Below are positions 1-64,000 of a DNA stretch of 64,000 bases, in pieces; position 1 is the first letter of the stretch, and every line of letters starts with the position of its first letter. Source of the stretch: an uncultured Alphaproteobacteria bacterium (lineage in GTDB: Bacteria > Pseudomonadota > Alphaproteobacteria > CAAHEQ01 > UBA3637); the NCBI GenBank assembly GCA_934234055.1, contig CAKQGY010000002.1, forward strand, positions 74,427 through 138,426, read 5' to 3'. The notes under the pieces are model-generated. The model was not told where the DNA came from. It did not search any database and saw only the letters and a program-made list of their open reading frames with translations. Both the position numbers and the translations under genes were made by a program.

Positions 1-1
1 A

Positions 2-790
2 ACGGCGCATGAGCCGGCGTTGCATGGCTGGTTTGCCAAAACAGCGCGGGGGGATGTGCTGATCAAAACAGAAGAACGCCAGCGGGAAGGTGAATCTGTC
101 CGAGTGCAAATCACTATTGAAGCGCACGACGAAAAACCCGCGACGGGCATTTTAAGCAATGAACCCGAGCAATGGGGAGATTCATTTGCGGGCCGGGCAA
201 CAGAAGACGCCCCGATAGAAGATATATCCGCGGCCGAGATGGACGACCTGATGGACCGGGCTATGGCGGCAGATTGCGCTTTGGCAGGCGGCGGGGTTCT
301 GCACATCGAGCATACGCGAATCGGATGGGCTATTGATGTGGATACGCGGACAGCGGGGGCGGCGTGGCGGACAATCAATCAAGAAGCTGTGCAAGAAATT
401 GCGCGACAAATTGGCTTGAAAAATATGGGAGGCCTGATCCTGATTGACTTTGCGGGCAGTAAACGCGGGCGCGCGGGACGGGAAATTGGGGCAGCCCTGA
501 AAACGGCTTTGGCAGAAGATGACCTGATCACCGGGGCCGGTTGGACAAAAGCGGGGCTTTACGAATTGATGCGGACACGACGGCGCGCGTCTTTGTGGGA
601 CAATCTGGGGAATGAAAATCGCCTGGCGACCTATTACCGAATCCGGCGGGCGGTGGCGAATTGTCGCCGTGGGTGCGTGCGGGTGCGAGTGGCCCCTGCC
701 CTGATACCGATGTTGACGGCTGTCGGGATTGCGGCAGAACCGGTCTTTGAAAAACCGATGTCCTTTTTTGAAATTGTGGAGAATGAATGA
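2..790 (+). CDS. rng: RNase E/G family ribonuclease, C-terminal part (5' end outside window)
   Basis: The open frame runs from the window edge. The GGLILIDFAG...ITGAGWTKAGLYELMRTRRR stretch matches the conserved RNase G/E catalytic-core C-terminus. It ends in an ATGA overlap with the next gene. Confidence 0.7.
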   Translation, partial: TAHEPALHGWFAKTARGDVLIKTEERQREGESVRVQITIEAHDEKPATGILSNEPEQWGDSFAGRATEDAPIEDISAAEMDDLMDRAMAADCALAGGGVLHIEHTRIGWAIDVDTRTAGAAWRTINQEAVQEIARQIGLKNMGGLILIDFAGSKRGRAGREIGAALKTALAEDDLITGAGWTKAGLYELMRTRRRASLWDNLGNENRLATYYRIRRAVANCRRGCVRVRVAPALIPMLTAVGIAAEPVFEKPMSFFEIVENE

Positions 791-993
791 TGACTGAAAA
801 TACGCCGATTTTGAATACAAAATGCCCGATATGCGGGAAGTTGGCAACCCTGGAATACAAGCCGTTTTGCTCGAAAAAATGCGCGGATATTGACCTGGGG
901 CGATGGCTGAAAGGCAACTATGTCGTGCATACCGACGAGGTGCCCGATGAGGCCGATTTGGCCGAGACAATCGCCGAAATTGAAAAAAAATGA
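787..993 (+). CDS. yacG: DNA gyrase inhibitor YacG (zinc-ribbon protein)
   Basis: 68 aa with the CPICGK...PFCSKKC...DLGRWL motif characteristic of YacG. It is translationally coupled to rng. Confidence 0.75.
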   Translation: MMTENTPILNTKCPICGKLATLEYKPFCSKKCADIDLGRWLKGNYVVHTDEVPDEADLAETIAEIEKK

Positions 994-1055
994 CTTTTTT
1001 ATAAAAAAAGACTGGACTTTTGTTTCATTTTAGGGTATAAGGGGTGTTATGCGAT

Positions 1056-1131
1056 GCCTGGGTAGCTCAGTCGGTAGAGCAAGGGACTGAAAATCCCTGT
1101 GTCGGCGGTTCGATTCCGTCCCCAGGCACCA
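1056..1131 (+). tRNA. tRNA-Phe (anticodon GAA), with encoded CCA
   Basis: 7-bp acceptor stem GCCTGGG/CCCAGGC. D-arm AGCTCAGTCGGTAGAGC. Anticodon loop CTGAAAA. T-arm GGTTCGATTCC. Discriminator A followed by CCA. Confidence 0.9.
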
Positions 1132-1178
1132 TCCATTAAAACCGTCCGAAAGGGCGATTTTTTTTATGGGAAAGAGTT

Positions 1179-1245
1179 GCATTCGTGTTTGGTTGATTCT
1201 TCGGGGGCAAGTCCCCTGCCCCGCTCAGAATGAGGGGAAGAATAA
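1179..1245. repeat. Palindromic interspersed repeat, copy A (subtype 1: GCATTCGTGTT..GATTCTTCGGGG-hairpin-CTCAGAATGA plus purine-rich tail)
   Basis: Near-identical arms are shared with copies at 15016, 26298 and 27246. The internal palindrome is GGGGGCAAGTCCCCTGCCCC. Confidence 0.7.
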
Positions 1246-1287
1246 CGAGGGGTAAGGTGGTTGTGGGGCATTGGGATAAGAAAAAGA

Positions 1288-1316
1288 TTGACGGGGGGAG
1301 GATTATCTGCTATGAT
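1288..1316 (+). promoter_or_regulatory. Sigma70-like promoter (TTGACG-17-TATGAT) for the 1389 gene
   Basis: Hexamers with 17-bp spacing sit immediately downstream of repeat copy A. Confidence 0.45.
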
Positions 1317-1388
1317 ACAAAATAACACAATCTGTAATGAAAAAATGTCATTTGTTATGATGTCAAGAATATAAAAGGATTAAAAAAT

Positions 1389-2207
1389 ATGCAAAAATTA
1401 CCCGTCAGTGTCGGCATACTTTCCTATAAGGCACACAAAACAATTGATCATACTTTGACGCAATACGGCGACTTTTTAACGCATTTTGAAGAAGCAAAAG
1501 TCTTCTTTCAATGCGTGAGTGAAGCCGATCAACGCATCGCCGAAAAACACAAAATCGCTTGGCAAGGAAGGCCGGATAATATCGGCATCCAAAGCGGTAT
1601 GCGGTGGGTGGTGGAAAACCTGAACGGCGAGTATATCCTGTATATGGAAAATGATTTCCAACTGCTGTATGATGTGAAAACGGCCGTGCGGGAAATTGAA
1701 AAAGCCCTGGACTTGGTGCGCACGGGGCGCGCGGATATTGTGCGGCTGCGGTCGCGCTTTAACGCCGGAGAGCCGTTTAACGATGTTCGCAAATATACGC
1801 ACTTGTTTAAGCCGGTGGCTATACACCCGGATTTTCGCGATTTTCACAAAATTCAAAAGACGATGCCGATGTTGAAATACCTGAGGCCGGGAAAAGCCAG
1901 GCGGTTGGCGGCGCGGGCGTTGTATCTGGAAAAAGAACCGGAAAAACTGTTCCCGAAAATCATCAAAAAAGACGGCGATTTTTATTTTGTGGACTCGGCC
2001 TATCTGAATTGGACAAATAACCCGACAATCGTGCGCAAAGACTTGTTCCTGAAACTGCTGGACTATGCCGATGCACACCCGTCGCACCGAACCGTGAACG
2101 GTATGCAAGACTTGGAAAAGCCGTTGAACTGCCGGTGGTGGCAAGAACAACACTTGACAATCGCCATCGGAAACGGAATCTTTATCCACAATCGACTAGA
2201 CCGGTAA
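1389..2207 (+). CDS. Hypothetical protein (possible GT-A-fold glycosyltransferase)
   Basis: 272-aa ORF in an AT-rich context with its own promoter. It lies next to a polysaccharide deacetylase. An ENDF acidic motif is present. No confident family assignment is possible by eye. Confidence 0.45.
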   Translation: MQKLPVSVGILSYKAHKTIDHTLTQYGDFLTHFEEAKVFFQCVSEADQRIAEKHKIAWQGRPDNIGIQSGMRWVVENLNGEYILYMENDFQLLYDVKTAVREIEKALDLVRTGRADIVRLRSRFNAGEPFNDVRKYTHLFKPVAIHPDFRDFHKIQKTMPMLKYLRPGKARRLAARALYLEKEPEKLFPKIIKKDGDFYFVDSAYLNWTNNPTIVRKDLFLKLLDYADAHPSHRTVNGMQDLEKPLNCRWWQEQHLTIAIGNGIFIHNRLDR

Positions 2208-3158
2208 AAGCAAATCGTCAATCGGCGTGTCGGACTCTATGAAAATTCGATGTAGAGCATAGGTATCATCGGCGTCCGTAATATATCGGCGTTTGAGCGC
2301 GGGATCCGCCGGATTGACCAACACGGCACTGTCGTAATGAGCACGAATGATTGCGTCGCTGGCCGAATTATGGTGCCCATACGGATACGAAAAATGGGTG
2401 CAGGAGCGGTTGAGCCATTCAGTCAGCTTGGCTTGGCTGAGGAGAGCCTCGGCCAAAGGATCAGGCACGCGGTCCATATGCACATGGTGATTGGTGTGAG
2501 AGCCGATCTGGCACAAGTCATCGGCTGCCATTTCCTGTAAATCCGCCACAGAGCACGCACCGGCACGGTGATAAGCCGCAAAATCCAGGTGCGAATCGTG
2601 CAGCAAAAACGACATAATTTGATGCCCGGAAAGAAAGGGCAGAACACGTTTGATATATTTGAACCACCACCAAAGACGCTTGAAACGATGCTGTTTTTGG
2701 GGTAGCGTCAGTGGCAGCGCATTGATCTTGTCGCACAGCAACAGCAGGCCGTCCATCTCGGGCAACCGACAATTGTTAAAGCCGTTCTCTATTAAATCGG
2801 TGGCAATATAAAACACAAACGGGACATTGTGCTTTTTGAAAACCGGATAGGCATGGGTGTAGATGTTCTTCCACCCGTCATCAATCGTAATAACGATGTT
2901 TTTATGCTCTTGGTCGTCAGCTTTGTCGCGCAAAAAACGATCCAGGGATACAAAGGTATAACCCCGATCCCGCGCGGCGATAATCAACTGCTCCAATCGG
3001 GCGGGGGTGAGGTTTAGGTAATTAAACATCGGAGAAATATCCCGACGGAACGAATCGGGTTCAACACTGTGCAAACCCCAAATAATTCCTTTTTTCAACA
3101 TTATAGACCGTCCTTTCCAAAACGAAAATACTATACGCTGATTTTTTTCAAAAGACAA
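2196..3158 (-). CDS. Polysaccharide deacetylase (NodB-homology domain) family protein
   Basis: A TIDDG motif and a histidine-rich motif region are typical of the NodB/PgdA family. An alternative start at 3101 (MLKKG..) has better SD spacing. Confidence 0.65.
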   Translation of the reverse strand: MSFEKNQRIVFSFWKGRSIMLKKGIIWGLHSVEPDSFRRDISPMFNYLNLTPARLEQLIIAARDRGYTFVSLDRFLRDKADDQEHKNIVITIDDGWKNIYTHAYPVFKKHNVPFVFYIATDLIENGFNNCRLPEMDGLLLLCDKINALPLTLPQKQHRFKRLWWWFKYIKRVLPFLSGHQIMSFLLHDSHLDFAAYHRAGACSVADLQEMAADDLCQIGSHTNHHVHMDRVPDPLAEALLSQAKLTEWLNRSCTHFSYPYGHHNSASDAIIRAHYDSAVLVNPADPALKRRYITDADDTYALHRIFIESDTPIDDLLLPV

Positions 3159-3316
3159 GTGTTATTTTTCCCTTGCATTTGGAAAAAAAATAAGTAAAAT
3201 AAAACTATTCGTAAAGGAAAGTTTGATGCAAAACAGAGTGCCGACAGTTATCCCAATGGATCGGTTTTTAACCGCCGGGGCGGCTCTCCCCCAAAATCAG
3301 CTTTCACAATATAACC

Positions 3317-3352
3317 GGAACTCCCTGAAAAATCAGGGAGTTCTTTCTTTTA
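3317..3352 (+). promoter_or_regulatory. Hairpin plus U-run (intrinsic terminator-like) inside the pyrG 5' leader; candidate attenuator
   Basis: GGAACTCCCTGA-aaaat-TCAGGGAGTTCT gives a 12-bp stem, followed by TTCTTTCTTTT. It ends 26 nt before the pyrG ATG, leaving no room for a promoter downstream. Confidence 0.5.
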
Positions 3353-3377
3353 ACAATCAGCAGGAAAGTGTTTATCT

Positions 3378-5021
3378 ATGACAAAATATATCTTTATATT
3401 AGGGGGTGTGGTATCCTCGTTAGGCAAGGGAATCGCGTCGGCAGCAACGGGAAGCCTGTTAAAGGCAAGAGGCTATTCGGTGCGAATGCGGAAAATGGAC
3501 CCCTATTTGAACATTGACCCGGGGACAATGTCGCCCTATCAACACGGGGAAGTCTTTGTGACTGACGACGGTGCCGAAACAGATCTGGACCTGGGGCACT
3601 ATGAGCGCTTTACAGGCGTCAATTGCCATAAAACCGACAGCATTTCGGGCGGGCGAATCTATTATAATGTGATCCAAAAAGAACGCCGGGGAAATTACTT
3701 GGGCGCAACGGTGCAGGCTATTCCGCATGTGACAAATGAAATTAAAGACTTTTTGAAGTCCGACCTGCACGGGGAGGATTTCGTCCTGTATGAAGTGGGG
3801 GGAACGGTCGGTGATATTGAGGGGACTTTGTTCCTGGAAGCAATCCGGCAATTCGCCAATGAGGTCGGACGCGAAAATGTGTGCTTTTTGTTCCTGACGC
3901 TGCTGCCGTATATTCCGACAGCGGGAGAATTGAAAACAAAACCCACGCAACACGCGATCAAAACCCTGATGGAAGCGGGGATTCAAGCCGATATTCTGCT
4001 GTGCCGCAGTCAGCAAATGCTGGGGTCGGATGAACGACGGAAGTTGGCTTTGTTCTGTAATGTCGCACCCGACGATGTGATTATGGCGTTGGACGCGGAC
4101 AGCATCTATAAAATCCCCCTCACCTATCACGAGCAAGGATTAGATGTGCAGGTGTTAAAACACTTTGGTATGTTGGCACAATCGCCCGAACCCGATCTGG
4201 ATTCGTGGAAAAAAATTATCTCGGTCATACAAAACTATGAAAAAGAAGTGAAAATTGCCGTGGTGGGGAAATACTGCGGGCTGTTGGAAGCATATAAATC
4301 CCTGCACGAAGCGTTGATACATGCGGGAATTGCCAATAATGCCAAAGTCAAAATTGCTTGGTTGGAAGCCGAACAATTAGAAGGTAAAACACAAGAAGAA
4401 GTCAATCAAACATTAAAACCCTATGCCGGGATTCTCATTCCGGGCGGATTCGGTCAACGCGGTATTGACGGCAAAATTAAAGCGATTCGCTATGCCCGCG
4501 AGCATCAGGTGCCTTTCTTCGGGATTTGCCTGGGAATGCAAATGGCCGTGGTGGAAGCATGCCGGAATATGTTGGGGATTGCACAGGCAGGATCGGCCGA
4601 ATTCGGGGATGATTGTGTGCCGGTGATTTCTAAAATGAAAGTCTGGGAGCAGGACGGGAAAAAGCAAATCCGACCCGATAACGGCGATCTGGGCGGGACA
4701 ATGCGGCTGGGGGCGTATCCGTGCGACCTGAAACCCGGGTCGTTGGCAGCACAAATCTATGGCGGAAAAACCGAAATTCGCGAACGGCATCGCCACCGTT
4801 ATGAAATGGATATTTCGTATGAGGGGCAGTTGGCCGAAAAGGGCATGGTTATCTCGGGCAAATCGCCGGACAAGTTGCTGCCGGAAATTGTGGAAATACC
4901 GACCCATCCGTTCTTTATCGGCGTGCAATTTCACCCGGAATTTACTTCACGACCCAATAACCCCAATCCGATCTTTCGGGCGTTTATAGAAGCCGCCTTG
5001 AAACACGGATACCTGGTTTAG
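3378..5021 (+). CDS. pyrG: CTP synthase
   Basis: 547 aa. The N-terminal [12 protein letters not shown]-loop-like synthase domain and the C-terminal glutamine amidotransferase motifs (GICLGMQ, HPEF) are present. Confidence 0.95.
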
Positions 5022-6433
5022 TCCACGACTGCTATATGTAAGATGTTGGTGTTCCCTTTCTGCGCAAAGGGAATGCCGGCCGTGATGATAATTTCCTGAC
5101 CCTTGGATGCCATTTTGAGCGCTTTGGCCTGATGCACTGCGACAGGAGAAACCTCGGTCATATCGTGCAGCGAATGCGTCCAGGCCGGCGTGACCCCCCA
5201 CACAAGCGCCAAGCGGTTGGCAATCTTTTCATTCGGAGTGAGCCCCAAAATGGGGACAGGAGCACGCTCACGCGAGACGCGCATTGTCGTTTTACCGGAA
5301 ACGGAATAAGTGGCAATGCAGGCAGGCTTGTCCAAAACCTGAACCATATTCTTCATACAGGAGGTAATGGCACTGGCAACCGTCTTGTCGGGCGGAAGGG
5401 TGTGCATCTCCATCGCGCGAACATAATAGCCGTCAACCTGAATCTTGTCAATGATTTGACGCATCATCTTGACCGCCTGAACCGGATATTGCCCAACAGC
5501 CGTCTCGGCCGATAACATCACGCAATCGGCACCCTCGTATACCGCGGTGGCCACATCGGAAACCTCGGCCCGCGTGGGGACAGGTGCGCTGATCATACTT
5601 TCCAACATTTGGGTGGCAACAATCACCGGCTTGCCCGCGCGACGGCAGGTGTCTACAATCTGATGCTGTAAGGCGGGGACGGTCTCTATGGGGCACTCTA
5701 CGCCCAAATCACCACGCGCCACCATCACCCCGTCGGCCAAGTCCACAATCGCGTTTAAGTTCAAAATCGCAGAGGGCTTTTCAATCTTGACAATAATGCC
5801 GGCACGATCGCCGATAATCTGGCGAGCCTGCTTGACATCGGCGGGTTGCTGAACAAATGACAGGCACACCCAATCGACGCCGAGTTTGAGTGCAAAATCC
5901 AGATCCTGTTTGTCCTTGGCCGTCAGTGCGGAAATGGGCAGAACAACATCGGGAAGATTAACCCCCTTGTGGTCCGAAAGCACACCGCCGACCAGGACTT
6001 TTGTCGTGAGTGCCGTGCGTGATACTGCCGTGACGGAAAGCTGAATCTGGCCGTCATTGAGCAGCAGAGTCATCCCTTTTTTGACGGCACGGTAAATCTC
6101 GGGGTGGGGCAAAAGAACACGATCGGGCGTGCCGGGATCCTTATTCATGTCCAGCGTGAAAGTCTGGCCCTTTTTAAGGGTGATTTTACCCTCGGCAAAA
6201 GTGCCGACGCGCAACTTGGGCCCCTGCATATCCGCCAAAATACTGATAAAGCGATTGTGTTTTTTGGCCAGGCGGCGAATCGTCTGATAACGCTGCTTTT
6301 GCTCGGCGGGAGTGCCGTGGCTGAAATTCATACGAAAAACATCTACGCCCGCAAGCATCAGGTCTTCTATTTTGTCAGGGGTGGAGGTGGCCGGCCCCAA
6401 AGTCGCCACTATTTTCGTGAACATTTGTTTCAT
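5018..6433 (-). CDS. pyk: Pyruvate kinase
   Basis: 471 aa with canonical PK N-terminus ([11 protein letters not shown]...FRMNFSHG) and the MVARGDLG motif. Its stop codon overlaps the pyrG stop on the opposite strand. Confidence 0.9.
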
Positions 6434-6436
6434 GGT

Positions 6437-7333
6437 TTATCCTTCTATCTTAAAAGTAATTCGCCCCGTCAGTGATTGCAAGGGACCGATACTGCGAATC
6501 CCTGTGCCAATCACTCCGTCGGCCGCCAAATTAAACGCATTGGAGGCGTTGGTGGTGGGCTCTAAACAAAAGAAATTTTTACCCCGCGGGGCAAATAAGA
6601 CCACATGGTGAAATAACTCGTTCGTCGTGATGTTGATCGTTAAATCACGGCTGGGATAAGTGATGCGGGCTTGTTCCTCAAAACCACCGAAACACGTGTC
6701 AAAAACCGCATTTTTAAGCGGTTGACCGCCCTCAAAGCGCCAAGGGGCCGGAGTGGGATACGGCTCGTCAAAAATCGGATCCGATTCATTGCTCCACACC
6801 AGTTGAGTCTTGAAATCCAGCTCGACATCTTTGTCTTTGATGAAAAACGGGTGGACGCCCAGGCCGCACGGCATCGGCAAAGGCGACGGATTCGTAATCT
6901 TCATCTGAATATCCAAATTGCCGTCAGTGAGCTTGTAAGTCAGCTCGGCCGTATAGGAAAACGGAAAGCCGCTGTCCTTTTTATCATGCGCCAAAAATAA
7001 AGTCAGAGAAGTGTTGGTCCGATTCACGATTCGCCACGCGCTTTTCCAGCCGTCGCCGTGAATGGGATCGGCAATGCCGGCGTGGTTTTTGGGGACTTTG
7101 CGCAAAATCCCCCAGTAGGTGAAACTGCCCCCGCGAATCCGGCCCGCATACGGCAACATCGGAAATAACGCGGCATTGTTGGCGTCCAATTTACGCCCCG
7201 ACAAATCCATAGGACGCAAAATGTCTCGGCTTTGGCCGGCACGCGTATAACGCATAAACGACAAACAAGCACCGATTTCGGGCAGAATACCGACAGATAG
7301 TTTCGGCGTGGATAAGACGATTTCTTGAGTCAT
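6437..7333 (-). CDS. Aldose 1-epimerase (galactose mutarotase-like) family protein
   Basis: 298 aa. Conserved His/Asp/Glu positions fit the mutarotase beta-sandwich fold (HGDGW.., GVHPFF). Confidence 0.6.
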   Translation of the reverse strand: MTQEIVLSTPKLSVGILPEIGACLSFMRYTRAGQSRDILRPMDLSGRKLDANNAALFPMLPYAGRIRGGSFTYWGILRKVPKNHAGIADPIHGDGWKSAWRIVNRTNTSLTLFLAHDKKDSGFPFSYTAELTYKLTDGNLDIQMKITNPSPLPMPCGLGVHPFFIKDKDVELDFKTQLVWSNESDPIFDEPYPTPAPWRFEGGQPLKNAVFDTCFGGFEEQARITYPSRDLTINITTNELFHHVVLFAPRGKNFFCLEPTTNASNAFNLAADGVIGTGIRSIGPLQSLTGRITFKIEG

Positions 7334-7335
7334 AG

Positions 7336-8403
7336 TCAGGTCCTTTTTTTCCGAGCGGCTTTCACGGCGGGTTTAACCGATGTTTTGGCCGGTTGTTCAA
7401 TCGCATTTAAGGCACGCAACAAGATGCTGTCCATCGTGTCGGTCATCGATTCTTTTTCAGAAGCGCCGAATGTGGCTGTGATGAAAAAACCGGTGTTGGC
7501 TTTAAGATTCTGCTCTTGAATACGATCTTTAAGGCGGGCGGCCAGCATCATCGCCTTGGCCACGGAAGTTTCGGGCAGAACAATGGCGAATTCCACATCA
7601 CCGACTCGGCCGATCGAATCCGAATCGCGAATCATCGTCCGGCATATATTAATCACCGAACGAACCAGGTCATCACTGAAACCTTGGCGATTCGTCTCGC
7701 TGTGGAAATAGTCCAGCTTCATCACGAGCACGGACATTTGACGTTTGTATCGAACTGCACGTTTGAGCTCGTGCATACCGGCCTCTAAAAATGCCTGACG
7801 ATTCAAAACGCCGGTCAGCGCATCAGTGGAGGTTAAAAAACGCAATTCTTCTTCCAACTGCTTGCGCTTGGTAATGTCAAAGCCGACAGAGCGCAACTCG
7901 GTCGGTTCGCCCGAATCGTTGTAAATCACACGATTCGTCCATGAAACCCAAAAATGCTCGCCGGATTTTTTGATGTTCTCGGTCTCGTGTTCCAGATACA
8001 ACTTGGGGTTTGCAAAAATACGCGAAATAATATCGGTTTGCGCGTTCAGGCGATGCTGGGCCGGAAAAATAAAACCGACGGCCTGTTGACCGATCATCTC
8101 GGTCTTGGTATAGCCGAACACCTCGGTCGCGTAATCGTTGGTATCCAAAATCTTGCCCTGAGGCGACAAAGACAGAATAATACTGCGGGAGGTTTCGGGT
8201 AAAAACGGAGAGAGCAGATTCTGATTCGCGGCGCGGGCCTCGTCCAACTCTTTATCCTTTTTCCCGAGAGTCTCTATCATATCGGACAATTTATGTTTGA
8301 GGTGACGCGACCGATTGATGAATATCAGCGACACCGTAACAAATAAAATAGCCACTACAACCAAAAATGCGTGAATATACGCAAAACAGTCCATACGAAA
8401 CAT
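7336..8403 (-). CDS. Membrane-anchored PAS-GGDEF domain protein (degenerate GDVEF signature motif)
   Basis: Order is N-terminal TM segment, a PAS-like region, then a GGDEF domain (LTGVLNRQAF ... RVGDVEFAIVLPETS). The signature reads GDVEF rather than GG[DE]EF. Confidence 0.7.
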   Translation of the reverse strand: MFRMDCFAYIHAFLVVVAILFVTVSLIFINRSRHLKHKLSDMIETLGKKDKELDEARAANQNLLSPFLPETSRSIILSLSPQGKILDTNDYATEVFGYTKTEMIGQQAVGFIFPAQHRLNAQTDIISRIFANPKLYLEHETENIKKSGEHFWVSWTNRVIYNDSGEPTELRSVGFDITKRKQLEEELRFLTSTDALTGVLNRQAFLEAGMHELKRAVRYKRQMSVLVMKLDYFHSETNRQGFSDDLVRSVINICRTMIRDSDSIGRVGDVEFAIVLPETSVAKAMMLAARLKDRIQEQNLKANTGFFITATFGASEKESMTDTMDSILLRALNAIEQPAKTSVKPAVKAARKKRT

Positions 8404-8528
8404 CTGTAATAATCTCCTAGCAAGACTAGACTAACTTTTTTTTTAACGAATAACAAGCAAAAAAATGCTTTTTCTTGACTTTTTTTGAAAAATGAGGCAT
8501 ATTACCAACAAATTTGAAAAGGTTTTGA

Positions 8529-9968
8529 ATGACAAATACGAATAAACAGGTTCGGGAAATTGTTGCAGAAAAATATCGCTACGGCTGGGAAACAGAAGTG
8601 GCGGTGGATACGGTGCCCAAAGGATTGAATGAAGACATTATCCGCCGGATCTCGCACAAAAAGAACGAGCCGGGTTGGTTGCTGGACTTTCGAATCCGAG
8701 CCTTTCGGCATTGGCAAACCATGACCGAACCGCATTGGGGGAAGTTTGACTATGCGCCGATAGACTATCAGGACCTGTATTACTATGCCGCACCGCAAAC
8801 CAAAAAAGTCGGGTCGTTGGAAGAAGTGGATCCGGAGATCCTGAAAACCTATGAAAAGCTGGGAATCCCCCTGACGGAGCAAAAAGTGCTGGCGGGAGTG
8901 GCGGTGGACGCTATCTTTGACAGCGTGTCGGTTGCGACAACCTATCGTAAGCAATTGAAAGAAAAAGGAATTATATTTTGTTCTATGTCGGAAGCGGTGC
9001 GCGACTATCCGGAATTGGTGAAAGAATATCTGGGATCGGTGGTGCCCTATACGGATAATTTTTTTGCGTGTTTGAACAGCGCGGTGTTCTCGGACGGGTC
9101 GTTCGTCTATATCCCCAAAGGTGTGCGCGCGCCATTGGAATTGTCCAGCTATTTCCGAATCAATGCCAGAAACAGCGGACAGTTTGAACGCACCCTGATT
9201 ATCGCGGAAGACGATTCATATGTAAGCTATCTGGAAGGGTGCACGGCGCCGCAACGCGACGAAAATCAACTGCACGCCGCAATCGTTGAAATTATCGTCA
9301 AAGACCGCGCGGAAGTCAAATACTCAACCGTGCAAAACTGGTACCCCGGGGACGAAAACGGACGCGGAGGAATCTATAACTTTGTGACGAAACGCGGGCT
9401 GTGTCATAATCACGCAAAGCTGTCGTGGACGCAGGTGGAAACGGGATCGGCCATTACCTGGAAATATCCGAGTTGCATTTTGAAAGGCGACTATGCGGTG
9501 GGGGAATTCTATTCGGTGGCCCTGACCAATCATCACCAGCAGGCCGATACCGGCACAAAAATGATCCACTTGGGGAAGCATACTTCCTCTACCATTATTT
9601 CAAAAGGAATATCGGCGGGGTGCTCGAATAACACCTATCGCGGGCAGGTTAAAATCACAAGCGGGGCAGAAGATGCCCGGAACTTTTCGCGATGCGACAG
9701 CCTGCTGATCGGGGACAAATGCGGCGCGCATACAATCCCGGTGATGTCGTGCGCCAATACCTCGGGCGCCATAGAACACGAGGCGACGACCTCTAAAATA
9801 TCGGAAGAACAACTGTTCTATGCCGAATCGCGCGGATTGTCGGCAGAGCAGGCCGTGGGTCTGATCGTGAACGGCTTTTGCCGGGAAGTCATGCAAAAAT
9901 TGCCGATGGAGTTTGCTATTGAAGCGCAACGCTTGATCGGTATCAACTTGGAAGGAACTGTGGGATGA
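8529..9968 (+). CDS. sufB: Fe-S cluster assembly protein SufB
   Basis: 479-aa SufB/SufD beta-helix protein with the conserved SufB C-terminal region. Confidence 0.9.
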
Positions 9969-10249
9969 AACATCAATATGCACCCGAAAATGTGTGTGAA
10001 AAAGCCCTGAAAACATGGGGCAAAAATGCGCAGATGCTGCAACTGTTGGAAGAGATGAGCGAGTTGCAAAAGGAAGTCATCAAAAATATCAATCGCGGGC
10101 AGGATAATGTCGCGGCCTTGGCCGAAGAAGCCGCCGATGTGATGATTATGATGGAACAACTGATCTATATCTATGGTATTGATGAGCAGGTTCGTCAGCA
10201 GGCGGCATATAAAATCAATCGCCTGAAAAAACACTTGGAGATGCCATAA
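9965..10249 (+). CDS. MazG-like all-alpha nucleotide pyrophosphohydrolase (small NTP-PPase)
   Basis: 94 aa with the two EExxE-type motifs of MazG-like NTP-PPases ([22 protein letters not shown]). ATGA overlap with sufB. Confidence 0.6.
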
Positions 10250-10794
10250 TGCTGGTTGTCAATCTGTTCGCAGGACCGGGAGCCGGAAAATCTACTTTGA
10301 GTGCGTATACTTTCGCACAATTGAAAATGCGAAAAGTCAACTGCGAGTTGGTGACGGAATTCGCAAAAGATAAAGTCTGGGAGCAAAATGCCTGTGCCCT
10401 GAATAACCAGGTCTATGTGTTCGCAAAACAATCCTATCGAATCAGTCGCTGTGCCGACAAAGTTGATGTGGTTATCACCGATTCGCCGATGGTCTTGTCG
10501 GCTTTGTATAACAAAGATCCGATGATTGATAAGCCGCTGCGGGACCTGATAAAAGCGGTGGATAGTAAATACGAGTCGCTGAACTACTTTTTGAAACGAA
10601 AAAAAATCTATAACCCGGTGGGGCGACTGCAAACCGAATCAGAAGCAAAAGAAATTGATCAGGCTGTGAAAAAATTGCTGGCGGACTTCGCCCTGCCCTA
10701 TCGGGAAATTGACGGCGATTTGGCCGCGGCCGATGTGATTGTGCAAGATGTATTATCCAAAATGGAGGCAAAAAATGGCACTGCTGGAAATTAA
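10249..10794 (+). CDS. P-loop NTPase, NadR-type (AAA_28 / ribosylnicotinamide-kinase-like) small kinase
   Basis: Walker A GPGAGKST at the N-terminus. The VTEFAKD...LPYREIDG layout resembles the NadR RNK domain. TAATG overlap with the MazG-like gene, and its 3' end overlaps the sufC start. Confidence 0.55.
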   Translation: MLVVNLFAGPGAGKSTLSAYTFAQLKMRKVNCELVTEFAKDKVWEQNACALNNQVYVFAKQSYRISRCADKVDVVITDSPMVLSALYNKDPMIDKPLRDLIKAVDSKYESLNYFLKRKKIYNPVGRLQTESEAKEIDQAVKKLLADFALPYREIDGDLAAADVIVQDVLSKMEAKNGTAGN

Positions 10795-11518
10795 AAACTT
10801 GTGTGCGCGGGTGGGCGAAAAAGAAATCCTGAAAGACTTTTCATTGACAATCGACGCGGGTGAAGTGCACGCGATTATGGGACCAAACGGCTCGGGCAAA
10901 AGCACTCTGTCTAATGTAATTGCGGGGAATCCCGCCTATACCATTACGGGAGGCAGTATTACCTTTAAGGGGAAAAATGTGCTGGCCATGAAACCGGACG
11001 AACGCGCGAACTGCGGGATCTTTTTGGCCTTTCAAATGCCGACGGAATTGCCGGGCGTGAGTACGGCTTTGTTCCTGAAAAATGCACTGAACGCCAAGCG
11101 GAAATACCTGGGCGAATCGGAATTGGACGCAGTGGGCTTTATGAAGCGCCTGAAACCACGGGCGCAGGCGTTGGGAATCACGGATGAAATGCTGAAACGA
11201 CCGGTCAATGTGGGCTTTTCAGGCGGCGAAAAAAAACGCATGGAGACGTTCCAAATGGCGTTCTTGGAACCGGATTTTTGTATTCTGGACGAAATGGATT
11301 CGGGGCTGGATATTGATGCGCTGCGCACCGTGTCGGACGCCGTGAATGTGATGCGAGAACCGAATCGCGCGTTTTTGTTGATTACACACCATACGGATAT
11401 TTTGGACTATATCAAGCCGGATTTCGTGCATGTCCTGGTCGGCGGGCGAATCGTCAAAACGGGGCCGCGGGAATTGGCGGCTGAATTGGAAAAAACAGGC
11501 TATGATCAATATAAATAA
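10775..11518 (+). CDS. sufC: Fe-S cluster assembly ATPase SufC
   Basis: ABC ATPase with Walker A GPNGSGKST, signature FSGGEKKR and a D-loop. GGAGG SD sits 6 nt upstream of the ATG at 10775. Confidence 0.9.
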   Translation: MALLEIKNLCARVGEKEILKDFSLTIDAGEVHAIMGPNGSGKSTLSNVIAGNPAYTITGGSITFKGKNVLAMKPDERANCGIFLAFQMPTELPGVSTALFLKNALNAKRKYLGESELDAVGFMKRLKPRAQALGITDEMLKRPVNVGFSGGEKKRMETFQMAFLEPDFCILDEMDSGLDIDALRTVSDAVNVMREPNRAFLLITHHTDILDYIKPDFVHVLVGGRIVKTGPRELAAELEKTGYDQYK

Positions 11519-12128
11519 CATCTGTCGGTTGACGCAAGAGGGAAGCGAAACGACCATTCAAGACCTGAAAGAACCGTTGGAAATCCACGCGGGCGCCGGG
11601 GAACGGGTGGAATTGGATATCCTGGCCCTGAGGGGGCGAATCGCGGCGACAATCATGCTGGAAGGCGCGGGGGCCGCGTGCACGGTGAAGTGCGCTTATC
11701 TGGCGGCGGAGCAAGACCGGGTGGATTTAGACCTGCAAATCATTCATCGGGCGGGCGGGACAACGGCCTGTCAGATTGTGAAAGGAATTGCAACCGATTC
11801 GGCGCAGGTCTCTTTTGCCGGGGTGATTCGAATCCCGGCCGATTCGCAAAAATGCGATTCGGCCCAGAACCACCGCGGGATTGTGCTGACACAACAGGCA
11901 CGAATCGCGGCCGTGCCGGAACTGGAAATCTATGCCGATGATGTAAAATGTGCACACGGATCGGCGATCGGACCGCTGGATCAAAAGCAAATCTTTTACC
12001 TGCAAGCACGGGGAATCCCGGAAGAAGAAGCCAAAAGCATCTTGCTGCACGCGTTTGTGAAAGATGCATTGGCGGAATCCTTTGAACAAATAGCCGAAGA
12101 ATGGATGGACAAACATGCTGAGAGATGA
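11502..12128 (+). CDS. sufD: SufD-like protein, unusually short (about 208 aa, C-terminal beta-helix/dimerisation part only)
   Basis: Similar to the SufB/SufD C-terminal region. The start overlaps the sufC end. No reading frame for an N-terminal half exists upstream. Confidence 0.6.
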   Translation: MININNICRLTQEGSETTIQDLKEPLEIHAGAGERVELDILALRGRIAATIMLEGAGAACTVKCAYLAAEQDRVDLDLQIIHRAGGTTACQIVKGIATDSAQVSFAGVIRIPADSQKCDSAQNHRGIVLTQQARIAAVPELEIYADDVKCAHGSAIGPLDQKQIFYLQARGIPEEEAKSILLHAFVKDALAESFEQIAEEWMDKHAER

Positions 12129-13308
12129 TTTTCCCCTGCTGATCGGGACAAAAACGACTTATTTGGATACAGCCGCATCGGCGCAAAAACCGACCGTGGT
12201 ATTGGAGGCAATGGAAACCTTTTACCGCACCGCTTATGCGAATCCGCACCGCGGACAATGCGATATTGCAACCCATGCGACGGCGGCCTATGAGCAGGCT
12301 CGACAGACCGTAGCGGACTTTATTCACGCCGATTCGCACGAAATCATCTTTACCAAAGGCACAACGGAGGGAATCAACCTGCTGGCGAACGGGTATGCCG
12401 AGCGGCTGCACGCGGGGGACGAGGTGCTAGTCTGTATCGCCGAACATCATGCGGACTTTGTGCCGTGGCAACAGGCGTGTCGACGGACGGGAGCAACCTT
12501 TAAGGTCTTTGATATTTTGCCGGACGGACGAATTGATTGGGCGGATTTTGAGGCGAAATTGTCGGAAAAAACACGCTTGGTTGCGGTGGCGCAGGTGTCT
12601 AATGTGCTGGGCCTGGTGAATCCGATTCGCGATATTATTGAACGCGCACACGCCGTCGGGGCCGATGTCTTGATAGACGGGGCGCAATCCATTGCGCATA
12701 TGCCGGTTGATGTGCGGGAATTGGACTGTGATTACTATGCCTTTTCAGGGCACAAAATCTATGGGCCGACGGGAATCGGTGTTCTGTATGGCAAAAAGGA
12801 AAAATTGGAGACCCTGCCCCCCTATCAATTCGGGGGGGATATGATCAAAACGGTGTCGGTGGATCAAACCACTTTCGCCGATGTGCCGGCTCGGTTTGAG
12901 GCCGGAACGACCCCTTTTGTGGAAGCTGTGGGATTGGCGGAAGCGATTCGCTATGTCTCGCGAATCGGTATGGATAAAATCGCGACGCACGAAGAAGCAT
13001 TGACGAAGCGGCTGGTGGCGGAAATTGAACGCCTGCCGGGCGCAAAAATCCTGGGGAGTTGCCCGGATAAGCACGGGCTGTGCGCCTTTAATATCGCGGG
13101 TGTGCACCCGGCGGATTTGGCCTTTGTGCTGTCAAAAGAAAATATCTGTGTGCGGGTGGGACATCACTGTGCGATGCCGATTCATAAGCGTTTGGGCGTG
13201 GAAGTGTCGCTGCGCGCGTCGCTGGGATTATATAATGATATGAGTGATATAGAGGCCTTTATTCAAGGAATACTGAAAGCGTTAGACCTGTTGGGAGTAA
13301 AGTCATGA
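12115..13308 (+). CDS. sufS: Cysteine desulfurase SufS (class V aminotransferase)
   Basis: 397 aa with PLP-lysine region SGHK and the active-site Cys loop (RVGHHCA). Confidence 0.9.
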   Translation: MLRDDFPLLIGTKTTYLDTAASAQKPTVVLEAMETFYRTAYANPHRGQCDIATHATAAYEQARQTVADFIHADSHEIIFTKGTTEGINLLANGYAERLHAGDEVLVCIAEHHADFVPWQQACRRTGATFKVFDILPDGRIDWADFEAKLSEKTRLVAVAQVSNVLGLVNPIRDIIERAHAVGADVLIDGAQSIAHMPVDVRELDCDYYAFSGHKIYGPTGIGVLYGKKEKLETLPPYQFGGDMIKTVSVDQTTFADVPARFEAGTTPFVEAVGLAEAIRYVSRIGMDKIATHEEALTKRLVAEIERLPGAKILGSCPDKHGLCAFNIAGVHPADLAFVLSKENICVRVGHHCAMPIHKRLGVEVSLRASLGLYNDMSDIEAFIQGILKALDLLGVKS

Positions 13309-13700
13309 GCGAACCGATTGTGCCGCCGGTGCCGGATACGCCGGATATGGATTTGGCTTTTAAGGCAACGGCCGGAGAGCCGATGGACCCCGCCACCGTG
13401 CCGGCAACCCATGAGGATATTCTGCGGGCCCTAAAAGCCGTGCAAGATCCCGAATTGATGTTGAGCCTGTATGATTTGGGATTAATCTATAAGGTAGAAC
13501 AACAGGAAAACGGTGATGTGTATGTCCTGATGACCTTGACTTCGCCGACGTGTCCGATGGCCGGGGAAATGCCCGCAATGGTGGCAAATGCCGTGGCGTC
13601 TGTCCCCGGGACGGGTGTGATTACGGTGGAGTTGACCTTTGACCCGCCGTGGAGCCTGGACATGGTGAGTGAGGATATTCGCCTGATGATGGGGATTTAA
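13305..13700 (+). CDS. sufT: DUF59 (MIP18/SufT-like) Fe-S assembly protein
   Basis: 131 aa. The DPELMLSLYDLGLIY...TLTSPTCPMAG motif is typical of DUF59. ATGA-coupled to sufS. Confidence 0.7.
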   Translation: MSEPIVPPVPDTPDMDLAFKATAGEPMDPATVPATHEDILRALKAVQDPELMLSLYDLGLIYKVEQQENGDVYVLMTLTSPTCPMAGEMPAMVANAVASVPGTGVITVELTFDPPWSLDMVSEDIRLMMGI

Positions 13701-13746
13701 GGGCGAGGTGGCCCGTGGGAGGGGGGTAATTCGGAATTATGTGCCT

Positions 13747-13793
13747 GGTGGATTGCCACGGCCTGGCGGCCTTGCAATGACGGGGGAGAGAAG
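13747..13793. repeat. Palindromic interspersed repeat, copy G (subtype 2: GGATTGCCACG-palindrome-TTGCAATGA plus GGGGGAGAGAAG tail)
   Basis: Arms are shared with copies at 29145, 40641 and 40694. It is followed by a conserved promoter-bearing tail, as is copy B. Confidence 0.7.
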
Positions 13794-13821
13794 AAAAAAA
13801 CATCAATGCGCATTTTTCTTA

Positions 13822-13850
13822 TTGCTTTTCAATTTTACTGTTGTTATACT
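13822..13850 (+). promoter_or_regulatory. Sigma70-like promoter TTGCTT-17-TATACT
   Basis: The same module (AAGAAAAAAA-CATCAAT-CGCATTTTT-TTGCTTTT..) recurs at 15071-15131. Confidence 0.5.
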
Positions 13851-13884
13851 CAAAGCGGTTTCATAAAATAGTAGGAGTCAACCA

Positions 13885-15003
13885 ATGGAGTTAAATTTAA
13901 AAAAGAATCTTTTTCGCTATGGAAAAAATGAGCCACTAACATTTGGTGTAATTGTCTCTTTAGTGCTTTTTGATATTTTAGTATGGAGCCTGATATCAAT
14001 GGGCATGATCAGCGTAGACTACCGCTTTTCTGATGAAAACAATTGTCATTCTCAGGTGTATGCTATTTTAAATCGTGATATTCCAAAATTTGAGTATTAT
14101 TCGCCAAAAACAGGAAAATACTGCGCCTTGTTTCAAAAAGAATATGATAAAGTAAGTTCTGATAAATCTGTTGTAAATGCTTTAAACGACATTTATCAAA
14201 CAGAAAAAAGAATCAATCAACTGGCAACAGAAATAGGGACGGCTCGGTATACATTAGAGGAAAATGCAACGGCTTATAACATTGCCATTCAAGAGCAAAA
14301 AGGACTTGATTTATCTTACACGGGAAAAATCAAAGAAATCCAGGAAAATGAGCAAGAACTAGAACAAGTTAAACAACATTTAATTCAACAAAAGCAAAAT
14401 TTTAAATCATTACCCGCAGTTCAACAATTAATACACTATACGCAACAAAATCAAAGCAACATATTTGCCCGGTATACCTTTATGACCAAGGTGGATTTGT
14501 TCTTAACATATGTTTTTGCTATGCTTTTTGTCGCTATTCTGATACCCGCCCTTATGCTGTTGCGCAGAAGTTTAATCCGTAAAGAAAAGTATATTCGCTT
14601 GCTTGTAGTAAATCATATCATTTTGGTTGCTTTTTTGCAGGGAATTTTTATTACGCTTCGCTTTATCTTGCATATTTTACCGGAAACTCTGCTGCGTAAC
14701 CTGATTGATTTCTTTAGATCTTTGCATCTGATGGCTCTATGGTATTATATAGCAATCGGATTATCGTTTTTACTGTTTGCAGGCGTTGTATATTTTCTGC
14801 AAACAAAAGGGCGGCGCCGGAATTTATACAAAAAATTGATCAAAGGAAAGTGCTGGAATTGTGGTGCGCGAGTACTAGATAACGATTTTTGTTTTTCCTG
14901 CGGAGAAAAGCAATTATGCGTATGCCCACATTGTCGTAAAAAAACATATATAAAAATGCCTTATTGTCGTTTTTGCGGTAAAAGCATAGCCAATGAAGAT
15001 TAG
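13885..15003 (+). CDS. Hypothetical membrane protein with coiled-coil region and C-terminal double zinc ribbon (4x CxxC)
   Basis: 372 aa in a low-GC islet. Order is N-terminal TM, Q/E-rich coiled coil, 3 TM helices, then CWNCG..CFSCG..CPHCR..CRFCG. Confidence 0.6.
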   Translation: MELNLKKNLFRYGKNEPLTFGVIVSLVLFDILVWSLISMGMISVDYRFSDENNCHSQVYAILNRDIPKFEYYSPKTGKYCALFQKEYDKVSSDKSVVNALNDIYQTEKRINQLATEIGTARYTLEENATAYNIAIQEQKGLDLSYTGKIKEIQENEQELEQVKQHLIQQKQNFKSLPAVQQLIHYTQQNQSNIFARYTFMTKVDLFLTYVFAMLFVAILIPALMLLRRSLIRKEKYIRLLVVNHIILVAFLQGIFITLRFILHILPETLLRNLIDFFRSLHLMALWYYIAIGLSFLLFAGVVYFLQTKGRRRNLYKKLIKGKCWNCGARVLDNDFCFSCGEKQLCVCPHCRKKTYIKMPYCRFCGKSIANED

Positions 15004-15015
15004 CTAGAATGTGGC

Positions 15016-15070
15016 GCATTCGTGTTCAATGGATTCTTCGGGGCACAAGGTGTGTGCCTCTCAGAATAAT
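15016..15070. repeat. Palindromic interspersed repeat, copy B (subtype 1)
   Basis: GCATTCGTGTTCAATGGATTCTTCGGGGCACAAGGTGTGTGCCTCTCAGAATAAT. Confidence 0.7.
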
Positions 15071-15102
15071 AAGAAAAAAAATCATCAATACGCATTTTTT
15101 TG

Positions 15103-15131
15103 TTGCTTTTTGATTTCGGCAACGATATAAT
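15103..15131 (+). promoter_or_regulatory. Sigma70 promoter TTGCTT-17-TATAAT
   Basis: Perfect -10 hexamer. Drives the long leader of the GT2 gene. Confidence 0.55.
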
Positions 15132-15136
15132 AGAGA

Positions 15137-15346
15137 TGCCTTCAGTGTTTGAAGGCACGGGCATAGAAAACCTGTACAAGATAGAGCCGACGCCGGCTCT
15201 TTAAATATGCTTGGCATTCGCCGTTCGGACGGATGTCGGCTAAATAAGGTTTCGGCCGAATAAGCCGAGCCGTTATCTTGTACGGTTTTCTAACATCCGC
15301 CCACTGTCAAGTGGGCTTTGTTATAGAGAAAGGGAGGCCAAAAAGC
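15137..15346 (+). promoter_or_regulatory. Structured 5' leader of about 210 nt with a long-range inverted repeat (candidate cis-regulatory RNA)
   Basis: GAAAACCTGTACAAGATAGAGCC (15166-15189) pairs with GGCTCGTTATCTTGTACGGTTTTC (15266-15290). Several internal hairpins sit between them: GCCTTCAGTGTTTGAAGGC, GAGCCGACGCCGGCTC and CCGTTCGGACGG. Confidence 0.4.
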
Positions 15347-16354
15347 ATGATAACGCCACGCACAATTTCCATCATTATAACCGCCTATAATTCCGAAAAA
15401 TATATCGGGGATTGTTTGGTGTCCTTGGCAGCACAAACGAATCCGGACTGGATGGCCCTGATCATGGACGACGGATCCAACGATAAAACCGCTGAAATAC
15501 TGAAAACTTGGGCCAAAAAAGATCCGCGAATCCACGTCTTTCAGCAGAAAAATCAAGGATCATCGGCGGCTCGTAATGCCCTGTTGGGCAAGGTGAAGAC
15601 GCCCTATGCGTGCTTTGTGGACAGCGATGATTTGTTGCACCCGCGGGCGCTTGCGGTGGCACTGGACATTATGGAATACAGCGGGGCCGATGTCGTGGAA
15701 TACGGCATTGCACGGGTGGACGAGGCTGCTAAACCCGCTGATGTGGCAACGGAACTGACACGCTTTACCGCCGAATGGGACACCCTGAACGCTCCATATG
15801 TCGCCCGCAAAAAACGGGGTGGAAATTGGATCAATGTTACAAATAAACTGTATCGTGCCGATATCGTCAAAGAAATCCGATTTGACCCGGAATTGGTGTA
15901 TGAAGATGACTTGTGGTTCAGCACCTTGGCACATAATGCGGGGCCAAAAAAAATTGTCATCGGGGTTCCTTTATACTTTTGGCGCAAAAATCCGAACTCT
16001 AAAACTCAAAAAATTGACTTTGACCGCTATGTAGGCAGTGCAATTCGGCGGGTTTTCCTGATGAATACTTACTTTGGAGTCGGGCACCGATTGAATCAAG
16101 CCTGCTGGCAGGACTATGTGCGGGACTTGGCACAAGATGCTTATCGTATGATTTTGCGCAAAAATATCCGACACAACCCCAATTCAGCCGATAAAGAACG
16201 CGTGTTTTGGCGTGCGTCGGCGGCTTTGGAACGGTTGGTGAAAGAACGAGTCTTTTATACCTCTTATTTAAGCACGCCCCAGCGGTTCGCGGTGTGGTTG
16301 TGTCGCAAAAAACACTATCGGCTGTGCCGGTGGCTGGTGGCTTTGGTGGGCTGA
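15347..16354 (+). CDS. Family 2 glycosyltransferase
   Basis: The ISIIITAYNSEKYI ... DDGSND ... VDSDD layout matches the GT-A fold. AGGGAGG SD precedes the ATG. Confidence 0.75.
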   Translation: MITPRTISIIITAYNSEKYIGDCLVSLAAQTNPDWMALIMDDGSNDKTAEILKTWAKKDPRIHVFQQKNQGSSAARNALLGKVKTPYACFVDSDDLLHPRALAVALDIMEYSGADVVEYGIARVDEAAKPADVATELTRFTAEWDTLNAPYVARKKRGGNWINVTNKLYRADIVKEIRFDPELVYEDDLWFSTLAHNAGPKKIVIGVPLYFWRKNPNSKTQKIDFDRYVGSAIRRVFLMNTYFGVGHRLNQACWQDYVRDLAQDAYRMILRKNIRHNPNSADKERVFWRASAALERLVKERVFYTSYLSTPQRFAVWLCRKKHYRLCRWLVALVG

Positions 16355-16367
16355 AAACAAAGGCCGG

Positions 16368-16396
16368 CTTGACAAAAAGCTAATATTGTGATATAA
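16368..16396 (+). promoter_or_regulatory. Sigma70 promoter TTGACA-17-TATAAT
   Basis: Perfect consensus hexamers lie 22 nt upstream of the 16418 ORF. Confidence 0.55.
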
Positions 16397-16417
16397 TGAC
16401 CCCTGTCAGGAAAAAAT

Positions 16418-16642
16418 ATGACCATTCAATTAAAAAATACACACATCCTTGAAAAACGCGGAATCATATTCAGCTTGGAAGAAGAAGCCGAAGTATGGGC
16501 GCGGCGGGCAGCTTGTCGGGAGATTCGAAAAATGCGGAAGCTGGGAAAACCGGTGGAAGCGAAGACTGTTGTCCGGCATTTTCACACGCATGAGGGGCTC
16601 TTTGAACGGCGGACAGCCCTGAAATGGGCGCACGAACGTTAG
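16418..16642 (+). CDS. Hypothetical small basic protein (74 aa)
   Basis: Its own consensus promoter and an AGGAAAA RBS are present. No recognisable family. Confidence 0.4.
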   Translation: MTIQLKNTHILEKRGIIFSLEEEAEVWARRAACREIRKMRKLGKPVEAKTVVRHFHTHEGLFERRTALKWAHER

Positions 16643-16719
16643 TAGGCAATGTTAAAAAACGAGCGAAAAAGAGGGAACAACGGCAAAAAAATGAAAAAAC
16701 ACATAAAGATGTAAAAAAA

Positions 16720-16735
16720 TTTGCATATATGCAAA
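16720..16735. promoter_or_regulatory. Perfect 16-bp palindrome TTTGCATATATGCAAA (putative operator)
   Basis: It lies 10 bp upstream of the -35 of the sRNA promoter. Confidence 0.4.
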
Positions 16736-16779
16736 AATAATGTATTGACAAACGCAAAAATATATGGTAGATTGCTTTT

Positions 16780-16909
16780 GTCGTTGAAAGACGATCCGGA
16801 CCTTTTGTATATTTAGTCTTCCTATGTCTCATCAAATGTCCGGAGGGGGGCATTTCCCTCTTTATTATGCTCTCCATGGCTCTTTACCTTTGGTAAGGAG
16901 CCTTTTTTT
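16780..16909 (+). ncRNA. Candidate small RNA (about 130 nt) with its own promoter and intrinsic terminator
   Basis: Promoter TTGACA(16745)-17-TAGATT(16768). Terminator GGCTCTTTACC-TTT-GGTAAGGAGCC plus T7 at 16878-16909. No convincing ORF or RBS is inside. No + strand gene lies downstream. Confidence 0.45.
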
Positions 16910-16957
16910 ATGGTGATGCGGAGGGGCGGATTCGTGAGGCGGAGGGAATTATTGGAA

Positions 16958-16990
16958 ATAAAAAACAAGGTCCGGTGAATATCGGACCTT
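16958..16990 (-). terminator. Intrinsic terminator downstream of rpmB
   Basis: GGTCCGGTGAATATCGGACC hairpin with a U-run on the minus strand. Confidence 0.5.
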
Positions 16991-17025
16991 GAGAATTGGA
17001 TCTAACTTTGTAAAGAAGGCCGGGA

Positions 17026-17319
17026 TTATAAACCCTTGGCAGCCTTGGCACCCGCGATGCGAGCACGCAACTTCTTGGACTCGGCCGTCAACTTGGACAC
17101 CGGAGTATTCAATAAATACAAATCCAAACCGCCGTTCTTTTCAATCGTGCGCAGGCCATTGTTCGTTAAACGCAGTGTGACAGGCGCTTCCAAAATCTCG
17201 CTGTAAATTGCAACTTCTTGCAAATTCGGCATAAAGCGACGACGGGTCTTACGGTTTGAGTGGCTGACGTTATTGCCGGTTTGAACGCCTTTGCCTGTAA
17301 TGCTACATTTTTTTGTCAT
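17026..17319 (-). CDS. rpmB: 50S ribosomal protein L28
   Basis: 97 aa with the conserved [26 protein letters not shown]-terminus. Confidence 0.9.
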
Positions 17320-17400
17320 AACATGTCCTTTCTTAAAAATAACTGTTGTGTAGTTTTACCCTATTTTTCGGGAAAAGTCAAGAACTTTTTTCGTTTATTT

Positions 17401-18825
17401 TCAAAAAGGATATAAATCCGGCAGACCCTTTTTCCGACGCGGACGAGCGGGGGAGACGGACTTGGGCAGAATATAATTGCGTTTTCTTTTATATATCAGT
17501 AAGATAGTTGCGACCATAACGGCCAAAGCAACCCCAAAAAATACCACTCCCCAAATCCACAGCATCCGAGACGGGGGCGGGGGGGGTGCAGGAGAAACGG
17601 GTGGTGCGGGTTGAATCCCAGACGGTTTCGGAGTCGGAAGCGGTTGGGCACGGGCGGGCTTGGGTGTCGGTTGAATCCCGGAAATTTCAATACTTTGCGC
17701 CGGCAGGACGGCGTCTTGCCACCTGTGGGTGCGGGTGTGATACCAGGGCAAATGAATTTCGGGCGTTTGAAGCATACCCGAGCGCAACGGCACGAACACA
17801 AATGTGCGACGGACGAGGCCTTGGATATCGCCGGTGGAAAGCGTGATGTTTTGGCGCGACTCGGCATCGGGATAAATCTGAAAATCCGAGGACTGCGGAA
17901 AAGTAATGGCGGGAAGTTGCTCGGCAGCAAGGCCGGTGGCGGCAACGGTAATTTGGCGGGTCAAAGTCTGATCATTGGCAAGCGGATCGGGGTGCTTGTC
18001 TTGGGCGGTGATGGTAATGTCCTCGGCCGGGAGCCACCACCCCTGCCCTGCTCCCGTCGGTGCAGATGAGACCGCTATGGTCAGCGGATCCGTGGTCAGA
18101 CGAATAGAATTATGGCCACCGCCCAGGCCGTCAAACAATTTACCCTCGGCATACAAAGCACCGGGTGTTTTGGGATAAAGGCCATAGACCTCGAAAGCCG
18201 GAATGGTGAGTGTGCCGGCGCGATTCGGAATAACAGCGTAAGTGCGCTCAAAAATACGGGCGGTGCGCTTGTCCAATGAGCCGAGATAGGAAGTATCACG
18301 ATCCAGCGGTATCAGGCGCGCGCCGTCAATATGCGGTGTGGTCATTTGGGCATTCATCAGACCCACGCCGTCCGAAAGGCGAATCGTGAGGAAGAAGCGC
18401 TGCTGCTCGTAAACGGTATCGACAGAAGTAAAGGCGGACAAGGCAACGGGGATATACTGGGCCTCGGGGGCGGGGGAAACTGTCAATGTGGCCGCGGGAA
18501 CCGTCAAGTCGCCCAACCGTAAATCACCGGTGCTCAGGGTGCCGGCTTGGCGCGGGTAAACATTATAAGTCAGCGTGTAATGGCTGCGATACGAAAGGCC
18601 CGAAGGAAGGGTGCTGTCGGATTTGTCAACGCCGGCAACCAAAAACGAACCGGCAAGCGGCGTCAAATCGGGCTCGGCCGAAAAAGGCTTGTCCGACTGA
18701 AAAACCAGGCGGGTGCTGTCACCCAGGGTAATCGCGGCCGGATCAAAAGAAGCCGCTAATCCTGCCTGTGCCAACGCACTGTGTCCACACAAAAAAACAA
18801 TCAGAAGCAAAAGATGAAACTTCAT
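17401..18825 (-). CDS. batD: BatD-like aerotolerance/oxygen-tolerance protein
   Basis: Signal peptide, a large periplasmic domain, then a Pro-rich region and a C-terminal TM anchor. It is the last gene of the batA-batB/C-batD arrangement. Confidence 0.6.
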   Translation of the reverse strand: MKFHLLLLIVFLCGHSALAQAGLAASFDPAAITLGDSTRLVFQSDKPFSAEPDLTPLAGSFLVAGVDKSDSTLPSGLSYRSHYTLTYNVYPRQAGTLSTGDLRLGDLTVPAATLTVSPAPEAQYIPVALSAFTSVDTVYEQQRFFLTIRLSDGVGLMNAQMTTPHIDGARLIPLDRDTSYLGSLDKRTARIFERTYAVIPNRAGTLTIPAFEVYGLYPKTPGALYAEGKLFDGLGGGHNSIRLTTDPLTIAVSSAPTGAGQGWWLPAEDITITAQDKHPDPLANDQTLTRQITVAATGLAAEQLPAITFPQSSDFQIYPDAESRQNITLSTGDIQGLVRRTFVFVPLRSGMLQTPEIHLPWYHTRTHRWQDAVLPAQSIEISGIQPTPKPARAQPLPTPKPSGIQPAPPVSPAPPPPPSRMLWIWGVVFFGVALAVMVATILLIYKRKRNYILPKSVSPARPRRKKGLPDLYPF

Positions 18826-20435
18826 TTTCCCTCCGTGTGGCGGATATATTGCCGCCGAATACGATAACGCAACAGGCCGTCCGTATCGGTCTGAATCTGG
18901 TTAAACAAACGCGCACTGACAGGGTCGGAAGACTGCGGCTCGGTCTGACCCGTGGGTTGGGGTGTGTCGCCACTTTCCGGGGCGGAATCCGGCTGTTCGG
19001 GGGATGGGGGCGGTGGTTCGGATTGCCGATCGCCTTGGGACTGAGGGGAAGAAGAATCGGAGGCGGAATCGGGTGCATTGTTCGCGGACGCAGGCGGAGA
19101 CGGTTCGGGCGAATCGTCGGGGTCGGTTTGGTCTGTGTCAGATTTCTCCGGTTCGGGCGGTGGGGGTTGCAGTTGCCGTTCCAGATATTCTTTATTATAC
19201 AAAGCATCGGCATGGTCGGGAACAACCTGCAACACACGGGCATAGGTGTCAATAGCCTCTTGAATCCGATTTTGGTGCGCCAACGCATTACCCAGATTAT
19301 ACAAATCATCCGGATTAAAGCCGGTCTGGAAAAGGTCGGCAGCGGCCTTGTAATGGCCGGCGCGATAGGCTTGAACACCGCGCAATTGCCGGGCATAGGA
19401 CTCTTGATCCGGACGATGCCAGAGGTCGGCATGCGCCTGAAACGACAAGCATAGCAGCAACGCAAACAACACATTCTTGCGGAACAGGTAAAGCATCAAC
19501 GGCAGGCTTAATAATACCAGAAAAACACCCATATCCTGCGGATAGGTCAATTGGCCGGCAGAAGCGGTGGTATCAGTCTCGGCCGTGGGATCGGTGCGAG
19601 AGAGAAGATCCTGTAAATCACCGGGGTCGGGAGTGGCCGCTCGGTAAGTGCCCAAACGACTGAGGCGATCGGAATCCAGGCGCGTCATCAGCACCTGTCC
19701 GGTCGGGGTCTTGGCAAAACCACCGTCTGGGAGTGAAACAGGATGCAACTCGGGCGAGCCGATTCCCAAAACACCGACTTTGTAAGGATATTTTTGAATG
19801 GTGGTGATGTCTTGCTCGGAGACAAAGGTGCCACCGGTCAGAAAAAGAATACGCCCCCGGCGCAGATGGGCTTGTTGGAAGAGTTTGCGAGCCTGCTGAA
19901 ATCCGGCAAGCACATCGGATTCGGAAGGTTCAGGCAACAGGTTATGACGCAGGGAGGGAAGCATCTGACGCAACAGGTTTTTATCATAGGTCAAGGGTGA
20001 GACAGTGTATCCGTATTTATCATAAATAACAATCCCAACCTGATCATCGGGCAGTAAGGTCAGCAAATCATAGACCTTTTGACGGACTTGGCGAATGTCG
20101 GAATCACTCATACCGGGGCCCAGGTCGGCCACCACCACCGTAGCGGGATAGGCGGCGCGAGTCGGAACAGAAATATCATACCACGCCGGCCCCGCAAGTG
20201 CCACGCACAAAAGACTCCATAACATCAGACGCAAATAATTAAAAATGCGGGTGCTTTTGTTTGCCGAACCGGTCAGCAGATACGGCAGTAGTTTCGGATC
20301 AATATGTGTGCGCCAAGGGGAGGATCCGGGACGCAGGCGATCCCGAATCCGGAAAAACACGGGAACCAATAAAAGCAATAAAAACCAAGGTCGCAAGAAC
20401 ATCATTGTTTCCGCCTTCCAAGCAAGGTGCTCCAT
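18822..20435 (-). CDS. batB: BatB/BatC-like vWA-domain plus TPR fusion protein
   Basis: N-terminal TM, a vWA domain and C-terminal TPR repeats with an acidic/Pro-rich tail. Overlaps batA and batD. Confidence 0.6.
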   Translation of the reverse strand: MEHLAWKAETMMFLRPWFLLLLLVPVFFRIRDRLRPGSSPWRTHIDPKLLPYLLTGSANKSTRIFNYLRLMLWSLLCVALAGPAWYDISVPTRAAYPATVVVADLGPGMSDSDIRQVRQKVYDLLTLLPDDQVGIVIYDKYGYTVSPLTYDKNLLRQMLPSLRHNLLPEPSESDVLAGFQQARKLFQQAHLRRGRILFLTGGTFVSEQDITTIQKYPYKVGVLGIGSPELHPVSLPDGGFAKTPTGQVLMTRLDSDRLSRLGTYRAATPDPGDLQDLLSRTDPTAETDTTASAGQLTYPQDMGVFLVLLSLPLMLYLFRKNVLFALLLCLSFQAHADLWHRPDQESYARQLRGVQAYRAGHYKAAADLFQTGFNPDDLYNLGNALAHQNRIQEAIDTYARVLQVVPDHADALYNKEYLERQLQPPPPEPEKSDTDQTDPDDSPEPSPPASANNAPDSASDSSSPQSQGDRQSEPPPPSPEQPDSAPESGDTPQPTGQTEPQSSDPVSARLFNQIQTDTDGLLRYRIRRQYIRHTEGK

Positions 20436-21436
20436 AAAACAAAGGCAGCAATCAGGGGATAAAAGAATAACTCACGCCGCGGGCGGACGGGACGGTCGGC
20501 GTCCGAGTCGGTTTCCAGTTCGTCAATCCGGTGATAGACCGAAATTAAATCGGCCGTTGTATCCACCCGAAAATAAATCCCGCCGGTTTGCTTGGCAATA
20601 TCGGCAAGGGCTTGCTCGTTCCAGCCGTAGGCCGATTCGCCACCGATAAAACGCCATAAAGCCGGCGTGTCCCCCTGCCCGGTTTTGAGGCCGATGGTGT
20701 AAACACGCACCCCTTGATCCCGGGCGAGATCCGTGGCTTGTTTTAAGGTGAGTTGACCGGCATTATTACCACCGTCCGACAGCAATACAATGACTTTCTT
20801 GTCCGCCGGGACAGAGGCACTGTTTTGCACACCCATGGCGAGCGCGTCACCGATAGCGGTCTTTTTACCCGTTAAATCCGTCACATCAGAAGCAATCTCG
20901 GAAAGCAATTCCTTAATCGTGCGGCCGTCGTGCGAGAGCGGAGCCAGGGTGTAGGCCTGTTTGCCGAAAATGACAATGCCCAGCTTGTCGCCCGAGCGCT
21001 TGTCAATAAAATCGTTGGCCACCAGTTTTACCACATCGGTGCGCGATAAAACACGATTCTGAACGACAAAATCACGCTGAGCCATGGAAGACGAAAAATC
21101 CAGCGCCAAAATTATGTTACGGGATTCTTGAGGTAAAATGCGGTTGCCCAGATACATCACAGGACGCATGGCCGCCACCACCAGGCAAAGCCAGATCAAA
21201 CCCCAAATCCAATCCGTGCGGGAGGTGCGGGCTGACTTGTCCAAATAGCCCAGAATCTCTAAACGTCGGTAAAACGGTGCACGCAAGAAACCGGCGGTAT
21301 CCGAATCAGCCTGTTTACAGGCCGGCGGCAGCAACCGGCGCACCACCCACGGCGTCGGCAATAACAGCAGCAAATACGGCCAAATAAAACTGAACATGCT
21401 TTCAATATAACCAAGCAACCGTCGAAAAGCAAACAT
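20402..21436 (-). CDS. batA: BatA-like vWA-domain membrane protein
   Basis: vWA domain with MIDAS (DFSSSM ... LLSDGGNNAG). The start is uncertain: TTG at 21445, ATG at 21436 or ATG at 21397 (MFSFIWPYLLL). Confidence 0.65.
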   Translation of the reverse strand: MFAFRRLLGYIESMFSFIWPYLLLLLPTPWVVRRLLPPACKQADSDTAGFLRAPFYRRLEILGYLDKSARTSRTDWIWGLIWLCLVVAAMRPVMYLGNRILPQESRNIILALDFSSSMAQRDFVVQNRVLSRTDVVKLVANDFIDKRSGDKLGIVIFGKQAYTLAPLSHDGRTIKELLSEIASDVTDLTGKKTAIGDALAMGVQNSASVPADKKVIVLLSDGGNNAGQLTLKQATDLARDQGVRVYTIGLKTGQGDTPALWRFIGGESAYGWNEQALADIAKQTGGIYFRVDTTADLISVYHRIDELETDSDADRPVRPRRELFFYPLIAAFVLWSTLLGRRKQ

Positions 21437-21537
21437 TTTTTTCAAAAACCGTTCCGAAAAGATAAACTCTTTCCTTGACTTGTGCGGATAAGTCGGTTAT
21501 ACTGCGCTGAAAACAACTTGCATTCCGATGAGGTCTT

Positions 21538-23313
21538 ATGCGTAAAGAAGAACGAAAAAGAATCAAAGAACAATTCAAAGAAATCAATATGGTGCGCAAC
21601 TATCGCCGGATGTGGCCGTATATTAAACCCTATTTGTTTCGGGCAATCCTGGCGGTGGTGATCACGATTCCCATCGGGTCTATGGACGCGGTGACGGCGT
21701 GGATCTTGAAGCCCTATATGGATACGGTTTTGATTGAAAAAAATATCGCGGCGGGTGCCTATATCCCGATCCTGATTATCGTATTTGCCTTGGTGCAAAG
21801 TTTGCTGAACTATGCGTCGTCTTACCTGAACAGCTGGGTCGGAAATAAAATTACGATGGATTTGAAGTTTGATCTGTTCAAAAAACTGATCCATAATGAT
21901 CCGGCGTTCTTTGACACCCGAACATCGGGCGAAATTCAAATGCGCTTTAACGGCGACGCGGATACGGCGTGTGTGGGCCTATTGAATAATATCAAGACTT
22001 TTATGATGCGCTTTTTCTCGTCGGTGGCATTGATCGTGGTGCTGTTTATCAATTCGTGGTTATTGTCCATCGTGGCGGTGGTGGCGTTGGGGCTGTCGCT
22101 GTATCCCCTGACACGCGTGCGTAAACGCATTAAAGGCATTGTGGAGCAGACCGTCTTTACCAGCTCACAAGTTATGACGCAATATAATGAGGCCTTTGTC
22201 GGAAACCGGGTGATTATGTCCTATAACCTGCAAAAAAGTCGAATTGCGACCTTTAAGCAAACGCTACGCGATATTTTCAAACTGGGAATGAAAATGGTCA
22301 AGCGGACGGCCTTTGTGACGCCGATGATGCACTTTTTAATCGCGGTCGGAATTGCGGGCGTGATTTGGCTGGGGAGTTATCTGATCGTCAACGGACATTT
22401 GTCGCCGGGGGGATTCGTGTCGTTTATTACGGCGCTGTTGATGCTGTATCACCCGATTAAATCTATCGGCAATGCCTATACCAGCGTGCAGACCTCGTTC
22501 CTGGCGATTGAACGGGTGTTTGAATTGCTGGAATGCAAGCCGACAATTAAAAGCAAACCCGGGGCGATGCAACTGACAAAAATCAAGCACGGGATTGAAT
22601 ATCGCAATGTTCAGTTTGAATATGTCGCGGGGCGGCCGATCCTGAAAGGCGTGAACCTGACGGTGCCGACGGGGCATTCTGTTGCCTTTGTGGGAAACTC
22701 GGGCGGCGGAAAAACCACTTTTGTGAACCTGCTGCCGCGCTTTTATGATGTGACGGGCGGAGCGGTTATGATTGACGGCACAGATGTGCGGGATATTGAC
22801 CTGTATTCGCTGCGCGATAAAATCGCCGTCGTGTTTCAAGATAATATCCTGTTTGACGGGACAATTCGGCAAAATATCCTGCTGGGGCGGGAAAATGCCG
22901 ATGATGCCGATGTCAAGAAAGCCGTGCATAACGCGTGCTTGGACGAATTTATAGATACTCTGCCGGCGGGGTTGGATACCGAAATCGGCGAACGCGGGGT
23001 GCTGCTCTCAGGGGGACAGCGGCAACGAATCGCAATTGCGCGGGCTTTCCTGAAAAATGCGCCGATCGTTATCTTGGATGAAGCCACATCGGCTTTGGAC
23101 AACAAGTCCGAACAGATCGTGCAACAGGCAATTTATAACCTGATGGCGGACAGAACCGTGTTTATCGTGGCACACCGCCTGTCAACCGTGCGCAATGCCG
23201 ATAAAATCGTGGTGATTGATCACGGAAAAATTGCCGAAACGGGATCGCATGATGAATTGATGAGTCGGCCGGATTCAATCTATGCATCGCTGTATCGCAC
23301 GCAATTGAAATAA
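21538..23313 (+). CDS. ABC transporter, fused permease/ATPase (MsbA/lipid A exporter family)
   Basis: Six-TM domain followed by an ABC ATPase (GNSGGGKTT, LSGGQRQRIAIARA, ILDEATSALD). Confidence 0.85.
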   Translation: MRKEERKRIKEQFKEINMVRNYRRMWPYIKPYLFRAILAVVITIPIGSMDAVTAWILKPYMDTVLIEKNIAAGAYIPILIIVFALVQSLLNYASSYLNSWVGNKITMDLKFDLFKKLIHNDPAFFDTRTSGEIQMRFNGDADTACVGLLNNIKTFMMRFFSSVALIVVLFINSWLLSIVAVVALGLSLYPLTRVRKRIKGIVEQTVFTSSQVMTQYNEAFVGNRVIMSYNLQKSRIATFKQTLRDIFKLGMKMVKRTAFVTPMMHFLIAVGIAGVIWLGSYLIVNGHLSPGGFVSFITALLMLYHPIKSIGNAYTSVQTSFLAIERVFELLECKPTIKSKPGAMQLTKIKHGIEYRNVQFEYVAGRPILKGVNLTVPTGHSVAFVGNSGGGKTTFVNLLPRFYDVTGGAVMIDGTDVRDIDLYSLRDKIAVVFQDNILFDGTIRQNILLGRENADDADVKKAVHNACLDEFIDTLPAGLDTEIGERGVLLSGGQRQRIAIARAFLKNAPIVILDEATSALDNKSEQIVQQAIYNLMADRTVFIVAHRLSTVRNADKIVVIDHGKIAETGSHDELMSRPDSIYASLYRTQLK

Positions 23314-23445
23314 ATCTGAAAAAAGACTTGATTTTTCGGGAAAAATAGTGTATAAAATATCCCGCCGGTCATCGGGACGGGCTGCGAATGCTATTCACCC
23401 CTGGAGGATTTCGTTCGTATCACTTTGTTATTTAAGGATAAAATT

Positions 23446-24120
23446 ATGAAAGCGACTTTATTAAACGCAACAAAACGTGAAAAAGCTGGTAAGGGGGCCT
23501 CTCGGGCAAATCGTCGGGCCGGTCTGATTCCTGCTGTTATTTATGGAGATAAAAAGGCACCTGTGATGATTTCTTTGGAAGAAAAAGTTTTGGTTGCCGA
23601 AATGGCGAAAAAAGGTCTGTGGACCCGCCAGTTTGAAATCACAGCCGATGGCAACAGTTTCCATGCGCTGTGTCAAGATATTCAAAAACACCCGGTCTCG
23701 GGTCGGCCGATTCATGCGGACTTCTTGCGGATTTCCAAGAACTCGCTGTTGACGCTGGACATTCCGTTGGAATTTATCAACGAAGCAACTGCTCCGGGTA
23801 TCAAGAAAGGCGGCGTGCTGAACATCGTGCACCGGACCGTGGAAGTGAAATGTACACCGGACAATATCCCCGAATCCTTTACCGTGGACTTGGGTGCGGC
23901 CGAAATCGGCGATTCCTTTACGGCTTTTGCCCTGCAAATGCCCAAGGGTGTGTCTTTGACAGCCGAAGAAGACTTTACGGTTGCCACAATCGTGACTCCG
24001 ACACAAGAGGATGATACAACAACAGCGGCCGCGGCAACAACCGATACGGCTGCGGCAACAGCGGCTCCGGCGGCAGCGGCAACAGCGGCAGCTCCGGCGG
24101 CTGATGCAGCGAAGAAGTAG
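23446..24120 (+). CDS. rplY: 50S ribosomal protein L25 / general stress protein Ctc, with Ala/Thr-rich C-terminal tail
   Basis: The N-terminal REKAGKGASRANRRAGLIPAVIYG motif is typical of L25. The start was moved to MKATL, after an AAGGA SD. Confidence 0.85.
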   Translation: MKATLLNATKREKAGKGASRANRRAGLIPAVIYGDKKAPVMISLEEKVLVAEMAKKGLWTRQFEITADGNSFHALCQDIQKHPVSGRPIHADFLRISKNSLLTLDIPLEFINEATAPGIKKGGVLNIVHRTVEVKCTPDNIPESFTVDLGAAEIGDSFTAFALQMPKGVSLTAEEDFTVATIVTPTQEDDTTTAAAATTDTAAATAAPAAAATAAAPAADAAKK

Positions 24121-24126
24121 GCAAGC

Positions 24127-24687
24127 ATGCATTTGTTGGTGGGACTGGGAAATCCGGGAACGGAATATGCCAAGACACGCCACAATGTCGGTTTTATGGC
24201 GGTGGACGAAATTGCCCACCGCTATTCTTTTGCCCCGTTTAAGGATAAGTTAAAAGGCCAAATCAGTCGCGGCGAAATTGACGGCAAGTCGGTGCTGCTG
24301 TTGAAACCGCAAACTTTTATGAACCTGTCTGGCGAATCAGTGGCGGCGGTATGTGCCTTTTATAAAATCAAACCCGAAGAAATCATCGTTTTTCACGACG
24401 ATATGGACCTGAAAGTCGGGAAAGTCAAGGTTAAATACGGAGGATCTGCCGGCGGGCATAATGGCCTGAAAAGCATTGATGCGCACATCGGGCAGGCCTA
24501 TGGGCGTGTGCGAATCGGGACGGATAAACCGCTACTGAAAGCGCAAGTGGTGGATTGGGTCTTGCACCCGTTCGGGCCGGAAGATCGGGCACAAATTGAT
24601 GCTTTAATCACTAAAATCGTCGACTATCTGCCGTTGCTGTTGGACAAGAATGAGCAAACCTTTATGAACAGATTGAACGGGCAATAA
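24127..24687 (+). CDS. pth: Peptidyl-tRNA hydrolase
   Basis: LLVGLGNPG..YAKTRHNVGF N-terminus and the HNGLKS motif. Confidence 0.9.
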   Translation: MHLLVGLGNPGTEYAKTRHNVGFMAVDEIAHRYSFAPFKDKLKGQISRGEIDGKSVLLLKPQTFMNLSGESVAAVCAFYKIKPEEIIVFHDDMDLKVGKVKVKYGGSAGGHNGLKSIDAHIGQAYGRVRIGTDKPLLKAQVVDWVLHPFGPEDRAQIDALITKIVDYLPLLLDKNEQTFMNRLNGQ

Positions 24688-25769
24688 TGACAGACGCGGA
24701 ATTGATTAAAGCGGCGGCCTATCTGATGGAGCGCATCGGCGATCGCGCAACGCCCGCCAACGATATTATCGGGGACTATGTGCGGACACACCGATACCTG
24801 ACGGCGGAAGAACGGGCGAAATTACTGGACATGGTGTGGACGGCAATTCGAGCAACAGCACGCCTGAAATATGCCTATCCCGAATGCTCTTGGGTGGAAC
24901 GATTGCAGCACCTGAGCCACACGGGTGTGCCGGATTGCGCCGATGCACCGAATTGGGTGCGGTGGGAAGTGCCGGAATGGTTCCCGGCTCATGTGCCGGA
25001 GGCCGAATTAGAATTACCGCAAATGCTGGGGAATGCACCGATTATCCTGCGCGCAAACGGGAATCGGGATAAGGTGATCGCCGCTTTGGCCGAGGAAGGT
25101 GTGGCGGTTGAACCCTGCGCACAATCGCCGTTCGGATTGATTTTGCCGAAATTTCAGGATCTGACGGGGACAAAGGTCTATAAAAAAGGCCTGCTGGAAA
25201 TACAAGATGAAGGAGCGCAGTTGGTGGCCCTGGACATCGGGGTTAAACCCAAGCAAGATGTGTTTGACTTTTGCGCCGGTGTGGGCGGAAAGTCCTTAAT
25301 CTTTGCACAAATGATGGAAAATCGCGGCCTGATACAAGCATACGATATTATGCCGAAACGCTTGTTTGAACTGACAAAACGGGCGGCGCGGGCCCATGTC
25401 AGCATTATTAAAATCGTGCCGAAACTGCCCGAACCGCACAAAAAGTTTGATCATGTGGTGGTTGATGCACCGTGCTCGGGGACGGGAACGTGGCGACGCA
25501 TGCCGGATATGCGGTGGAAATTTTCGGAAAAACAACTGGCAAATATCATCAAGACGCAAGCGGAAATCCTGAACCGCGCGGAACGATATGTCAAAAACGG
25601 GCACTATCTGTCGTATATTACCTGCTCGCTGACGCAGGACGAAAACGAGGCGCAAGTGGCGGCCTTTTTGAAAACACACCCGAACTATGCCGTGTTAAAG
25701 CAAAAACGCTATTCCCCGTGGCGGACAAAGACCGACGGGTTTTTCCTGTGCCTGATGCAAAAACGATAG
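24687..25769 (+). CDS. RsmB/RsmF (NOL1/NOP2/Sun) family rRNA m5C methyltransferase
   Basis: SAM motif DFCAGVGGKS and catalytic DAPCSGTGT. TAATG overlap with pth. Confidence 0.75.
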   Translation: MTDAELIKAAAYLMERIGDRATPANDIIGDYVRTHRYLTAEERAKLLDMVWTAIRATARLKYAYPECSWVERLQHLSHTGVPDCADAPNWVRWEVPEWFPAHVPEAELELPQMLGNAPIILRANGNRDKVIAALAEEGVAVEPCAQSPFGLILPKFQDLTGTKVYKKGLLEIQDEGAQLVALDIGVKPKQDVFDFCAGVGGKSLIFAQMMENRGLIQAYDIMPKRLFELTKRAARAHVSIIKIVPKLPEPHKKFDHVVVDAPCSGTGTWRRMPDMRWKFSEKQLANIIKTQAEILNRAERYVKNGHYLSYITCSLTQDENEAQVAAFLKTHPNYAVLKQKRYSPWRTKTDGFFLCLMQKR

Positions 25770-25963
25770 GCCTAGAACACGCGCTCTTTTTGCTTTATGT
25801 GCGCGTAAAGTTGCCAGCCGTTGGCTTGTTTGGAAACAACTTTACAGGGTTGGGAGCGCGGAACCGGCAAAATCGGCGACCGGGACAGTCCGGGGGTCGG
25901 TTTAGACACTTTACGGGCGGCGCTGGCCGTGATTAAATGACTGTATTGCATAAAGCCCCTGCC

Positions 25964-26155
25964 CTAGTGCCGAATATACGACCGAAGGCGCGCATTGACA
26001 TGCAGGTTGCGCTTGATGATGTCTTGGCGACTGATGGATTGCTTTTTGGGCGTTTTTTTGTCCCGGGGGCACTCCCAAGAAGGGACATCACTCAGAGCGC
26101 GAAAGCTGACATTATAAATAAAATGTAATTCGTTTAATAAAATCTTTTTGTTCAT
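25964..26155 (-). CDS. Hypothetical small basic protein (63 aa)
   Basis: Minus-strand promoter TTGCCA-17-TATAAT (26175-26203) and a GGAGA SD are present. AT-rich, no family assignable. Confidence 0.4.
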   Translation of the reverse strand: MNKKILLNELHFIYNVSFRALSDVPSWECPRDKKTPKKQSISRQDIIKRNLHVNARLRSYIRH

Positions 26156-26297
26156 GGTTATTCTCCAAGGGAAAATTATATCACTTTTTGGGAATTTTGG
26201 CAAGAAGAAAAGAAAAACGGAGAGAGAAATGTTACATTCGTGATTTGGGCATTGCCGTGGCAACAGGGGGGGGGACAATAATAAGTTGACTCTTTGA

Positions 26298-26342
26298 TTA
26301 TGGATTCTTCGGAGCAGAATTCCCCTGTTTGCCCAGAATGAC
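26298..26342. repeat. Palindromic interspersed repeat, copy C (subtype 1)
   Basis: ATTATGGATTCTTCGGAGCAGAATTCCCCTGTTTGCCCAGAATGA. Confidence 0.65.
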
Positions 26343-26373
26343 GGCAAAGTAGAATTTGCGTGTTAAAAAAAAT

Positions 26374-26402
26374 TTGACACAAATAAATTATTGTGGTATA
26401 AT
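26374..26402 (+). promoter_or_regulatory. Sigma70 promoter TTGACA-17-TATAAT
   Basis: Consensus hexamers upstream of the 26439 gene. Confidence 0.55.
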
Positions 26403-26438
26403 AATGGTATAAAGTTTAATTTACAAGGAGGTTATACA

Positions 26439-27161
26439 ATGACTTTTAAGAAAACACTGACTGGGATTGCTTTGGCTGCGGGAGCCATGGTGGCACCGAT
26501 GACCAAAGCCGAGACAAAACCGGCGGATACACCGGCAAAAACTCAGGAAGCCGCGCAAGGTGAAAAAATCACGATGCCGGATTGGATCCCGACAACTGCC
26601 GACGGTAAGTTTGATGAGAAAAAAGCCCATGAACAAGCCGATATGCTGTGGCAAGAAAATGGCGATGCTATTCAGAAATATGCCGATGATGTGGCTGCCG
26701 GTGTGCCGGAAGAAATTGCCTTTACCAAGTTTGCTCACAATTTGGCAAAAGGTGATAAAGAACAAGAAAAACAAATCCTGTCTCTGTATGATGCCGTCAA
26801 AAAAACACGCGAGCAACGCCAAGGGAATATGACAGATGATTCGTTTTTCAAAGCGTGTAATGCAGGAGGGTTGTTTTTTGCATTTTTGGTTTTTTCTTCT
26901 TCTTTGTTAGGAGGAATGAACGATAAAAAAGTGGGGCGCTACTTGAGCATTGCTAATGTTACCGCATTGGCGGTATTCACTCTATCAAAATGGGTAAATC
27001 CAAATCAAGTTACAAAAAACACATTTGTTGACTTTCAAAAACAAATGCATCAAGCCTATACGCAACAAATAAATGGCGATAAGAACTATACGATAACCGA
27101 CATGGCAACGGCCCGGAAGATGATCCAAATGGCGCAAGGCGTCAAAGGAGCAGAAAGATAG
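26439..27161 (+). CDS. Hypothetical secreted protein (signal peptide, Lys/Glu-rich, C-terminal hydrophobic segment)
   Basis: AGGAGG SD 7 nt upstream. The N-terminus MTFKKTLTGIALAAGAMVAPMTKA has a signal-peptide-like profile. Low-GC islet. Confidence 0.55.
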   Translation: MTFKKTLTGIALAAGAMVAPMTKAETKPADTPAKTQEAAQGEKITMPDWIPTTADGKFDEKKAHEQADMLWQENGDAIQKYADDVAAGVPEEIAFTKFAHNLAKGDKEQEKQILSLYDAVKKTREQRQGNMTDDSFFKACNAGGLFFAFLVFSSSLLGGMNDKKVGRYLSIANVTALAVFTLSKWVNPNQVTKNTFVDFQKQMHQAYTQQINGDKNYTITDMATARKMIQMAQGVKGAER

Positions 27162-27245
27162 GTCGTTTGGGTGTTATGTCTGCGAAAGGCCTGCCGGTAA
27201 AAACCGGTGGGCTTTTTCTTTTTTTAGGGGGGAAAATAAAGAATT

Positions 27246-27304
27246 GGTGTTCAATGGATTCTTCGGGGGCAGGTCCCCTTGCCTCTCGCAATGACAGCGG
27301 GGGT
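27246..27304. repeat. Palindromic interspersed repeat, copy D (subtype 1). A second left-arm-less copy lies at 27357-27419
   Basis: GTTCAATGGATTCTTCGGGGGCAGGTCCCCTTGCCTCTCGCAATGA. Downstream, GGCAGGTCCTCG...CTCAGAATGATGGGAGAGAGAGGAGAATGACGGGAGGGAAG. Confidence 0.7.
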
Positions 27305-27513
27305 GGACTGGTTCAAGGCAAAGGTTCATTGCTTTGCGCACCCCACCCGGCCACCGGCAGGTCCTCGCTTACGCAGTGCTCAGAATGATGGGAGAGAGAG
27401 GAGAATGACGGGAGGGAAGCAGCGGTAGGGAAAGGACGAGGCTAAAAAATAAAGAAATAAAAGTTGTGAAGAAAGAAAAAATATGATATCCTGCTGGGAA
27501 AGGAGAATGTGCT

Positions 27514-28038
27514 ATGGTCGTAAAAAGTGCGTTTCACTATAACGGAAAATTGAAAGAAGCGTATATCGTTGATGAACAAGGGCGGAAAAACGGGCCCTAT
27601 GAGTCCTTTCACGAAAGCGGAAAACCGAATGTCAAATGCACCTATAAAAACGATGTCTATGACGGAGTGTTTGAAAAATACTATGAGGACGGGCTGTTGC
27701 AGCTGAAATGTCGGTATCAAAACGGAAAAGAAAACGGGCCCTTTGAAGAATACTACCGAGACGGATCGCTGTATAAAAAAGGCTCTTTCGTGAACGGGGT
27801 CTATGCGGGACCCTATGTCGTGTATAGCGTCAACGGACAAATCGTGGAAAAAGGAGTCTTTGTCAACGGGGAGTTCGTGTCCGATGATATGGAAAAAATT
27901 TGGCAAGAGAAAGCCTTGCCTCGGCAAGAATTAAATGCCAAGTTGGCGGCTGTTTCTGTCCAGATGGCTCCGACCGATTTACGACAGGCGGTAAAACGGG
28001 CTTTGGTGGCCGAATATCACCAAAATGGCGGAAGATAA
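27514..28038 (+). CDS. MORN-variant (MORN_2) repeat protein, YwqK-like
   Basis: 174 aa of tandem 23-24 aa units with the YxxNGKxxGPYExYYxxGxL pattern. Confidence 0.7.
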   Translation: MVVKSAFHYNGKLKEAYIVDEQGRKNGPYESFHESGKPNVKCTYKNDVYDGVFEKYYEDGLLQLKCRYQNGKENGPFEEYYRDGSLYKKGSFVNGVYAGPYVVYSVNGQIVEKGVFVNGEFVSDDMEKIWQEKALPRQELNAKLAAVSVQMAPTDLRQAVKRALVAEYHQNGGR

Positions 28039-28062
28039 GGAAAATAAAAAAGGATTATTCAA

Positions 28063-29100
28063 ATGATTTCTTGTATGGAATTTATCTCAAAAGCAGAACA
28101 ATTAAAACCGACGGTTATTAAAGAAAAAAAGAAGCAGGTGAAGTTGTCCGGTCTGCAAGTCTTGGGACTGATTATCCTGAGTTTTTTTACTTTTTCCTGT
28201 TTGGTATTGATTGCAGCCGGAATAGATTTAATAGCTATTATTATCATGGTGTTGGTATTGACCGCGGGGTGGTTTGGTTTTTTTGCCTCAATCAATTATA
28301 TCAAAAATGAACGACGGGAAGAATATCAGGTCAAATACCTGACCCTTAAAAAAGATATTCTGGTGTGCCTGGGGCTTGGGGGATTGTGGGTTGTTGCCAT
28401 AATACCACCAAGTTGTTGGTCCGGAACAACAAATCATTTTATCAATTCTTTGTTGAGTATTATTACCACTCTTTCCGTTCTTGGCGTCACGACAATTTAT
28501 GGTATAAAATATTTTTCAGGCGAAAAACGAACCGATCTTTATGAGAAGAGCAAGCTGTCCGCTCCGCTGTTTCGGTTGTTGAACCTGTTGAACATCAAGC
28601 AAGAAGAACACAAACCTTACTTTTTATTTTTGGATTCCTTTGGGGAGGATATTCGTTTTGGCGCCGGCGATTTGAGTATCAAAATCGCACAGTTGGAAGG
28701 AAAAATTGATCCGTCTCTTAAAGAAGAAGACTTTGATCCCTTTGTTGATAAGCAGGGTAATAACCGGCACAAACTAAAACAAATAGACTTGGTAAGCGGT
28801 TTCTGTTTTGACATTCCAATGAAAAATTGGGATACGCCAACAATTGAACGCATCAAGGAAAATCTGGCGCAATTTGTCTTGTCAAAAACAGGGAAAGATT
28901 TGTTTTGCCACCCTTCAAAAATTGTGGAGATTAAAACTCAAATACAAGACAGGCACTTGATAGTTTATGTGATAACCTTTCGGGGGAATACATTTACTCT
29001 TCCGAATCTGTATGTGGGACGGTATTTTTTCTATGCACGGGAAGATTTGCCCGAGATATATAAAGATGTAAAACTGCTGTATGATATTCTGAATTTTTAA
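28063..29100 (+). CDS. Hypothetical polytopic membrane protein with C-terminal soluble domain
   Basis: 345 aa with 4-5 predicted TM helices then a roughly 170-aa hydrophilic domain. It lies 24 nt downstream of the MORN gene, so they are probably co-transcribed. Confidence 0.5.
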   Translation: MISCMEFISKAEQLKPTVIKEKKKQVKLSGLQVLGLIILSFFTFSCLVLIAAGIDLIAIIIMVLVLTAGWFGFFASINYIKNERREEYQVKYLTLKKDILVCLGLGGLWVVAIIPPSCWSGTTNHFINSLLSIITTLSVLGVTTIYGIKYFSGEKRTDLYEKSKLSAPLFRLLNLLNIKQEEHKPYFLFLDSFGEDIRFGAGDLSIKIAQLEGKIDPSLKEEDFDPFVDKQGNNRHKLKQIDLVSGFCFDIPMKNWDTPTIERIKENLAQFVLSKTGKDLFCHPSKIVEIKTQIQDRHLIVYVITFRGNTFTLPNLYVGRYFFYAREDLPEIYKDVKLLYDILNF

Positions 29101-29116
29101 TATCCCGAATTGGTTC

Positions 29117-29278
29117 GACCCTGCCCCGAGTATATGGCCTTGTTGTTTAATGGATTGCCGCGGGACAGACTGGTCTGTCCCTCGCAATGACAAAATGCAG
29201 ATCAGAATGTCTGGGAGGCTGATGGTCGGTGATAGAACCAAGAGAATGCAACTCAGAATGGCAGGAGAGAGAACAAAA
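29117..29278. repeat. Repeat cluster: subtype-2 palindromic copy E (core 29145-29190) plus a CCCTGCCCC motif and two extra CAGAATG half-arms
   Basis: GTTTAATGGATTGCCGCGGGACAGACTGGTCTGTCCCTCGCAATGA is a near-perfect 17-bp-arm palindrome. Followed by ..ATCAGAATGTCTGGGAGG.. and CAACTCAGAATGGCAGGAGAGAGAAC. Confidence 0.7.
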
Positions 29279-29286
29279 GTCAGTGG

Positions 29287-32200
29287 TTAAGCGGAGGTGG
29301 CAATGGCAGCCAGTTTCTTGATGATATTACGCACGCCGTCCAAGCGGTTGGCCGGTGTTGGCCACGGGCGCATCACAACCAACTTTTGATCCGGGCGAAT
29401 CCGAATCGTTCCCATTTGCTGATTGATGTAGGCGACCAGGCCGGCGGGATTGGGGAATGTGTTGTTTCGGAATGCAATACCAGCCCCCTTGGGACCGGCG
29501 TCCAGGCGTTCTATGTTCACGGACTTGGCCAATATTTTAAGCTCTATCGTCTGCAACAGATTTTCAACCTCAACCGGGAAAGCACCAAAGCGATCCGTCA
29601 ACTCGGCACGCAGGGAATCGACCTCGACCAGGTCGGTTATCTCGCTGAGGCGATGGTAAAGGCTCATACGCACATCTAAATCGGCAATATAACTTTCGGG
29701 GATTAAAACCGGCAAACCGATGGAAATTTGCGGCGAAAAATCTTCGGCAACCGGTTGCGTATCGGCAGAACCCCGGCGGCGGAGAGTCTGAATAGCCTCG
29801 GCCAACATTTTTTGATACAAGGCAACTCCGACTTCGCGAATATGGCCGGATTGCTCTTGACCCAGCAAATTACCGGCACCGCGAATGTCCAAATCATGGC
29901 TGGCCAACATAAAGCCTGCCCCCAGGCTATCCAGGCTTTGCATAACCGTTAAACGCTTGGTCGCGGTATCGGAAAGACGTTGATTGGGCGGAGTCATCAA
30001 ATACGCATAAGCACGCAATTTGCCCCGTCCCACACGGCCGCGCAACTGGTAAAGTGCCGCCAAGCCGAACATATCCGCCCGATATACAATAATCGTATTG
30101 ACAGACGGCATATCCAAGCCCGATTCTATAATACTGGTAGCCAACAGAACATCATACTTCTTATCCGCAAAAGCCGTCATAATGCTTTCCAGTTTGCCGG
30201 CGGGCATTTGTCCGTGTGCCTCTATTACTCGAATGTCGGGGACAATCTTTTTCAAAATAGCGGAAAGCTCGGCCATATCGGAAATGCGCGGGCAAACCAC
30301 AAATGTTTGGCCGCCGCGGAAATGCTCACGCAAGATGGCCTCTTTGACAATGACGGGATCAAAGGGAGAGACAAAAGTCTTGACCGCCAAACGATCCACC
30401 GGCGGCGTGGCAATGACCGACAACTCACGCACACCGGCCAAAGATAACTGCAAAGTCCGGGGAATCGGCGTCGCCGTCAGGGTGAGGACATGAACTCCCT
30501 GTTTTAATTCTTTAAGGCGCTCTTTGTGGGCGACGCCGAAGTGCTGTTCCTCGTCCACAATAACCAAGCCCAGGTTTTTGAACTGAGTCCCCCGGGCCAG
30601 CAAGGCATGCGTGCCGATAACAATATCAACCGTGCCTTGTTTCATCTCGGCGTGAATCTTTTGCGCGTCGGCATGCGAAACCAGGCGCGACAGACCCGCA
30701 ATCCGAATGGGGAAGCCCTGAAAACGCTCGGTGAAATTATGTGTGTGTTGGCGAGCCAGCAAGGTGGTCGGGACAATCACAGCAACCTGAAACCCCGCCA
30801 TGGTGGCTAAAAAAGCCGCACGCATGGCAACCTCGGTCTTGCCAAAGCCGACATCACCGCAAACCAGGCGATCCATAGGCTTGCCGGCGGCCAGGTCGCT
30901 TTCAATTTCGGAGATCGTGCGCAGTTGGTCATCGGTCTCGGAATACGGAAAATGCGCACAAAACTCTTGATACAGGCCGTGGGGAGCCAAAATGCGCTCC
31001 ATCTGATTTAAGGCTCGGTGAGAAGCCGTTTGCATCAATTGCTCGGCCATTTTGAAAAGGTCTTTTTTAACGCGCTCTTTACGCGTGGCGAATGCCGTGC
31101 CGCCCAGACGATCCAGCGCGGTATGCTCGGCATTGCCATAACGCGACAGCACATCGGCATTTTCAACCGGCACAAACAGCTTATCTCCGCCGTCATACTC
31201 CAAGCACAAGCAATCATGCGCCGCACCCGCAATTTGCAGAGGAACAAGGCCTTGAAACCGGCCGACACCGTGTGTCTGGTGAACCACCAAATCCCCGACA
31301 TTCAGGGTTGTAATATCCGCTATAAAATCCGGATTGGAGCGCTTTTTCACCGGGCGAATAATGCGCGTGCCCAGTATGTCCGTTTCGGTAATCACAATCC
31401 ACTTGTCCGTGGAAAAACCCTTTTCAAACGGCGCAACCAGAGCCGCCGGGGCGTGCGTCAGAGCGGACTTCCAAGTTTCGGCCGGGGTTAAATGAACACC
31501 CCGATCCCGAAGTAAGCCCGATAACCTTTGGCAGGAGCCGTCTGTGGCCGCGGTTAAAATAACAGCGCGGGACTCGGCACGAATAAAATCAGCAACCACA
31601 TCAAAGACATCTTGGCGATCTTGAACCCGGGTATCCACAAAATCATGGCCGGCACGTCCCCCCATATCCCGGGCATCGGCCTCTATAAATGGCGACAAGG
31701 CAAAGGTGGAATGTGTGGCATACAGTTCGTCCAGCACCGCGGGGGGCGCAAAGAAAAGATCAGGCGGAATGGGGTGATAAACCGTGCCGATTGTCGTGCC
31801 GTCGCTCAGAGCTTGGAGACGAGCCTGATAATACTCGTGAATCTGCTCGGTGCGGGAAGCAAACGCATCACGGGCCTGATAATCCAGCACCACGGGGGCA
31901 GTCGGCATATACGACCAAATCGGAACCATCTTCGGGTGAAAGAGGGGTAAAAAATGCTCTATTCCCTGAACATAACGGCCGGCAGAGACAGCCTCGTAAA
32001 ACGCATCATCGGCCGTCTTGTCAAATAACTCACGATAGCGTTGGCGGAACAGCGAAATGCTGTCGGGGGTAAGGACAAACTCGCTCATCGGCTTTAAGGT
32101 GAACTCGGGAACAGATCGGGTGCTGCGCTGAGTCATCGGATCAAATAAGCGAATCGAATCCACCTCGTCGCCAAAAAAATCCACGCGAACAGGCTGAGCC

Positions 32201-32700
32201 TCGCCCGCGGGGAAGATGTCTATCAACCCGCCTCGTACGGCAAAATCACCGGCTTCCATCACTGTATCGCTCGTATGATAGCCGTTGCGAATCAAAAATG
32301 ATTTAAGGCTTTCAAAAGAGACTGTTTGGCCGGTCTTTAAGGTCAGAGCCGAATCGCGAAAAAAAGTGGGGGGCGGAACATATTGCAGGGCTGCGGATGC
32401 TGTTGTCAACAAAATAAACGGCGATTGCGGGTTTTGAGCCAAGCGCACCAGGGTATCAATGCGCGCACCGACAATTTCAGGCGCCGGGGCCGTTCGGTCA
32501 TAGGGCACTGTATCCCAGGTTTGAAACGCCAAAACGGGAATGTTCGGAGTCATCAGATTCAGGGCTTGGCGCACGGCGGCTAATTTCGTCTCGCTCGGGA
32601 CAATGTAAATCAAAGCCCCGTGGCGGGCAACCAAGCGTTCTAAAACAAGGGGCTCAAACCCCGTCGGCACACCACACAGTTGTTTAATCGATTCCGGCAT
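29287..32700 (-). CDS. mfd: Transcription-repair coupling factor Mfd
   Basis: 1137 aa. Superfamily-2 helicase motifs (GDVGFGKTEVA, DEEQHFGV) and a UvrB-homology region. Confidence 0.95.
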   Translation of the reverse strand: MPESIKQLCGVPTGFEPLVLERLVARHGALIYIVPSETKLAAVRQALNLMTPNIPVLAFQTWDTVPYDRTAPAPEIVGARIDTLVRLAQNPQSPFILLTTASAALQYVPPPTFFRDSALTLKTGQTVSFESLKSFLIRNGYHTSDTVMEAGDFAVRGGLIDIFPAGEAQPVRVDFFGDEVDSIRLFDPMTQRSTRSVPEFTLKPMSEFVLTPDSISLFRQRYRELFDKTADDAFYEAVSAGRYVQGIEHFLPLFHPKMVPIWSYMPTAPVVLDYQARDAFASRTEQIHEYYQARLQALSDGTTIGTVYHPIPPDLFFAPPAVLDELYATHSTFALSPFIEADARDMGGRAGHDFVDTRVQDRQDVFDVVADFIRAESRAVILTAATDGSCQRLSGLLRDRGVHLTPAETWKSALTHAPAALVAPFEKGFSTDKWIVITETDILGTRIIRPVKKRSNPDFIADITTLNVGDLVVHQTHGVGRFQGLVPLQIAGAAHDCLCLEYDGGDKLFVPVENADVLSRYGNAEHTALDRLGGTAFATRKERVKKDLFKMAEQLMQTASHRALNQMERILAPHGLYQEFCAHFPYSETDDQLRTISEIESDLAAGKPMDRLVCGDVGFGKTEVAMRAAFLATMAGFQVAVIVPTTLLARQHTHNFTERFQGFPIRIAGLSRLVSHADAQKIHAEMKQGTVDIVIGTHALLARGTQFKNLGLVIVDEEQHFGVAHKERLKELKQGVHVLTLTATPIPRTLQLSLAGVRELSVIATPPVDRLAVKTFVSPFDPVIVKEAILREHFRGGQTFVVCPRISDMAELSAILKKIVPDIRVIEAHGQMPAGKLESIMTAFADKKYDVLLATSIIESGLDMPSVNTIIVYRADMFGLAALYQLRGRVGRGKLRAYAYLMTPPNQRLSDTATKRLTVMQSLDSLGAGFMLASHDLDIRGAGNLLGQEQSGHIREVGVALYQKMLAEAIQTLRRRGSADTQPVAEDFSPQISIGLPVLIPESYIADLDVRMSLYHRLSEITDLVEVDSLRAELTDRFGAFPVEVENLLQTIELKILAKSVNIERLDAGPKGAGIAFRNNTFPNPAGLVAYINQQMGTIRIRPDQKLVVMRPWPTPANRLDGVRNIIKKLAAIATSA

Positions 32701-32711
32701 TTAAGAGATCC

Positions 32712-34079
32712 CTAGAAAAAATTGATTCCGACGGAAAAAAGTTTTTCGGCGTCTTGAACATGGCCTTTTTCAACGAACAGGAAAACACGGTCTTTTTCCT
32801 GAACAATCAAATCCTTTTGCGGGAGCATAAACAAATCACCACGCAAAATACCCGCAATCACAATGCCGTCGGGCACAGAAATCTTGCCCAGGTTGTTTTT
32901 GGTAATCTTGGCCGTTTTAAGAGCTTCAAACTCCAACACCTCGCCAATGCCGGATTGAATGAAATAGTCGTCTTTGACACGGCCTTTACGCAGATACTGC
33001 AAAATGGACGAAACCATCACGGCATTCGGATCAATGGTGGTATCTATGCCCAGACCCGACAGCAAATTATCATACAGCGGATTGTGAATTAAAGCACAGA
33101 CACGCTCTATCCCTGCCCTTTTGGAAATCATCGCCAGCAGGATATTGTTTTCGTCCGAATTCGTCGTTGCTATGGCGATTTTGTAATTTTTTAAATTCAA
33201 CTCGTCCATCAGGTTTTCATCCAGCGCGTCGCCCTCAATCACCAGCGTATTTTCCAACTTTTCACCCAGGAAATGCGCGCGGGTTTCATCCTTTTCAACC
33301 AAAGTCATATCCTTGCTGAGGGAACTGTCCTCCAATTGTTTGGCCAGCTGAAAGCCGACTTTGCCACCACCGTAAATCATAATATAACGCGCCGGAATTT
33401 CGGCATACCCGAATATGTCCAGAACATGTGTTAAATGCGCTTTGTCCACGATAAAATAAACTTCGTCGCCGGCCTTGATCGTGACGGAATCCAACGGCAT
33501 CAGTTGAAAACGGCGTTTGATCGCCACAATTTGAGCATTTTGGGATTGCAACATTTTTTTAACATCGGCGATCGTCTTACCGACCAAAGTGGCGGTCTTG
33601 CGGCATTTAAGGCCGATGAACTTGACCATCCCGTCGCCCATATCCGTCATATCCACCGAGCCCGATACGGACAGATTGTTGATGATGTGCGTGGCGGTTT
33701 CAACCTCGGGCGACAAAACAACATCTATGTTTAATGACTGCAAAAACGATTTATACTTGGCCGACAAATACTCGGGCGACGAAATACGCGCGATCCGTTG
33801 GGGGATATGAAAGACGGATCCGGCCACGCTGCACGACACGATGTTCGTCTCATCACTGCCCGTGACGGCCAGAAAAATATCGGCATGTTGTGCACCGGCA
33901 CGTTCTAAAACAGACGGATAAGAAACACAGCCTGTAATGGTTTGAATGTCCAACTGCTCGCTGAGGTTGCCGAGAGCGTCCTCGTTGCTGTCAATCAGAA
34001 CAATCTCGTCATTCTCGGCACGCAAATAACGCGCCAACGCAACACCGATCTCACCGGCTCCGGCAATAATAACTTTCAT
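32712..34079 (-). CDS. trkA: Trk potassium uptake system protein TrkA
   Basis: 455 aa with two NAD-binding Rossmann motifs (IIAGAGEIG, IMIYGGGKVG) and TrkA-C domains. Confidence 0.9.
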   Translation of the reverse strand: MKVIIAGAGEIGVALARYLRAENDEIVLIDSNEDALGNLSEQLDIQTITGCVSYPSVLERAGAQHADIFLAVTGSDETNIVSCSVAGSVFHIPQRIARISSPEYLSAKYKSFLQSLNIDVVLSPEVETATHIINNLSVSGSVDMTDMGDGMVKFIGLKCRKTATLVGKTIADVKKMLQSQNAQIVAIKRRFQLMPLDSVTIKAGDEVYFIVDKAHLTHVLDIFGYAEIPARYIMIYGGGKVGFQLAKQLEDSSLSKDMTLVEKDETRAHFLGEKLENTLVIEGDALDENLMDELNLKNYKIAIATTNSDENNILLAMISKRAGIERVCALIHNPLYDNLLSGLGIDTTIDPNAVMVSSILQYLRKGRVKDDYFIQSGIGEVLEFEALKTAKITKNNLGKISVPDGIVIAGILRGDLFMLPQKDLIVQEKDRVFLFVEKGHVQDAEKLFSVGINFF

Positions 34080-34987
34080 AATGTCTCCTTAAAAAATAAA
34101 TGGATCATTTCTTTTATCTTTTCAATATCGGTTTGAGCATACACTTTTTGGCAAAATTGTGCAACATTTTTTTGACCCCGGGCATACCAAGCCAGATGCT
34201 TACGCGCAACATAAACACCGTGCGGGCCATAATAATCCAGCAATAAATCCAGATGACGACAGGCCAGATCCGCCCGGGATACAACGGGTATTTTACCGGT
34301 TTCGATTTGGGATAAAAGCCACGGTTTGCCCAAGGCACCGCGTCCGATCATCACGCCGTCGGCACCGGTTTCTGAAAGGGCTTGATCCGCGGTTTGCTGG
34401 TCAACGATATCACCGTTGACGAAAACGGGAATTCCGATGTTTTCTTTGACTTGGCGCACAATATCCCAGCAGGAACGGCCACTGTATCCTTGAGCCCGGG
34501 TGCGGGCGTGAATCGTGATTCGGTCGACTCCGGCGGCGACCAGGGCTTGGGCAAAGGGAACGGCAACAATGTGATTCGAATCCCAGCCGATTCGCATTTT
34601 AACCGATACGGGGATTGAAACGGATTCCCGAACCGCGCGCACCAGATCGGCAGCCACCGCGGGCGTCTTTAACAAAGCCGCGCCGCTGCCGTTGCTGATT
34701 AACTTTTTCACCGGACAGCCCATATTGATGTCCACCCCCACCGCGCCATACGATTCGGCCAGGCGTGCGGCCGAGGCCATCGCGTCCGGATTGATTCCGA
34801 CCAATTGAACGATGATGTTATGCTCGTCACGGATATCCATCATCTTGCGCGTCAGGGGATGATTGCGAGCCAGCGATTCAACGCCAATCATTTCGGTATA
34901 AAGGGTTTGATCACCGAATAAACGCACCATTTGGCGAAAAGGTTTGTCCGTGACACCCGCCATGGGAGCCAATACAACCTGTCTCAT
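34076..34987 (-). CDS. dusB: tRNA-dihydrouridine synthase (DusB-like)
   Basis: LAPMAGVTD and INMGCPV motifs. The start was set at MRQVVLAPMAG after an AAGGAG SD. The longer ORF-track start overlaps the upstream gene. Confidence 0.85.
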   Translation of the reverse strand: MRQVVLAPMAGVTDKPFRQMVRLFGDQTLYTEMIGVESLARNHPLTRKMMDIRDEHNIIVQLVGINPDAMASAARLAESYGAVGVDINMGCPVKKLISNGSGAALLKTPAVAADLVRAVRESVSIPVSVKMRIGWDSNHIVAVPFAQALVAAGVDRITIHARTRAQGYSGRSCWDIVRQVKENIGIPVFVNGDIVDQQTADQALSETGADGVMIGRGALGKPWLLSQIETGKIPVVSRADLACRHLDLLLDYYGPHGVYVARKHLAWYARGQKNVAQFCQKVYAQTDIEKIKEMIHLFFKETL

Positions 34988-35514
34988 AGGCGCTCCTTTA
35001 ACTGTTTTAATTCGGGGGAAACGGTCGTTAAATCGGCCGTTGTCGGGAACATTTGGCGCAAAGCCTTTTCCAGCCAAAAAGCCTGTCGGGGCAGGTCGTT
35101 ATGCTCGGCATAATATTGAGCCAGCCGAAGTTGCGCCTGAGCATCACCGGAATTGCCGCCCGTAATGAGCCAATGCAGAGCACGGGCAGGATCGGTATCT
35201 TCCAACACATGATACAAACGCATACACGATTCGGCGTGGCCTTGGGCAGCGGCTTTCTCATAAAATTCTATCGCGCGCGACAAATTACGAGGAACCAGAC
35301 GACCTTGGTCAAAAACTTGGGCGACAAAAAACTGGCTGTCGGGATCGCCCAGCGTCGCCATACGGCCGTGCCACGCCAGATTCCAATCCGAATCCGCCTC
35401 TTCATCTGCACTGAGTGCCGGAATACTCCGAAACATCGGAGTCGAACCGGTTATGACCTGAGCCGATGCGGAAAAAGCCAAAAATAAAATCAAATAAAAA
35501 ACTTTCATTTTCAT
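34984..35514 (-). CDS. Sel1-like repeat protein with signal peptide
   Basis: Signal peptide MKVFYLILFLAFSASAQ, then Sel1/TPR-like motifs (AQVFDQGRLVPRNLSRAIEFYEKAAAQGHAESC..). Stop overlaps the dus start. Confidence 0.6.
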   Translation of the reverse strand: MKMKVFYLILFLAFSASAQVITGSTPMFRSIPALSADEEADSDWNLAWHGRMATLGDPDSQFFVAQVFDQGRLVPRNLSRAIEFYEKAAAQGHAESCMRLYHVLEDTDPARALHWLITGGNSGDAQAQLRLAQYYAEHNDLPRQAFWLEKALRQMFPTTADLTTVSPELKQLKERL

Positions 35515-35558
35515 CAAAAATATGGTATAGCATTTTTTATCCGAAAAGGAAAGATAAA

Positions 35559-36893
35559 ATGACAAAACAGGTAATAATTATCGGTGCGGGGTTGGCCGGA
35601 AGTGAAGCAGCCTATCAATTATTAAAACGCGGGATCGCCGTTAAAATGGTGGAAATGCGGCCGGATAAATCAACGCCGGCGCATACGACCGCTTTGTTCG
35701 GGGAACTGGTGTGTTCTAATTCGCTGCGGTCTGATGATGCCGAGACAAATGCCGTGGGCTTGATGCACCGGGAAATGCGGCGGTGCGACTCGCTGATTAT
35801 GAAGTGCGCCGACAAACACGCTGTGCCGGCGGGAGGGGCGTTGGCCGTCAACCGGGTGGCCTTTGCCCAAGAAATCACCGATACTTTGCGATCCTTTCCG
35901 AACTTTACATTGGAAGTGCGGGAAGCCGGTTTTCCGGCCGATACAGCCGATCCCGTCATTATCGCCACGGGGCCGTTGACCTCGGACACAATGGCCAAGC
36001 AACTGCAAGGCATAACACATACCGATTCGCTGCACTTCTTTGACGCGATTGCACCGATTGTCTATACCGACAGCGTGGATATGAGCAAGGCCTGGTATCA
36101 ATCACGCTATGACAAGGGAGACGGGACGGACTATTTGAACTGCCCGCTGTCAAAGCAGGAATATAACGATTTCATAGACGCTCTGTTGGTCGGGGAAAAA
36201 GTGCAATTTCATGAGTGGGAGCAAAAAACACCCTATTTTGAGGGGTGCCTGCCCGTGGAAGTTATGGCCGAACGCGGACGACAAACTTTACTGTTCGGAC
36301 CGATGAAACCGGTGGGCCTGACGAATCCGCACGAAGACGGACGGCGTCCCTTTGCCGTGGTGCAACTGCGCAAAGAAAACAAGCAAGGGACTTTGATGAA
36401 CCTGGTCGGATTTCAAACAAAACTGACCTATGGTGCACAAAAAGAAATTTTTCGTCTGATCCCGGCACTGAAAAATGCTGAGTTCGCACGGCTGGGCGGG
36501 ATTCACAGAAATACATTTGTATGCGGGCCGAAAGTGCTGAACGGTGATTTGACCTTAAAGGGGTGGCCGAACATTCGACTGGCCGGGCAGTTGACAGGGT
36601 GCGAGGGCTATATTGAAAGCGCGTCAATCGGGTTGCTGGCGGGCCTGATGACGGCGATGCCGGGATTGCCTTTACCGCCGGCAGAAACGGCGTTGGGGGC
36701 AATGCTGCGGCACATCACGGTGGAAGCGCAGGCGGAAACCTTTCAGCCGATGAATATCAATTTCGGCCTGTTCCCCGAAGTCAACGCCGTGGACGCGCGC
36801 GGAAAAAAGATCAAAGGCACCGATCGCAAACGTCTGTATACCGCGCGGGCCGAACCGGCTTTGGACGGGTGGTTGAAAGAAGCGGGACTCTAA
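35559..36893 (+). CDS. trmFO: Methylenetetrahydrofolate--tRNA-(uracil54-C5)-methyltransferase TrmFO
   Basis: FAD motif IIGAGLAGSEAA and a conserved Cys. The start was moved to MTKQV after an AAGGA SD. Confidence 0.9.
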   Translation: MTKQVIIIGAGLAGSEAAYQLLKRGIAVKMVEMRPDKSTPAHTTALFGELVCSNSLRSDDAETNAVGLMHREMRRCDSLIMKCADKHAVPAGGALAVNRVAFAQEITDTLRSFPNFTLEVREAGFPADTADPVIIATGPLTSDTMAKQLQGITHTDSLHFFDAIAPIVYTDSVDMSKAWYQSRYDKGDGTDYLNCPLSKQEYNDFIDALLVGEKVQFHEWEQKTPYFEGCLPVEVMAERGRQTLLFGPMKPVGLTNPHEDGRRPFAVVQLRKENKQGTLMNLVGFQTKLTYGAQKEIFRLIPALKNAEFARLGGIHRNTFVCGPKVLNGDLTLKGWPNIRLAGQLTGCEGYIESASIGLLAGLMTAMPGLPLPPAETALGAMLRHITVEAQAETFQPMNINFGLFPEVNAVDARGKKIKGTDRKRLYTARAEPALDGWLKEAGL

Positions 36894-36917
36894 AACCGCT
36901 TTTTATAAAACAAATGC

Positions 36918-36947
36918 TTGACTTTTGCGGGCTTTTGGGAGTATAGT
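36918..36947 (+). promoter_or_regulatory. Sigma70-like promoter TTGACT-18-TATAGT upstream of aspS
   Basis: Hexamer match only. Confidence 0.35.
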
Positions 36948-36976
36948 AGCAGACAGTTTTATTTATAGGAGTTTTT

Positions 36977-38746
36977 ATGAATCAATATCGTTCACACACT
37001 TGCGGAGCTTTGCGGACGGAAAATGCCGGCCAAACTGTCACTTTATCGGGCTGGGTCCACCGGAAACGCGACCATGGGAATTTGCTGTTCGTGGATTTGC
37101 GCGATAACTATGGAATCACGCAATGCGTCTTGGATATGACCAGTCCGACGGTCTTTAAAATCTTGGAAAAAATTCGCCCTGAATCCGTTATTACCGTGAC
37201 CGGGCAAGTGCTGAAACGCGACGCCTCTACCATCAACCCGAAAATGCCGACCGGCGAAATTGAAATCGGGGTGGAAGATGTTAAAATCCAATCCGAAGCG
37301 TCGGTGCTGCCTCTGCAAATCGTCGGCGATGAAGATGACCTGTCGGAAGAACGGCGATTGACCTATCGGTTCTTGGATTTGCGCCGGGATAAGCCGCATG
37401 AAAATATCCTGTTGCGGAATAAAATGGCGCGATTCGTGCGCGAAAAAATGTGGTCCTTGGGCTTTCCGGAATTTCAAACACCGATTCTGACATCGTCCAG
37501 CCCGGAAGGAGCGCGGGATTATCTGGTCCCCAGTCGGGTGCATAAGGGCGAATTTTATGCGCTGCCGCAATCACCGCAACAATTTAAGCAATTATTGATG
37601 GTGGCGGGGTTTGATCGCTATTTTCAACTGGCTCCTTGCTTCCGTGATGAAGATAGCCGCGCTGATCGCTCGCCGGGCGAATTCTATCAGATTGACTTTG
37701 AAATGTCGTTCGTAACGCAAGAGGAAATCTTTGCGGTCGGGGAAACCCTGATGACGGATTTGTTCCACGAATTCGCACCCAAGGCGACTGTCTCAGACGC
37801 GCCGTTTGTCCATATTCCGTTTAACGAATCAATGTTGACTTTCGGGACGGACAAGCCGGATTTGCGCAATCCGCTGCGCATCAAAGAGGTCTCCGATGTG
37901 TTTGCGGGCTCGGAATTCGGGTTGTTTGCAAATACTGTGGCCGACGGCGGATTCGTTCGCGCGATTCGCACGCCGCAAACGGCCTCTAAACCGCGCAGCT
38001 GGTTTGATAAAATGAACGGCTTTGCCGTGGAGCAAGGCATGGGCGGACTGGGTTATATTACTTTTGCTGCCGAAGGTCCCAAGGGACCGATCGCCAAGAA
38101 ATTGGACGAAGAACGCCTGAAACGCTTGCAAGAAATGACCGGCGCCGAAACGGGCGATAGCGTCTTCTTTGTGTGCGGAAAGGGCGATCCGGTGGTCAAA
38201 TTTGCCGGCACCGTGCGCACTTTGCTGGGACAGGAATTGGGCTTGATTGAAGAAAATGCGTTCCGATTCTGTTGGATTACGGACTTCCCGTTCTATGAAA
38301 AGAACGAGGAAACCGGCGCCCCCGAGTTCTCGCACAATCCGTTCTCTATGCCGCAGGGCGAAATGGACGCTTTGATAAACCAAAATCCGTTTGAAATTAA
38401 AGCCTATCAGTTTGATATGGTATGCAACGGGTATGAAATCTTGTCCGGCGCAATCCGGAATCATCGGCCTGATGTGATGTTTAAGGCCTTTGAAATTGCG
38501 GGCTATGGGCCGGAAGTCGTTAAGGAAAAATTTGCGGGATTGCTGAACGCGTTCCAGTATGGAGCCCCTCCGCACGGGGGTGCTGCGTTCGGGTTTGACC
38601 GGTTGGTGATGTTGCTGACAGATGAAAGTTATATCCGCGAAGTGATTGCTTTCCCGTTCAATCAACAGGCTCAGGATTTACTGATGCATGCGCCGTCGCC
38701 GGTGACCGAAAAACAATTGCGAGAAGTCCATATTAAATTGCGATAA
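36977..38746 (+). CDS. aspS: Aspartate--tRNA ligase
   Basis: 589-aa class II aaRS. N-terminal OB anticodon-binding domain. Motifs [13 protein letters not shown] and GGAAFGFDR. Confidence 0.95.
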
Positions 38747-38792
38747 ACAGGAGGTTCAATTATGCGCATTTATAAGAAATTTACAAGCAATA

Positions 38793-38804
38793 CCCCCCCC
38801 CCCC
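38793..38804. repeat. Homopolymeric C12 tract (candidate slipped-strand phase-variation switch)
   Basis: Twelve consecutive C. It sits between a strong RBS plus ATG (38749-38764) and the pilin-like ORF, which is in the +1 frame relative to that ATG. Confidence 0.8.
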
Positions 38805-38810
38805 GTATGT

Positions 38811-40574
38811 GTGAATAATTCTTGTTTTTCAAGTGGTTATAATGCGTTATTAAAGTATTTTCGTATGAACTTCGGCCGGCGCTCCGGGGCGCGGGGTGCA
38901 AAGGCATGTTCCGAATCGGGTCGCAGTATGGTAGAGATGCTGGGTGTATTGGCGATTATCGGCGTGTTGACCGTCGGTGGGGTTGCCGGGTATAACTTTG
39001 CGATGACGCGGTATCGGGCCAACGAGATTATAGAAAGCGTTAAACAACGCGCCACCGTCGGTAGCGGGCAATACCTGCAAGGTATGGAAGCGATCAACTT
39101 GTCCGAGTTCCCGAACACAATCCTGGAATATGAGACCGAATGGTTTGACGAGGGCTTGAATGGTGAGAAAGACTTGTTCTCTATTGATGTGAAAGAGGTG
39201 CCGCAGGCGGTGTGTCAGGATATCTTGGATCGGAACTGGACTTGGCCGGCGGGGATTTTTGTGAACGAGCGGGCTATTCCCTGCCCCGAGGGGAACAGCA
39301 AGATGACCTTTGTGTTCGCGGGGGACTTGAACGAGCGCACCGACGCGGAGGCGTATGATCCGTGTTGGGGCAAAACCTGCTGCCGCGTAACGGACACAGA
39401 CACTTTGGCGTTTGAAGAAGGCCAAGACCTATCTAATAAAGAATGTAAGAAAACAGCCGCCAACAATTTAACTTGCTGCACCACGGCGGATACGCGGCAG
39501 TGCTATTTTGATCAGGCTTCAATTGACAGGTATGGGCCTCACCAGAACACAATTGCGGACTGCACCAATGACGGACGGCACCGGTGCGACGACAATTTGA
39601 ACTGCGGCTGCACCACGGGGTGCACGAACCCGGACAAGGTGCAGAATCCGAACACCTGTGTGTGCACTTGCCCGACGGGGGTGCCAAACGCCAATGACAA
39701 CGCGTGTGTGGAATGTCTGGCCGATACAGACTGCACCGGCGGCAAAGTATGCAATATGGCAGATAATACCTGTAAGTGTCCGGAGTCGGGCACAGCACCC
39801 ACGAACGCCTGCTATACGGCCACCGAGCACGCAGCGACGGAAGCATGTTCGGCCTATACAACTTACGAGCCCTTGACCTGCACCGAGCCCAAGACCGAAT
39901 GCGACCTTGCCAACAACGTCTGCAAATGCCCGGCGTGCACGGCTGCCGGTATGACCCAAAACGCCGATACCTGTGAATGCACCTGCCCGGGTGGAAAAGT
40001 GTTTAACTCAATAACCCGAAAATGTGTGGAGTGCGTGAATAATACGGACTGCGCCGGGGATAAAGTTTGTAACACGGCAAACAACACGTGCAAATGTCCG
40101 GCGTGCGCGGCTGCCGGTATGACACAAAATGCCGATACCTGCGAATGCAACTGTCCGACAGGTGAGCGCTTTAATAACGAAACGCAACAATGCGAAACGG
40201 ATTGTGCCACAGCAGCAATCCCGACAATACCGGCAGGTTCAGACGTTTTAGGGGTGAAAATTGATAATGGCCGAAAATATGCTGAAGGGAAATGGGTAGC
40301 TGAACTTGGCCCGTTTGAGTGCCCGTATGTGGTTAGTGGTTGTTTATGGCATACCACTAACGAAGTTGTTTATTACATAGATGATGTAGCGGTATATTCA
40401 ATGATGGCTTGTCATGTTGATGAGGGTTGTTACAGCGATACTTGTGCTGCCGCCGGAAATCGGTGCTGGTCAGCCGAGTTACCTGCGGGTAGTCAACTGC
40501 GCGTAAAGTTATGGAAAGGTAAGAAAAATTGGTATGCGCAGTTTAAAGGAAGTCTATACCTGAATAGACCATAG
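38811..40574 (+). CDS. Cysteine-rich tandem-repeat protein with type IV pilin-like N-terminal domain (in OFF frame relative to the upstream ATG at 38762)
   Basis: 587-aa ORF (GTG start). G-RSMVEMLGVLAIIGVLTVGGVAGY matches the prepilin N-methylation/TM consensus (Glu at +5, AIIG, Tyr). It then carries more than 60 Cys. The unit [DTCxCxCPxG..CVEC..TDC..KVCN..NTCKCP] recurs about 3.5 times, including a near-identical 168-bp tandem duplication at 39921 and 40089. Confidence 0.6.
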   Translation: MNNSCFSSGYNALLKYFRMNFGRRSGARGAKACSESGRSMVEMLGVLAIIGVLTVGGVAGYNFAMTRYRANEIIESVKQRATVGSGQYLQGMEAINLSEFPNTILEYETEWFDEGLNGEKDLFSIDVKEVPQAVCQDILDRNWTWPAGIFVNERAIPCPEGNSKMTFVFAGDLNERTDAEAYDPCWGKTCCRVTDTDTLAFEEGQDLSNKECKKTAANNLTCCTTADTRQCYFDQASIDRYGPHQNTIADCTNDGRHRCDDNLNCGCTTGCTNPDKVQNPNTCVCTCPTGVPNANDNACVECLADTDCTGGKVCNMADNTCKCPESGTAPTNACYTATEHAATEACSAYTTYEPLTCTEPKTECDLANNVCKCPACTAAGMTQNADTCECTCPGGKVFNSITRKCVECVNNTDCAGDKVCNTANNTCKCPACAAAGMTQNADTCECNCPTGERFNNETQQCETDCATAAIPTIPAGSDVLGVKIDNGRKYAEGKWVAELGPFECPYVVSGCLWHTTNEVVYYIDDVAVYSMMACHVDEGCYSDTCAAAGNRCWSAELPAGSQLRVKLWKGKKNWYAQFKGSLYLNRP

Positions 40575-40640
40575 GTGATTGTGAGACGGCAAGTGGTAGA
40601 ACAAGATTTTACCACTTGTGAGGTATGGTGAGGATATAAT

Positions 40641-40750
40641 GTTTTGTGGATTGCCGCGGCCTGACGGCCTCGCAATGACAGAAGGACTTCATTGCTTAAT
40701 GGATTGCCACGAGACGCAAAGCGTCTCTCGCAATGATGGGAGGGAGGAGG
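40641..40750. repeat. Two tandem subtype-2 palindromic repeat copies (F1 40641-40678, F2 40694-40750)
   Basis: GTTTTGTGGATTGCCGCGGCCTGACGGCCTCGCAATGA and GCTTAATGGATTGCCACGAGACGCAAAGCGTCTCTCGCAATGATGGGAGGGAGG. Confidence 0.7.
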
Positions 40751-40789
40751 CGTTGGCGGATCAAAGATTGCGCAGTTCGTCAGAATGGC

Positions 40790-40826
40790 AACAGATAATA
40801 AAAAAGGGAGGGGTGCAAGGCCCCTC
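40790..40826 (-). terminator. Intrinsic terminator for ssb (hairpin GGAGGGG-N7-CCCCTCC followed by a U-run on the minus strand)
   Basis: On the + strand an A-run precedes the 7-bp GC-rich stem. Confidence 0.5.
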
Positions 40827-40897
40827 CTTGGTAAAGTTAAAATCAGCGACAGGCAAGCCCCAAAAAAAACGGGCTGAGGCCTTGTGCCGGTCTGAAA

Positions 40898-41368
40898 CTA
40901 GAACGGGATTTCGTCATCAAATCCACCGGCCGTCGGAGCCGAATCCCAGCCGTTTGCTGCCGATGAATCCGATGCCGGTGTGCTGTCCATCGCCGGAGCC
41001 GAATCACCCGATTGCGCGCCACGGCTGTCCAACATCACCAGTTCGCCCCGATAAGCACCCAAGACAATCTCGGTTGAAAACTTGTCCTGGCCGGAAGCAT
41101 CGGTGAACTTGCGCGTTTGAAGTGCGCCCTCTACATACACCTTGGAACCTTTTTTCAAGAAACGCTCGGCAAAGTCCGCCAAGTTCGTGTTAAACACAAC
41201 CACGCGGTGCCATTCGGTTTTTTCCTGGCGCTCGCCACTTTTATCTTTCCAACTGTCAGAAGTGGCGACAGATAAATGAACAATTTTTTGCCCCGCATTC
41301 GTATGCCGAATCTCGGGATCGCGACCCAAATTACCCACCAAAATCACTTTGTTAATACTACCAGCCAT
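40898..41368 (-). CDS. ssb: Single-stranded DNA-binding protein
   Basis: OB-fold N-terminus (NKVILVGNLGRDPEIR) and an acidic C-terminal tail ending DDEIPF. Confidence 0.95.
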   Translation of the reverse strand: MAGSINKVILVGNLGRDPEIRHTNAGQKIVHLSVATSDSWKDKSGERQEKTEWHRVVVFNTNLADFAERFLKKGSKVYVEGALQTRKFTDASGQDKFSTEIVLGAYRGELVMLDSRGAQSGDSAPAMDSTPASDSSAANGWDSAPTAGGFDDEIPF

Positions 41369-41443
41369 AATTTTATCCTTTCGTAAAAATGTAATTATCC
41401 GATATAGAATACCCTATTTTTGCCAAAAATGCAAACTTTTTTA

Positions 41444-42136
41444 TCAGGCGCGCATCAATTCTCCGTATAAACGCAAAACCTCGGGGGTGCTGATGAACTT
41501 GGCGCGCCAGGCGTCCAGCCCCTTTTGCCAATCGGCTCGCGGCAGGTCGGGATCGGATTTGGCTTGCTCTAAAAACTGATAAATCGTTTGGTGAATATCT
41601 GACGGCGAATCGGGCAACCCCGCCACCGCCATATAGGTATCCAGTGCGACTCCGAAATCATTCAGACCCGCCGCCATATTCGCAACCGTCAGCCCCAGTT
41701 CGGCATTATCGGGTTCCAGGGTGAAGGCCTGACGCAAGGCATAAACAGCTTCGTCATCGTGATTTAAAGCCGACAAGCAATGCGCCGCATTCACATACGA
41801 GGGCGCAAAATTTTCGTCCGTTAAAATCGCGGCATCACAGGCATTGAGCGCGTCTACATACCGCCCCAGCGTCAGCAATGTGGATCCGTAATTACAACGC
41901 GCCTGGACATTAAAGGTGTCCAGCTCTATAGCCTTGGCATAGGATTGCGTGGCTTCCTCAAATCGGCCGAGACCATAAAGCGCATTTCCACGCAGCACAT
42001 ATAAAGCCGATAAATCATCGTTATCGGAAACACTGTGCCGATCCAGAACGGTGCTTACCTCGGCCAACACTTCGCCAAAACGATTTTGCGCGTTCCAGTC
42101 GTTCAATTGATCTATAAATTGTGTTAAATCTTGCAT
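41444..42136 (-). CDS. TPR repeat protein
   Basis: 230 aa with repeated 34-aa TPR-like units (YVLRGNALYGLGRFEEATQSYAKAIEL..). Confidence 0.6.
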   Translation of the reverse strand: MQDLTQFIDQLNDWNAQNRFGEVLAEVSTVLDRHSVSDNDDLSALYVLRGNALYGLGRFEEATQSYAKAIELDTFNVQARCNYGSTLLTLGRYVDALNACDAAILTDENFAPSYVNAAHCLSALNHDDEAVYALRQAFTLEPDNAELGLTVANMAAGLNDFGVALDTYMAVAGLPDSPSDIHQTIYQFLEQAKSDPDLPRADWQKGLDAWRAKFISTPEVLRLYGELMRA

Positions 42137-42148
42137 ATCATCATTCTC

Positions 42149-44671
42149 CTAGGCTAAAATACGTTCAATCATTTCACGCGCGTTGACGGACAAAGTCGGA
42201 ATTGTCAATAACTCGCGCAAGGCGGATTCGGCATGGGCTTGGCGATTTGCATCATACTTTTTATAACGCGCAAAGGCCGCCAGCAAATTCGCCGTAATCT
42301 TGGGGTTGATGCGATCCAACAGCGCGCACTGTCCCGCGAAAAAGCGATACCCGGCGCCGTCCGGGCGATTAAAGGCAATCAAATTACCGCCAAACGCTCC
42401 GATCACAGCACGAACTTTGTTCGGATTCTTGTAATCAAACACCGGGTGATTGATCAACGCACGGACTGTATCCAGTGCGGATTCTTTGGGCGCACGGGCC
42501 TGCAACAAAAACCATTTGTTCAGGACAAGATCATCGTCCTGATACCGGTGAGCAAAATCGGCCAGAGCATCATCCCGGTGCGGCATATCGTTGTGAATCA
42601 AAATACTGAGTGCCGTAAGGCGGTCGGTCAGGTTATCGGATTGTTGATACTGCTGCCAGACCAAATCGCGGTGAGGCGTGAGAGCCAAATAGCCCAGCGC
42701 AACATTCTTTAAGGCCCGTTTGGCGGCAGGTTCCGTCTCGGGCGAATAGGCACCGGGGGTTTGATTATCGTAATACAATTGCAGCAGCTTGTCCGCGTAT
42801 TGATCGGCAAAGGCTTGACGCATCGCGCGACGGACCGACACGACGGTATCAATATCCACTGTGTCCAGACGGCCGATAATATCGCTTTCAACCGGCAGCA
42901 CGATCGCACGCGCCAAAAAGGCTTTGTCCAGATTCGGCGTGTCCAAATACGAACCCAGCGCCCGAATCACATCGGCGTTCGGTGTCAGATCGTGATTTTG
43001 GGTCATCCGGGTCATCACGTCCAACGCGTATTGCTGGCCCACATCATACCGATTAAACAAGTCCGAATCATAGGTCATTAAATGCAATCGCTCGGCCGAG
43101 GTGTAAGTTATCTCTATATCCACGGGAGCCGTCAGGGCACGGTTGATGGACAAGACCGGTTTTTCCTTTAATTTCGGGAATGTAAAGGTCTGTTCCCGTT
43201 CACGCAAAATCAATGTGCCGGATTTCAAATCGCGGCCGTTTTTCCCCACCAGTCCGTAATGAAGCGGAATAACAAACGGCTTGTCGCAAGTTCTGTGCGA
43301 TTGGGCAAGCGTGACAGAAAAAGTGCCTTTGTCCCAGTGGGTTTTAACCGCCACACGCGGCCGACCCGCAACGGAATACCATTGTTTGAACTGAGTCAAA
43401 TCGGTGCCGGAGGCGTCCTCTATGGCACGGACAAAGTCGTCAATCGTGACGGCCTGGCCATCGTGGCGCTTGAAATACAGGTCGCACCCTTTGCGGAAAG
43501 CCGCGTCACCGACGATGGCTTGTTGCATACGAATAACTTCGGCCCCTTTTTCATAAATCGTGGTGGTGTAAAAATTGTCAATCTCTTGATACGAATCGGG
43601 ACGCACCGGATGAGCCAGCGGGCCGTCGTCTTCGGGATACTGAAAGGTGCGCAAAGTAATGGCGTCATCAATCCGACCGACCGCACGCGAACGCACATCA
43701 TAGCCGAATTCTTCGTCCCGATAGACGGTAAAACCCTCTTTGAGCGAAAGTTCAAACCAGCTGCGCAAAGTGACGCGATCGCCGCTGTAATTATGGAAAT
43801 ATTCGTGTCCGACAACATGTTCTATATACTCAAAAGTGGCGTCGGTTGCTGTATCCTTGGAAGCAAGCAGGGCTGCGTCATTGTAAATGTTGAGCGACTT
43901 GTTCTCCATGGCACCGGCATTAAAGTGCGAAACAGCGACAATGTTAAAAGATTTCAGGTCATATTCCAAACCGAATCGCTTTTCGTCCCAAGCCATCGCT
44001 TTTTTAAGAGCCTCCATCGCCCAATAGAGGCGATCTTTTTTGCCCGTCTCGCAATAGAGCCCCAGTTGGACAACTTTACCGGATTTGGTCGTGAAGGTGT
44101 CGTGAATGGAATCTAAATCCCCAGCGACCAAGGCAAACAAATAACTGGGCTTGGCAAACGGATCTTCAAAGACGACCGTGTCGCCGGTATCTTTAATCTT
44201 GTTCCCGTTGGACAGCACAATCGGGTATTGTTTGCGATCGGCGTGAATGGTGACGGTCCAATGGCTGAGCACATCGGAATGGTCGGGATAATAGGTAATA
44301 CTGCGGAAGCCCTCGGGCTCGTTTTGGGTGCACAGCATACCGTCGGACGCATACAGGCCGAACAAGCGCGTGTTTTCGGTCGGATTGATGTGAACGGTGG
44401 TTTCTAAAACAAACTTTTTATGCTGCGGATGAATCGTCAGCGTGTGTTCGGTGAGCTCGTAATCCCGAGCAGAAAGCAAACGCCCATCCAATACGATTCG
44501 CGTCAGGCGCATATACTCGCCGTTCAGAACCAACGGTTTGCCGACTTGGTAATCCGTAAAAGTCAAACGCGCCGAAACAACCGTGTCAGTCGGATCCAGC
44601 GTGAAATCCAACTCGGTCTTGGGCAGATGATAATGCGGTGCTACGTAATCTTTTCTGTATTTTAATGTCAT
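42149..44671 (-). CDS. pepN: Aminopeptidase N (M1 family)
   Basis: 840 aa with GAMEN and HEYFHNYSG ... E zinc-binding motifs. Confidence 0.9.
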   Translation of the reverse strand: MTLKYRKDYVAPHYHLPKTELDFTLDPTDTVVSARLTFTDYQVGKPLVLNGEYMRLTRIVLDGRLLSARDYELTEHTLTIHPQHKKFVLETTVHINPTENTRLFGLYASDGMLCTQNEPEGFRSITYYPDHSDVLSHWTVTIHADRKQYPIVLSNGNKIKDTGDTVVFEDPFAKPSYLFALVAGDLDSIHDTFTTKSGKVVQLGLYCETGKKDRLYWAMEALKKAMAWDEKRFGLEYDLKSFNIVAVSHFNAGAMENKSLNIYNDAALLASKDTATDATFEYIEHVVGHEYFHNYSGDRVTLRSWFELSLKEGFTVYRDEEFGYDVRSRAVGRIDDAITLRTFQYPEDDGPLAHPVRPDSYQEIDNFYTTTIYEKGAEVIRMQQAIVGDAAFRKGCDLYFKRHDGQAVTIDDFVRAIEDASGTDLTQFKQWYSVAGRPRVAVKTHWDKGTFSVTLAQSHRTCDKPFVIPLHYGLVGKNGRDLKSGTLILREREQTFTFPKLKEKPVLSINRALTAPVDIEITYTSAERLHLMTYDSDLFNRYDVGQQYALDVMTRMTQNHDLTPNADVIRALGSYLDTPNLDKAFLARAIVLPVESDIIGRLDTVDIDTVVSVRRAMRQAFADQYADKLLQLYYDNQTPGAYSPETEPAAKRALKNVALGYLALTPHRDLVWQQYQQSDNLTDRLTALSILIHNDMPHRDDALADFAHRYQDDDLVLNKWFLLQARAPKESALDTVRALINHPVFDYKNPNKVRAVIGAFGGNLIAFNRPDGAGYRFFAGQCALLDRINPKITANLLAAFARYKKYDANRQAHAESALRELLTIPTLSVNAREMIERILA

Positions 44672-45174
44672 TTTTTTATCCTTTCTTGTAATTGATTAAG
44701 CCAATACTGCTGCCGAACGGGGTCGCCTTCAAGCCGAACAGCCAAACTTGTCATCGCACCGGTGTGGCCAAGGGTAGCGGCACGCCTGAAATAATCCAGC
44801 GAATCGCCGGAAACGGGATAGCCGCGTTCTTGCCAAACGGCAAGGGCATACAGAGCCTCGGGGAGATTAGAATCGGCGGCCTGTTGCATCAGGGAAACGG
44901 CACGTTCGCGATTCTCGGGAATTTTGTCGCCGACATCATACATCAGGGCCAATCGGTATTGTGCCTGCGTGTGGCCCGATTCGGCCGCACGGGTTAAATA
45001 GCGCAGAGCCAGGGGATAGTTGTGTTGCTGCACCGCCGTAAAACCCAAGCGTGCATAATCGTCGGGGGTGCGCAGAGCCTCGCGCCCGATCAGGCACGCA
45101 ACCGACACCAGCGATACCGCCAAAAGCGTCGCCACAACCGTGGTCGGTTTGAAATAAGATAAAGCCTTTTTCAT
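44668..45174 (-). CDS. Sel1-like repeat protein, probably secreted or lipoprotein
   Basis: N-terminal hydrophobic segment ending in a Cys, then Sel1-type repeats (AQYRLALMYDVGDKIPENRERAVSLMQQAADSNLPEALYALAVW). Confidence 0.55.
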   Translation of the reverse strand: MKKALSYFKPTTVVATLLAVSLVSVACLIGREALRTPDDYARLGFTAVQQHNYPLALRYLTRAAESGHTQAQYRLALMYDVGDKIPENRERAVSLMQQAADSNLPEALYALAVWQERGYPVSGDSLDYFRRAATLGHTGAMTSLAVRLEGDPVRQQYWLNQLQERIKK

Positions 45175-45183
45175 ACATTCTCC

Positions 45184-46566
45184 TTGCAAAATGGGAAAAA
45201 CATGTGTAAAATACCCCTTAATTTTGTTATTGTAAAAGGAAATTTTGTTTTGTGCAAGGCTTTTTATTATAAAAATGTCAATTTTTCACCCGAAAGTGGG
45301 GTTTTGACCCTGAATTATGGGGTTGATGCGCGAGAGCAATTTACGGAAACTTTCACTTTTCCGGGGGCACCGTTCGCCGTGTCAGCACGCAAAAAACAGG
45401 CGTTGGATCAGATTTTCAGGCTGCTGCATATTGCAGCAGGAATCAGTTATTACAAGGCTTTTCTGCCCGAGAAAATGATTTTGAAAAATGGAGGTCTGAC
45501 GCCCGAGGAAGCGGCTTTCTTTGAACGGTTTTATGTGAATGGGCTGGGCGAATTTGCCGTGCGCAATCACCTGAACCTGCAAGGCAAGATTCACTTCCCG
45601 TGCGACAAAAAAGTGCGGCGAATCGCAATAGATTTACGACTACCGTATAATGCCCTGATTCCCATAGGGGGCGGGAAAGATTCGTGCGTGGTAACGGAGT
45701 TGATTAAAATGACGGATCTGCCGGCGATGACGGTGGCTGTGGGTGCACCGCGCCCGATTCGCGAGTGTATGGCCGTGGCGGGGCTGCCCAGTGTGGTTTT
45801 GACACGGCAGATTGACCCGCACCTGTTGGAACTGAACCAAGCGGGAAAAACTCTGAACGGGCATGTGCCGATTACGGGAATCTTGGCCTTTGTGCTGTGG
45901 GCGGCGGCGATTCTGTATGATAAAAAATATGTCGTGATGTCGTGCGAACGATCGGCAAACAGCGGCAATATGAAGCAAGGGGAGTTGGAAGTTAATCATC
46001 AATACAGTAAATCCTTGACCTTTGAACAGGATTTTTATCAAATAACACAAACTATCACACCGGATTTTCGGTATTTTTCACTGCTACGACCACTGTCGGA
46101 AGCGCATATCGCAAAATTGTTTTCCCGGCTGTGCCCGGCCTATTTCAACGTTTTTACCAGCTGTAATCGGGCCTTTCGATTAGACGAATCCAAACGATTG
46201 GATCGGTGGTGCGGGGATTGTGATAAATGTCGATTCGTGTTTTTAATTCTGGCGCCGTTTATGAATCGGGAAACTTTAATCCGGTTGGTGGGAAAGAATC
46301 CCTTGGATGATGAATCGCAAATGAATGGGTGGCGCGAATTGCTGGGGCTGGCGGGACATAAGCCCTTTGAATGCGTGGGAGAAATTGCCGAATCGCGCTG
46401 GGCTTTGGCGCAATTAGCGAATCGGACAGAATGGCAAAATGACGCCGTTGTGCGGCAGTTGTCTCCTGCGATTACAGGCTGTGAGGCAGGCTTGATTTTC
46501 ACGCCGGCAACTGCCCATTTAATTCCGGAGGAGTTATCAAATGTATTGGAACAATTTAAACGGTAA
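45184..46566 (+). CDS. PP-loop (SGGKDS-type) ATP pyrophosphatase-family protein with C-terminal CxxC; possible MurL-like partner of the adjacent MurD-like ligase
   Basis: 460 aa. The IGGGKDSC motif matches the adenine-nucleotide alpha-hydrolase PP-loop. RWCGDCDKCR lies near the C-terminus. Its 3' end overlaps the murD-like gene by 26 nt. Confidence 0.5.
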   Translation: MQNGKNMCKIPLNFVIVKGNFVLCKAFYYKNVNFSPESGVLTLNYGVDAREQFTETFTFPGAPFAVSARKKQALDQIFRLLHIAAGISYYKAFLPEKMILKNGGLTPEEAAFFERFYVNGLGEFAVRNHLNLQGKIHFPCDKKVRRIAIDLRLPYNALIPIGGGKDSCVVTELIKMTDLPAMTVAVGAPRPIRECMAVAGLPSVVLTRQIDPHLLELNQAGKTLNGHVPITGILAFVLWAAAILYDKKYVVMSCERSANSGNMKQGELEVNHQYSKSLTFEQDFYQITQTITPDFRYFSLLRPLSEAHIAKLFSRLCPAYFNVFTSCNRAFRLDESKRLDRWCGDCDKCRFVFLILAPFMNRETLIRLVGKNPLDDESQMNGWRELLGLAGHKPFECVGEIAESRWALAQLANRTEWQNDAVVRQLSPAITGCEAGLIFTPATAHLIPEELSNVLEQFKR

Positions 46567-47803
46567 GCGTATCGGCATTTGGGGTATGGGGCGCGAAGGC
46601 ATGGCGGCCAAAGCTATGCTGGAAAAGCACTGCCCGAATGCGGTTATCACAGAAATCGGAGAAGAAAATACCGAAGAAATCCTGAAATGTGACATCCTAA
46701 TCAAATCGCCGGGAATCAGCCTGTATCGACCGGAAATTCAACAAGCGGCCCAACACGGCGTTATCATCACATCCGGAACAAATCTGTTTTTGGCAAACAA
46801 AAAGCGCGGTATCCCCGTGATTGCCGTGACCGGGACAAAAGGGAAAAGCACAACAGCCAGCTTGCTGGCACATACTTTGGAAGCATTGAACAAAAAAGTA
46901 ATCTTGGGCGGAAATATCGGAAAGCCTTTGGTTGCGTTTACCGATGAAACAGCGGACTTTTTTGTGGCGGAACTGTCCAGCTATCAATGTGCAGACCTGG
47001 GGGGGCGGCCGGATATTGCCGTGCTGACAAACCTGTATCCCGAGCATCTGCAATGGCATGGATCACATGGACAATACTATGCCGACAAAATGCATATGAT
47101 ACGGCAGGCGAAACGGTGTATCCTGAACGGGACAAATCCCGAAACACAACGACAGGCAGCGGGGTTGGATCCGATCTGGTTTAACAGGCCGGACGGAATT
47201 CACATCAGCCAAAATACTTTTTATGACCAAAATCAGCCGTTGTTTTCGTGCGATTCGTTGCACTTGATCGGGGAACATAATGCCGAAAATGCCTGTGCGG
47301 TATTGGCGGTGGTAAAGCTGTTGGGGTTTGATACAAAACGGTGTGAGGCGGCATTTGCCGACTTTGAGCCCCTGCCCCACCGGTTGCAAACAATCGGCGT
47401 ACAAGACGGGATTACCTATGTGGACGATAGCATTTCAACCACGCCCGAAACGGCGATTGCGGCCCTGAAAGCACTGGATCGGGGACAGGATATAACTTTG
47501 ATCGCGGGGGGTATGGATCGCGGGCAAGATTATGGCGAATTGGTGCGCTATATCGCACAAAAACAAGACCGAATCCGGTTGGTAACCCTGCCCGATACCG
47601 GATCACGATTGGCAGCAATGGCACAATCAGCCGGAATTGAAACCAGTCTGACCTCGGATATGCCGACAGCCGTCAATATGGCTCAGCACCTGACACCCGC
47701 GGGCGGATTGATTTTATTATCGCCGGCGGCTCCGAGTTATAACCTGTATCACAACTTTGAAGAACGCGGTGATGACTTCAAAAAATGGATTCATTTTAAG
47801 TAG
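46541..47803 (+). CDS. murD: UDP-N-acetylmuramoyl-L-alanine--glutamate ligase, MurD family (located outside a dcw cluster; possibly MurD2 type)
   Basis: Mur ligase motifs (AVTGTKGKSTT, LAGGNIG, DDS..T, GGxDRGQD). The flanking genes are not mraY/ftsW. Confidence 0.75.
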   Translation: MYWNNLNGKRIGIWGMGREGMAAKAMLEKHCPNAVITEIGEENTEEILKCDILIKSPGISLYRPEIQQAAQHGVIITSGTNLFLANKKRGIPVIAVTGTKGKSTTASLLAHTLEALNKKVILGGNIGKPLVAFTDETADFFVAELSSYQCADLGGRPDIAVLTNLYPEHLQWHGSHGQYYADKMHMIRQAKRCILNGTNPETQRQAAGLDPIWFNRPDGIHISQNTFYDQNQPLFSCDSLHLIGEHNAENACAVLAVVKLLGFDTKRCEAAFADFEPLPHRLQTIGVQDGITYVDDSISTTPETAIAALKALDRGQDITLIAGGMDRGQDYGELVRYIAQKQDRIRLVTLPDTGSRLAAMAQSAGIETSLTSDMPTAVNMAQHLTPAGGLILLSPAAPSYNLYHNFEERGDDFKKWIHFK

Positions 47804-47868
47804 TTCTTTGGGGCAGATTTCTTGCTTTTCAGACAAAAACAAACCTATTTTAATTCGGGAGGAACAGC

Positions 47869-48882
47869 ATGACACAAATTATCTTTTTTGATACAGATCA
47901 ACTATTGCGCACTTTTTGGGAGACGCATGGCTTGGCCGATGTGCCGGCGACTTTCTTTAACGAAAGCCTGAACACAATCGCGCATGAAAAATTAGAGCCG
48001 GTGCGAGAAGCAGAAATTATTTCATGCTTTACACACTCGGAGGTGCTGGGAAAAGAACAATTGGACGCTTTGCCGAATTTGAAACTGATTGCAACACGGT
48101 CAACAGGCTTTAACCATATTGATTTAGCTTACTGTAAAAAGCGCGGAATTGTGGTGGCAAATGTGCCGGCCTATGGCGCAACGACGGTGGCCGAGTTTGC
48201 CTTTGCCCTGTTGCTGGCGTTGGCACGGAAAGTTATTCGGGCCAAAAATGATATGGCGCACAATCGAATTGATATGCAGCACTATATGGGGTTTGACCTG
48301 TTCGGAAAAACGCTGGGAGTGATCGGAACGGGATCTATCGGGCGGCATATGATTCAGCTGGCGCAAGGATTCGGTATGAACATTATGGCCTATGACCCCT
48401 ATCAGACACCGGCATTGAAAGACCTGTATGTGCCGAATTTGGAGACAATTTATGAAAACTGTGATGTGATTTCATTGCATGTGCCGTCAACACCGGAAAA
48501 TCACCATATGTTGAACCTGAGGGCGTTTCAATTGATGAAAAAAGGTGTGATTATCATCAATACGGCACGGGGCGACTTGATTGATACGCAAGCCCTGTAT
48601 ACCGCATTGCGCACCGGGATTGTCGGCGGAGCGGGGCTGGATGTCCTGGAAAATGAGGACTTTTTGCTGCACGATGAAATTGTGGTGGATCCGCATACTC
48701 ATGACAGCGACTTTTTGCTGGATTCGGCAATGAACCTGAAACTGATGCAATTCCGAAATGTGATTGCAACACCGCATATCGCGTTTAACTCAATAGATGC
48801 GATCACACGCATCAACGAGACAACACGTGAAAATATCCGCTCGTTTTTGGACGGAAAGCCGATCAATAATGTGATACGCTAG
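47869..48882 (+). CDS. D-isomer-specific 2-hydroxyacid dehydrogenase (D-lactate dehydrogenase-like)
   Basis: NAD-binding GVIGTGSIGRH motif and catalytic Arg/Glu/His positions of the 2-Hacid_dh family. Confidence 0.75.
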   Translation: MTQIIFFDTDQLLRTFWETHGLADVPATFFNESLNTIAHEKLEPVREAEIISCFTHSEVLGKEQLDALPNLKLIATRSTGFNHIDLAYCKKRGIVVANVPAYGATTVAEFAFALLLALARKVIRAKNDMAHNRIDMQHYMGFDLFGKTLGVIGTGSIGRHMIQLAQGFGMNIMAYDPYQTPALKDLYVPNLETIYENCDVISLHVPSTPENHHMLNLRAFQLMKKGVIIINTARGDLIDTQALYTALRTGIVGGAGLDVLENEDFLLHDEIVVDPHTHDSDFLLDSAMNLKLMQFRNVIATPHIAFNSIDAITRINETTRENIRSFLDGKPINNVIR

Positions 48883-48889
48883 GGTACCC

Positions 48890-50074
48890 TTAACGATACG
48901 CAATCGTGCCGAATGCATTGCAGTGTGGGCACAAGGCATCCCACGATTCGGTCGCACGGCCACAGGTGGCACAACCCCAACCGCTGTCGGGAGCGGCGGT
49001 TTGAGCCTTGGCCTCCCACTCACGCGCGCCCTCTTCATGGTGCCAACCTTGACGCTCTAAAGTAGCCATCATCAGAGCCACCCGCGCCGTCAACGGATAA
49101 GCATTGATGTAAGCGGTCAGATACTCTTTGGCTAAACCCCACAGATCATTATCCATAGCCGTTTGAGCCAAAGCAATCAACGACAGGCGCGCCGTCGGAT
49201 TATGTCGCACCAATTTTTCAGTCAGCTTCATTTGCTTGGCCGATTTTTCACCGGCAATCACCTGCTTGAACAGGGCATAAGCCTCGTCGCAAGGGGATTT
49301 TTCCCACAAATCCATCACAATGGAAAGAGCCTTTTTCGGCTCGGCCGTCGCATAAGCACACGCAATCGCCGGATGGTCAGGGTTAAGTTTATAGGCTTCC
49401 TTCACACGACCGAGTTTCAACAAAACCAAAGATTGACGGAAATAATAATCAGCTTTGGACAAAACACCTTTTTTCTTTAAGATGTCCAGTGTTTGAAGCG
49501 CATCGGACCAATCGGACTGATGGGTTTGAACAGTCCAACGCGCCTGATGAATCCAGATTTCATCCGGGTGCTTGGCCGCGGCCTTGACCAATAAGCGAGC
49601 CATTTCTTCGTAATCACCCTGCTTTTCGGCATAGGAAAGCAAGCCGCGAATACCCGCCAATTCCGTATTCTCGCGATGTATCAACTGCTCAAAAGCGTGG
49701 GTGGAGGGTGCAAATAATGCCTCTAAAATATAATTCTCGTCAGACTTGGCGTCAAAAAAGGATTTCTTTTGTTTCAAAAGATCGCGGATGGCTTGGCTGT
49801 CTTGATCCAACACGGTGCGCAAAGCTAAAAGCAGATAGGCCTCTTTTCGGGTTTGTTTGCGCTTGGTAAGCCAATCACGGCAACCGCCCAGCCAACAAAA
49901 CGGCTTTTTAAGCAGACGCCACACATACCACATAAGCCCCAGCGCCAAAATCACCGTCAGAAGAGAAGTTGTAATTTCAAATCCGAACGCCGTGATACCG
50001 ATCATCCAAGTATCATGCACCATAAAAAAGCCGACAATAAAAAGACTGGCCAATATAAAAAGAAATTTCAACAT
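48890..50074 (-). CDS. hemY: HemY-like TPR membrane protein (heme biosynthesis-associated) with C-terminal zinc ribbon
   Basis: Two N-terminal TM helices, a HemY_N-like region, TPR repeats and a C-terminal CATCG..CPHCN. Confidence 0.65.
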   Translation of the reverse strand: MLKFLFILASLFIVGFFMVHDTWMIGITAFGFEITTSLLTVILALGLMWYVWRLLKKPFCWLGGCRDWLTKRKQTRKEAYLLLALRTVLDQDSQAIRDLLKQKKSFFDAKSDENYILEALFAPSTHAFEQLIHRENTELAGIRGLLSYAEKQGDYEEMARLLVKAAAKHPDEIWIHQARWTVQTHQSDWSDALQTLDILKKKGVLSKADYYFRQSLVLLKLGRVKEAYKLNPDHPAIACAYATAEPKKALSIVMDLWEKSPCDEAYALFKQVIAGEKSAKQMKLTEKLVRHNPTARLSLIALAQTAMDNDLWGLAKEYLTAYINAYPLTARVALMMATLERQGWHHEEGAREWEAKAQTAAPDSGWGCATCGRATESWDALCPHCNAFGTIAYR

Positions 50075-50077
50075 AGC

Positions 50078-51013
50078 TTATTTTCCTTTCTTTTCAAATG
50101 TATAAATCAACTCGTCCACATCAGAGAGCGCTTGGATATAAGCGCGAACCTGGGTAAGGAACGGTGCAAAATCTTCTTGGAGGCGTGGCGGCAGTTTCTC
50201 TAATTGCGCAACACATGTGGTAAAATGACGCTCAGCCAACGCATTTTGAGCGGAAGAAATAATGTCCTTGGGGCTTTGTTTGCGCGGGTGGAGGCGACGC
50301 ACATCAACAACCGCCGAACCCAACGCTTTGGCATAGGCCAGCCAACGCGGATTCTTCATCTGGTAATATGACATCAGAGCATAACGCTTGTCCGCACGAA
50401 AAGCGGTAGTCATATTGTGATACGATTGCCCGTCGGGGGTGCAAATCATCATCAGATGAGCGGATTTTTCCTCATCATTTAAGAGGCGAATCACTTGCTT
50501 CATTTCGTCAAAGCAAGGTTGGCCGTCGTCCAATTTGTCCCGCAACTTTAACAAATCCGACAAAGTAAGCACCGGCGTGTCAATCCGGGTGGGCGCAGAA
50601 TCCGGGTCAATCTTGATTGGCACAGAGGTCTGTTCAGGCTCCGGGGTCTGAATTGCAACAGGCGGCAGATCCATCATCGGCTCGTCCGTGGGTGCCTTGA
50701 CCACCACAGGATCCTGTAATTCCGGTTCAGCGACGGACTTAGCAGCTGTTTGAGCTGATTCCAAAGTCGGTAAAGTCGGCAATGTTGTCGGCAGCGGCGT
50801 TGTTATCCGGCGGCGCGGAGACGATTGAAACACGGGGTGGAAATTATCCAGCGGGGAATGCAGCTGGTAAATCAGCACGCCCACCAGCATACAGCCCGCC
50901 GACAGCAGGACGACGGCCACGGATTTAATAAACCGTTTGACCGATACGGTTGATGTGGGCTTGATTTCCTGAACGGGAACGGAGTTCTCGGATACGGGTT
51001 CTTTTTCTGACAT
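50078..51013 (-). CDS. hemX: HemX-like proline-rich membrane-anchored protein
   Basis: Single TM helix and Pro-rich linker. It sits immediately upstream of hemY, as in hemXY pairs. Confidence 0.4.
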   Translation of the reverse strand: MSEKEPVSENSVPVQEIKPTSTVSVKRFIKSVAVVLLSAGCMLVGVLIYQLHSPLDNFHPVFQSSPRRRITTPLPTTLPTLPTLESAQTAAKSVAEPELQDPVVVKAPTDEPMMDLPPVAIQTPEPEQTSVPIKIDPDSAPTRIDTPVLTLSDLLKLRDKLDDGQPCFDEMKQVIRLLNDEEKSAHLMMICTPDGQSYHNMTTAFRADKRYALMSYYQMKNPRWLAYAKALGSAVVDVRRLHPRKQSPKDIISSAQNALAERHFTTCVAQLEKLPPRLQEDFAPFLTQVRAYIQALSDVDELIYTFEKKGK

Positions 51014-51102
51014 AATAAGACCTCCCTTTGTGGTTATATCCTATTATAGACCTAAAAAAAACAGAAAAGCAAGTATTTATTTAGCCACAACCTGAAATAT
51101 TA

Positions 51103-51131
51103 TTGACATTAAAAAACAGCCATGATATAAT
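51103..51131 (+). promoter_or_regulatory. Sigma70 promoter TTGACA-17-TATAAT
   Basis: Perfect consensus upstream of two small membrane-protein genes in an AT-rich islet. Confidence 0.55.
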
Positions 51132-51152
51132 CAAAAATACGAGAGGTTATAA

Positions 51153-51461
51153 ATGAAGAAAAAACAAATAAAGCCATCATCACTGGAAAACAAAACATTA
51201 TCCAATACAGTTGCATCATTTTGGATTACAATAGCTGGTTTCTTTTTATTTTTTGAAATACTGGCATTGTGTATTAGAGAAGAATCATCCGGATATTTAG
51301 GAACAGATGACAGAACAGAAGGTATTATATGGGCTTTATTATTTGCATGCCCGATAGTTTTGCTGGATTGCTCCAAAGAAGTATCCGCATTAATGAAGTA
51401 TGTATCTGTAATACCGTTATTTATAAGCTTTTTACTTGTTATAAAACTGATTTTCTTTTAA
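51153..51461 (+). CDS. Hypothetical small membrane protein (102 aa, 3 TM)
   Basis: GAGAGG SD. Low-GC islet, no homology assignable. Confidence 0.45.
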   Translation: MKKKQIKPSSLENKTLSNTVASFWITIAGFFLFFEILALCIREESSGYLGTDDRTEGIIWALLFACPIVLLDCSKEVSALMKYVSVIPLFISFLLVIKLIFF

Positions 51462-51496
51462 GAGAAAATTAAAAAAAATGCTATTGGAGGTTATAA

Positions 51497-51850
51497 ATGG
51501 ACAAGGATGAATCAACAAAACAACTCAAAATACATAGTATTGCTACATATCTTCTAATTTACCCCACAATTTGTTATTTCACGGCTGCCCTTGCCGGATT
51601 ATCTTCAAATATTAGTATAAAATTAATTATACCAATCCTATTTTTAGGGTATTCATTGGGATTGATACCCAGTATTGTTTTGTTCATAAAAGACCAAAAG
51701 AAAATCCGCCAATTCAAAAAAGATACTAATGATTCATCAATCAGTCCTATTCTTAGGTTACTTCAATTTTTGATTGGTTATTCTCTGGTTGTTTTATTTA
51801 TGTGGAATTGTATCTATATGATGTATGAGTTCATACAATCTCCAAAATAA
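51497..51850 (+). CDS. Hypothetical small membrane protein (117 aa, 3 TM)
   Basis: GGAGG SD. It shares the start context GAGGTTATAAATG with the preceding gene. Confidence 0.45.
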   Translation: MDKDESTKQLKIHSIATYLLIYPTICYFTAALAGLSSNISIKLIIPILFLGYSLGLIPSIVLFIKDQKKIRQFKKDTNDSSISPILRLLQFLIGYSLVVLFMWNCIYMMYEFIQSPK

Positions 51851-51854
51851 TTTT

Positions 51855-52703
51855 TTATTTCGCCTTCAAATTAAGAGCCACGGAATTGATACAATACCTG
51901 AGGCCGGTGGGGGTGGGACCGTCGCTGAACACATGGCCCAGGTGTGAGCCGCAGCGGCGACATAACACTTCATCGCGAATCATAAAATGACTGAGGTCTT
52001 TGCGAATAATGACCGAATCGGGCAAACTGGCGTCAAAGGACGGCCAACCGCAACCGGATTGAAACTTGGCCGACGAATCAAATAACTTTTGACCGCACGC
52101 CGCGCACCGATATACGCCCCGATCATCGGTGTAAAGATACGCACCCGAAAAAGGCGGCTCGGTCCCCTTGCCCCGCATAACCCAATACTGTTCGGGAGAC
52201 AGTTTTTTTTGCAAAAGCGATTCTTTGTTGACTTCTATGGTTTTGCAACTTTTCTTGCCATGCTTATCATAATACTTTTGATGATAATCTTCGGCCAAAT
52301 AAAATTGCTTGGCCGGTAAGATCTGCGTAACGATTTTTTCTTTGAAATAACTTTGATACTCTTTTAATTTCTTTTCCATCAGGCGCTGCTCGGATTTGGT
52401 GCGATAGAATAAAACAGAACGATACTGGGTGCCGCGGTCGGGCCCTTGTTGATCCGGAGTTGTTGGATTATGAATCATAAAGAAAATATCCAGCAACTCG
52501 ACCAATGTAATTTGACGCGTGTCATACATTACACGAACGGTTTCGGCATGGCCGCTTTTATCACCGCAAACTTGCTTGTAAGTCGGATTTCTGGTATGGC
52601 CGCCCATATAGCCGGCGGTGGTCTCCAAAACACCGGGAACTTTATCAAAGGCCGATTGAACACCCCAAAAGCAACCGGCCGCAAAAAAAGTGCATTTGAT
52701 CAT
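51855..52703 (-). CDS. msrAB: Bifunctional peptide methionine sulfoxide reductase MsrA/MsrB
   Basis: N-terminal MsrA motif (FAAGCFWG) and C-terminal MsrB (CAACGQ..GWPSF..RYCINS). The start was set at MIKCTFF after a GGAGGG SD. Confidence 0.85.
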
Positions 52704-52866
52704 CTGTTTTTCCCTCCTACCCTGGAATATAGGTCGCAAATCGGATAAAACAACGCCCGCACAAAAAAACCGAGAGTCCAAACAGAAAAAGATAAATAAA
52801 AGTATTGACTTTTTTATTCTTTCCTTTCATAATACAAGAAAACAGGTTAGTATAAAGGATATCACT

Positions 52867-53970
52867 ATGGGATTTAATTGTGGAATTGTCGGGCTTCCGA
52901 ATGTCGGAAAATCTACTTTGTTTAACGCGCTGACGGCGACGGTCAATGCACAAGCGGCAAACTATCCGTTCTGCACGATTGAGCCGAATGTCGGGCGCGT
53001 GGCTGTGCCCGACGCGCGGCTGGATAAACTGCAACAGATTGACAAGGCTGAAAAAATTGTGCCGACTCAGTTGGAATTTGTGGATATCGCGGGACTGGTC
53101 AAAGGGGCGTCCAAGGGAGAAGGCTTGGGTAATCAGTTCTTGGCCAACATTCGCGAAGTGGACGCGATTATCCATGTGCTGCGCTGCTTTGATGATACCG
53201 ATGTGGTGCATGTGGAGGGTTCGGTAGATCCGATCCGCGATGCCGAAACCGTGGAAACGGAATTAATGCTGGCGGATTTGGAATCCTTGGAAAAACGAAT
53301 TGTCGGTGTGCAAAAGAAAGCACAGGCCGGTGATAAAGAATCCAAGCAATTACTGGATGTGATGAAGCCGGCGTTGGATGCGCTGCAAAACGGAAAGCCG
53401 GCTCGATTGGCACGCCCAGATGAACCGGATAAAGCGCGGCTGTTTGACGGTATGTACTTGCTGACAGGTAAGCCGGTTTTATATGTGTGTAATGTGGATG
53501 AAGGATCGGCTGCGACGGGCAATACTTATTCTGCCAAAGTTCAAACCATGGCCGAAGAACAAGGCAACAAATCTGTCGTTATCTCGGCCGCAATTGAAGC
53601 GGAAGTTGCTCAATTAAATGACCCGGCGGAGCAAAAAGAATTCTTGGATGCCCTGGGACTGACGGAAACGGGGCTGAGCCGGATTATCAAAGCGGGCTAT
53701 GCGTTGTTGGGATTGGAAACATTCTTTACCAGCGGGCCCAAGGAATCGCATGCGTGGACAATGCGTAAAGGCTGTTTGGCACCGCAGGCTGCGGGCATTA
53801 TTCATACGGATTTTGAAAAAGGCTTTATTCGGGCGGAAGTCGTGTCGTATCAGGACTATGTGACCTATAACGGTGAAGTCGGTGCACGCGAAAACGGAAA
53901 ACTCCGCCAAGAGGGAAAGGGCTATACCATGCAAGACGGTGATGTAGTCCACTTCCTGTTTAATGTTTAG
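52867..53970 (+). CDS. ychF: Ribosome-binding ATPase YchF (Obg-like)
   Basis: G1 motif GIVGLPNVGKSTLFNALT, plus TGS and C-terminal domains. The start was set at MGFNCG. Confidence 0.9.
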   Translation: MGFNCGIVGLPNVGKSTLFNALTATVNAQAANYPFCTIEPNVGRVAVPDARLDKLQQIDKAEKIVPTQLEFVDIAGLVKGASKGEGLGNQFLANIREVDAIIHVLRCFDDTDVVHVEGSVDPIRDAETVETELMLADLESLEKRIVGVQKKAQAGDKESKQLLDVMKPALDALQNGKPARLARPDEPDKARLFDGMYLLTGKPVLYVCNVDEGSAATGNTYSAKVQTMAEEQGNKSVVISAAIEAEVAQLNDPAEQKEFLDALGLTETGLSRIIKAGYALLGLETFFTSGPKESHAWTMRKGCLAPQAAGIIHTDFEKGFIRAEVVSYQDYVTYNGEVGARENGKLRQEGKGYTMQDGDVVHFLFNV

Positions 53971-53997
53971 GGAGACATAGAGAGGGGAAAAAGAATT

Positions 53998-54444
53998 ATG
54001 GCAGCAATGATCTGGCGCGAACAAATGAGTTTGAATTACCTGCCCTTGGATCAAGAACACCAAGACTTTCTGGCCGTGATCAATCGAGCGTTGGTATTCT
54101 CGCAAATCGCCGATTTTAAGGGTATGGACTGGGTCTTTGATAAATGCTATGACTATGTGCGCGATCACTTTTCGCACGAAGAGGATCTGATGGAGCGAAT
54201 CCAATTCCCCGGTATCGAAGAACATATCCACGCACATCGCACTTTTATTCAAAATATCGCCGAATTTCGGACAATTTACGAACAGGCCTCCTCGCCACAA
54301 GCAAAAAAAGATGCTGCGATCAAAGCGACGGACTTTTTAAGCCTGTGGTTCGTGGGTCATGTGTTGAGCCGCGATAAATTGTTCAAACCGTATCTGGTGC
54401 GGTTAAGAAACCTGCCGCCTCGGATGAACTATGACAACCCGTAA
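53998..54444 (+). CDS. Bacteriohemerythrin-like (HHE cation-binding) protein
   Basis: Conserved His/Glu/Asp ligand spacing (LDQEHQDFL, HFSHEEDLM, HIHAHRTF, WFVGHVLSRD). Confidence 0.7.
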   Translation: MAAMIWREQMSLNYLPLDQEHQDFLAVINRALVFSQIADFKGMDWVFDKCYDYVRDHFSHEEDLMERIQFPGIEEHIHAHRTFIQNIAEFRTIYEQASSPQAKKDAAIKATDFLSLWFVGHVLSRDKLFKPYLVRLRNLPPRMNYDNP

Positions 54445-54459
54445 CTGAAAGGAAAAAAA

Positions 54460-55386
54460 ATGACATTTGGGATTGTTTTACTTGTTTTGGCTTTGATTGT
54501 TGTATTGAAATCAATCATTATCGTGCGCCAAGGACACGAATACACGATTGAAAACTTTGGGCGATTTACACGCGTGCTGCGCCCGGGGTTGCACTTTATT
54601 ATGCCGGTCGTGGAATCGGTGGGGGCAAAACTGAATATGATGGAGCAAGTGCTGGATGTGCCGTCCCAAGAAGCGATTACAAAAGATAACGCGATGGTGC
54701 GGGTTGACGGGGTGCTCTTTTTCCAAATCCAAGATGCGGTCAATGCAGCGTATCAGGTGCGGGATTTGCACATGGCAATCTTGAACTTGATTATGACGAA
54801 TATCCGGACCGTGATCGGTAGTATGGAAATTGATGAGCTGCTGTCGCAACGGGATATTATCAACCATAAACTGCTGTCAGTGGTGGATGAAGCGACTGTG
54901 CCCTGGGGAATCAAGGTAACACGGGTGGAGATCCGTGATATTACACCGCCGCGGGACTTGATTGACGCAATGGCCAGACAAATGAAAGCCGAACGCGACA
55001 AGCGGGCAACTATTTTGGATGCGGAAGGTGTGCGACAAGCGGAAATCCTGCGCGCGGAAGGGGAAAAGCAATCGGCTATTCTGTCTGCGGAAGGGGAAAA
55101 GATGTCGGCTTTCCTGGCGGCAGAAGCTCGGGAACGGTCGGCAGAAGCGGAAGCCAATGCCACCAAAATGGTGTCGGAAGCTATTGCCAAAGGAAATATG
55201 AATGCCTTGAACTACTTTTTGGGGCAGAAATATATTGAAGCTTTGCAAGGTATCGTCACCTCGCCGAATCAAAAATTGCTGATGCTACCGATGGATGTAT
55301 CCAATGTGGCAGGATCTTTGGCCGGAATTGCCGAAGTCGCCAAAGAAGTCCTGAAACCCACAGAAACAAAAGCACATAAAAAATAG
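54460..55386 (+). CDS. SPFH/band-7 (stomatin/HflC-like) membrane protein
   Basis: N-terminal TM, an SPFH domain and an EA-rich coiled-coil C-terminal region. Confidence 0.85.
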   Translation: MTFGIVLLVLALIVVLKSIIIVRQGHEYTIENFGRFTRVLRPGLHFIMPVVESVGAKLNMMEQVLDVPSQEAITKDNAMVRVDGVLFFQIQDAVNAAYQVRDLHMAILNLIMTNIRTVIGSMEIDELLSQRDIINHKLLSVVDEATVPWGIKVTRVEIRDITPPRDLIDAMARQMKAERDKRATILDAEGVRQAEILRAEGEKQSAILSAEGEKMSAFLAAEARERSAEAEANATKMVSEAIAKGNMNALNYFLGQKYIEALQGIVTSPNQKLLMLPMDVSNVAGSLAGIAEVAKEVLKPTETKAHKK

Positions 55387-55395
55387 GAGGATATA

Positions 55396-55851
55396 ATGTC
55401 TTTGTATCTGGAATGGTTGATCATCGGAGTCGTTTTGGCGATTTTGGAACTGATCGTGCCGGGAACCTATCTGATCTGGTTCGGATTCGCGGCTATCGTG
55501 ATGGGTGGAATCACCTACTTTGTGCCGGATTTAAGCGTGATGTGGCAGCTGATCTGGCTGGCGGCTTTATCGCTGGGGTTCGCAGTTATCGGCTGGAAAA
55601 TCTATGGCAAAACGATTTTTAAGGCAATTGTGCCGGAAAAATATCGGGACTTGAACAACCCGATCGCGCAATTGACGGGAAAAATCGTCCAAGTTGTAGC
55701 CGTCAAAGAAGGGAAATATCAGGTATCTGTGGGGGATACTGTGTGGACTGCAACCTCGGAAGACGATTTGAAAGTTGGTGAAAAAGCCGTTATTTCAGGT
55801 AGTTATAATAATGTTGAGTTAAAAATAAAAAAATATCTTGACAAAAAATAA
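55396..55851 (+). CDS. NfeD-like membrane protein (partner of the SPFH protein)
   Basis: Two or three TM helices plus a C-terminal OB-like soluble domain. Typical operon partner. Confidence 0.75.
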   Translation: MSLYLEWLIIGVVLAILELIVPGTYLIWFGFAAIVMGGITYFVPDLSVMWQLIWLAALSLGFAVIGWKIYGKTIFKAIVPEKYRDLNNPIAQLTGKIVQVVAVKEGKYQVSVGDTVWTATSEDDLKVGEKAVISGSYNNVELKIKKYLDKK

Positions 55852-56118
55852 AAAAAGGAGTAAAATGGGTTTCAAGAACGAGAAATGCTTGTTATGGTAA
55901 TACCCCTCATAATCTCATTTCAAAATAACCTTCATGCTTTTTCGTTCTTAACTTCTTTTAATATTAACAAGAAAACGCTCTGATTTCGTCGGGGCGTTTT
56001 TTGTATTGCACGCGTGATTGGGGCGGACGGTATTGCAAGATTATGAAGTGCCACAGGGTGGTTTGTCCCCTGCCCTGCTGTATGGTTGGCGCGGGCGGAT
56101 CCGAAAAAAATAAAAAAG

Positions 56119-56147
56119 TTGTGCAAAACGGGAAAATGTGATATAAT
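56119..56147 (+). promoter_or_regulatory. Sigma70-like promoter TTGTGC-17-TATAAT
   Basis: It follows a degenerate repeat copy (about 56020-56090, GTCCCCTGCCC core). Confidence 0.45.
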
Positions 56148-56193
56148 ATAAATAGAGTGTAAGGAATAACCACCAGAAGAAGGAGAAAATACC

Positions 56194-56835
56194 ATGCAAA
56201 CAAAAACAAAATTTTATAGCAACGGAAAGGTTAGCGAGGTTTATACCGTTGATGATAAGGGGCAGAAGAATGGGGAATTTCAATCCTATTATGATGATGG
56301 GCAATTGAATGAGAAATGGACGTATAAGGATGGTAAGAAAGATGGTCCTTATGAATTGTATTATAGCAATGGGCACTTGAGAAAAAAGTGCACGTTTAAG
56401 GATGATCAGCTAGATGGGCCGTATGAACTATATTATGGTTATGGTAACAGGCAGTTAGATACAAAGTGCACGTTTAAGGATGGTGAGTATGATGGTCTGT
56501 ATGAAGAGTATTATGTGAATGGACAGTTGAAGAAAAAGTGCACGTTTAAGGATGGTAAGGAAGATGGCCTGTCTGAAGCATATTATAATAACGGACAGTT
56601 GAAGGAAAGGTGCACGTATAAGGACGGTAAGTTAGATGGGGCGTATGAGAGGTATGAAGAAAATGGAGAACTTGTCAAAAAAGGAGCTTATGTCAATGGG
56701 AAGTTTGTGCAGGAAAAGAAAGGGCTGTTCGGGTTGAAAGCTAAATTGGCGGCGGCACAGACAAAGACGGAGCCGGCGAAACAATCTTTGATTGGCAAGT
56801 GCTTCAAGATGTTCCGGGGAAATAGCGGGCGGTAA
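56194..56835 (+). CDS. MORN-variant (MORN_2) repeat protein, YwqK-like; paralog of the 27514 gene
   Basis: 213 aa with 7-8 tandem 23-24-aa units (KCTFKDGxxDGxYEEYYxNGQLKKK). The DNA shows a periodicity of about 72 bp. Confidence 0.7.
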   Translation: MQTKTKFYSNGKVSEVYTVDDKGQKNGEFQSYYDDGQLNEKWTYKDGKKDGPYELYYSNGHLRKKCTFKDDQLDGPYELYYGYGNRQLDTKCTFKDGEYDGLYEEYYVNGQLKKKCTFKDGKEDGLSEAYYNNGQLKERCTYKDGKLDGAYERYEENGELVKKGAYVNGKFVQEKKGLFGLKAKLAAAQTKTEPAKQSLIGKCFKMFRGNSGR

Positions 56836-56860
56836 AGATCCCAAAAGTTAGGAAGAAAGG

Positions 56861-56892
56861 CACCCCCGGCCGATTGGTCGGGGTGTTTTTTA
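56861..56892 (+). terminator. Intrinsic terminator
   Basis: CACCCCG-GCCGATTGGT-CGGGGTG followed by TTTTTT. Confidence 0.6.
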
Positions 56893-57022
56893 TAAGCGGA
56901 TAACAACGGAAAGGGTAATCAGCAGGGAGGTCCTGGCGGTGTAAAAATGGTGGGAAAAACAATAAAACTTGACAAAAGAGAAGAAATCGTGTATAATGGG
57001 TTTTATATGGAGGAGCACTGCT

Positions 57023-57397
57023 ATGGCTAGAAAACAACAAGAAACAATTACAAAGATCCAAACGGATTGGGCAAACAATGATGTGATTCAAGTCCCGACA
57101 AAAACACACTCGTTGGGGGCGCTATCCAAAACCTTGGAGGAAGTGGCGGCGCTGAAAGGCGTGGATAAAATGCTGTTGGACTTTCCGCTGATCAATACGC
57201 GCGTTCTGTTCTCGGCGGAAGAATGTGCCAAAACCGACCTGGTGCGCAAAATCCTGTTCCTGAACGCGACTTTGGGTGCCATGCACAGTCAGATGATTGT
57301 CGCCAAAAAAAATGCCAAGGTGGATGATCAAACTGCCGTGCCGTTGCAAGATGTCTTGAACGCAATGCGGGACAAAGGAATCTTGTTCAATGACTGA
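57023..57397 (+). CDS. Hypothetical protein (124 aa)
   Basis: GGAGGA SD precedes the MARKQQ start. No family recognisable. Confidence 0.45.
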   Translation: MARKQQETITKIQTDWANNDVIQVPTKTHSLGALSKTLEEVAALKGVDKMLLDFPLINTRVLFSAEECAKTDLVRKILFLNATLGAMHSQMIVAKKNAKVDDQTAVPLQDVLNAMRDKGILFND

Positions 57398-57412
57398 TAA
57401 AAATAAAAGCCC

Positions 57413-57441
57413 TTGACTTTTCGGGGGCTTTTTGCTATACT
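57413..57441 (+). promoter_or_regulatory. Sigma70 promoter TTGACT-17-TATACT for rnpB
   Basis: The -35 lies within the loop of the hairpin terminating the upstream gene. The TSS is predicted near 57448. Confidence 0.5.
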
Positions 57442-57447
57442 AATGCA

Positions 57448-57817
57448 GTCAGATAATCGGATAATCGCTGGCATATTAAAGGGTCAGAGGAAAGTCCGGG
57501 CTTCACAGAAACGCGATACCGGATAACGTCCGGGCGGGGCGACCCGACGGAAAGCGTCACAGAAAACAAACCACCGCAGCATGCTGCGGAACGGATGAAA
57601 AGGCGGGGTAAAAGCCCACCGCGCCGGTGGTAACACAGGTGGCAGGACAAACCCTATCGGAAGCAAGACTAAATAACAGAACACACGCGGAACTTCCGCT
57701 GTTAAAATGAGCGTTTCTGCTCTGGTTCAAGCAGGTAAGTCGCTAGAAGCAAGTAGTAATACTTGCCCCAGATGAATGATTATCAATTACAAAACCCGGC
57801 TTATAGATTATCTGACT
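57448..57817 (+). ncRNA. rnpB: RNase P RNA, bacterial type A
   Basis: Contains AGAGGAAAGTCCGGGCT (P4 5' strand) and ACAAAACCCGGCTTATAG (P4 3' strand). The 3' portion is near-identical to E. coli (CCAGATGAATGA..ACAAAACCCGGCTTAT). The P1 stem pairs GCAGTCAGATAATC with GATTATCTGACT and is followed by a U-run. Confidence 0.9.
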
Positions 57818-57948
57818 TTTTTTTACATCTGATTGTATTCTTTTGATTTTTTTTTACAAATAAAGGTTGACTTCCGGGCAAAATGACACAATATGCCATA
57901 TGTCGGGAGATGGATTGGGGAAGCTGTCCCTGACAGAGAAAGACGGCA

Positions 57949-57984
57949 AAGCGGAAGGAGTGAGTCCTTCCGCTTTGTTTTTTT
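57949..57984 (+). terminator. Intrinsic terminator (perfect 11-bp stem AAGCGGAAGGA/TCCTTCCGCTT plus TGTTTTTTT)
   Basis: It sits just 3' of the minus-strand valS stop. It closes a short + strand unit containing a degenerate repeat copy. Confidence 0.6.
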
Positions 57985-57991
57985 CGGAATT

Positions 57992-60640
57992 TTAATGCTG
58001 TTGCGTCGATAAATCGCGCAGACGCTCTTGGGTAGAAGTCAGCAATTTCTGATAGTCCAAACGCTTTTGACGCTCGGCCTCCACTTTTTCCCGAGGCGCA
58101 CGCGTGATGAACTGCTGATTGGCCAGCTGGCGATCCACACGTTCAATCATAGCCGTGTATTTTTCCTGTTCGGCGGTCAGACGCTCTATTTCGGCCGCAA
58201 CGTCCACTAAATCCTCAAACGGAATATACACCTGCGCCGCCAACGATTCAATGCAAATGGCGTTCAGCGGAATACCGTCCTTGGTCGGCTGAATCAACAC
58301 ATCTTTGGCAAAAGCCAACTTCTTTAAAATCGGGGTCGCCGTGCGGATAAAATCAGCCTTGGTCGTCGTGACGAAAATCAGGTTCGTCTTGCGGTTCGGT
58401 TGAATGTTCATATTCACGCGAACATTCCGAATACTGGTGATAAAGTATTTCAGAAGTTCAATATTCTCAAACTCGGCCGGATACTTGTCCGTGCCGGCAA
58501 CCGGCCACGGTGCCGCAATCAAAGGCGTTGTGTGGCCGTCGTCAATCTTGGAATACAGCTCTTCCGTCACAAACGGCAAGAAGGGATGCAACAACTTTAA
58601 CACCGCGACCAGGGCTGTGTAAAGGGTGTGTGCCGCCTCGATCCGCGTGGTGCAAGATTCTTCCATCAGGCGGGGCTTGACCATTTCAATGTATGTGCTG
58701 CAAAAATCGTTCCAGAAGAAATCATATAACTTTTGCAACGCCAGACCGAATTCAAATGTATCCAGTTCGGTCGTGACAGATTCAATCACCGCGTTTAATT
58801 TGGTGATAAACCATTTGTCTTCGGGTTGCAAACGATCAGCCTGATACCCGGCCAAATCAATCCCGTTTAAGGCACCCAACACGAACTTGGCCGAGTTCCA
58901 TAACTTGTTGATAAAGGCCTTGGCCGTCGTGAGCTTGTCAACAGAATACTTGATATCGGTTTCCAGAGAAAGCCCCTGCACCAACGAAAAACGCAGGGCA
59001 TCAGCACCATACTCGTCAATCGCGGTCAGCGGATCAATCCCGTTATTAAGGCTTTTGGACATTTTGCGCCCCTGGGCATCACGCACCAAGCCGTGCAAGA
59101 CAACCTTGCGGAAAGGCACTTTGCCCGTTTGTTTAAGCGCCGAGAAAATCATACGCGCCACCCAGAAGAAAATAATATCGTTGCCGGTAATCAGCGTGGA
59201 AGTCGGATAAAAATACTTGTAATCCGGGGTTTCTTGGGGCCAGCCCAATGTGGAAAACGGCCACAGAGCCGAACTGAACCAAGTATCCAGTGTATCCTCA
59301 TCCTGAGTCCAATGCGTGCCACCGCAAGAACAAGCGTGCGTCGGTGCGTGCTCGCCAACATAAACGGCATGGCATTTATCGCAATAATACGCCGGAATCC
59401 GGTGTCCCCACCACAATTGACGGGAAATACACCAATCCTGAATATTCTCCATCCAGTGGAAATAAACCTTTTCATATCGTTCGGGATACATGGTAATTTC
59501 TTTATTCCGAACAGCCTCAATCGCCGGTTTGGCCAGCGGTTCCATTTTGACAAACCATTGCTTGGACAACATCGGCTCAACCGTGTGGTGACAGCGATAA
59601 CACTTGCCAACCTTGTGCATATAGGGTTCAATCTTGGTTAAATTACCCAGTTCTTTTAATTCCTGAACTATCAGATCCCGCGCCTGCATCAACGGCATAC
59701 CCGCGTATTTATCCACCAGCGGCAACATATTCCCGTTTTCGTCAATCACGCGAATGATCTCCAAACCGAACTTTTTACCGGCGGCAAAATCGTTAAAGTC
59801 ATGAGCCGGAGTAATTTTAACCACGCCCGTGCCGAACTCCATCTCCACAAACGGATCAGCAATGACCGGAATTTCGCGATTGACAATGGGGACAACAACT
59901 GTTTTGCCGATCATATGAGCATACCGTTCGTCCGATGGATTGACGGCCACTGCCGTATCGCCCAACATCGTCTCGGGGCGGGTGGTGGCCACTTCAACCG
60001 AATATGATTTGTCCGGCGCATCATAGCGAATATACCACAGTGATCCGGGTTCTTCTTCGTATTCCACCTCGGCATCGGAAATAGAAGTCTGGCAACACGG
60101 GCACCAGTTCACCAAGCGCTCACCACGGTAAATCAAACCCTCGTTATACATATCAATAAAGACCTTTTGCACCGCATGGCTGAGGCCGTCGTCCAGCGTA
60201 AACCGCTCGCGCGACCAATCACAAGAGGCTCCCAGCTTTTTTAACTGCTTGACAATGGTGCCACCGTATTCCCTTTTCCAATTCCAGGCGTGCTCTAAAA
60301 AGCCCTGACGCCCCAGGGAAGTTTTGGACAGTCCTTGCTTTTTAATGTGTTCAACCACTTTGGCCTCGGTTGCAATACTGGCGTGGTCAGTGCCGGGCAA
60401 CCACAGGGCACTGAAACCCTGCATACGCTTCATACGAATGACGATGTCTTGGAGGGTCATCACCAACGCGTGGCCGATGTGCAATTTACCCGTAATGTTC
60501 GGGGGCGGAATCATAATGGTATAGGGTTTTTTATTCGGATCCCGATCGGCATGGAAATAGTTGCCCTGCTCCCAAAACCGATACCATTTATCCTCGGCCT
60601 GTTGCGGATTAAAATATTTATCTAGTTCAACACTGTTCAT
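57992..60640 (-). CDS. valS: Valine--tRNA ligase
   Basis: 882 aa with HIGH (PNITGKLHIGHA) and KMSKS motifs and a C-terminal coiled coil. Confidence 0.95.
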   Translation of the reverse strand: MNSVELDKYFNPQQAEDKWYRFWEQGNYFHADRDPNKKPYTIMIPPPNITGKLHIGHALVMTLQDIVIRMKRMQGFSALWLPGTDHASIATEAKVVEHIKKQGLSKTSLGRQGFLEHAWNWKREYGGTIVKQLKKLGASCDWSRERFTLDDGLSHAVQKVFIDMYNEGLIYRGERLVNWCPCCQTSISDAEVEYEEEPGSLWYIRYDAPDKSYSVEVATTRPETMLGDTAVAVNPSDERYAHMIGKTVVVPIVNREIPVIADPFVEMEFGTGVVKITPAHDFNDFAAGKKFGLEIIRVIDENGNMLPLVDKYAGMPLMQARDLIVQELKELGNLTKIEPYMHKVGKCYRCHHTVEPMLSKQWFVKMEPLAKPAIEAVRNKEITMYPERYEKVYFHWMENIQDWCISRQLWWGHRIPAYYCDKCHAVYVGEHAPTHACSCGGTHWTQDEDTLDTWFSSALWPFSTLGWPQETPDYKYFYPTSTLITGNDIIFFWVARMIFSALKQTGKVPFRKVVLHGLVRDAQGRKMSKSLNNGIDPLTAIDEYGADALRFSLVQGLSLETDIKYSVDKLTTAKAFINKLWNSAKFVLGALNGIDLAGYQADRLQPEDKWFITKLNAVIESVTTELDTFEFGLALQKLYDFFWNDFCSTYIEMVKPRLMEESCTTRIEAAHTLYTALVAVLKLLHPFLPFVTEELYSKIDDGHTTPLIAAPWPVAGTDKYPAEFENIELLKYFITSIRNVRVNMNIQPNRKTNLIFVTTTKADFIRTATPILKKLAFAKDVLIQPTKDGIPLNAICIESLAAQVYIPFEDLVDVAAEIERLTAEQEKYTAMIERVDRQLANQQFITRAPREKVEAERQKRLDYQKLLTSTQERLRDLSTQQH

Positions 60641-60712
60641 AAAACCTCCAAAACAATAATGGAAAGGAGTATACCCGTTCAGGCCGAAAAAGTCAATGTT
60701 TTTTTTATGTTT

Positions 60713-62044
60713 TTACACACGCCGCTTGACAAAATAATCGGCAACCAGATTCGGATGGCACTGACGCCCGCAAAAACGCACACCCTCTAAACACTTGCCC
60801 CGATAGCACGGCGGCGCCAGGCGGTCGGCCAATGCGGGATAGCGCTCTTTCAATGATGAACGCAGTTGACGCGCCAAGTCGGATATCTCCTCTTGCGCAC
60901 ACCAGCAAAGGCGTTTGCCCTGCTCGTGAATCAGGGCGTTCAGGTTCGCGCTTTTTTGATACATCACCATCGCACCATAAGGCGCAATCGTTGTGGTTAA
61001 AGCCGGCGACAATTCACGGGATAAATTGATGTAATCCTGCATATAGTCCTTGGCCGTTTGGGTCAGACCCGCTTCACCAAGCAAGGGCGGAACATAAAAT
61101 GAGCCCACAAAAATCGGAGGGGTTCGACTGATACTCCGGTGGCGTTGATCCTGTCCCAATGTTGCGCAAGAAACAGAAACTTCGGTTTTAATACGGGTGG
61201 TATTATTCGCCATAGAAAATGGCGAAAACGGCAAAATATCAACCGAATCCATGGCGGACGGTTCGACCTGCGAATTCAGATCTATGTCTTGGACGATGCT
61301 CATCGGCATGGTATGAATGCGGGCTTCGGTAAAGTGCATCTTGGGTGTCCAATCTCGATTTTGTCGCTTGGTCGAATCAAACATATACGCCAAATCCGGC
61401 TGCACAGCCAGCACAGCATCGCGCATCTGATCCGTGATTTCACGCATTTCGGGCGACCAGGCCACCCGCCACAAGGCCGCCAGGGCCGAAGTATTGATCG
61501 TCATATCCAACGCAGTGGGTGTGGCCTGAGAAATAAACATACGCAGTTGTTCTTGGGCGAACTTGGGCGCATTTTGTTCAATATACTTATCAGTGGCCAA
61601 AGGGCGATCCTCGCGAATGACACGGGCAGCCAGCTCGGTCAGGCGGGCAATATTGTCCTGATAAATACGCGTGCCTTTTTCAATAAATGCAACAGCTTTG
61701 TCCGTGGGCTCGGCAGGGTAAAAATGCCTTAAATACGCGGCAATTTCGTCAAAATCCGGATTGCTATACATCTTGGAAAAACGGCCGGAGCGCTGATCCG
61801 AATTATAATACGGCGTGTTCATATGCAGGCCGAACACAACCGAAGAAACCGAAAGTCCCTCTAGCGCAAAAGTGAAATAATTATGCTCAATCGTCGTATG
61901 ATGACCCGTTGCAAACAGGCGAGATTTAACGTCAATCAGATTGCCCAGTTCCGGCATCGTTGAAGTATAACAGACTTTGGCTGCATGCGAAGACAAAGTG
62001 TTTACAGGTTGATCGGTGGTGGCAATCAGTTTGACTTGAATCAT
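60713..62044 (-). CDS. thyX: FAD-dependent thymidylate synthase ThyX, long tandem-domain form
   Basis: 443 aa. The C-terminal half carries the RHRxxxxxxS signature (QDQRHRSISRT). The N-terminal half is a degenerate ThyX-like domain (GHHTTIEHNYFTF.. with no RHR). Confidence 0.75.
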   Translation of the reverse strand: MIQVKLIATTDQPVNTLSSHAAKVCYTSTMPELGNLIDVKSRLFATGHHTTIEHNYFTFALEGLSVSSVVFGLHMNTPYYNSDQRSGRFSKMYSNPDFDEIAAYLRHFYPAEPTDKAVAFIEKGTRIYQDNIARLTELAARVIREDRPLATDKYIEQNAPKFAQEQLRMFISQATPTALDMTINTSALAALWRVAWSPEMREITDQMRDAVLAVQPDLAYMFDSTKRQNRDWTPKMHFTEARIHTMPMSIVQDIDLNSQVEPSAMDSVDILPFSPFSMANNTTRIKTEVSVSCATLGQDQRHRSISRTPPIFVGSFYVPPLLGEAGLTQTAKDYMQDYINLSRELSPALTTTIAPYGAMVMYQKSANLNALIHEQGKRLCWCAQEEISDLARQLRSSLKERYPALADRLAPPCYRGKCLEGVRFCGRQCHPNLVADYFVKRRV

Positions 62045-62103
62045 AAAATACTCCTTAAAAATAATGAAGACATTATATCACGGCGTTCAGAACGAGTCAA
62101 GAG

Positions 62104-62772
62104 CTAAAACAGGGCGAAAAGCAGACGGGTTTGATCGCATAAAATTCCGAAATACATCGGCCAGCCCGCAAAACCATAGCACGCATACGCGAATAAAAGA
62201 CCGTATATTAAAAGGTTGGCTCCCGGTAAAAAAAGTAGTGTGAACAGAAAACCGGCGGCTTGGAAATCAGGTTGGCCGATGTGAATTTCATCCAAAGTGG
62301 AAATCAGGTGAAAGCCGGTCATAGCTCCGAAAATCAGCCAATAAACCGCGGGTGGAGCCTGATCCATTGCTGCGTAAAAAACACCGGCCAATATCACTAA
62401 AAACGCCGATGTCGGAAAAAAATACGGGGCAATGGAAATCAGCCAATTCCCCCTGCCCCAATACGAAAAATTACCCCCAATGCCGCGTTGAATGGTAATG
62501 CTTTGCGGTTTATGCGCCGTTAAAAGGGCAAATATCATATGTGTGGATTCGTGCTCTAAAATAGACAAAAAAGAGCCCCCTATGCCCGGAATGAGCAACC
62601 AAAGCAGAATCATCGCCACCATCGGCAGGCATACCCATCCCAAAACCGAAAGCGTGAGGCCGTCGCTTAAAATGATCAGGTCTGTCTTTATGGCCGGCAA
62701 AATCAGCGCTATCATCAAAAGGGCAACAGGCCACTTGATCACCGCCAAAAGAAAATTAAAAATTTGTTGCAC
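62104..62772 (-). CDS. Polytopic membrane protein with HExxH motif (putative M50-like / DUF3267 zinc metallopeptidase)
   Basis: 222 aa with 5-6 TM helices. HESTH is embedded at a TM boundary. Confidence 0.5.
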   Translation of the reverse strand: MQQIFNFLLAVIKWPVALLMIALILPAIKTDLIILSDGLTLSVLGWVCLPMVAMILLWLLIPGIGGSFLSILEHESTHMIFALLTAHKPQSITIQRGIGGNFSYWGRGNWLISIAPYFFPTSAFLVILAGVFYAAMDQAPPAVYWLIFGAMTGFHLISTLDEIHIGQPDFQAAGFLFTLLFLPGANLLIYGLLFAYACYGFAGWPMYFGILCDQTRLLFALF

Positions 62773-62861
62773 TTTTTATCCCGTTTCATCAAAAAAAGGT
62801 TTTCATTTCATTCATCTTCTGCTACACTAGCGCAAAATAAATAAAAATGAAAGGATTTTTT

Positions 62862-64000
62862 ATGGGTGATGTGATTATTTTGGTGCTGATGCTAATTCTA
62901 CTGGGACTGGTTTTGGTGATGTTGGTGCGGATATGCCTGTTGGAACGCAAGACAGGTATGGCCGACGACCTGGAACGCTTGGAGCGCATGATGCACGCTG
63001 ATACGAAAGACTTGCGGCAGGAACTGGGGCAATCGCTGTTGCAATTCAACGATTCTATCCGGCGGACGGTGGAGGATCGTTTGGATCGGTTGCGCGCGGA
63101 GAATGCCGAAAAGTTGGAGCAAATGCGGGCAACCGTTGATGAAAAGTTGCACTCCACTTTGGAAAAACGGCTGGGAGAATCGTTTGCTTTGGTTTCAGAA
63201 CGGCTGGAAAAAGTGCACCAGGGCTTGGGCGAAATGCAAACACTGGCCAATGATGTGGGCGGCCTGAAGCGCGTGCTGACGAATGTCAAAACGCGAGGAA
63301 CATGGGGCGAAGTGCAGTTAGGAGCTCTGTTAGAACAAATGCTGGCTCCGGATCAATTCGTTAAAAATGCTCATATTGATGGCGCGCCCGAAGTAGTGGA
63401 ATATGCTGTCAAACTGCCGGATGGTGATGTGCTGATCCCGATTGACTCCAAGTTTCCGATTGAGGATTATGATCGCCTGATCCAAGCCGGTGAACAAGGC
63501 AATCCGGCGGCTGTGGAATCGGCGGCGGAAGCTTTGGAAAAGCGAATCAAATTGGAAGCCAAACGAATCGCGGATAAGTATGTCCTGCCCCCGAAAACAA
63601 CGGATTTCGGGATTATGTTCCTGCCGACAGAGGGGCTGTATGCCGAAGTGATGCGACGCACGGGACTGGCGGCCGAAATGCAAAACAAACACCGGATCTG
63701 TATCGCGGGGCCCAGCACTTTGGGGGCTTTTTTAAACTCGCTGCAAATGGGATTCAAAACGTTGGCCATTCAAAAACGTTCGGGCGAAGTGTGGCAGGTC
63801 TTGAACGAAGCAAAAACAGAGTTTGAAAAATATGCGGCTTGGGTGGAAAAAGTCAAGAAAAACATTGAGCAAGCCCACAAAGTTCTGGATGAAGCCGAAA
63901 CCAGGACACGGGCTGTCAACAGGAGATTACGCTCGGTTGAAAGCAATATCGTGGCCGAAAAAACGCCGCTGGATCATGTCCAAACGGCGCTGTTGGATCA
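62862..64000 (+). CDS. rmuC: DNA recombination protein RmuC (3' end outside window)
   Basis: N-terminal TM, a long coiled coil, and the conserved RmuC nuclease-like region (TRGTWGEVQL...IMFLPTEGLY). The ORF runs off the window end and is absent from the ORF track. Confidence 0.8.
   Translation, partial: MGDVIILVLMLILLGLVLVMLVRICLLERKTGMADDLERLERMMHADTKDLRQELGQSLLQFNDSIRRTVEDRLDRLRAENAEKLEQMRATVDEKLHSTLEKRLGESFALVSERLEKVHQGLGEMQTLANDVGGLKRVLTNVKTRGTWGEVQLGALLEQMLAPDQFVKNAHIDGAPEVVEYAVKLPDGDVLIPIDSKFPIEDYDRLIQAGEQGNPAAVESAAEALEKRIKLEAKRIADKYVLPPKTTDFGIMFLPTEGLYAEVMRRTGLAAEMQNKHRICIAGPSTLGAFLNSLQMGFKTLAIQKRSGEVWQVLNEAKTEFEKYAAWVEKVKKNIEQAHKVLDEAETRTRAVNRRLRSVESNIVAEKTPLDHVQTALLD

Follow-up and report, generated by a model that had tools for sequence, protein, structure and literature searches.

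The pilin-like gene between aspS and ssb, in the 64-kb stretch of DNA analyzed here (the window), somewhat more probably than otherwise encodes a modular type IV pilin-like protein that would reside in, or on the tip of, a short filament and that is probably phase-variable. The host is an uncultured gut alphaproteobacterium. A first-pass annotation had drawn attention to the gene; what it observed is partly confirmed by our analysis, and how it interpreted the gene is partly supported.

The gene and its surroundings

The ORF has the extent and the neighbors that were originally reported, and its frame is open throughout (Table 1). When read from ATG 38865 the product is 569 aa long, and this numbering is used for residues below. 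The claim that no assembly genes lie nearby also holds, as the window is free of T4P, T2SS, and Tad genes. The gene was further said to be bracketed by repeats, and this is accurate only on the downstream side, where two REP-like elements are located whose copies recur at 29143 and 27285 in the window; the upstream side carries the poly-C tract only. REP-like elements are also translated inside the miscalled long "leaders" of many homologs.

Table 1. Features of the pilin-like gene and its flanks (positions within the window)
Feature	Position	Strand	Description
aspS	36977..38746	+	5' neighbor of the pilin-like gene
Shine-Dalgarno sequence	38749..38754	+	AGGAGG, read from the sequence; 7 nt 5' of ATG 38762 and 3 nt past the aspS stop
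Probable true start and first leader codons	38762..38792	+	MRIYKKFTSN-T; resembles paralog leaders
Poly-C tract	38793..38804	+	12 C, inside the leader-coding region
Leader cassette	38805..38921	+	Follows poly-C and ends in the Gly(-1) codon 38919-38921
Pilin-like gene ORF	38811..40574	+	587 aa
Predicted mature N-terminus	38922..38993	+	Arg+1 to Tyr+24; hydrophobic alpha1-N with Glu+5
Pilin module (predicted fold)	38922..39359	+	aa 20-165; 52-residue alpha1 helix and 4-stranded sheet
Cys117/Cys140	39213-39215 and 39282-39284	+	Near-invariant pair of the pilin module
SNP patch	39266..39489	+	224-nt stretch holding all 8 SNPs relative to the second assembly
Cys-rich linker	39360..39620	+	aa 166-252; conserved in P0002, P0004, and P0005
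Cys repeat copy 1	39621..39779	+	aa 253-305; C..QNPNTCxCxCPxG...CVEC..DTDCxGxKVCN...NTCKC
Cys-containing spacer	39780..39935	+	52 aa; no homology to the repeat
Cys repeat copy 2	39936..40097	+	aa 358-411; unit absent from P0002
Cys repeat copy 3, truncated	40104..40205	+	aa 414-447
C-terminal all-beta domain and stop codon	40206..40574	+	aa 448-569; predicted jelly-roll-type beta-sandwich
Two REP-like palindromic elements	40639-40760	n/a	Repeat families D12 and D14; 3' of the gene
ssb	40898..41368	-	3' neighbor of the pilin-like gene

A class III signal with an invariant arginine at +1

The N-terminus aligns position for position with the prepilin consensus, exactly as had been proposed, with Gly19 at -1, Arg20 at +1, Glu24 at +5, AIIG at +11 to +14, and Tyr43 at +24. 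A class III signal is defined by a hydrophobic stretch with Glu at +5 (PMC4471445, PMC8179133), and here about 21 mainly hydrophobic residues, interrupted by Glu+5, follow the cleavage site (RSMVEMLGVLAIIGVLTVGGVAGY). Gly(-1) lies at the end of a hydrophilic leader (...SESG|R). Every one of 120 hits and of 99 locus genes has this Gly, for which all four codons are in use. The same 99 family genes are also invariant for R(+1), S(+2), and E(+5), again with all synonymous codons in use, and in family members the nearest ATG is mostly located 5-10 codons 5' of Gly(-1). Because these residues are invariant while every synonymous codon is used, and because an ATG lies near the Gly, we conclude that the N-terminal signal is translated and under selection. 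The class III (prepilin-type) assignment is upheld, and what follows the signal is, as judged by structure prediction, a genuine pilin-fold module.

The family was called unrecognized, and the curated profile libraries indeed fail to match it. Against its cut-off of 21.2 bits, Pfam N_methyl (PF07963) scored 10.7 bits on the whole protein. None of the NCBIfam prepilin models, TIGR02532 included, matched this protein at E<=1; members of the family that consist of the pilin module only reached E values of 0.006-0.1 with PpdD-type models. The hydrophobic residue expected at +1 is replaced by Arg in every family member examined. In known prepilins this residue is usually Phe, and it is Met, Leu, Ser, or Trp in type IVb pilins. 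We know of no characterized prepilin with Arg at +1, and our literature search found no account of the motif RSMVEMLG nor of a pilin in RF32.

The N-terminal module has a predicted type IV pilin fold

An AlphaFold2 model (pLDDT 87.4) has residues 8-59 as a helix, with a sheet after it; in this predicted structure, an alpha1 helix of about 50 residues protrudes from an antiparallel beta-sheet head. When the PDB was searched with a profile, 11 of the 13 matches were type IV pilins, and the alignment with PilS extends through the globular part. Pfam PilS_N (PF08805) matches two of 100 family members (best E 9.5e-5), this protein not being one of them. The nearest folds are those of CofA, TcpA, and PilS. 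Structure prediction and profile comparison show the globular module of about 145 aa to have a type IV pilin fold, nearest to that of the type IVb pilins. We also considered a Flp/Tad (type IVc) pilin, a class marked by the motif G/XXXXEY and, for Flp, by very small size and no globular head, or a TadE/F pseudopilin, and rejected both: the residue at +6 is Met rather than Tyr or Phe, the head comprises about 145 aa, TadE gives no Pfam match, and no tad genes are nearby.

A cysteine-rich stalk and a terminal beta-sandwich

The protein is divided into a pilin module (aa 20-165), a Cys stalk (aa 166-447), and a beta-sandwich (aa 448-569). Several figures previously given for the stalk need revision. 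Rather than more than 60 Cys residues, there are 52 in the 569-aa product and 53 in the 587-aa ORF, and the estimate of about 3.5 module copies is reduced to about 2.6, with two full copies, one truncated copy, and a spacer between copies 1 and 2. What was described as a near-identical 168-bp tandem duplication does have a period of 168 bp, but its identity is only 91/168. The first 72 nt match at 62 positions, a stretch of 81 nt is 86% identical, and the rest is at chance level; Tandem Repeats Finder did not report the 168-bp duplication.

The NCBIfam Cys-rich repeat TIGR04201, known from Myxococcales, scored 24.5 bits over two stretches, under its cut-off of 25, which makes the resemblance borderline. 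This repeat and the EGF-like or teneurin EGF repeats share with our module the arrangement C..C..DxDC....C....C.C in short disulfide-rich beta-hairpins; the module here spans 54-56 aa compared with 22 residues in the TIGR04201 model, whose function is undefined. The stalk consists of disulfide-rich beta-hairpin repeats and is followed by the terminal beta-sandwich. The latter domain is seen in close relatives only; a word-indexed search with the C-terminal 131 aa matched nothing, the parent protein included, and thus carries no information. Fold searches with the model of this domain gave non-specific beta-sandwich matches only, and these matches are the basis on which the sandwich is taken as a putative adhesin.

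Repeat gain and loss, recombination patches, and C-terminal swaps

That the repeats can expand was suggested early on and is borne out by the paralog P0002, which is 93% identical and is without exactly one 56-aa (168-bp) unit. The paralogs P0005 and P0004 have C-termini that differ from that of the window protein. An independent assembly of the locus (L091) agrees with the window at 99.963% identity across 21,710 nt; its 8 mismatches all fall in the SNP patch. Six are synonymous and the others are D188Y and D209N, the second of which agrees with P0002, P0004, and P0005. Diversification proceeds by gain and loss of the 168-bp unit, by short recombination patches, and by C-terminal swaps between paralogs.

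A poly-C tract inside the leader-coding region

The true start codon is probably not the one from which the initially proposed leader (MNFGRRSG...) begins. No Shine-Dalgarno sequence precedes ATG 38865, the start chosen by the gene caller inside the leader cassette; the real start appears to be ATG 38762, which has one. The same arrangement of Shine-Dalgarno sequence and ATG occurs in loci L082, L083, L090, and L092. Moreover, the start at 38762 is codon-for-codon similar to that of the paralog P0007 on the same contig (ATG TGC ATT TTT AAC AAG TTT TCA AAA TAT ACT GCC GAA TCG GGT), and its leader also resembles the leaders MRIFSKFSGNAGESG of P0006, P0013, and P0015. Because of the homology to the P0007 start, we place the tract inside the leader-coding region and not in a promoter, which means that it is something other than the plain upstream tract of the first-pass annotation. 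A sigma-70 promoter with the C tract as its spacer was considered and rejected, given that TTTACA and TATGTG are 20 nt apart, the hexamers are poor, and a promoter scan reported no site on the + strand.

With 12 C, the frame of ATG 38762 is +1 with respect to that of the pilin ORF, and it yields the product MRIYKKFTSNTPPPRMCE before it stops at TAA 38816-38818. Since C12 shifts this ATG one base out of frame, the assembled gene is expected to be OFF. The full prepilin would be restored if the tract slipped to 11 or 14 C, the lengths at which frame analysis gives a fusion. The leader in the ON state would be 53 aa long, which exceeds the range of 6-26 aa reported for prepilin leaders (PMC4471445).

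The leader cassette that follows the tract is 118/121 nt identical to the cassette before a different paralog, P0017 in L090, while the next 600 nt are 66% identical. P0007 is missing the cassette, its leader passing directly from ...TAT ACT GCC to GAA TCG GGT. Six loci have a tract, three in frame and three out, and the intact tracts are 10-13 C long. Equivalents of the window tract are C12 in frame (L082), C13 in frame and C10 out of frame (both L017), C13 out of frame (L090), and an interrupted tract in frame (L083); L017 has no alternative start codon between tract and cleavage site. At L080, a G12 tract is found within the spacer of TTGACA-N19-TATACT. G/C tracts of at least 8 nt were counted in 1.19 Mb, where 8 of 18 lie within 350 nt 5' of family genes and about 0.6 would be expected there.

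The 12-nt homopolymer in the 5' end of the ORF is above the minimum of 8 nt for a simple-sequence-repeat switch, and changes in its length alter the frame; on the basis of these sequence features, translation of the gene is probably phase-variable. Note that no variation in tract length is observed between the two assemblies of the locus itself, L091 also having C12, and that the differences are among paralogous or heterologous loci only. With C12 in both assemblies, switching at this locus is not observed, and the gene could be silent.

A large family with a common pilin module

The gene is no orphan, as had been thought, and belongs to a very large paralogous family with 597 homologs in a word-indexed search and 6,424 clusters at 50% identity in a full HMM scan. 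At least 552 family loci are present in GTDB species representatives, and almost all family records are titled as Alphaproteobacteria MAGs from gut samples. The family is abundant in human and livestock gut MAGs. One MAG carries at least 10 paralogs, and three paralogs are on the same contig as the window gene. At present, family members are annotated only as "hypothetical protein," and most of their modules are unrecognized by Pfam.

Pilin-only members are 113-161 aa long and form clusters of up to 4; in the loci retrieved, long modular members are by far the commoner type of family gene. A C-terminal module present in 28 of 120 members has a profile that matches C-type lectin domains in 22 of 24 PDB matches. 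Pfam detects EGF, F5/8C, and Hint domains in some members, and the EGF_Teneurin and EGF_2 matches are to family members other than the window protein. PT-HINT/Hint domains occur in 3 of 100 members, where they form the very C-terminus and no toxin domain comes after them. Family members have the pilin module in common and vary in what is grafted onto it. Neighbor clustering found no gene conserved beside family members, which are scattered among housekeeping genes.

Assembly machinery and alternative explanations

Neither the window nor 1.27 Mb of related loci holds a gene for a prepilin peptidase, a platform protein, or a secretin, and the same 1.27 Mb gave no A24 motif (GxGDxK) or PilD-like match. 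This absence is uninformative because a sample of that size should contain any given single-copy gene only about once; on the source contig, the peptidase search reached 64 kb plus about 30 kb. Regular expressions for GFTLIE prepilins, TGSGK-type ATPases, and GxGDxK matched only FtsK, PriA, and IF2 in 1.15 Mb. Likewise, tblastn with approximate PilD and PilC queries returned no match, and no T2SSF-like match was obtained.

A PilT probe did recover a single T2SSE ATPase (PF00437, 99 bits) in L022, a locus other than the window, 6 kb from a family gene. This ATPase has 1,141 homologs, the best 120 of which share 64-99% identity, and three of the five with a source name are from "Alphaproteobacteria bacterium" MAGs. 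It is always solitary and located beside rimP-nusA-infB. Its best NCBIfam match is PilT/PilU, at 104 bits compared with a cut-off of 319, which does not allow it to be placed in a subfamily; a weaker match, at 39 bits, is to BasE, the ATPase of the bindosome. We do not adopt the PGAP label "TadA" for it because the best NCBIfam match is the PilT family instead.

In the explanation we favor, the alpha1-N helix would insert the protein into the inner membrane, and a dedicated prepilin-type peptidase would cut after Gly19. The invariant Arg+1 predicts that this peptidase has an unusual specificity. The processed protein would then join a short type IV filament or cap its tip. This filament would be made mainly of pilin-only family members, with assembly powered by machinery encoded elsewhere, and the Cys stalk and terminal sandwich would be displayed as a ligand-binding (adhesin) head.

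It is also conceivable, if unlikely, that the class III signal is processed and the protein anchored at the surface or envelope in a bindosome-like or pseudopilus-like array with no extended adhesive filament, comparable to the Sulfolobus sugar-binding proteins with class III signals (PMC4471445) or to T2SS pseudopilins. The scattering of family genes with no conserved neighbor, the great excess of long modular members, and a solitary divergent T2SSE ATPase with weak similarity to BasE as the sole machinery gene are all consistent with such an arrangement. However, the clustered pilin-only members resemble major subunits, the invariant Glu+5 and long alpha1 helix serve filament packing, and the strongest fold matches are to type IVb pilins that form filaments.

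We consider it quite unlikely that the N-terminus is an ordinary uncleaved signal anchor, a transmembrane helix tethering a periplasmic or inner-membrane Cys-rich protein whose likeness to pilins reflects fold convergence or distant ancestry, with no filament system. The N_methyl score under threshold and the lack of a peptidase in 1.27 Mb, where about one copy is expected, would agree with this, an Arg just before the hydrophobic stretch suits a positive-inside anchor, and a survey of Rs-D84 gut Alphaproteobacteria, which may not be the order of this genome, is without report of type IV pili (PMC12306168). Yet an anchor leaves unexplained why Gly-1, Ser+2, and Glu+5 are invariant across thousands of diverged paralogs, why a charged Glu sits within the helix, and why the short hydrophilic leaders end in (E/Q)-x-G.

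A further proposal, that the gene is a silent or decaying copy, either a frameshifted pseudogene or a silent cassette serving merely as recombination donor for expressed paralogs, strikes us as decidedly improbable. Neither assembly of the locus has the ATG preceded by a Shine-Dalgarno sequence in frame, the in-frame ATG 38865 has no such sequence, and the SNPs are clustered as recombination between paralogs would produce. Against this stand the fully open 1.7-kb ORF 3' of the tract, the predominance of synonymous differences between assemblies (6/8), and the loss of frame by a single-base slip in a 12-nt homopolymer whose sister loci are in frame. Finally, a polymorphic toxin or contact-dependent competition effector with a pilin-like N-terminal trafficking domain can be dismissed as highly improbable, since the conserved N-terminal domain, highly variable C-termini, and PT-HINT/Hint domains (3/100 members) that recall such proteins are offset by Hint domains at the extreme C-terminus with nothing toxic following, by the lack of detected toxin or immunity domains and of a conserved immunity-like gene downstream, and by a window protein that ends in a beta-sandwich and not in a toxin fold.

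Discussion

The alpha1-N of TcpA is MTLLEVIIVLGIMGVVSAG, which is similar to the xSxxE..GVLAIIGVLS of the family described here. Like this family, the type IVb pilins (ETEC CofA/CofB, Vibrio cholerae TcpA/TcpB, Salmonella PilS) have a residue other than Phe at +1, and the minor pilins CofB and TcpB are likewise large and modular. Their compact operons hold peptidase, ATPase, and platform genes, whereas none are seen here, and the size and C-terminal polymorphism of the present family are far greater. To our knowledge, Arg+1 has not been reported in type IVb pilins. In Streptococcus sanguinis, PilB and PilC combine a small pilin module with bulky C-terminal binding modules in varied architectures and are predicted to be displayed at the pilus tip (Raynaud et al. 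2021, PMC8179133). The family shares with them an N-terminal pilin module onto which bulky modules are grafted C-terminally, and the window protein agrees with the modular-pilin concept of that study, in which the added modules are foreign to type IV pilus biology. The S. sanguinis proteins carry the canonical IPR012902/N_methyl motif, and their genes share a pil operon with those for PilD and assembly, whereas family members score under the N_methyl threshold, have the invariant Arg+1, and are dispersed among housekeeping genes in at least 10 copies per genome. The sugar-binding proteins of the Sulfolobus solfataricus bindosome, which carry class III signals, depend on a type IV filament-type system to reach the surface, with no obvious filament (PMC4471445). 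These are also large functional proteins with a class III signal; they differ in being archaeal, in having a dedicated bas operon, and in lacking a pilin globular head, whereas the protein here has a complete predicted pilin fold.

Homopolymeric tracts are familiar from other surface proteins. Neisseria pilC has poly-G in the region coding for its signal peptide, and Bordetella fim has poly-C in its promoter. Neisseria opc also has a promoter poly-C (PMC3960869). The family resembles these systems in having a G/C homopolymer in the leader-coding region (window, L017, L082, and L090) or in the -35/-10 spacer (L080), where it sets frame or spacing, and in having sister loci in different states. 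It differs in that a leader cassette of about 120 nt is near-identical between paralogs (118/121), in that both locus assemblies have C12, and in its occurrence in an uncultured gut alphaproteobacterium.

Taken more broadly, and tentatively, the family may possibly represent a lineage-specific type IV filament-like display system of host-associated gut Alphaproteobacteria. Such a system would have a distinct pilin class with an invariant Gly|Arg-Ser-Met-Val-Glu site, dozens of polymorphic modular pilins per genome with lectin-like, EGF-like, Hint, or beta-sandwich heads, a minimal and scattered machinery, and homopolymer switching on a transferable leader cassette. If true, this would be combinatorial surface variation with a logic like that of Neisseria Opa/PilC or mycoplasma Vlp, but based on pilins. 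The poly-C cassette, the repeat gain and loss, and the SNP patch derived from paralogs point to programmed surface variation in a gut commensal lineage from which none is known. The invariant Arg+1 widens what is accepted as a class III signal by sequence, and the entire family would escape current surveys of type IV filaments and modular pilins that rely on motifs. Recognition of this pilin class offers a handle on how uncultured, probably partner- or host-dependent gut Alphaproteobacteria attach to cells or glycans.

A large family with an invariant pilin-like signal

In public gene calls the window gene begins at ATG 38865, and its 569-aa product is identical to database protein P0001 and starts with MNFGRRSGARGAKACSESG/RSMVEMLGVLAIIGVLTVGGVAGY (slash, predicted cleavage site). 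The pilin-type alignment proposed in the first-pass annotation held exactly, with Gly at −1, Glu at +5, AIIG at +11 to +14, and Tyr at +24. The protein is not the orphan it had been taken for: a word-indexed protein search returned 597 homologues, and the N-domain profile, in a full HMM scan, recovered 6,424 clusters at 50% identity (E ≤ 1e-3), 5,346 of them at ≤ 1e-10. A profile scan found at least 552 family loci among GTDB species representatives, nearly all titled "MAG: Alphaproteobacteria bacterium" and with human, goat, sheep, deer, buffalo, and rabbit as gut sources. The 80 fetched loci represent 37 assemblies, with up to 10 family genes per MAG as a lower bound; the window contig carries three paralogs (P0015, P0007, and the window gene) inside ~55 kb.

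G-R-S-M-V-E-M-L is present in 120/120 of the best homologues. Gly−1, Arg+1, Ser+2, and Glu+5 are invariant in 99 genes read as DNA, and every synonymous codon is used at these positions, both Ser families included, which shows that the signal segment is translated and that selection acts on its amino acids. We know of no characterized prepilin with Arg at +1. The closest ATG 5′ of Gly(−1) is usually 5–10 codons away in these 99 genes, and the over-long "leaders" of database entries are mostly translated REP-like palindromes, indicating that their starts were miscalled. Many homologues have such an element, translated, between the annotated start and ESG/R (e.g., ...CHKIQSVSRKD... and ...SFPRKRESR...), and two families of small intergenic REP-like palindromes occur in the window.

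Features of the window and of related loci (window positions unless a locus is named)
Feature	Location	Strand	Remarks
Pilin-like ORF	38811..40574	+	between aspS and ssb
aspS	36977..38746		5′ neighbor of window gene
ssb	40898..41368	-	3′ neighbor of window gene
SD AGGAGG	38749-38754	+	strong; 3 bases past aspS stop
ATG	38762	+	downstream of SD AGGAGG
Poly-C, 12 C	38793-38804	+	inside leader-coding region
G9 homopolymer	26266-26274		~120-170 nt 5′ of next ORF
ORF	26391..27161		probable secreted protein; signal-peptide-like MTFKKTLTGIALAAGAMVAP...
REP-like elements, one set	40639-40760, 29143-29166, 27285-27318
REP-like elements, further set	1158-1217, 15007-15043, 27220-27279
MORN/YwqK-like protein	56194-56835		three ~148-nt internal DNA repeats (56289-56658)
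MORN/YwqK-like protein	27514-28038
Leader	L082		SD-ATG, C12; in frame
Leader	L083		tract interrupted; in frame
Leaders of two paralogs	L017		C13 in frame; C10 out of frame
Leader of P0017	L090		C13; out of frame
(CA)n, P0004	L084 258-287		15 units
(CA)n, P0002	L089 13-34		11 units
T2SSE-family ATPase	L022 16434-18317		counterparts in L085-L088
T4SS coupling protein (TraG/TrwB-type)	L090 1-1684		within 5 kb of P0017, same contig
Pilin-only clusters	L066 15998-18176; L056 1-1269; L071 2-1084		2-4 genes; mature 113-156 aa
Ankyrin-repeat protein arrays	L070 5013-9462; L054		adjoin family genes

Modular architecture and repeat variation

Mature family proteins span 113 to >1,100 aa. Short members (113–161 aa) are pilin-only, with up to four per cluster (locus L066), and long members differ in their C-terminal parts. 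Pfam recognizes little in 100 members (EGF types, PT-HINT/Hint in 3, F5/8C in 1, and PilS_N in 2). A C-terminal W..A..WC...YALC module is common to 28 of 120 members, and 22 of the 24 PDB hits of its profile are C-type lectin domains (best E 0.0024). Because pilin-only members accompany long ones with varied C-terminal modules, including a lectin-like one, the family fits the "modular pilin" concept (PMC8179133). Pilin-only clusters often lie at contig ends, as would be expected if assemblies broke where paralogs share near-identical 5′ ends. In some members (P0039, P0065, and P0077) a PT-HINT/Hint domain lies at the C-terminus, followed by only ~10 residues and no toxin domain; this suggests Hedgehog-style autoprocessing of the pilin fusion rather than a polymorphic toxin.

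The window protein contains 52 Cys, not the more than 60 claimed initially. The Cys module is indeed repeated, but its copy number had been overstated: there are two full copies (aa 253–305 and 358–411), separated by an unrelated 52-aa spacer, and a truncated one (aa 414–447). Similarly, the 168-bp period of the duplication was right, but the duplication is far from near-identical, with identity at just 91/168 bases and likeness restricted to the first ~80 nt (86%).

Among close relatives, P0002, at 93% identity to the window protein, is missing exactly one 56-aa (168-bp) unit, and P0004 has extra C-terminal Cys repeats. P0005, encoded in another strain (L081) at a different chromosomal site after thyX-rmuC, is nearly identical to ~aa 430 and then continues into another C-terminal domain. 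L091, an independent assembly of the window locus from another sample, is 99.963% identical across 21.7 kb. Because all eight differences fall in 224 nt of the window gene (39266–39489), with six synonymous and one, D209N, matching the paralogs' state, they suggest a short recombination (gene-conversion) patch from a paralog.

Two MORN/YwqK-like repeat proteins are encoded in the window. Ankyrin-repeat protein arrays adjoin family genes in several related MAGs, and hint at possible interaction with eukaryotic cells.

A poly-C tract within the leader

Downstream of ATG 38762, the codons CGC ATT TAT AAG AAA TTT ACA AGC AAT A precede the 12 C. This start resembles, codon for codon, the true start of P0007 (ATG TGC ATT TTT AAC AAG TTT TCA AAA TAT ACT GCC GAA TCG GGT), which has a TTGACA-N16-TATACT promoter and an SD on its 5′ side, and the leader also resembles the MRIFSKFS... 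leaders of paralogs P0006, P0013, and P0015. Relative to P0007, the C tract and ~117 nt are inserted in the leader-coding region of the window gene. With 12 C the frame of ATG 38762 stops after 18 codons; 11 or 14 C would join it to the pilin ORF. The in-frame ATG 38865 lacks an SD. The arrangement recurs in L082, L083, L017, and L090, with the tracts and frames tabulated above; in L017 there is no alternative start codon from the tract to the cleavage site. The 121 nt 3′ of the tract are identical at 118/121 positions between the window and L090, compared with just 66% for the downstream pilin modules.

Other family genes carry G12 in the promoter spacer (e.g., locus L080, TTGACA-N19-TATACT). 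Among 18 G/C tracts of ≥8 nt in 1.19 Mb, 8 lie within 350 nt 5′ of family genes, versus ~0.6 expected. This pattern is the hallmark of phase variation by simple sequence repeats, known from Neisseria pilC and Bordetella fim. Neisseria opc offers a poly-C precedent (PMC3960869). Because both assemblies of the window locus (the window and L091) have C12, switching at this locus is inferred, not observed.

P0004 and P0002 have (CA)n in place of poly-C; the repeat separates the SD from a TTGACA promoter-like site and is unequal in length between the two contigs. The G9 homopolymer and the ORF that follows it are another candidate phase-variable locus.

Candidate assembly machinery

No pilus or secretion genes were found in the 64-kb window, which holds housekeeping genes only (among them pyrG, pyk, sufBCDS, bat-like vWA genes, msbA, pth, mfd, trkA, dus, trmFO, aspS, ssb, pepN, murD, msrAB, ychF, valS, and thyX). 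Searches of the window and of 1.27 Mb of related loci turned up no classic prepilin, A24 peptidase motif, T2SSF-like protein, or secretin, an absence that says little because a sample of that size should contain only ~1 copy of a given single-copy gene. Comparison of neighbors in the fetched loci revealed no gene conserved beside family members.

In locus L022, 6 kb separate a family gene from the gene for a T2SSE-family ATPase with the Walker A motif GPTGMGKTT (PF00437, 99 bits). Its homologues number 1,141, with 64–99% identity among the best 120; five have source names, and three of these are "Alphaproteobacteria bacterium" MAGs with the PGAP label "TadA". In L022, as in the other four loci inspected, the ATPase gene stands by itself, in divergent orientation beside rimP-nusA-infB. 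None of the PilB, PilT, GspE, CpaF, or VirB11 subfamilies matched above threshold; the closest was PilT/PilU (104 bits; cut-off, 319). Therefore, a traffic ATPase from the right superfamily is present in at least one related MAG, its gene set apart from other machinery genes, and we regard this protein, known from related loci, as a candidate to serve these pilins. At its N-terminus it carries variable extensions that are repetitive and rich in Pro. Given the coupling-protein gene on L090, at least one related genome has a conjugative or type IV secretion system. For gut Alphaproteobacteria of Rs-D84, an order to which the window genome may or may not belong, a survey noted many hypothetical membrane proteins and did not report type IV pili (PMC12306168).

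Interpretation

The best-supported reading, which we hold with moderate confidence, is that the window gene product is a type IV pilin-like adhesin of modular build, subject to phase variation. The prepilin would be processed after Gly19, and the protein would be displayed on, or form part of, a short type IV filament built mainly from pilin-only paralogs, with the Cys stalk and beta-sandwich as a putative binding head. The main rival keeps the pilin-like anchoring and dispenses with the filament, in the manner of the bindosome, the Sulfolobus surface sugar-binding proteins with class III signals. A plain signal anchor, a silent cassette, or a polymorphic toxin is less likely. For the adhesin reading and the family as a whole, the points of interest are the size of the family together with its invisibility, the invariant Arg+1, and the leader-embedded switch; as a sequence class, GRSMVEML proteins would escape motif-based censuses.
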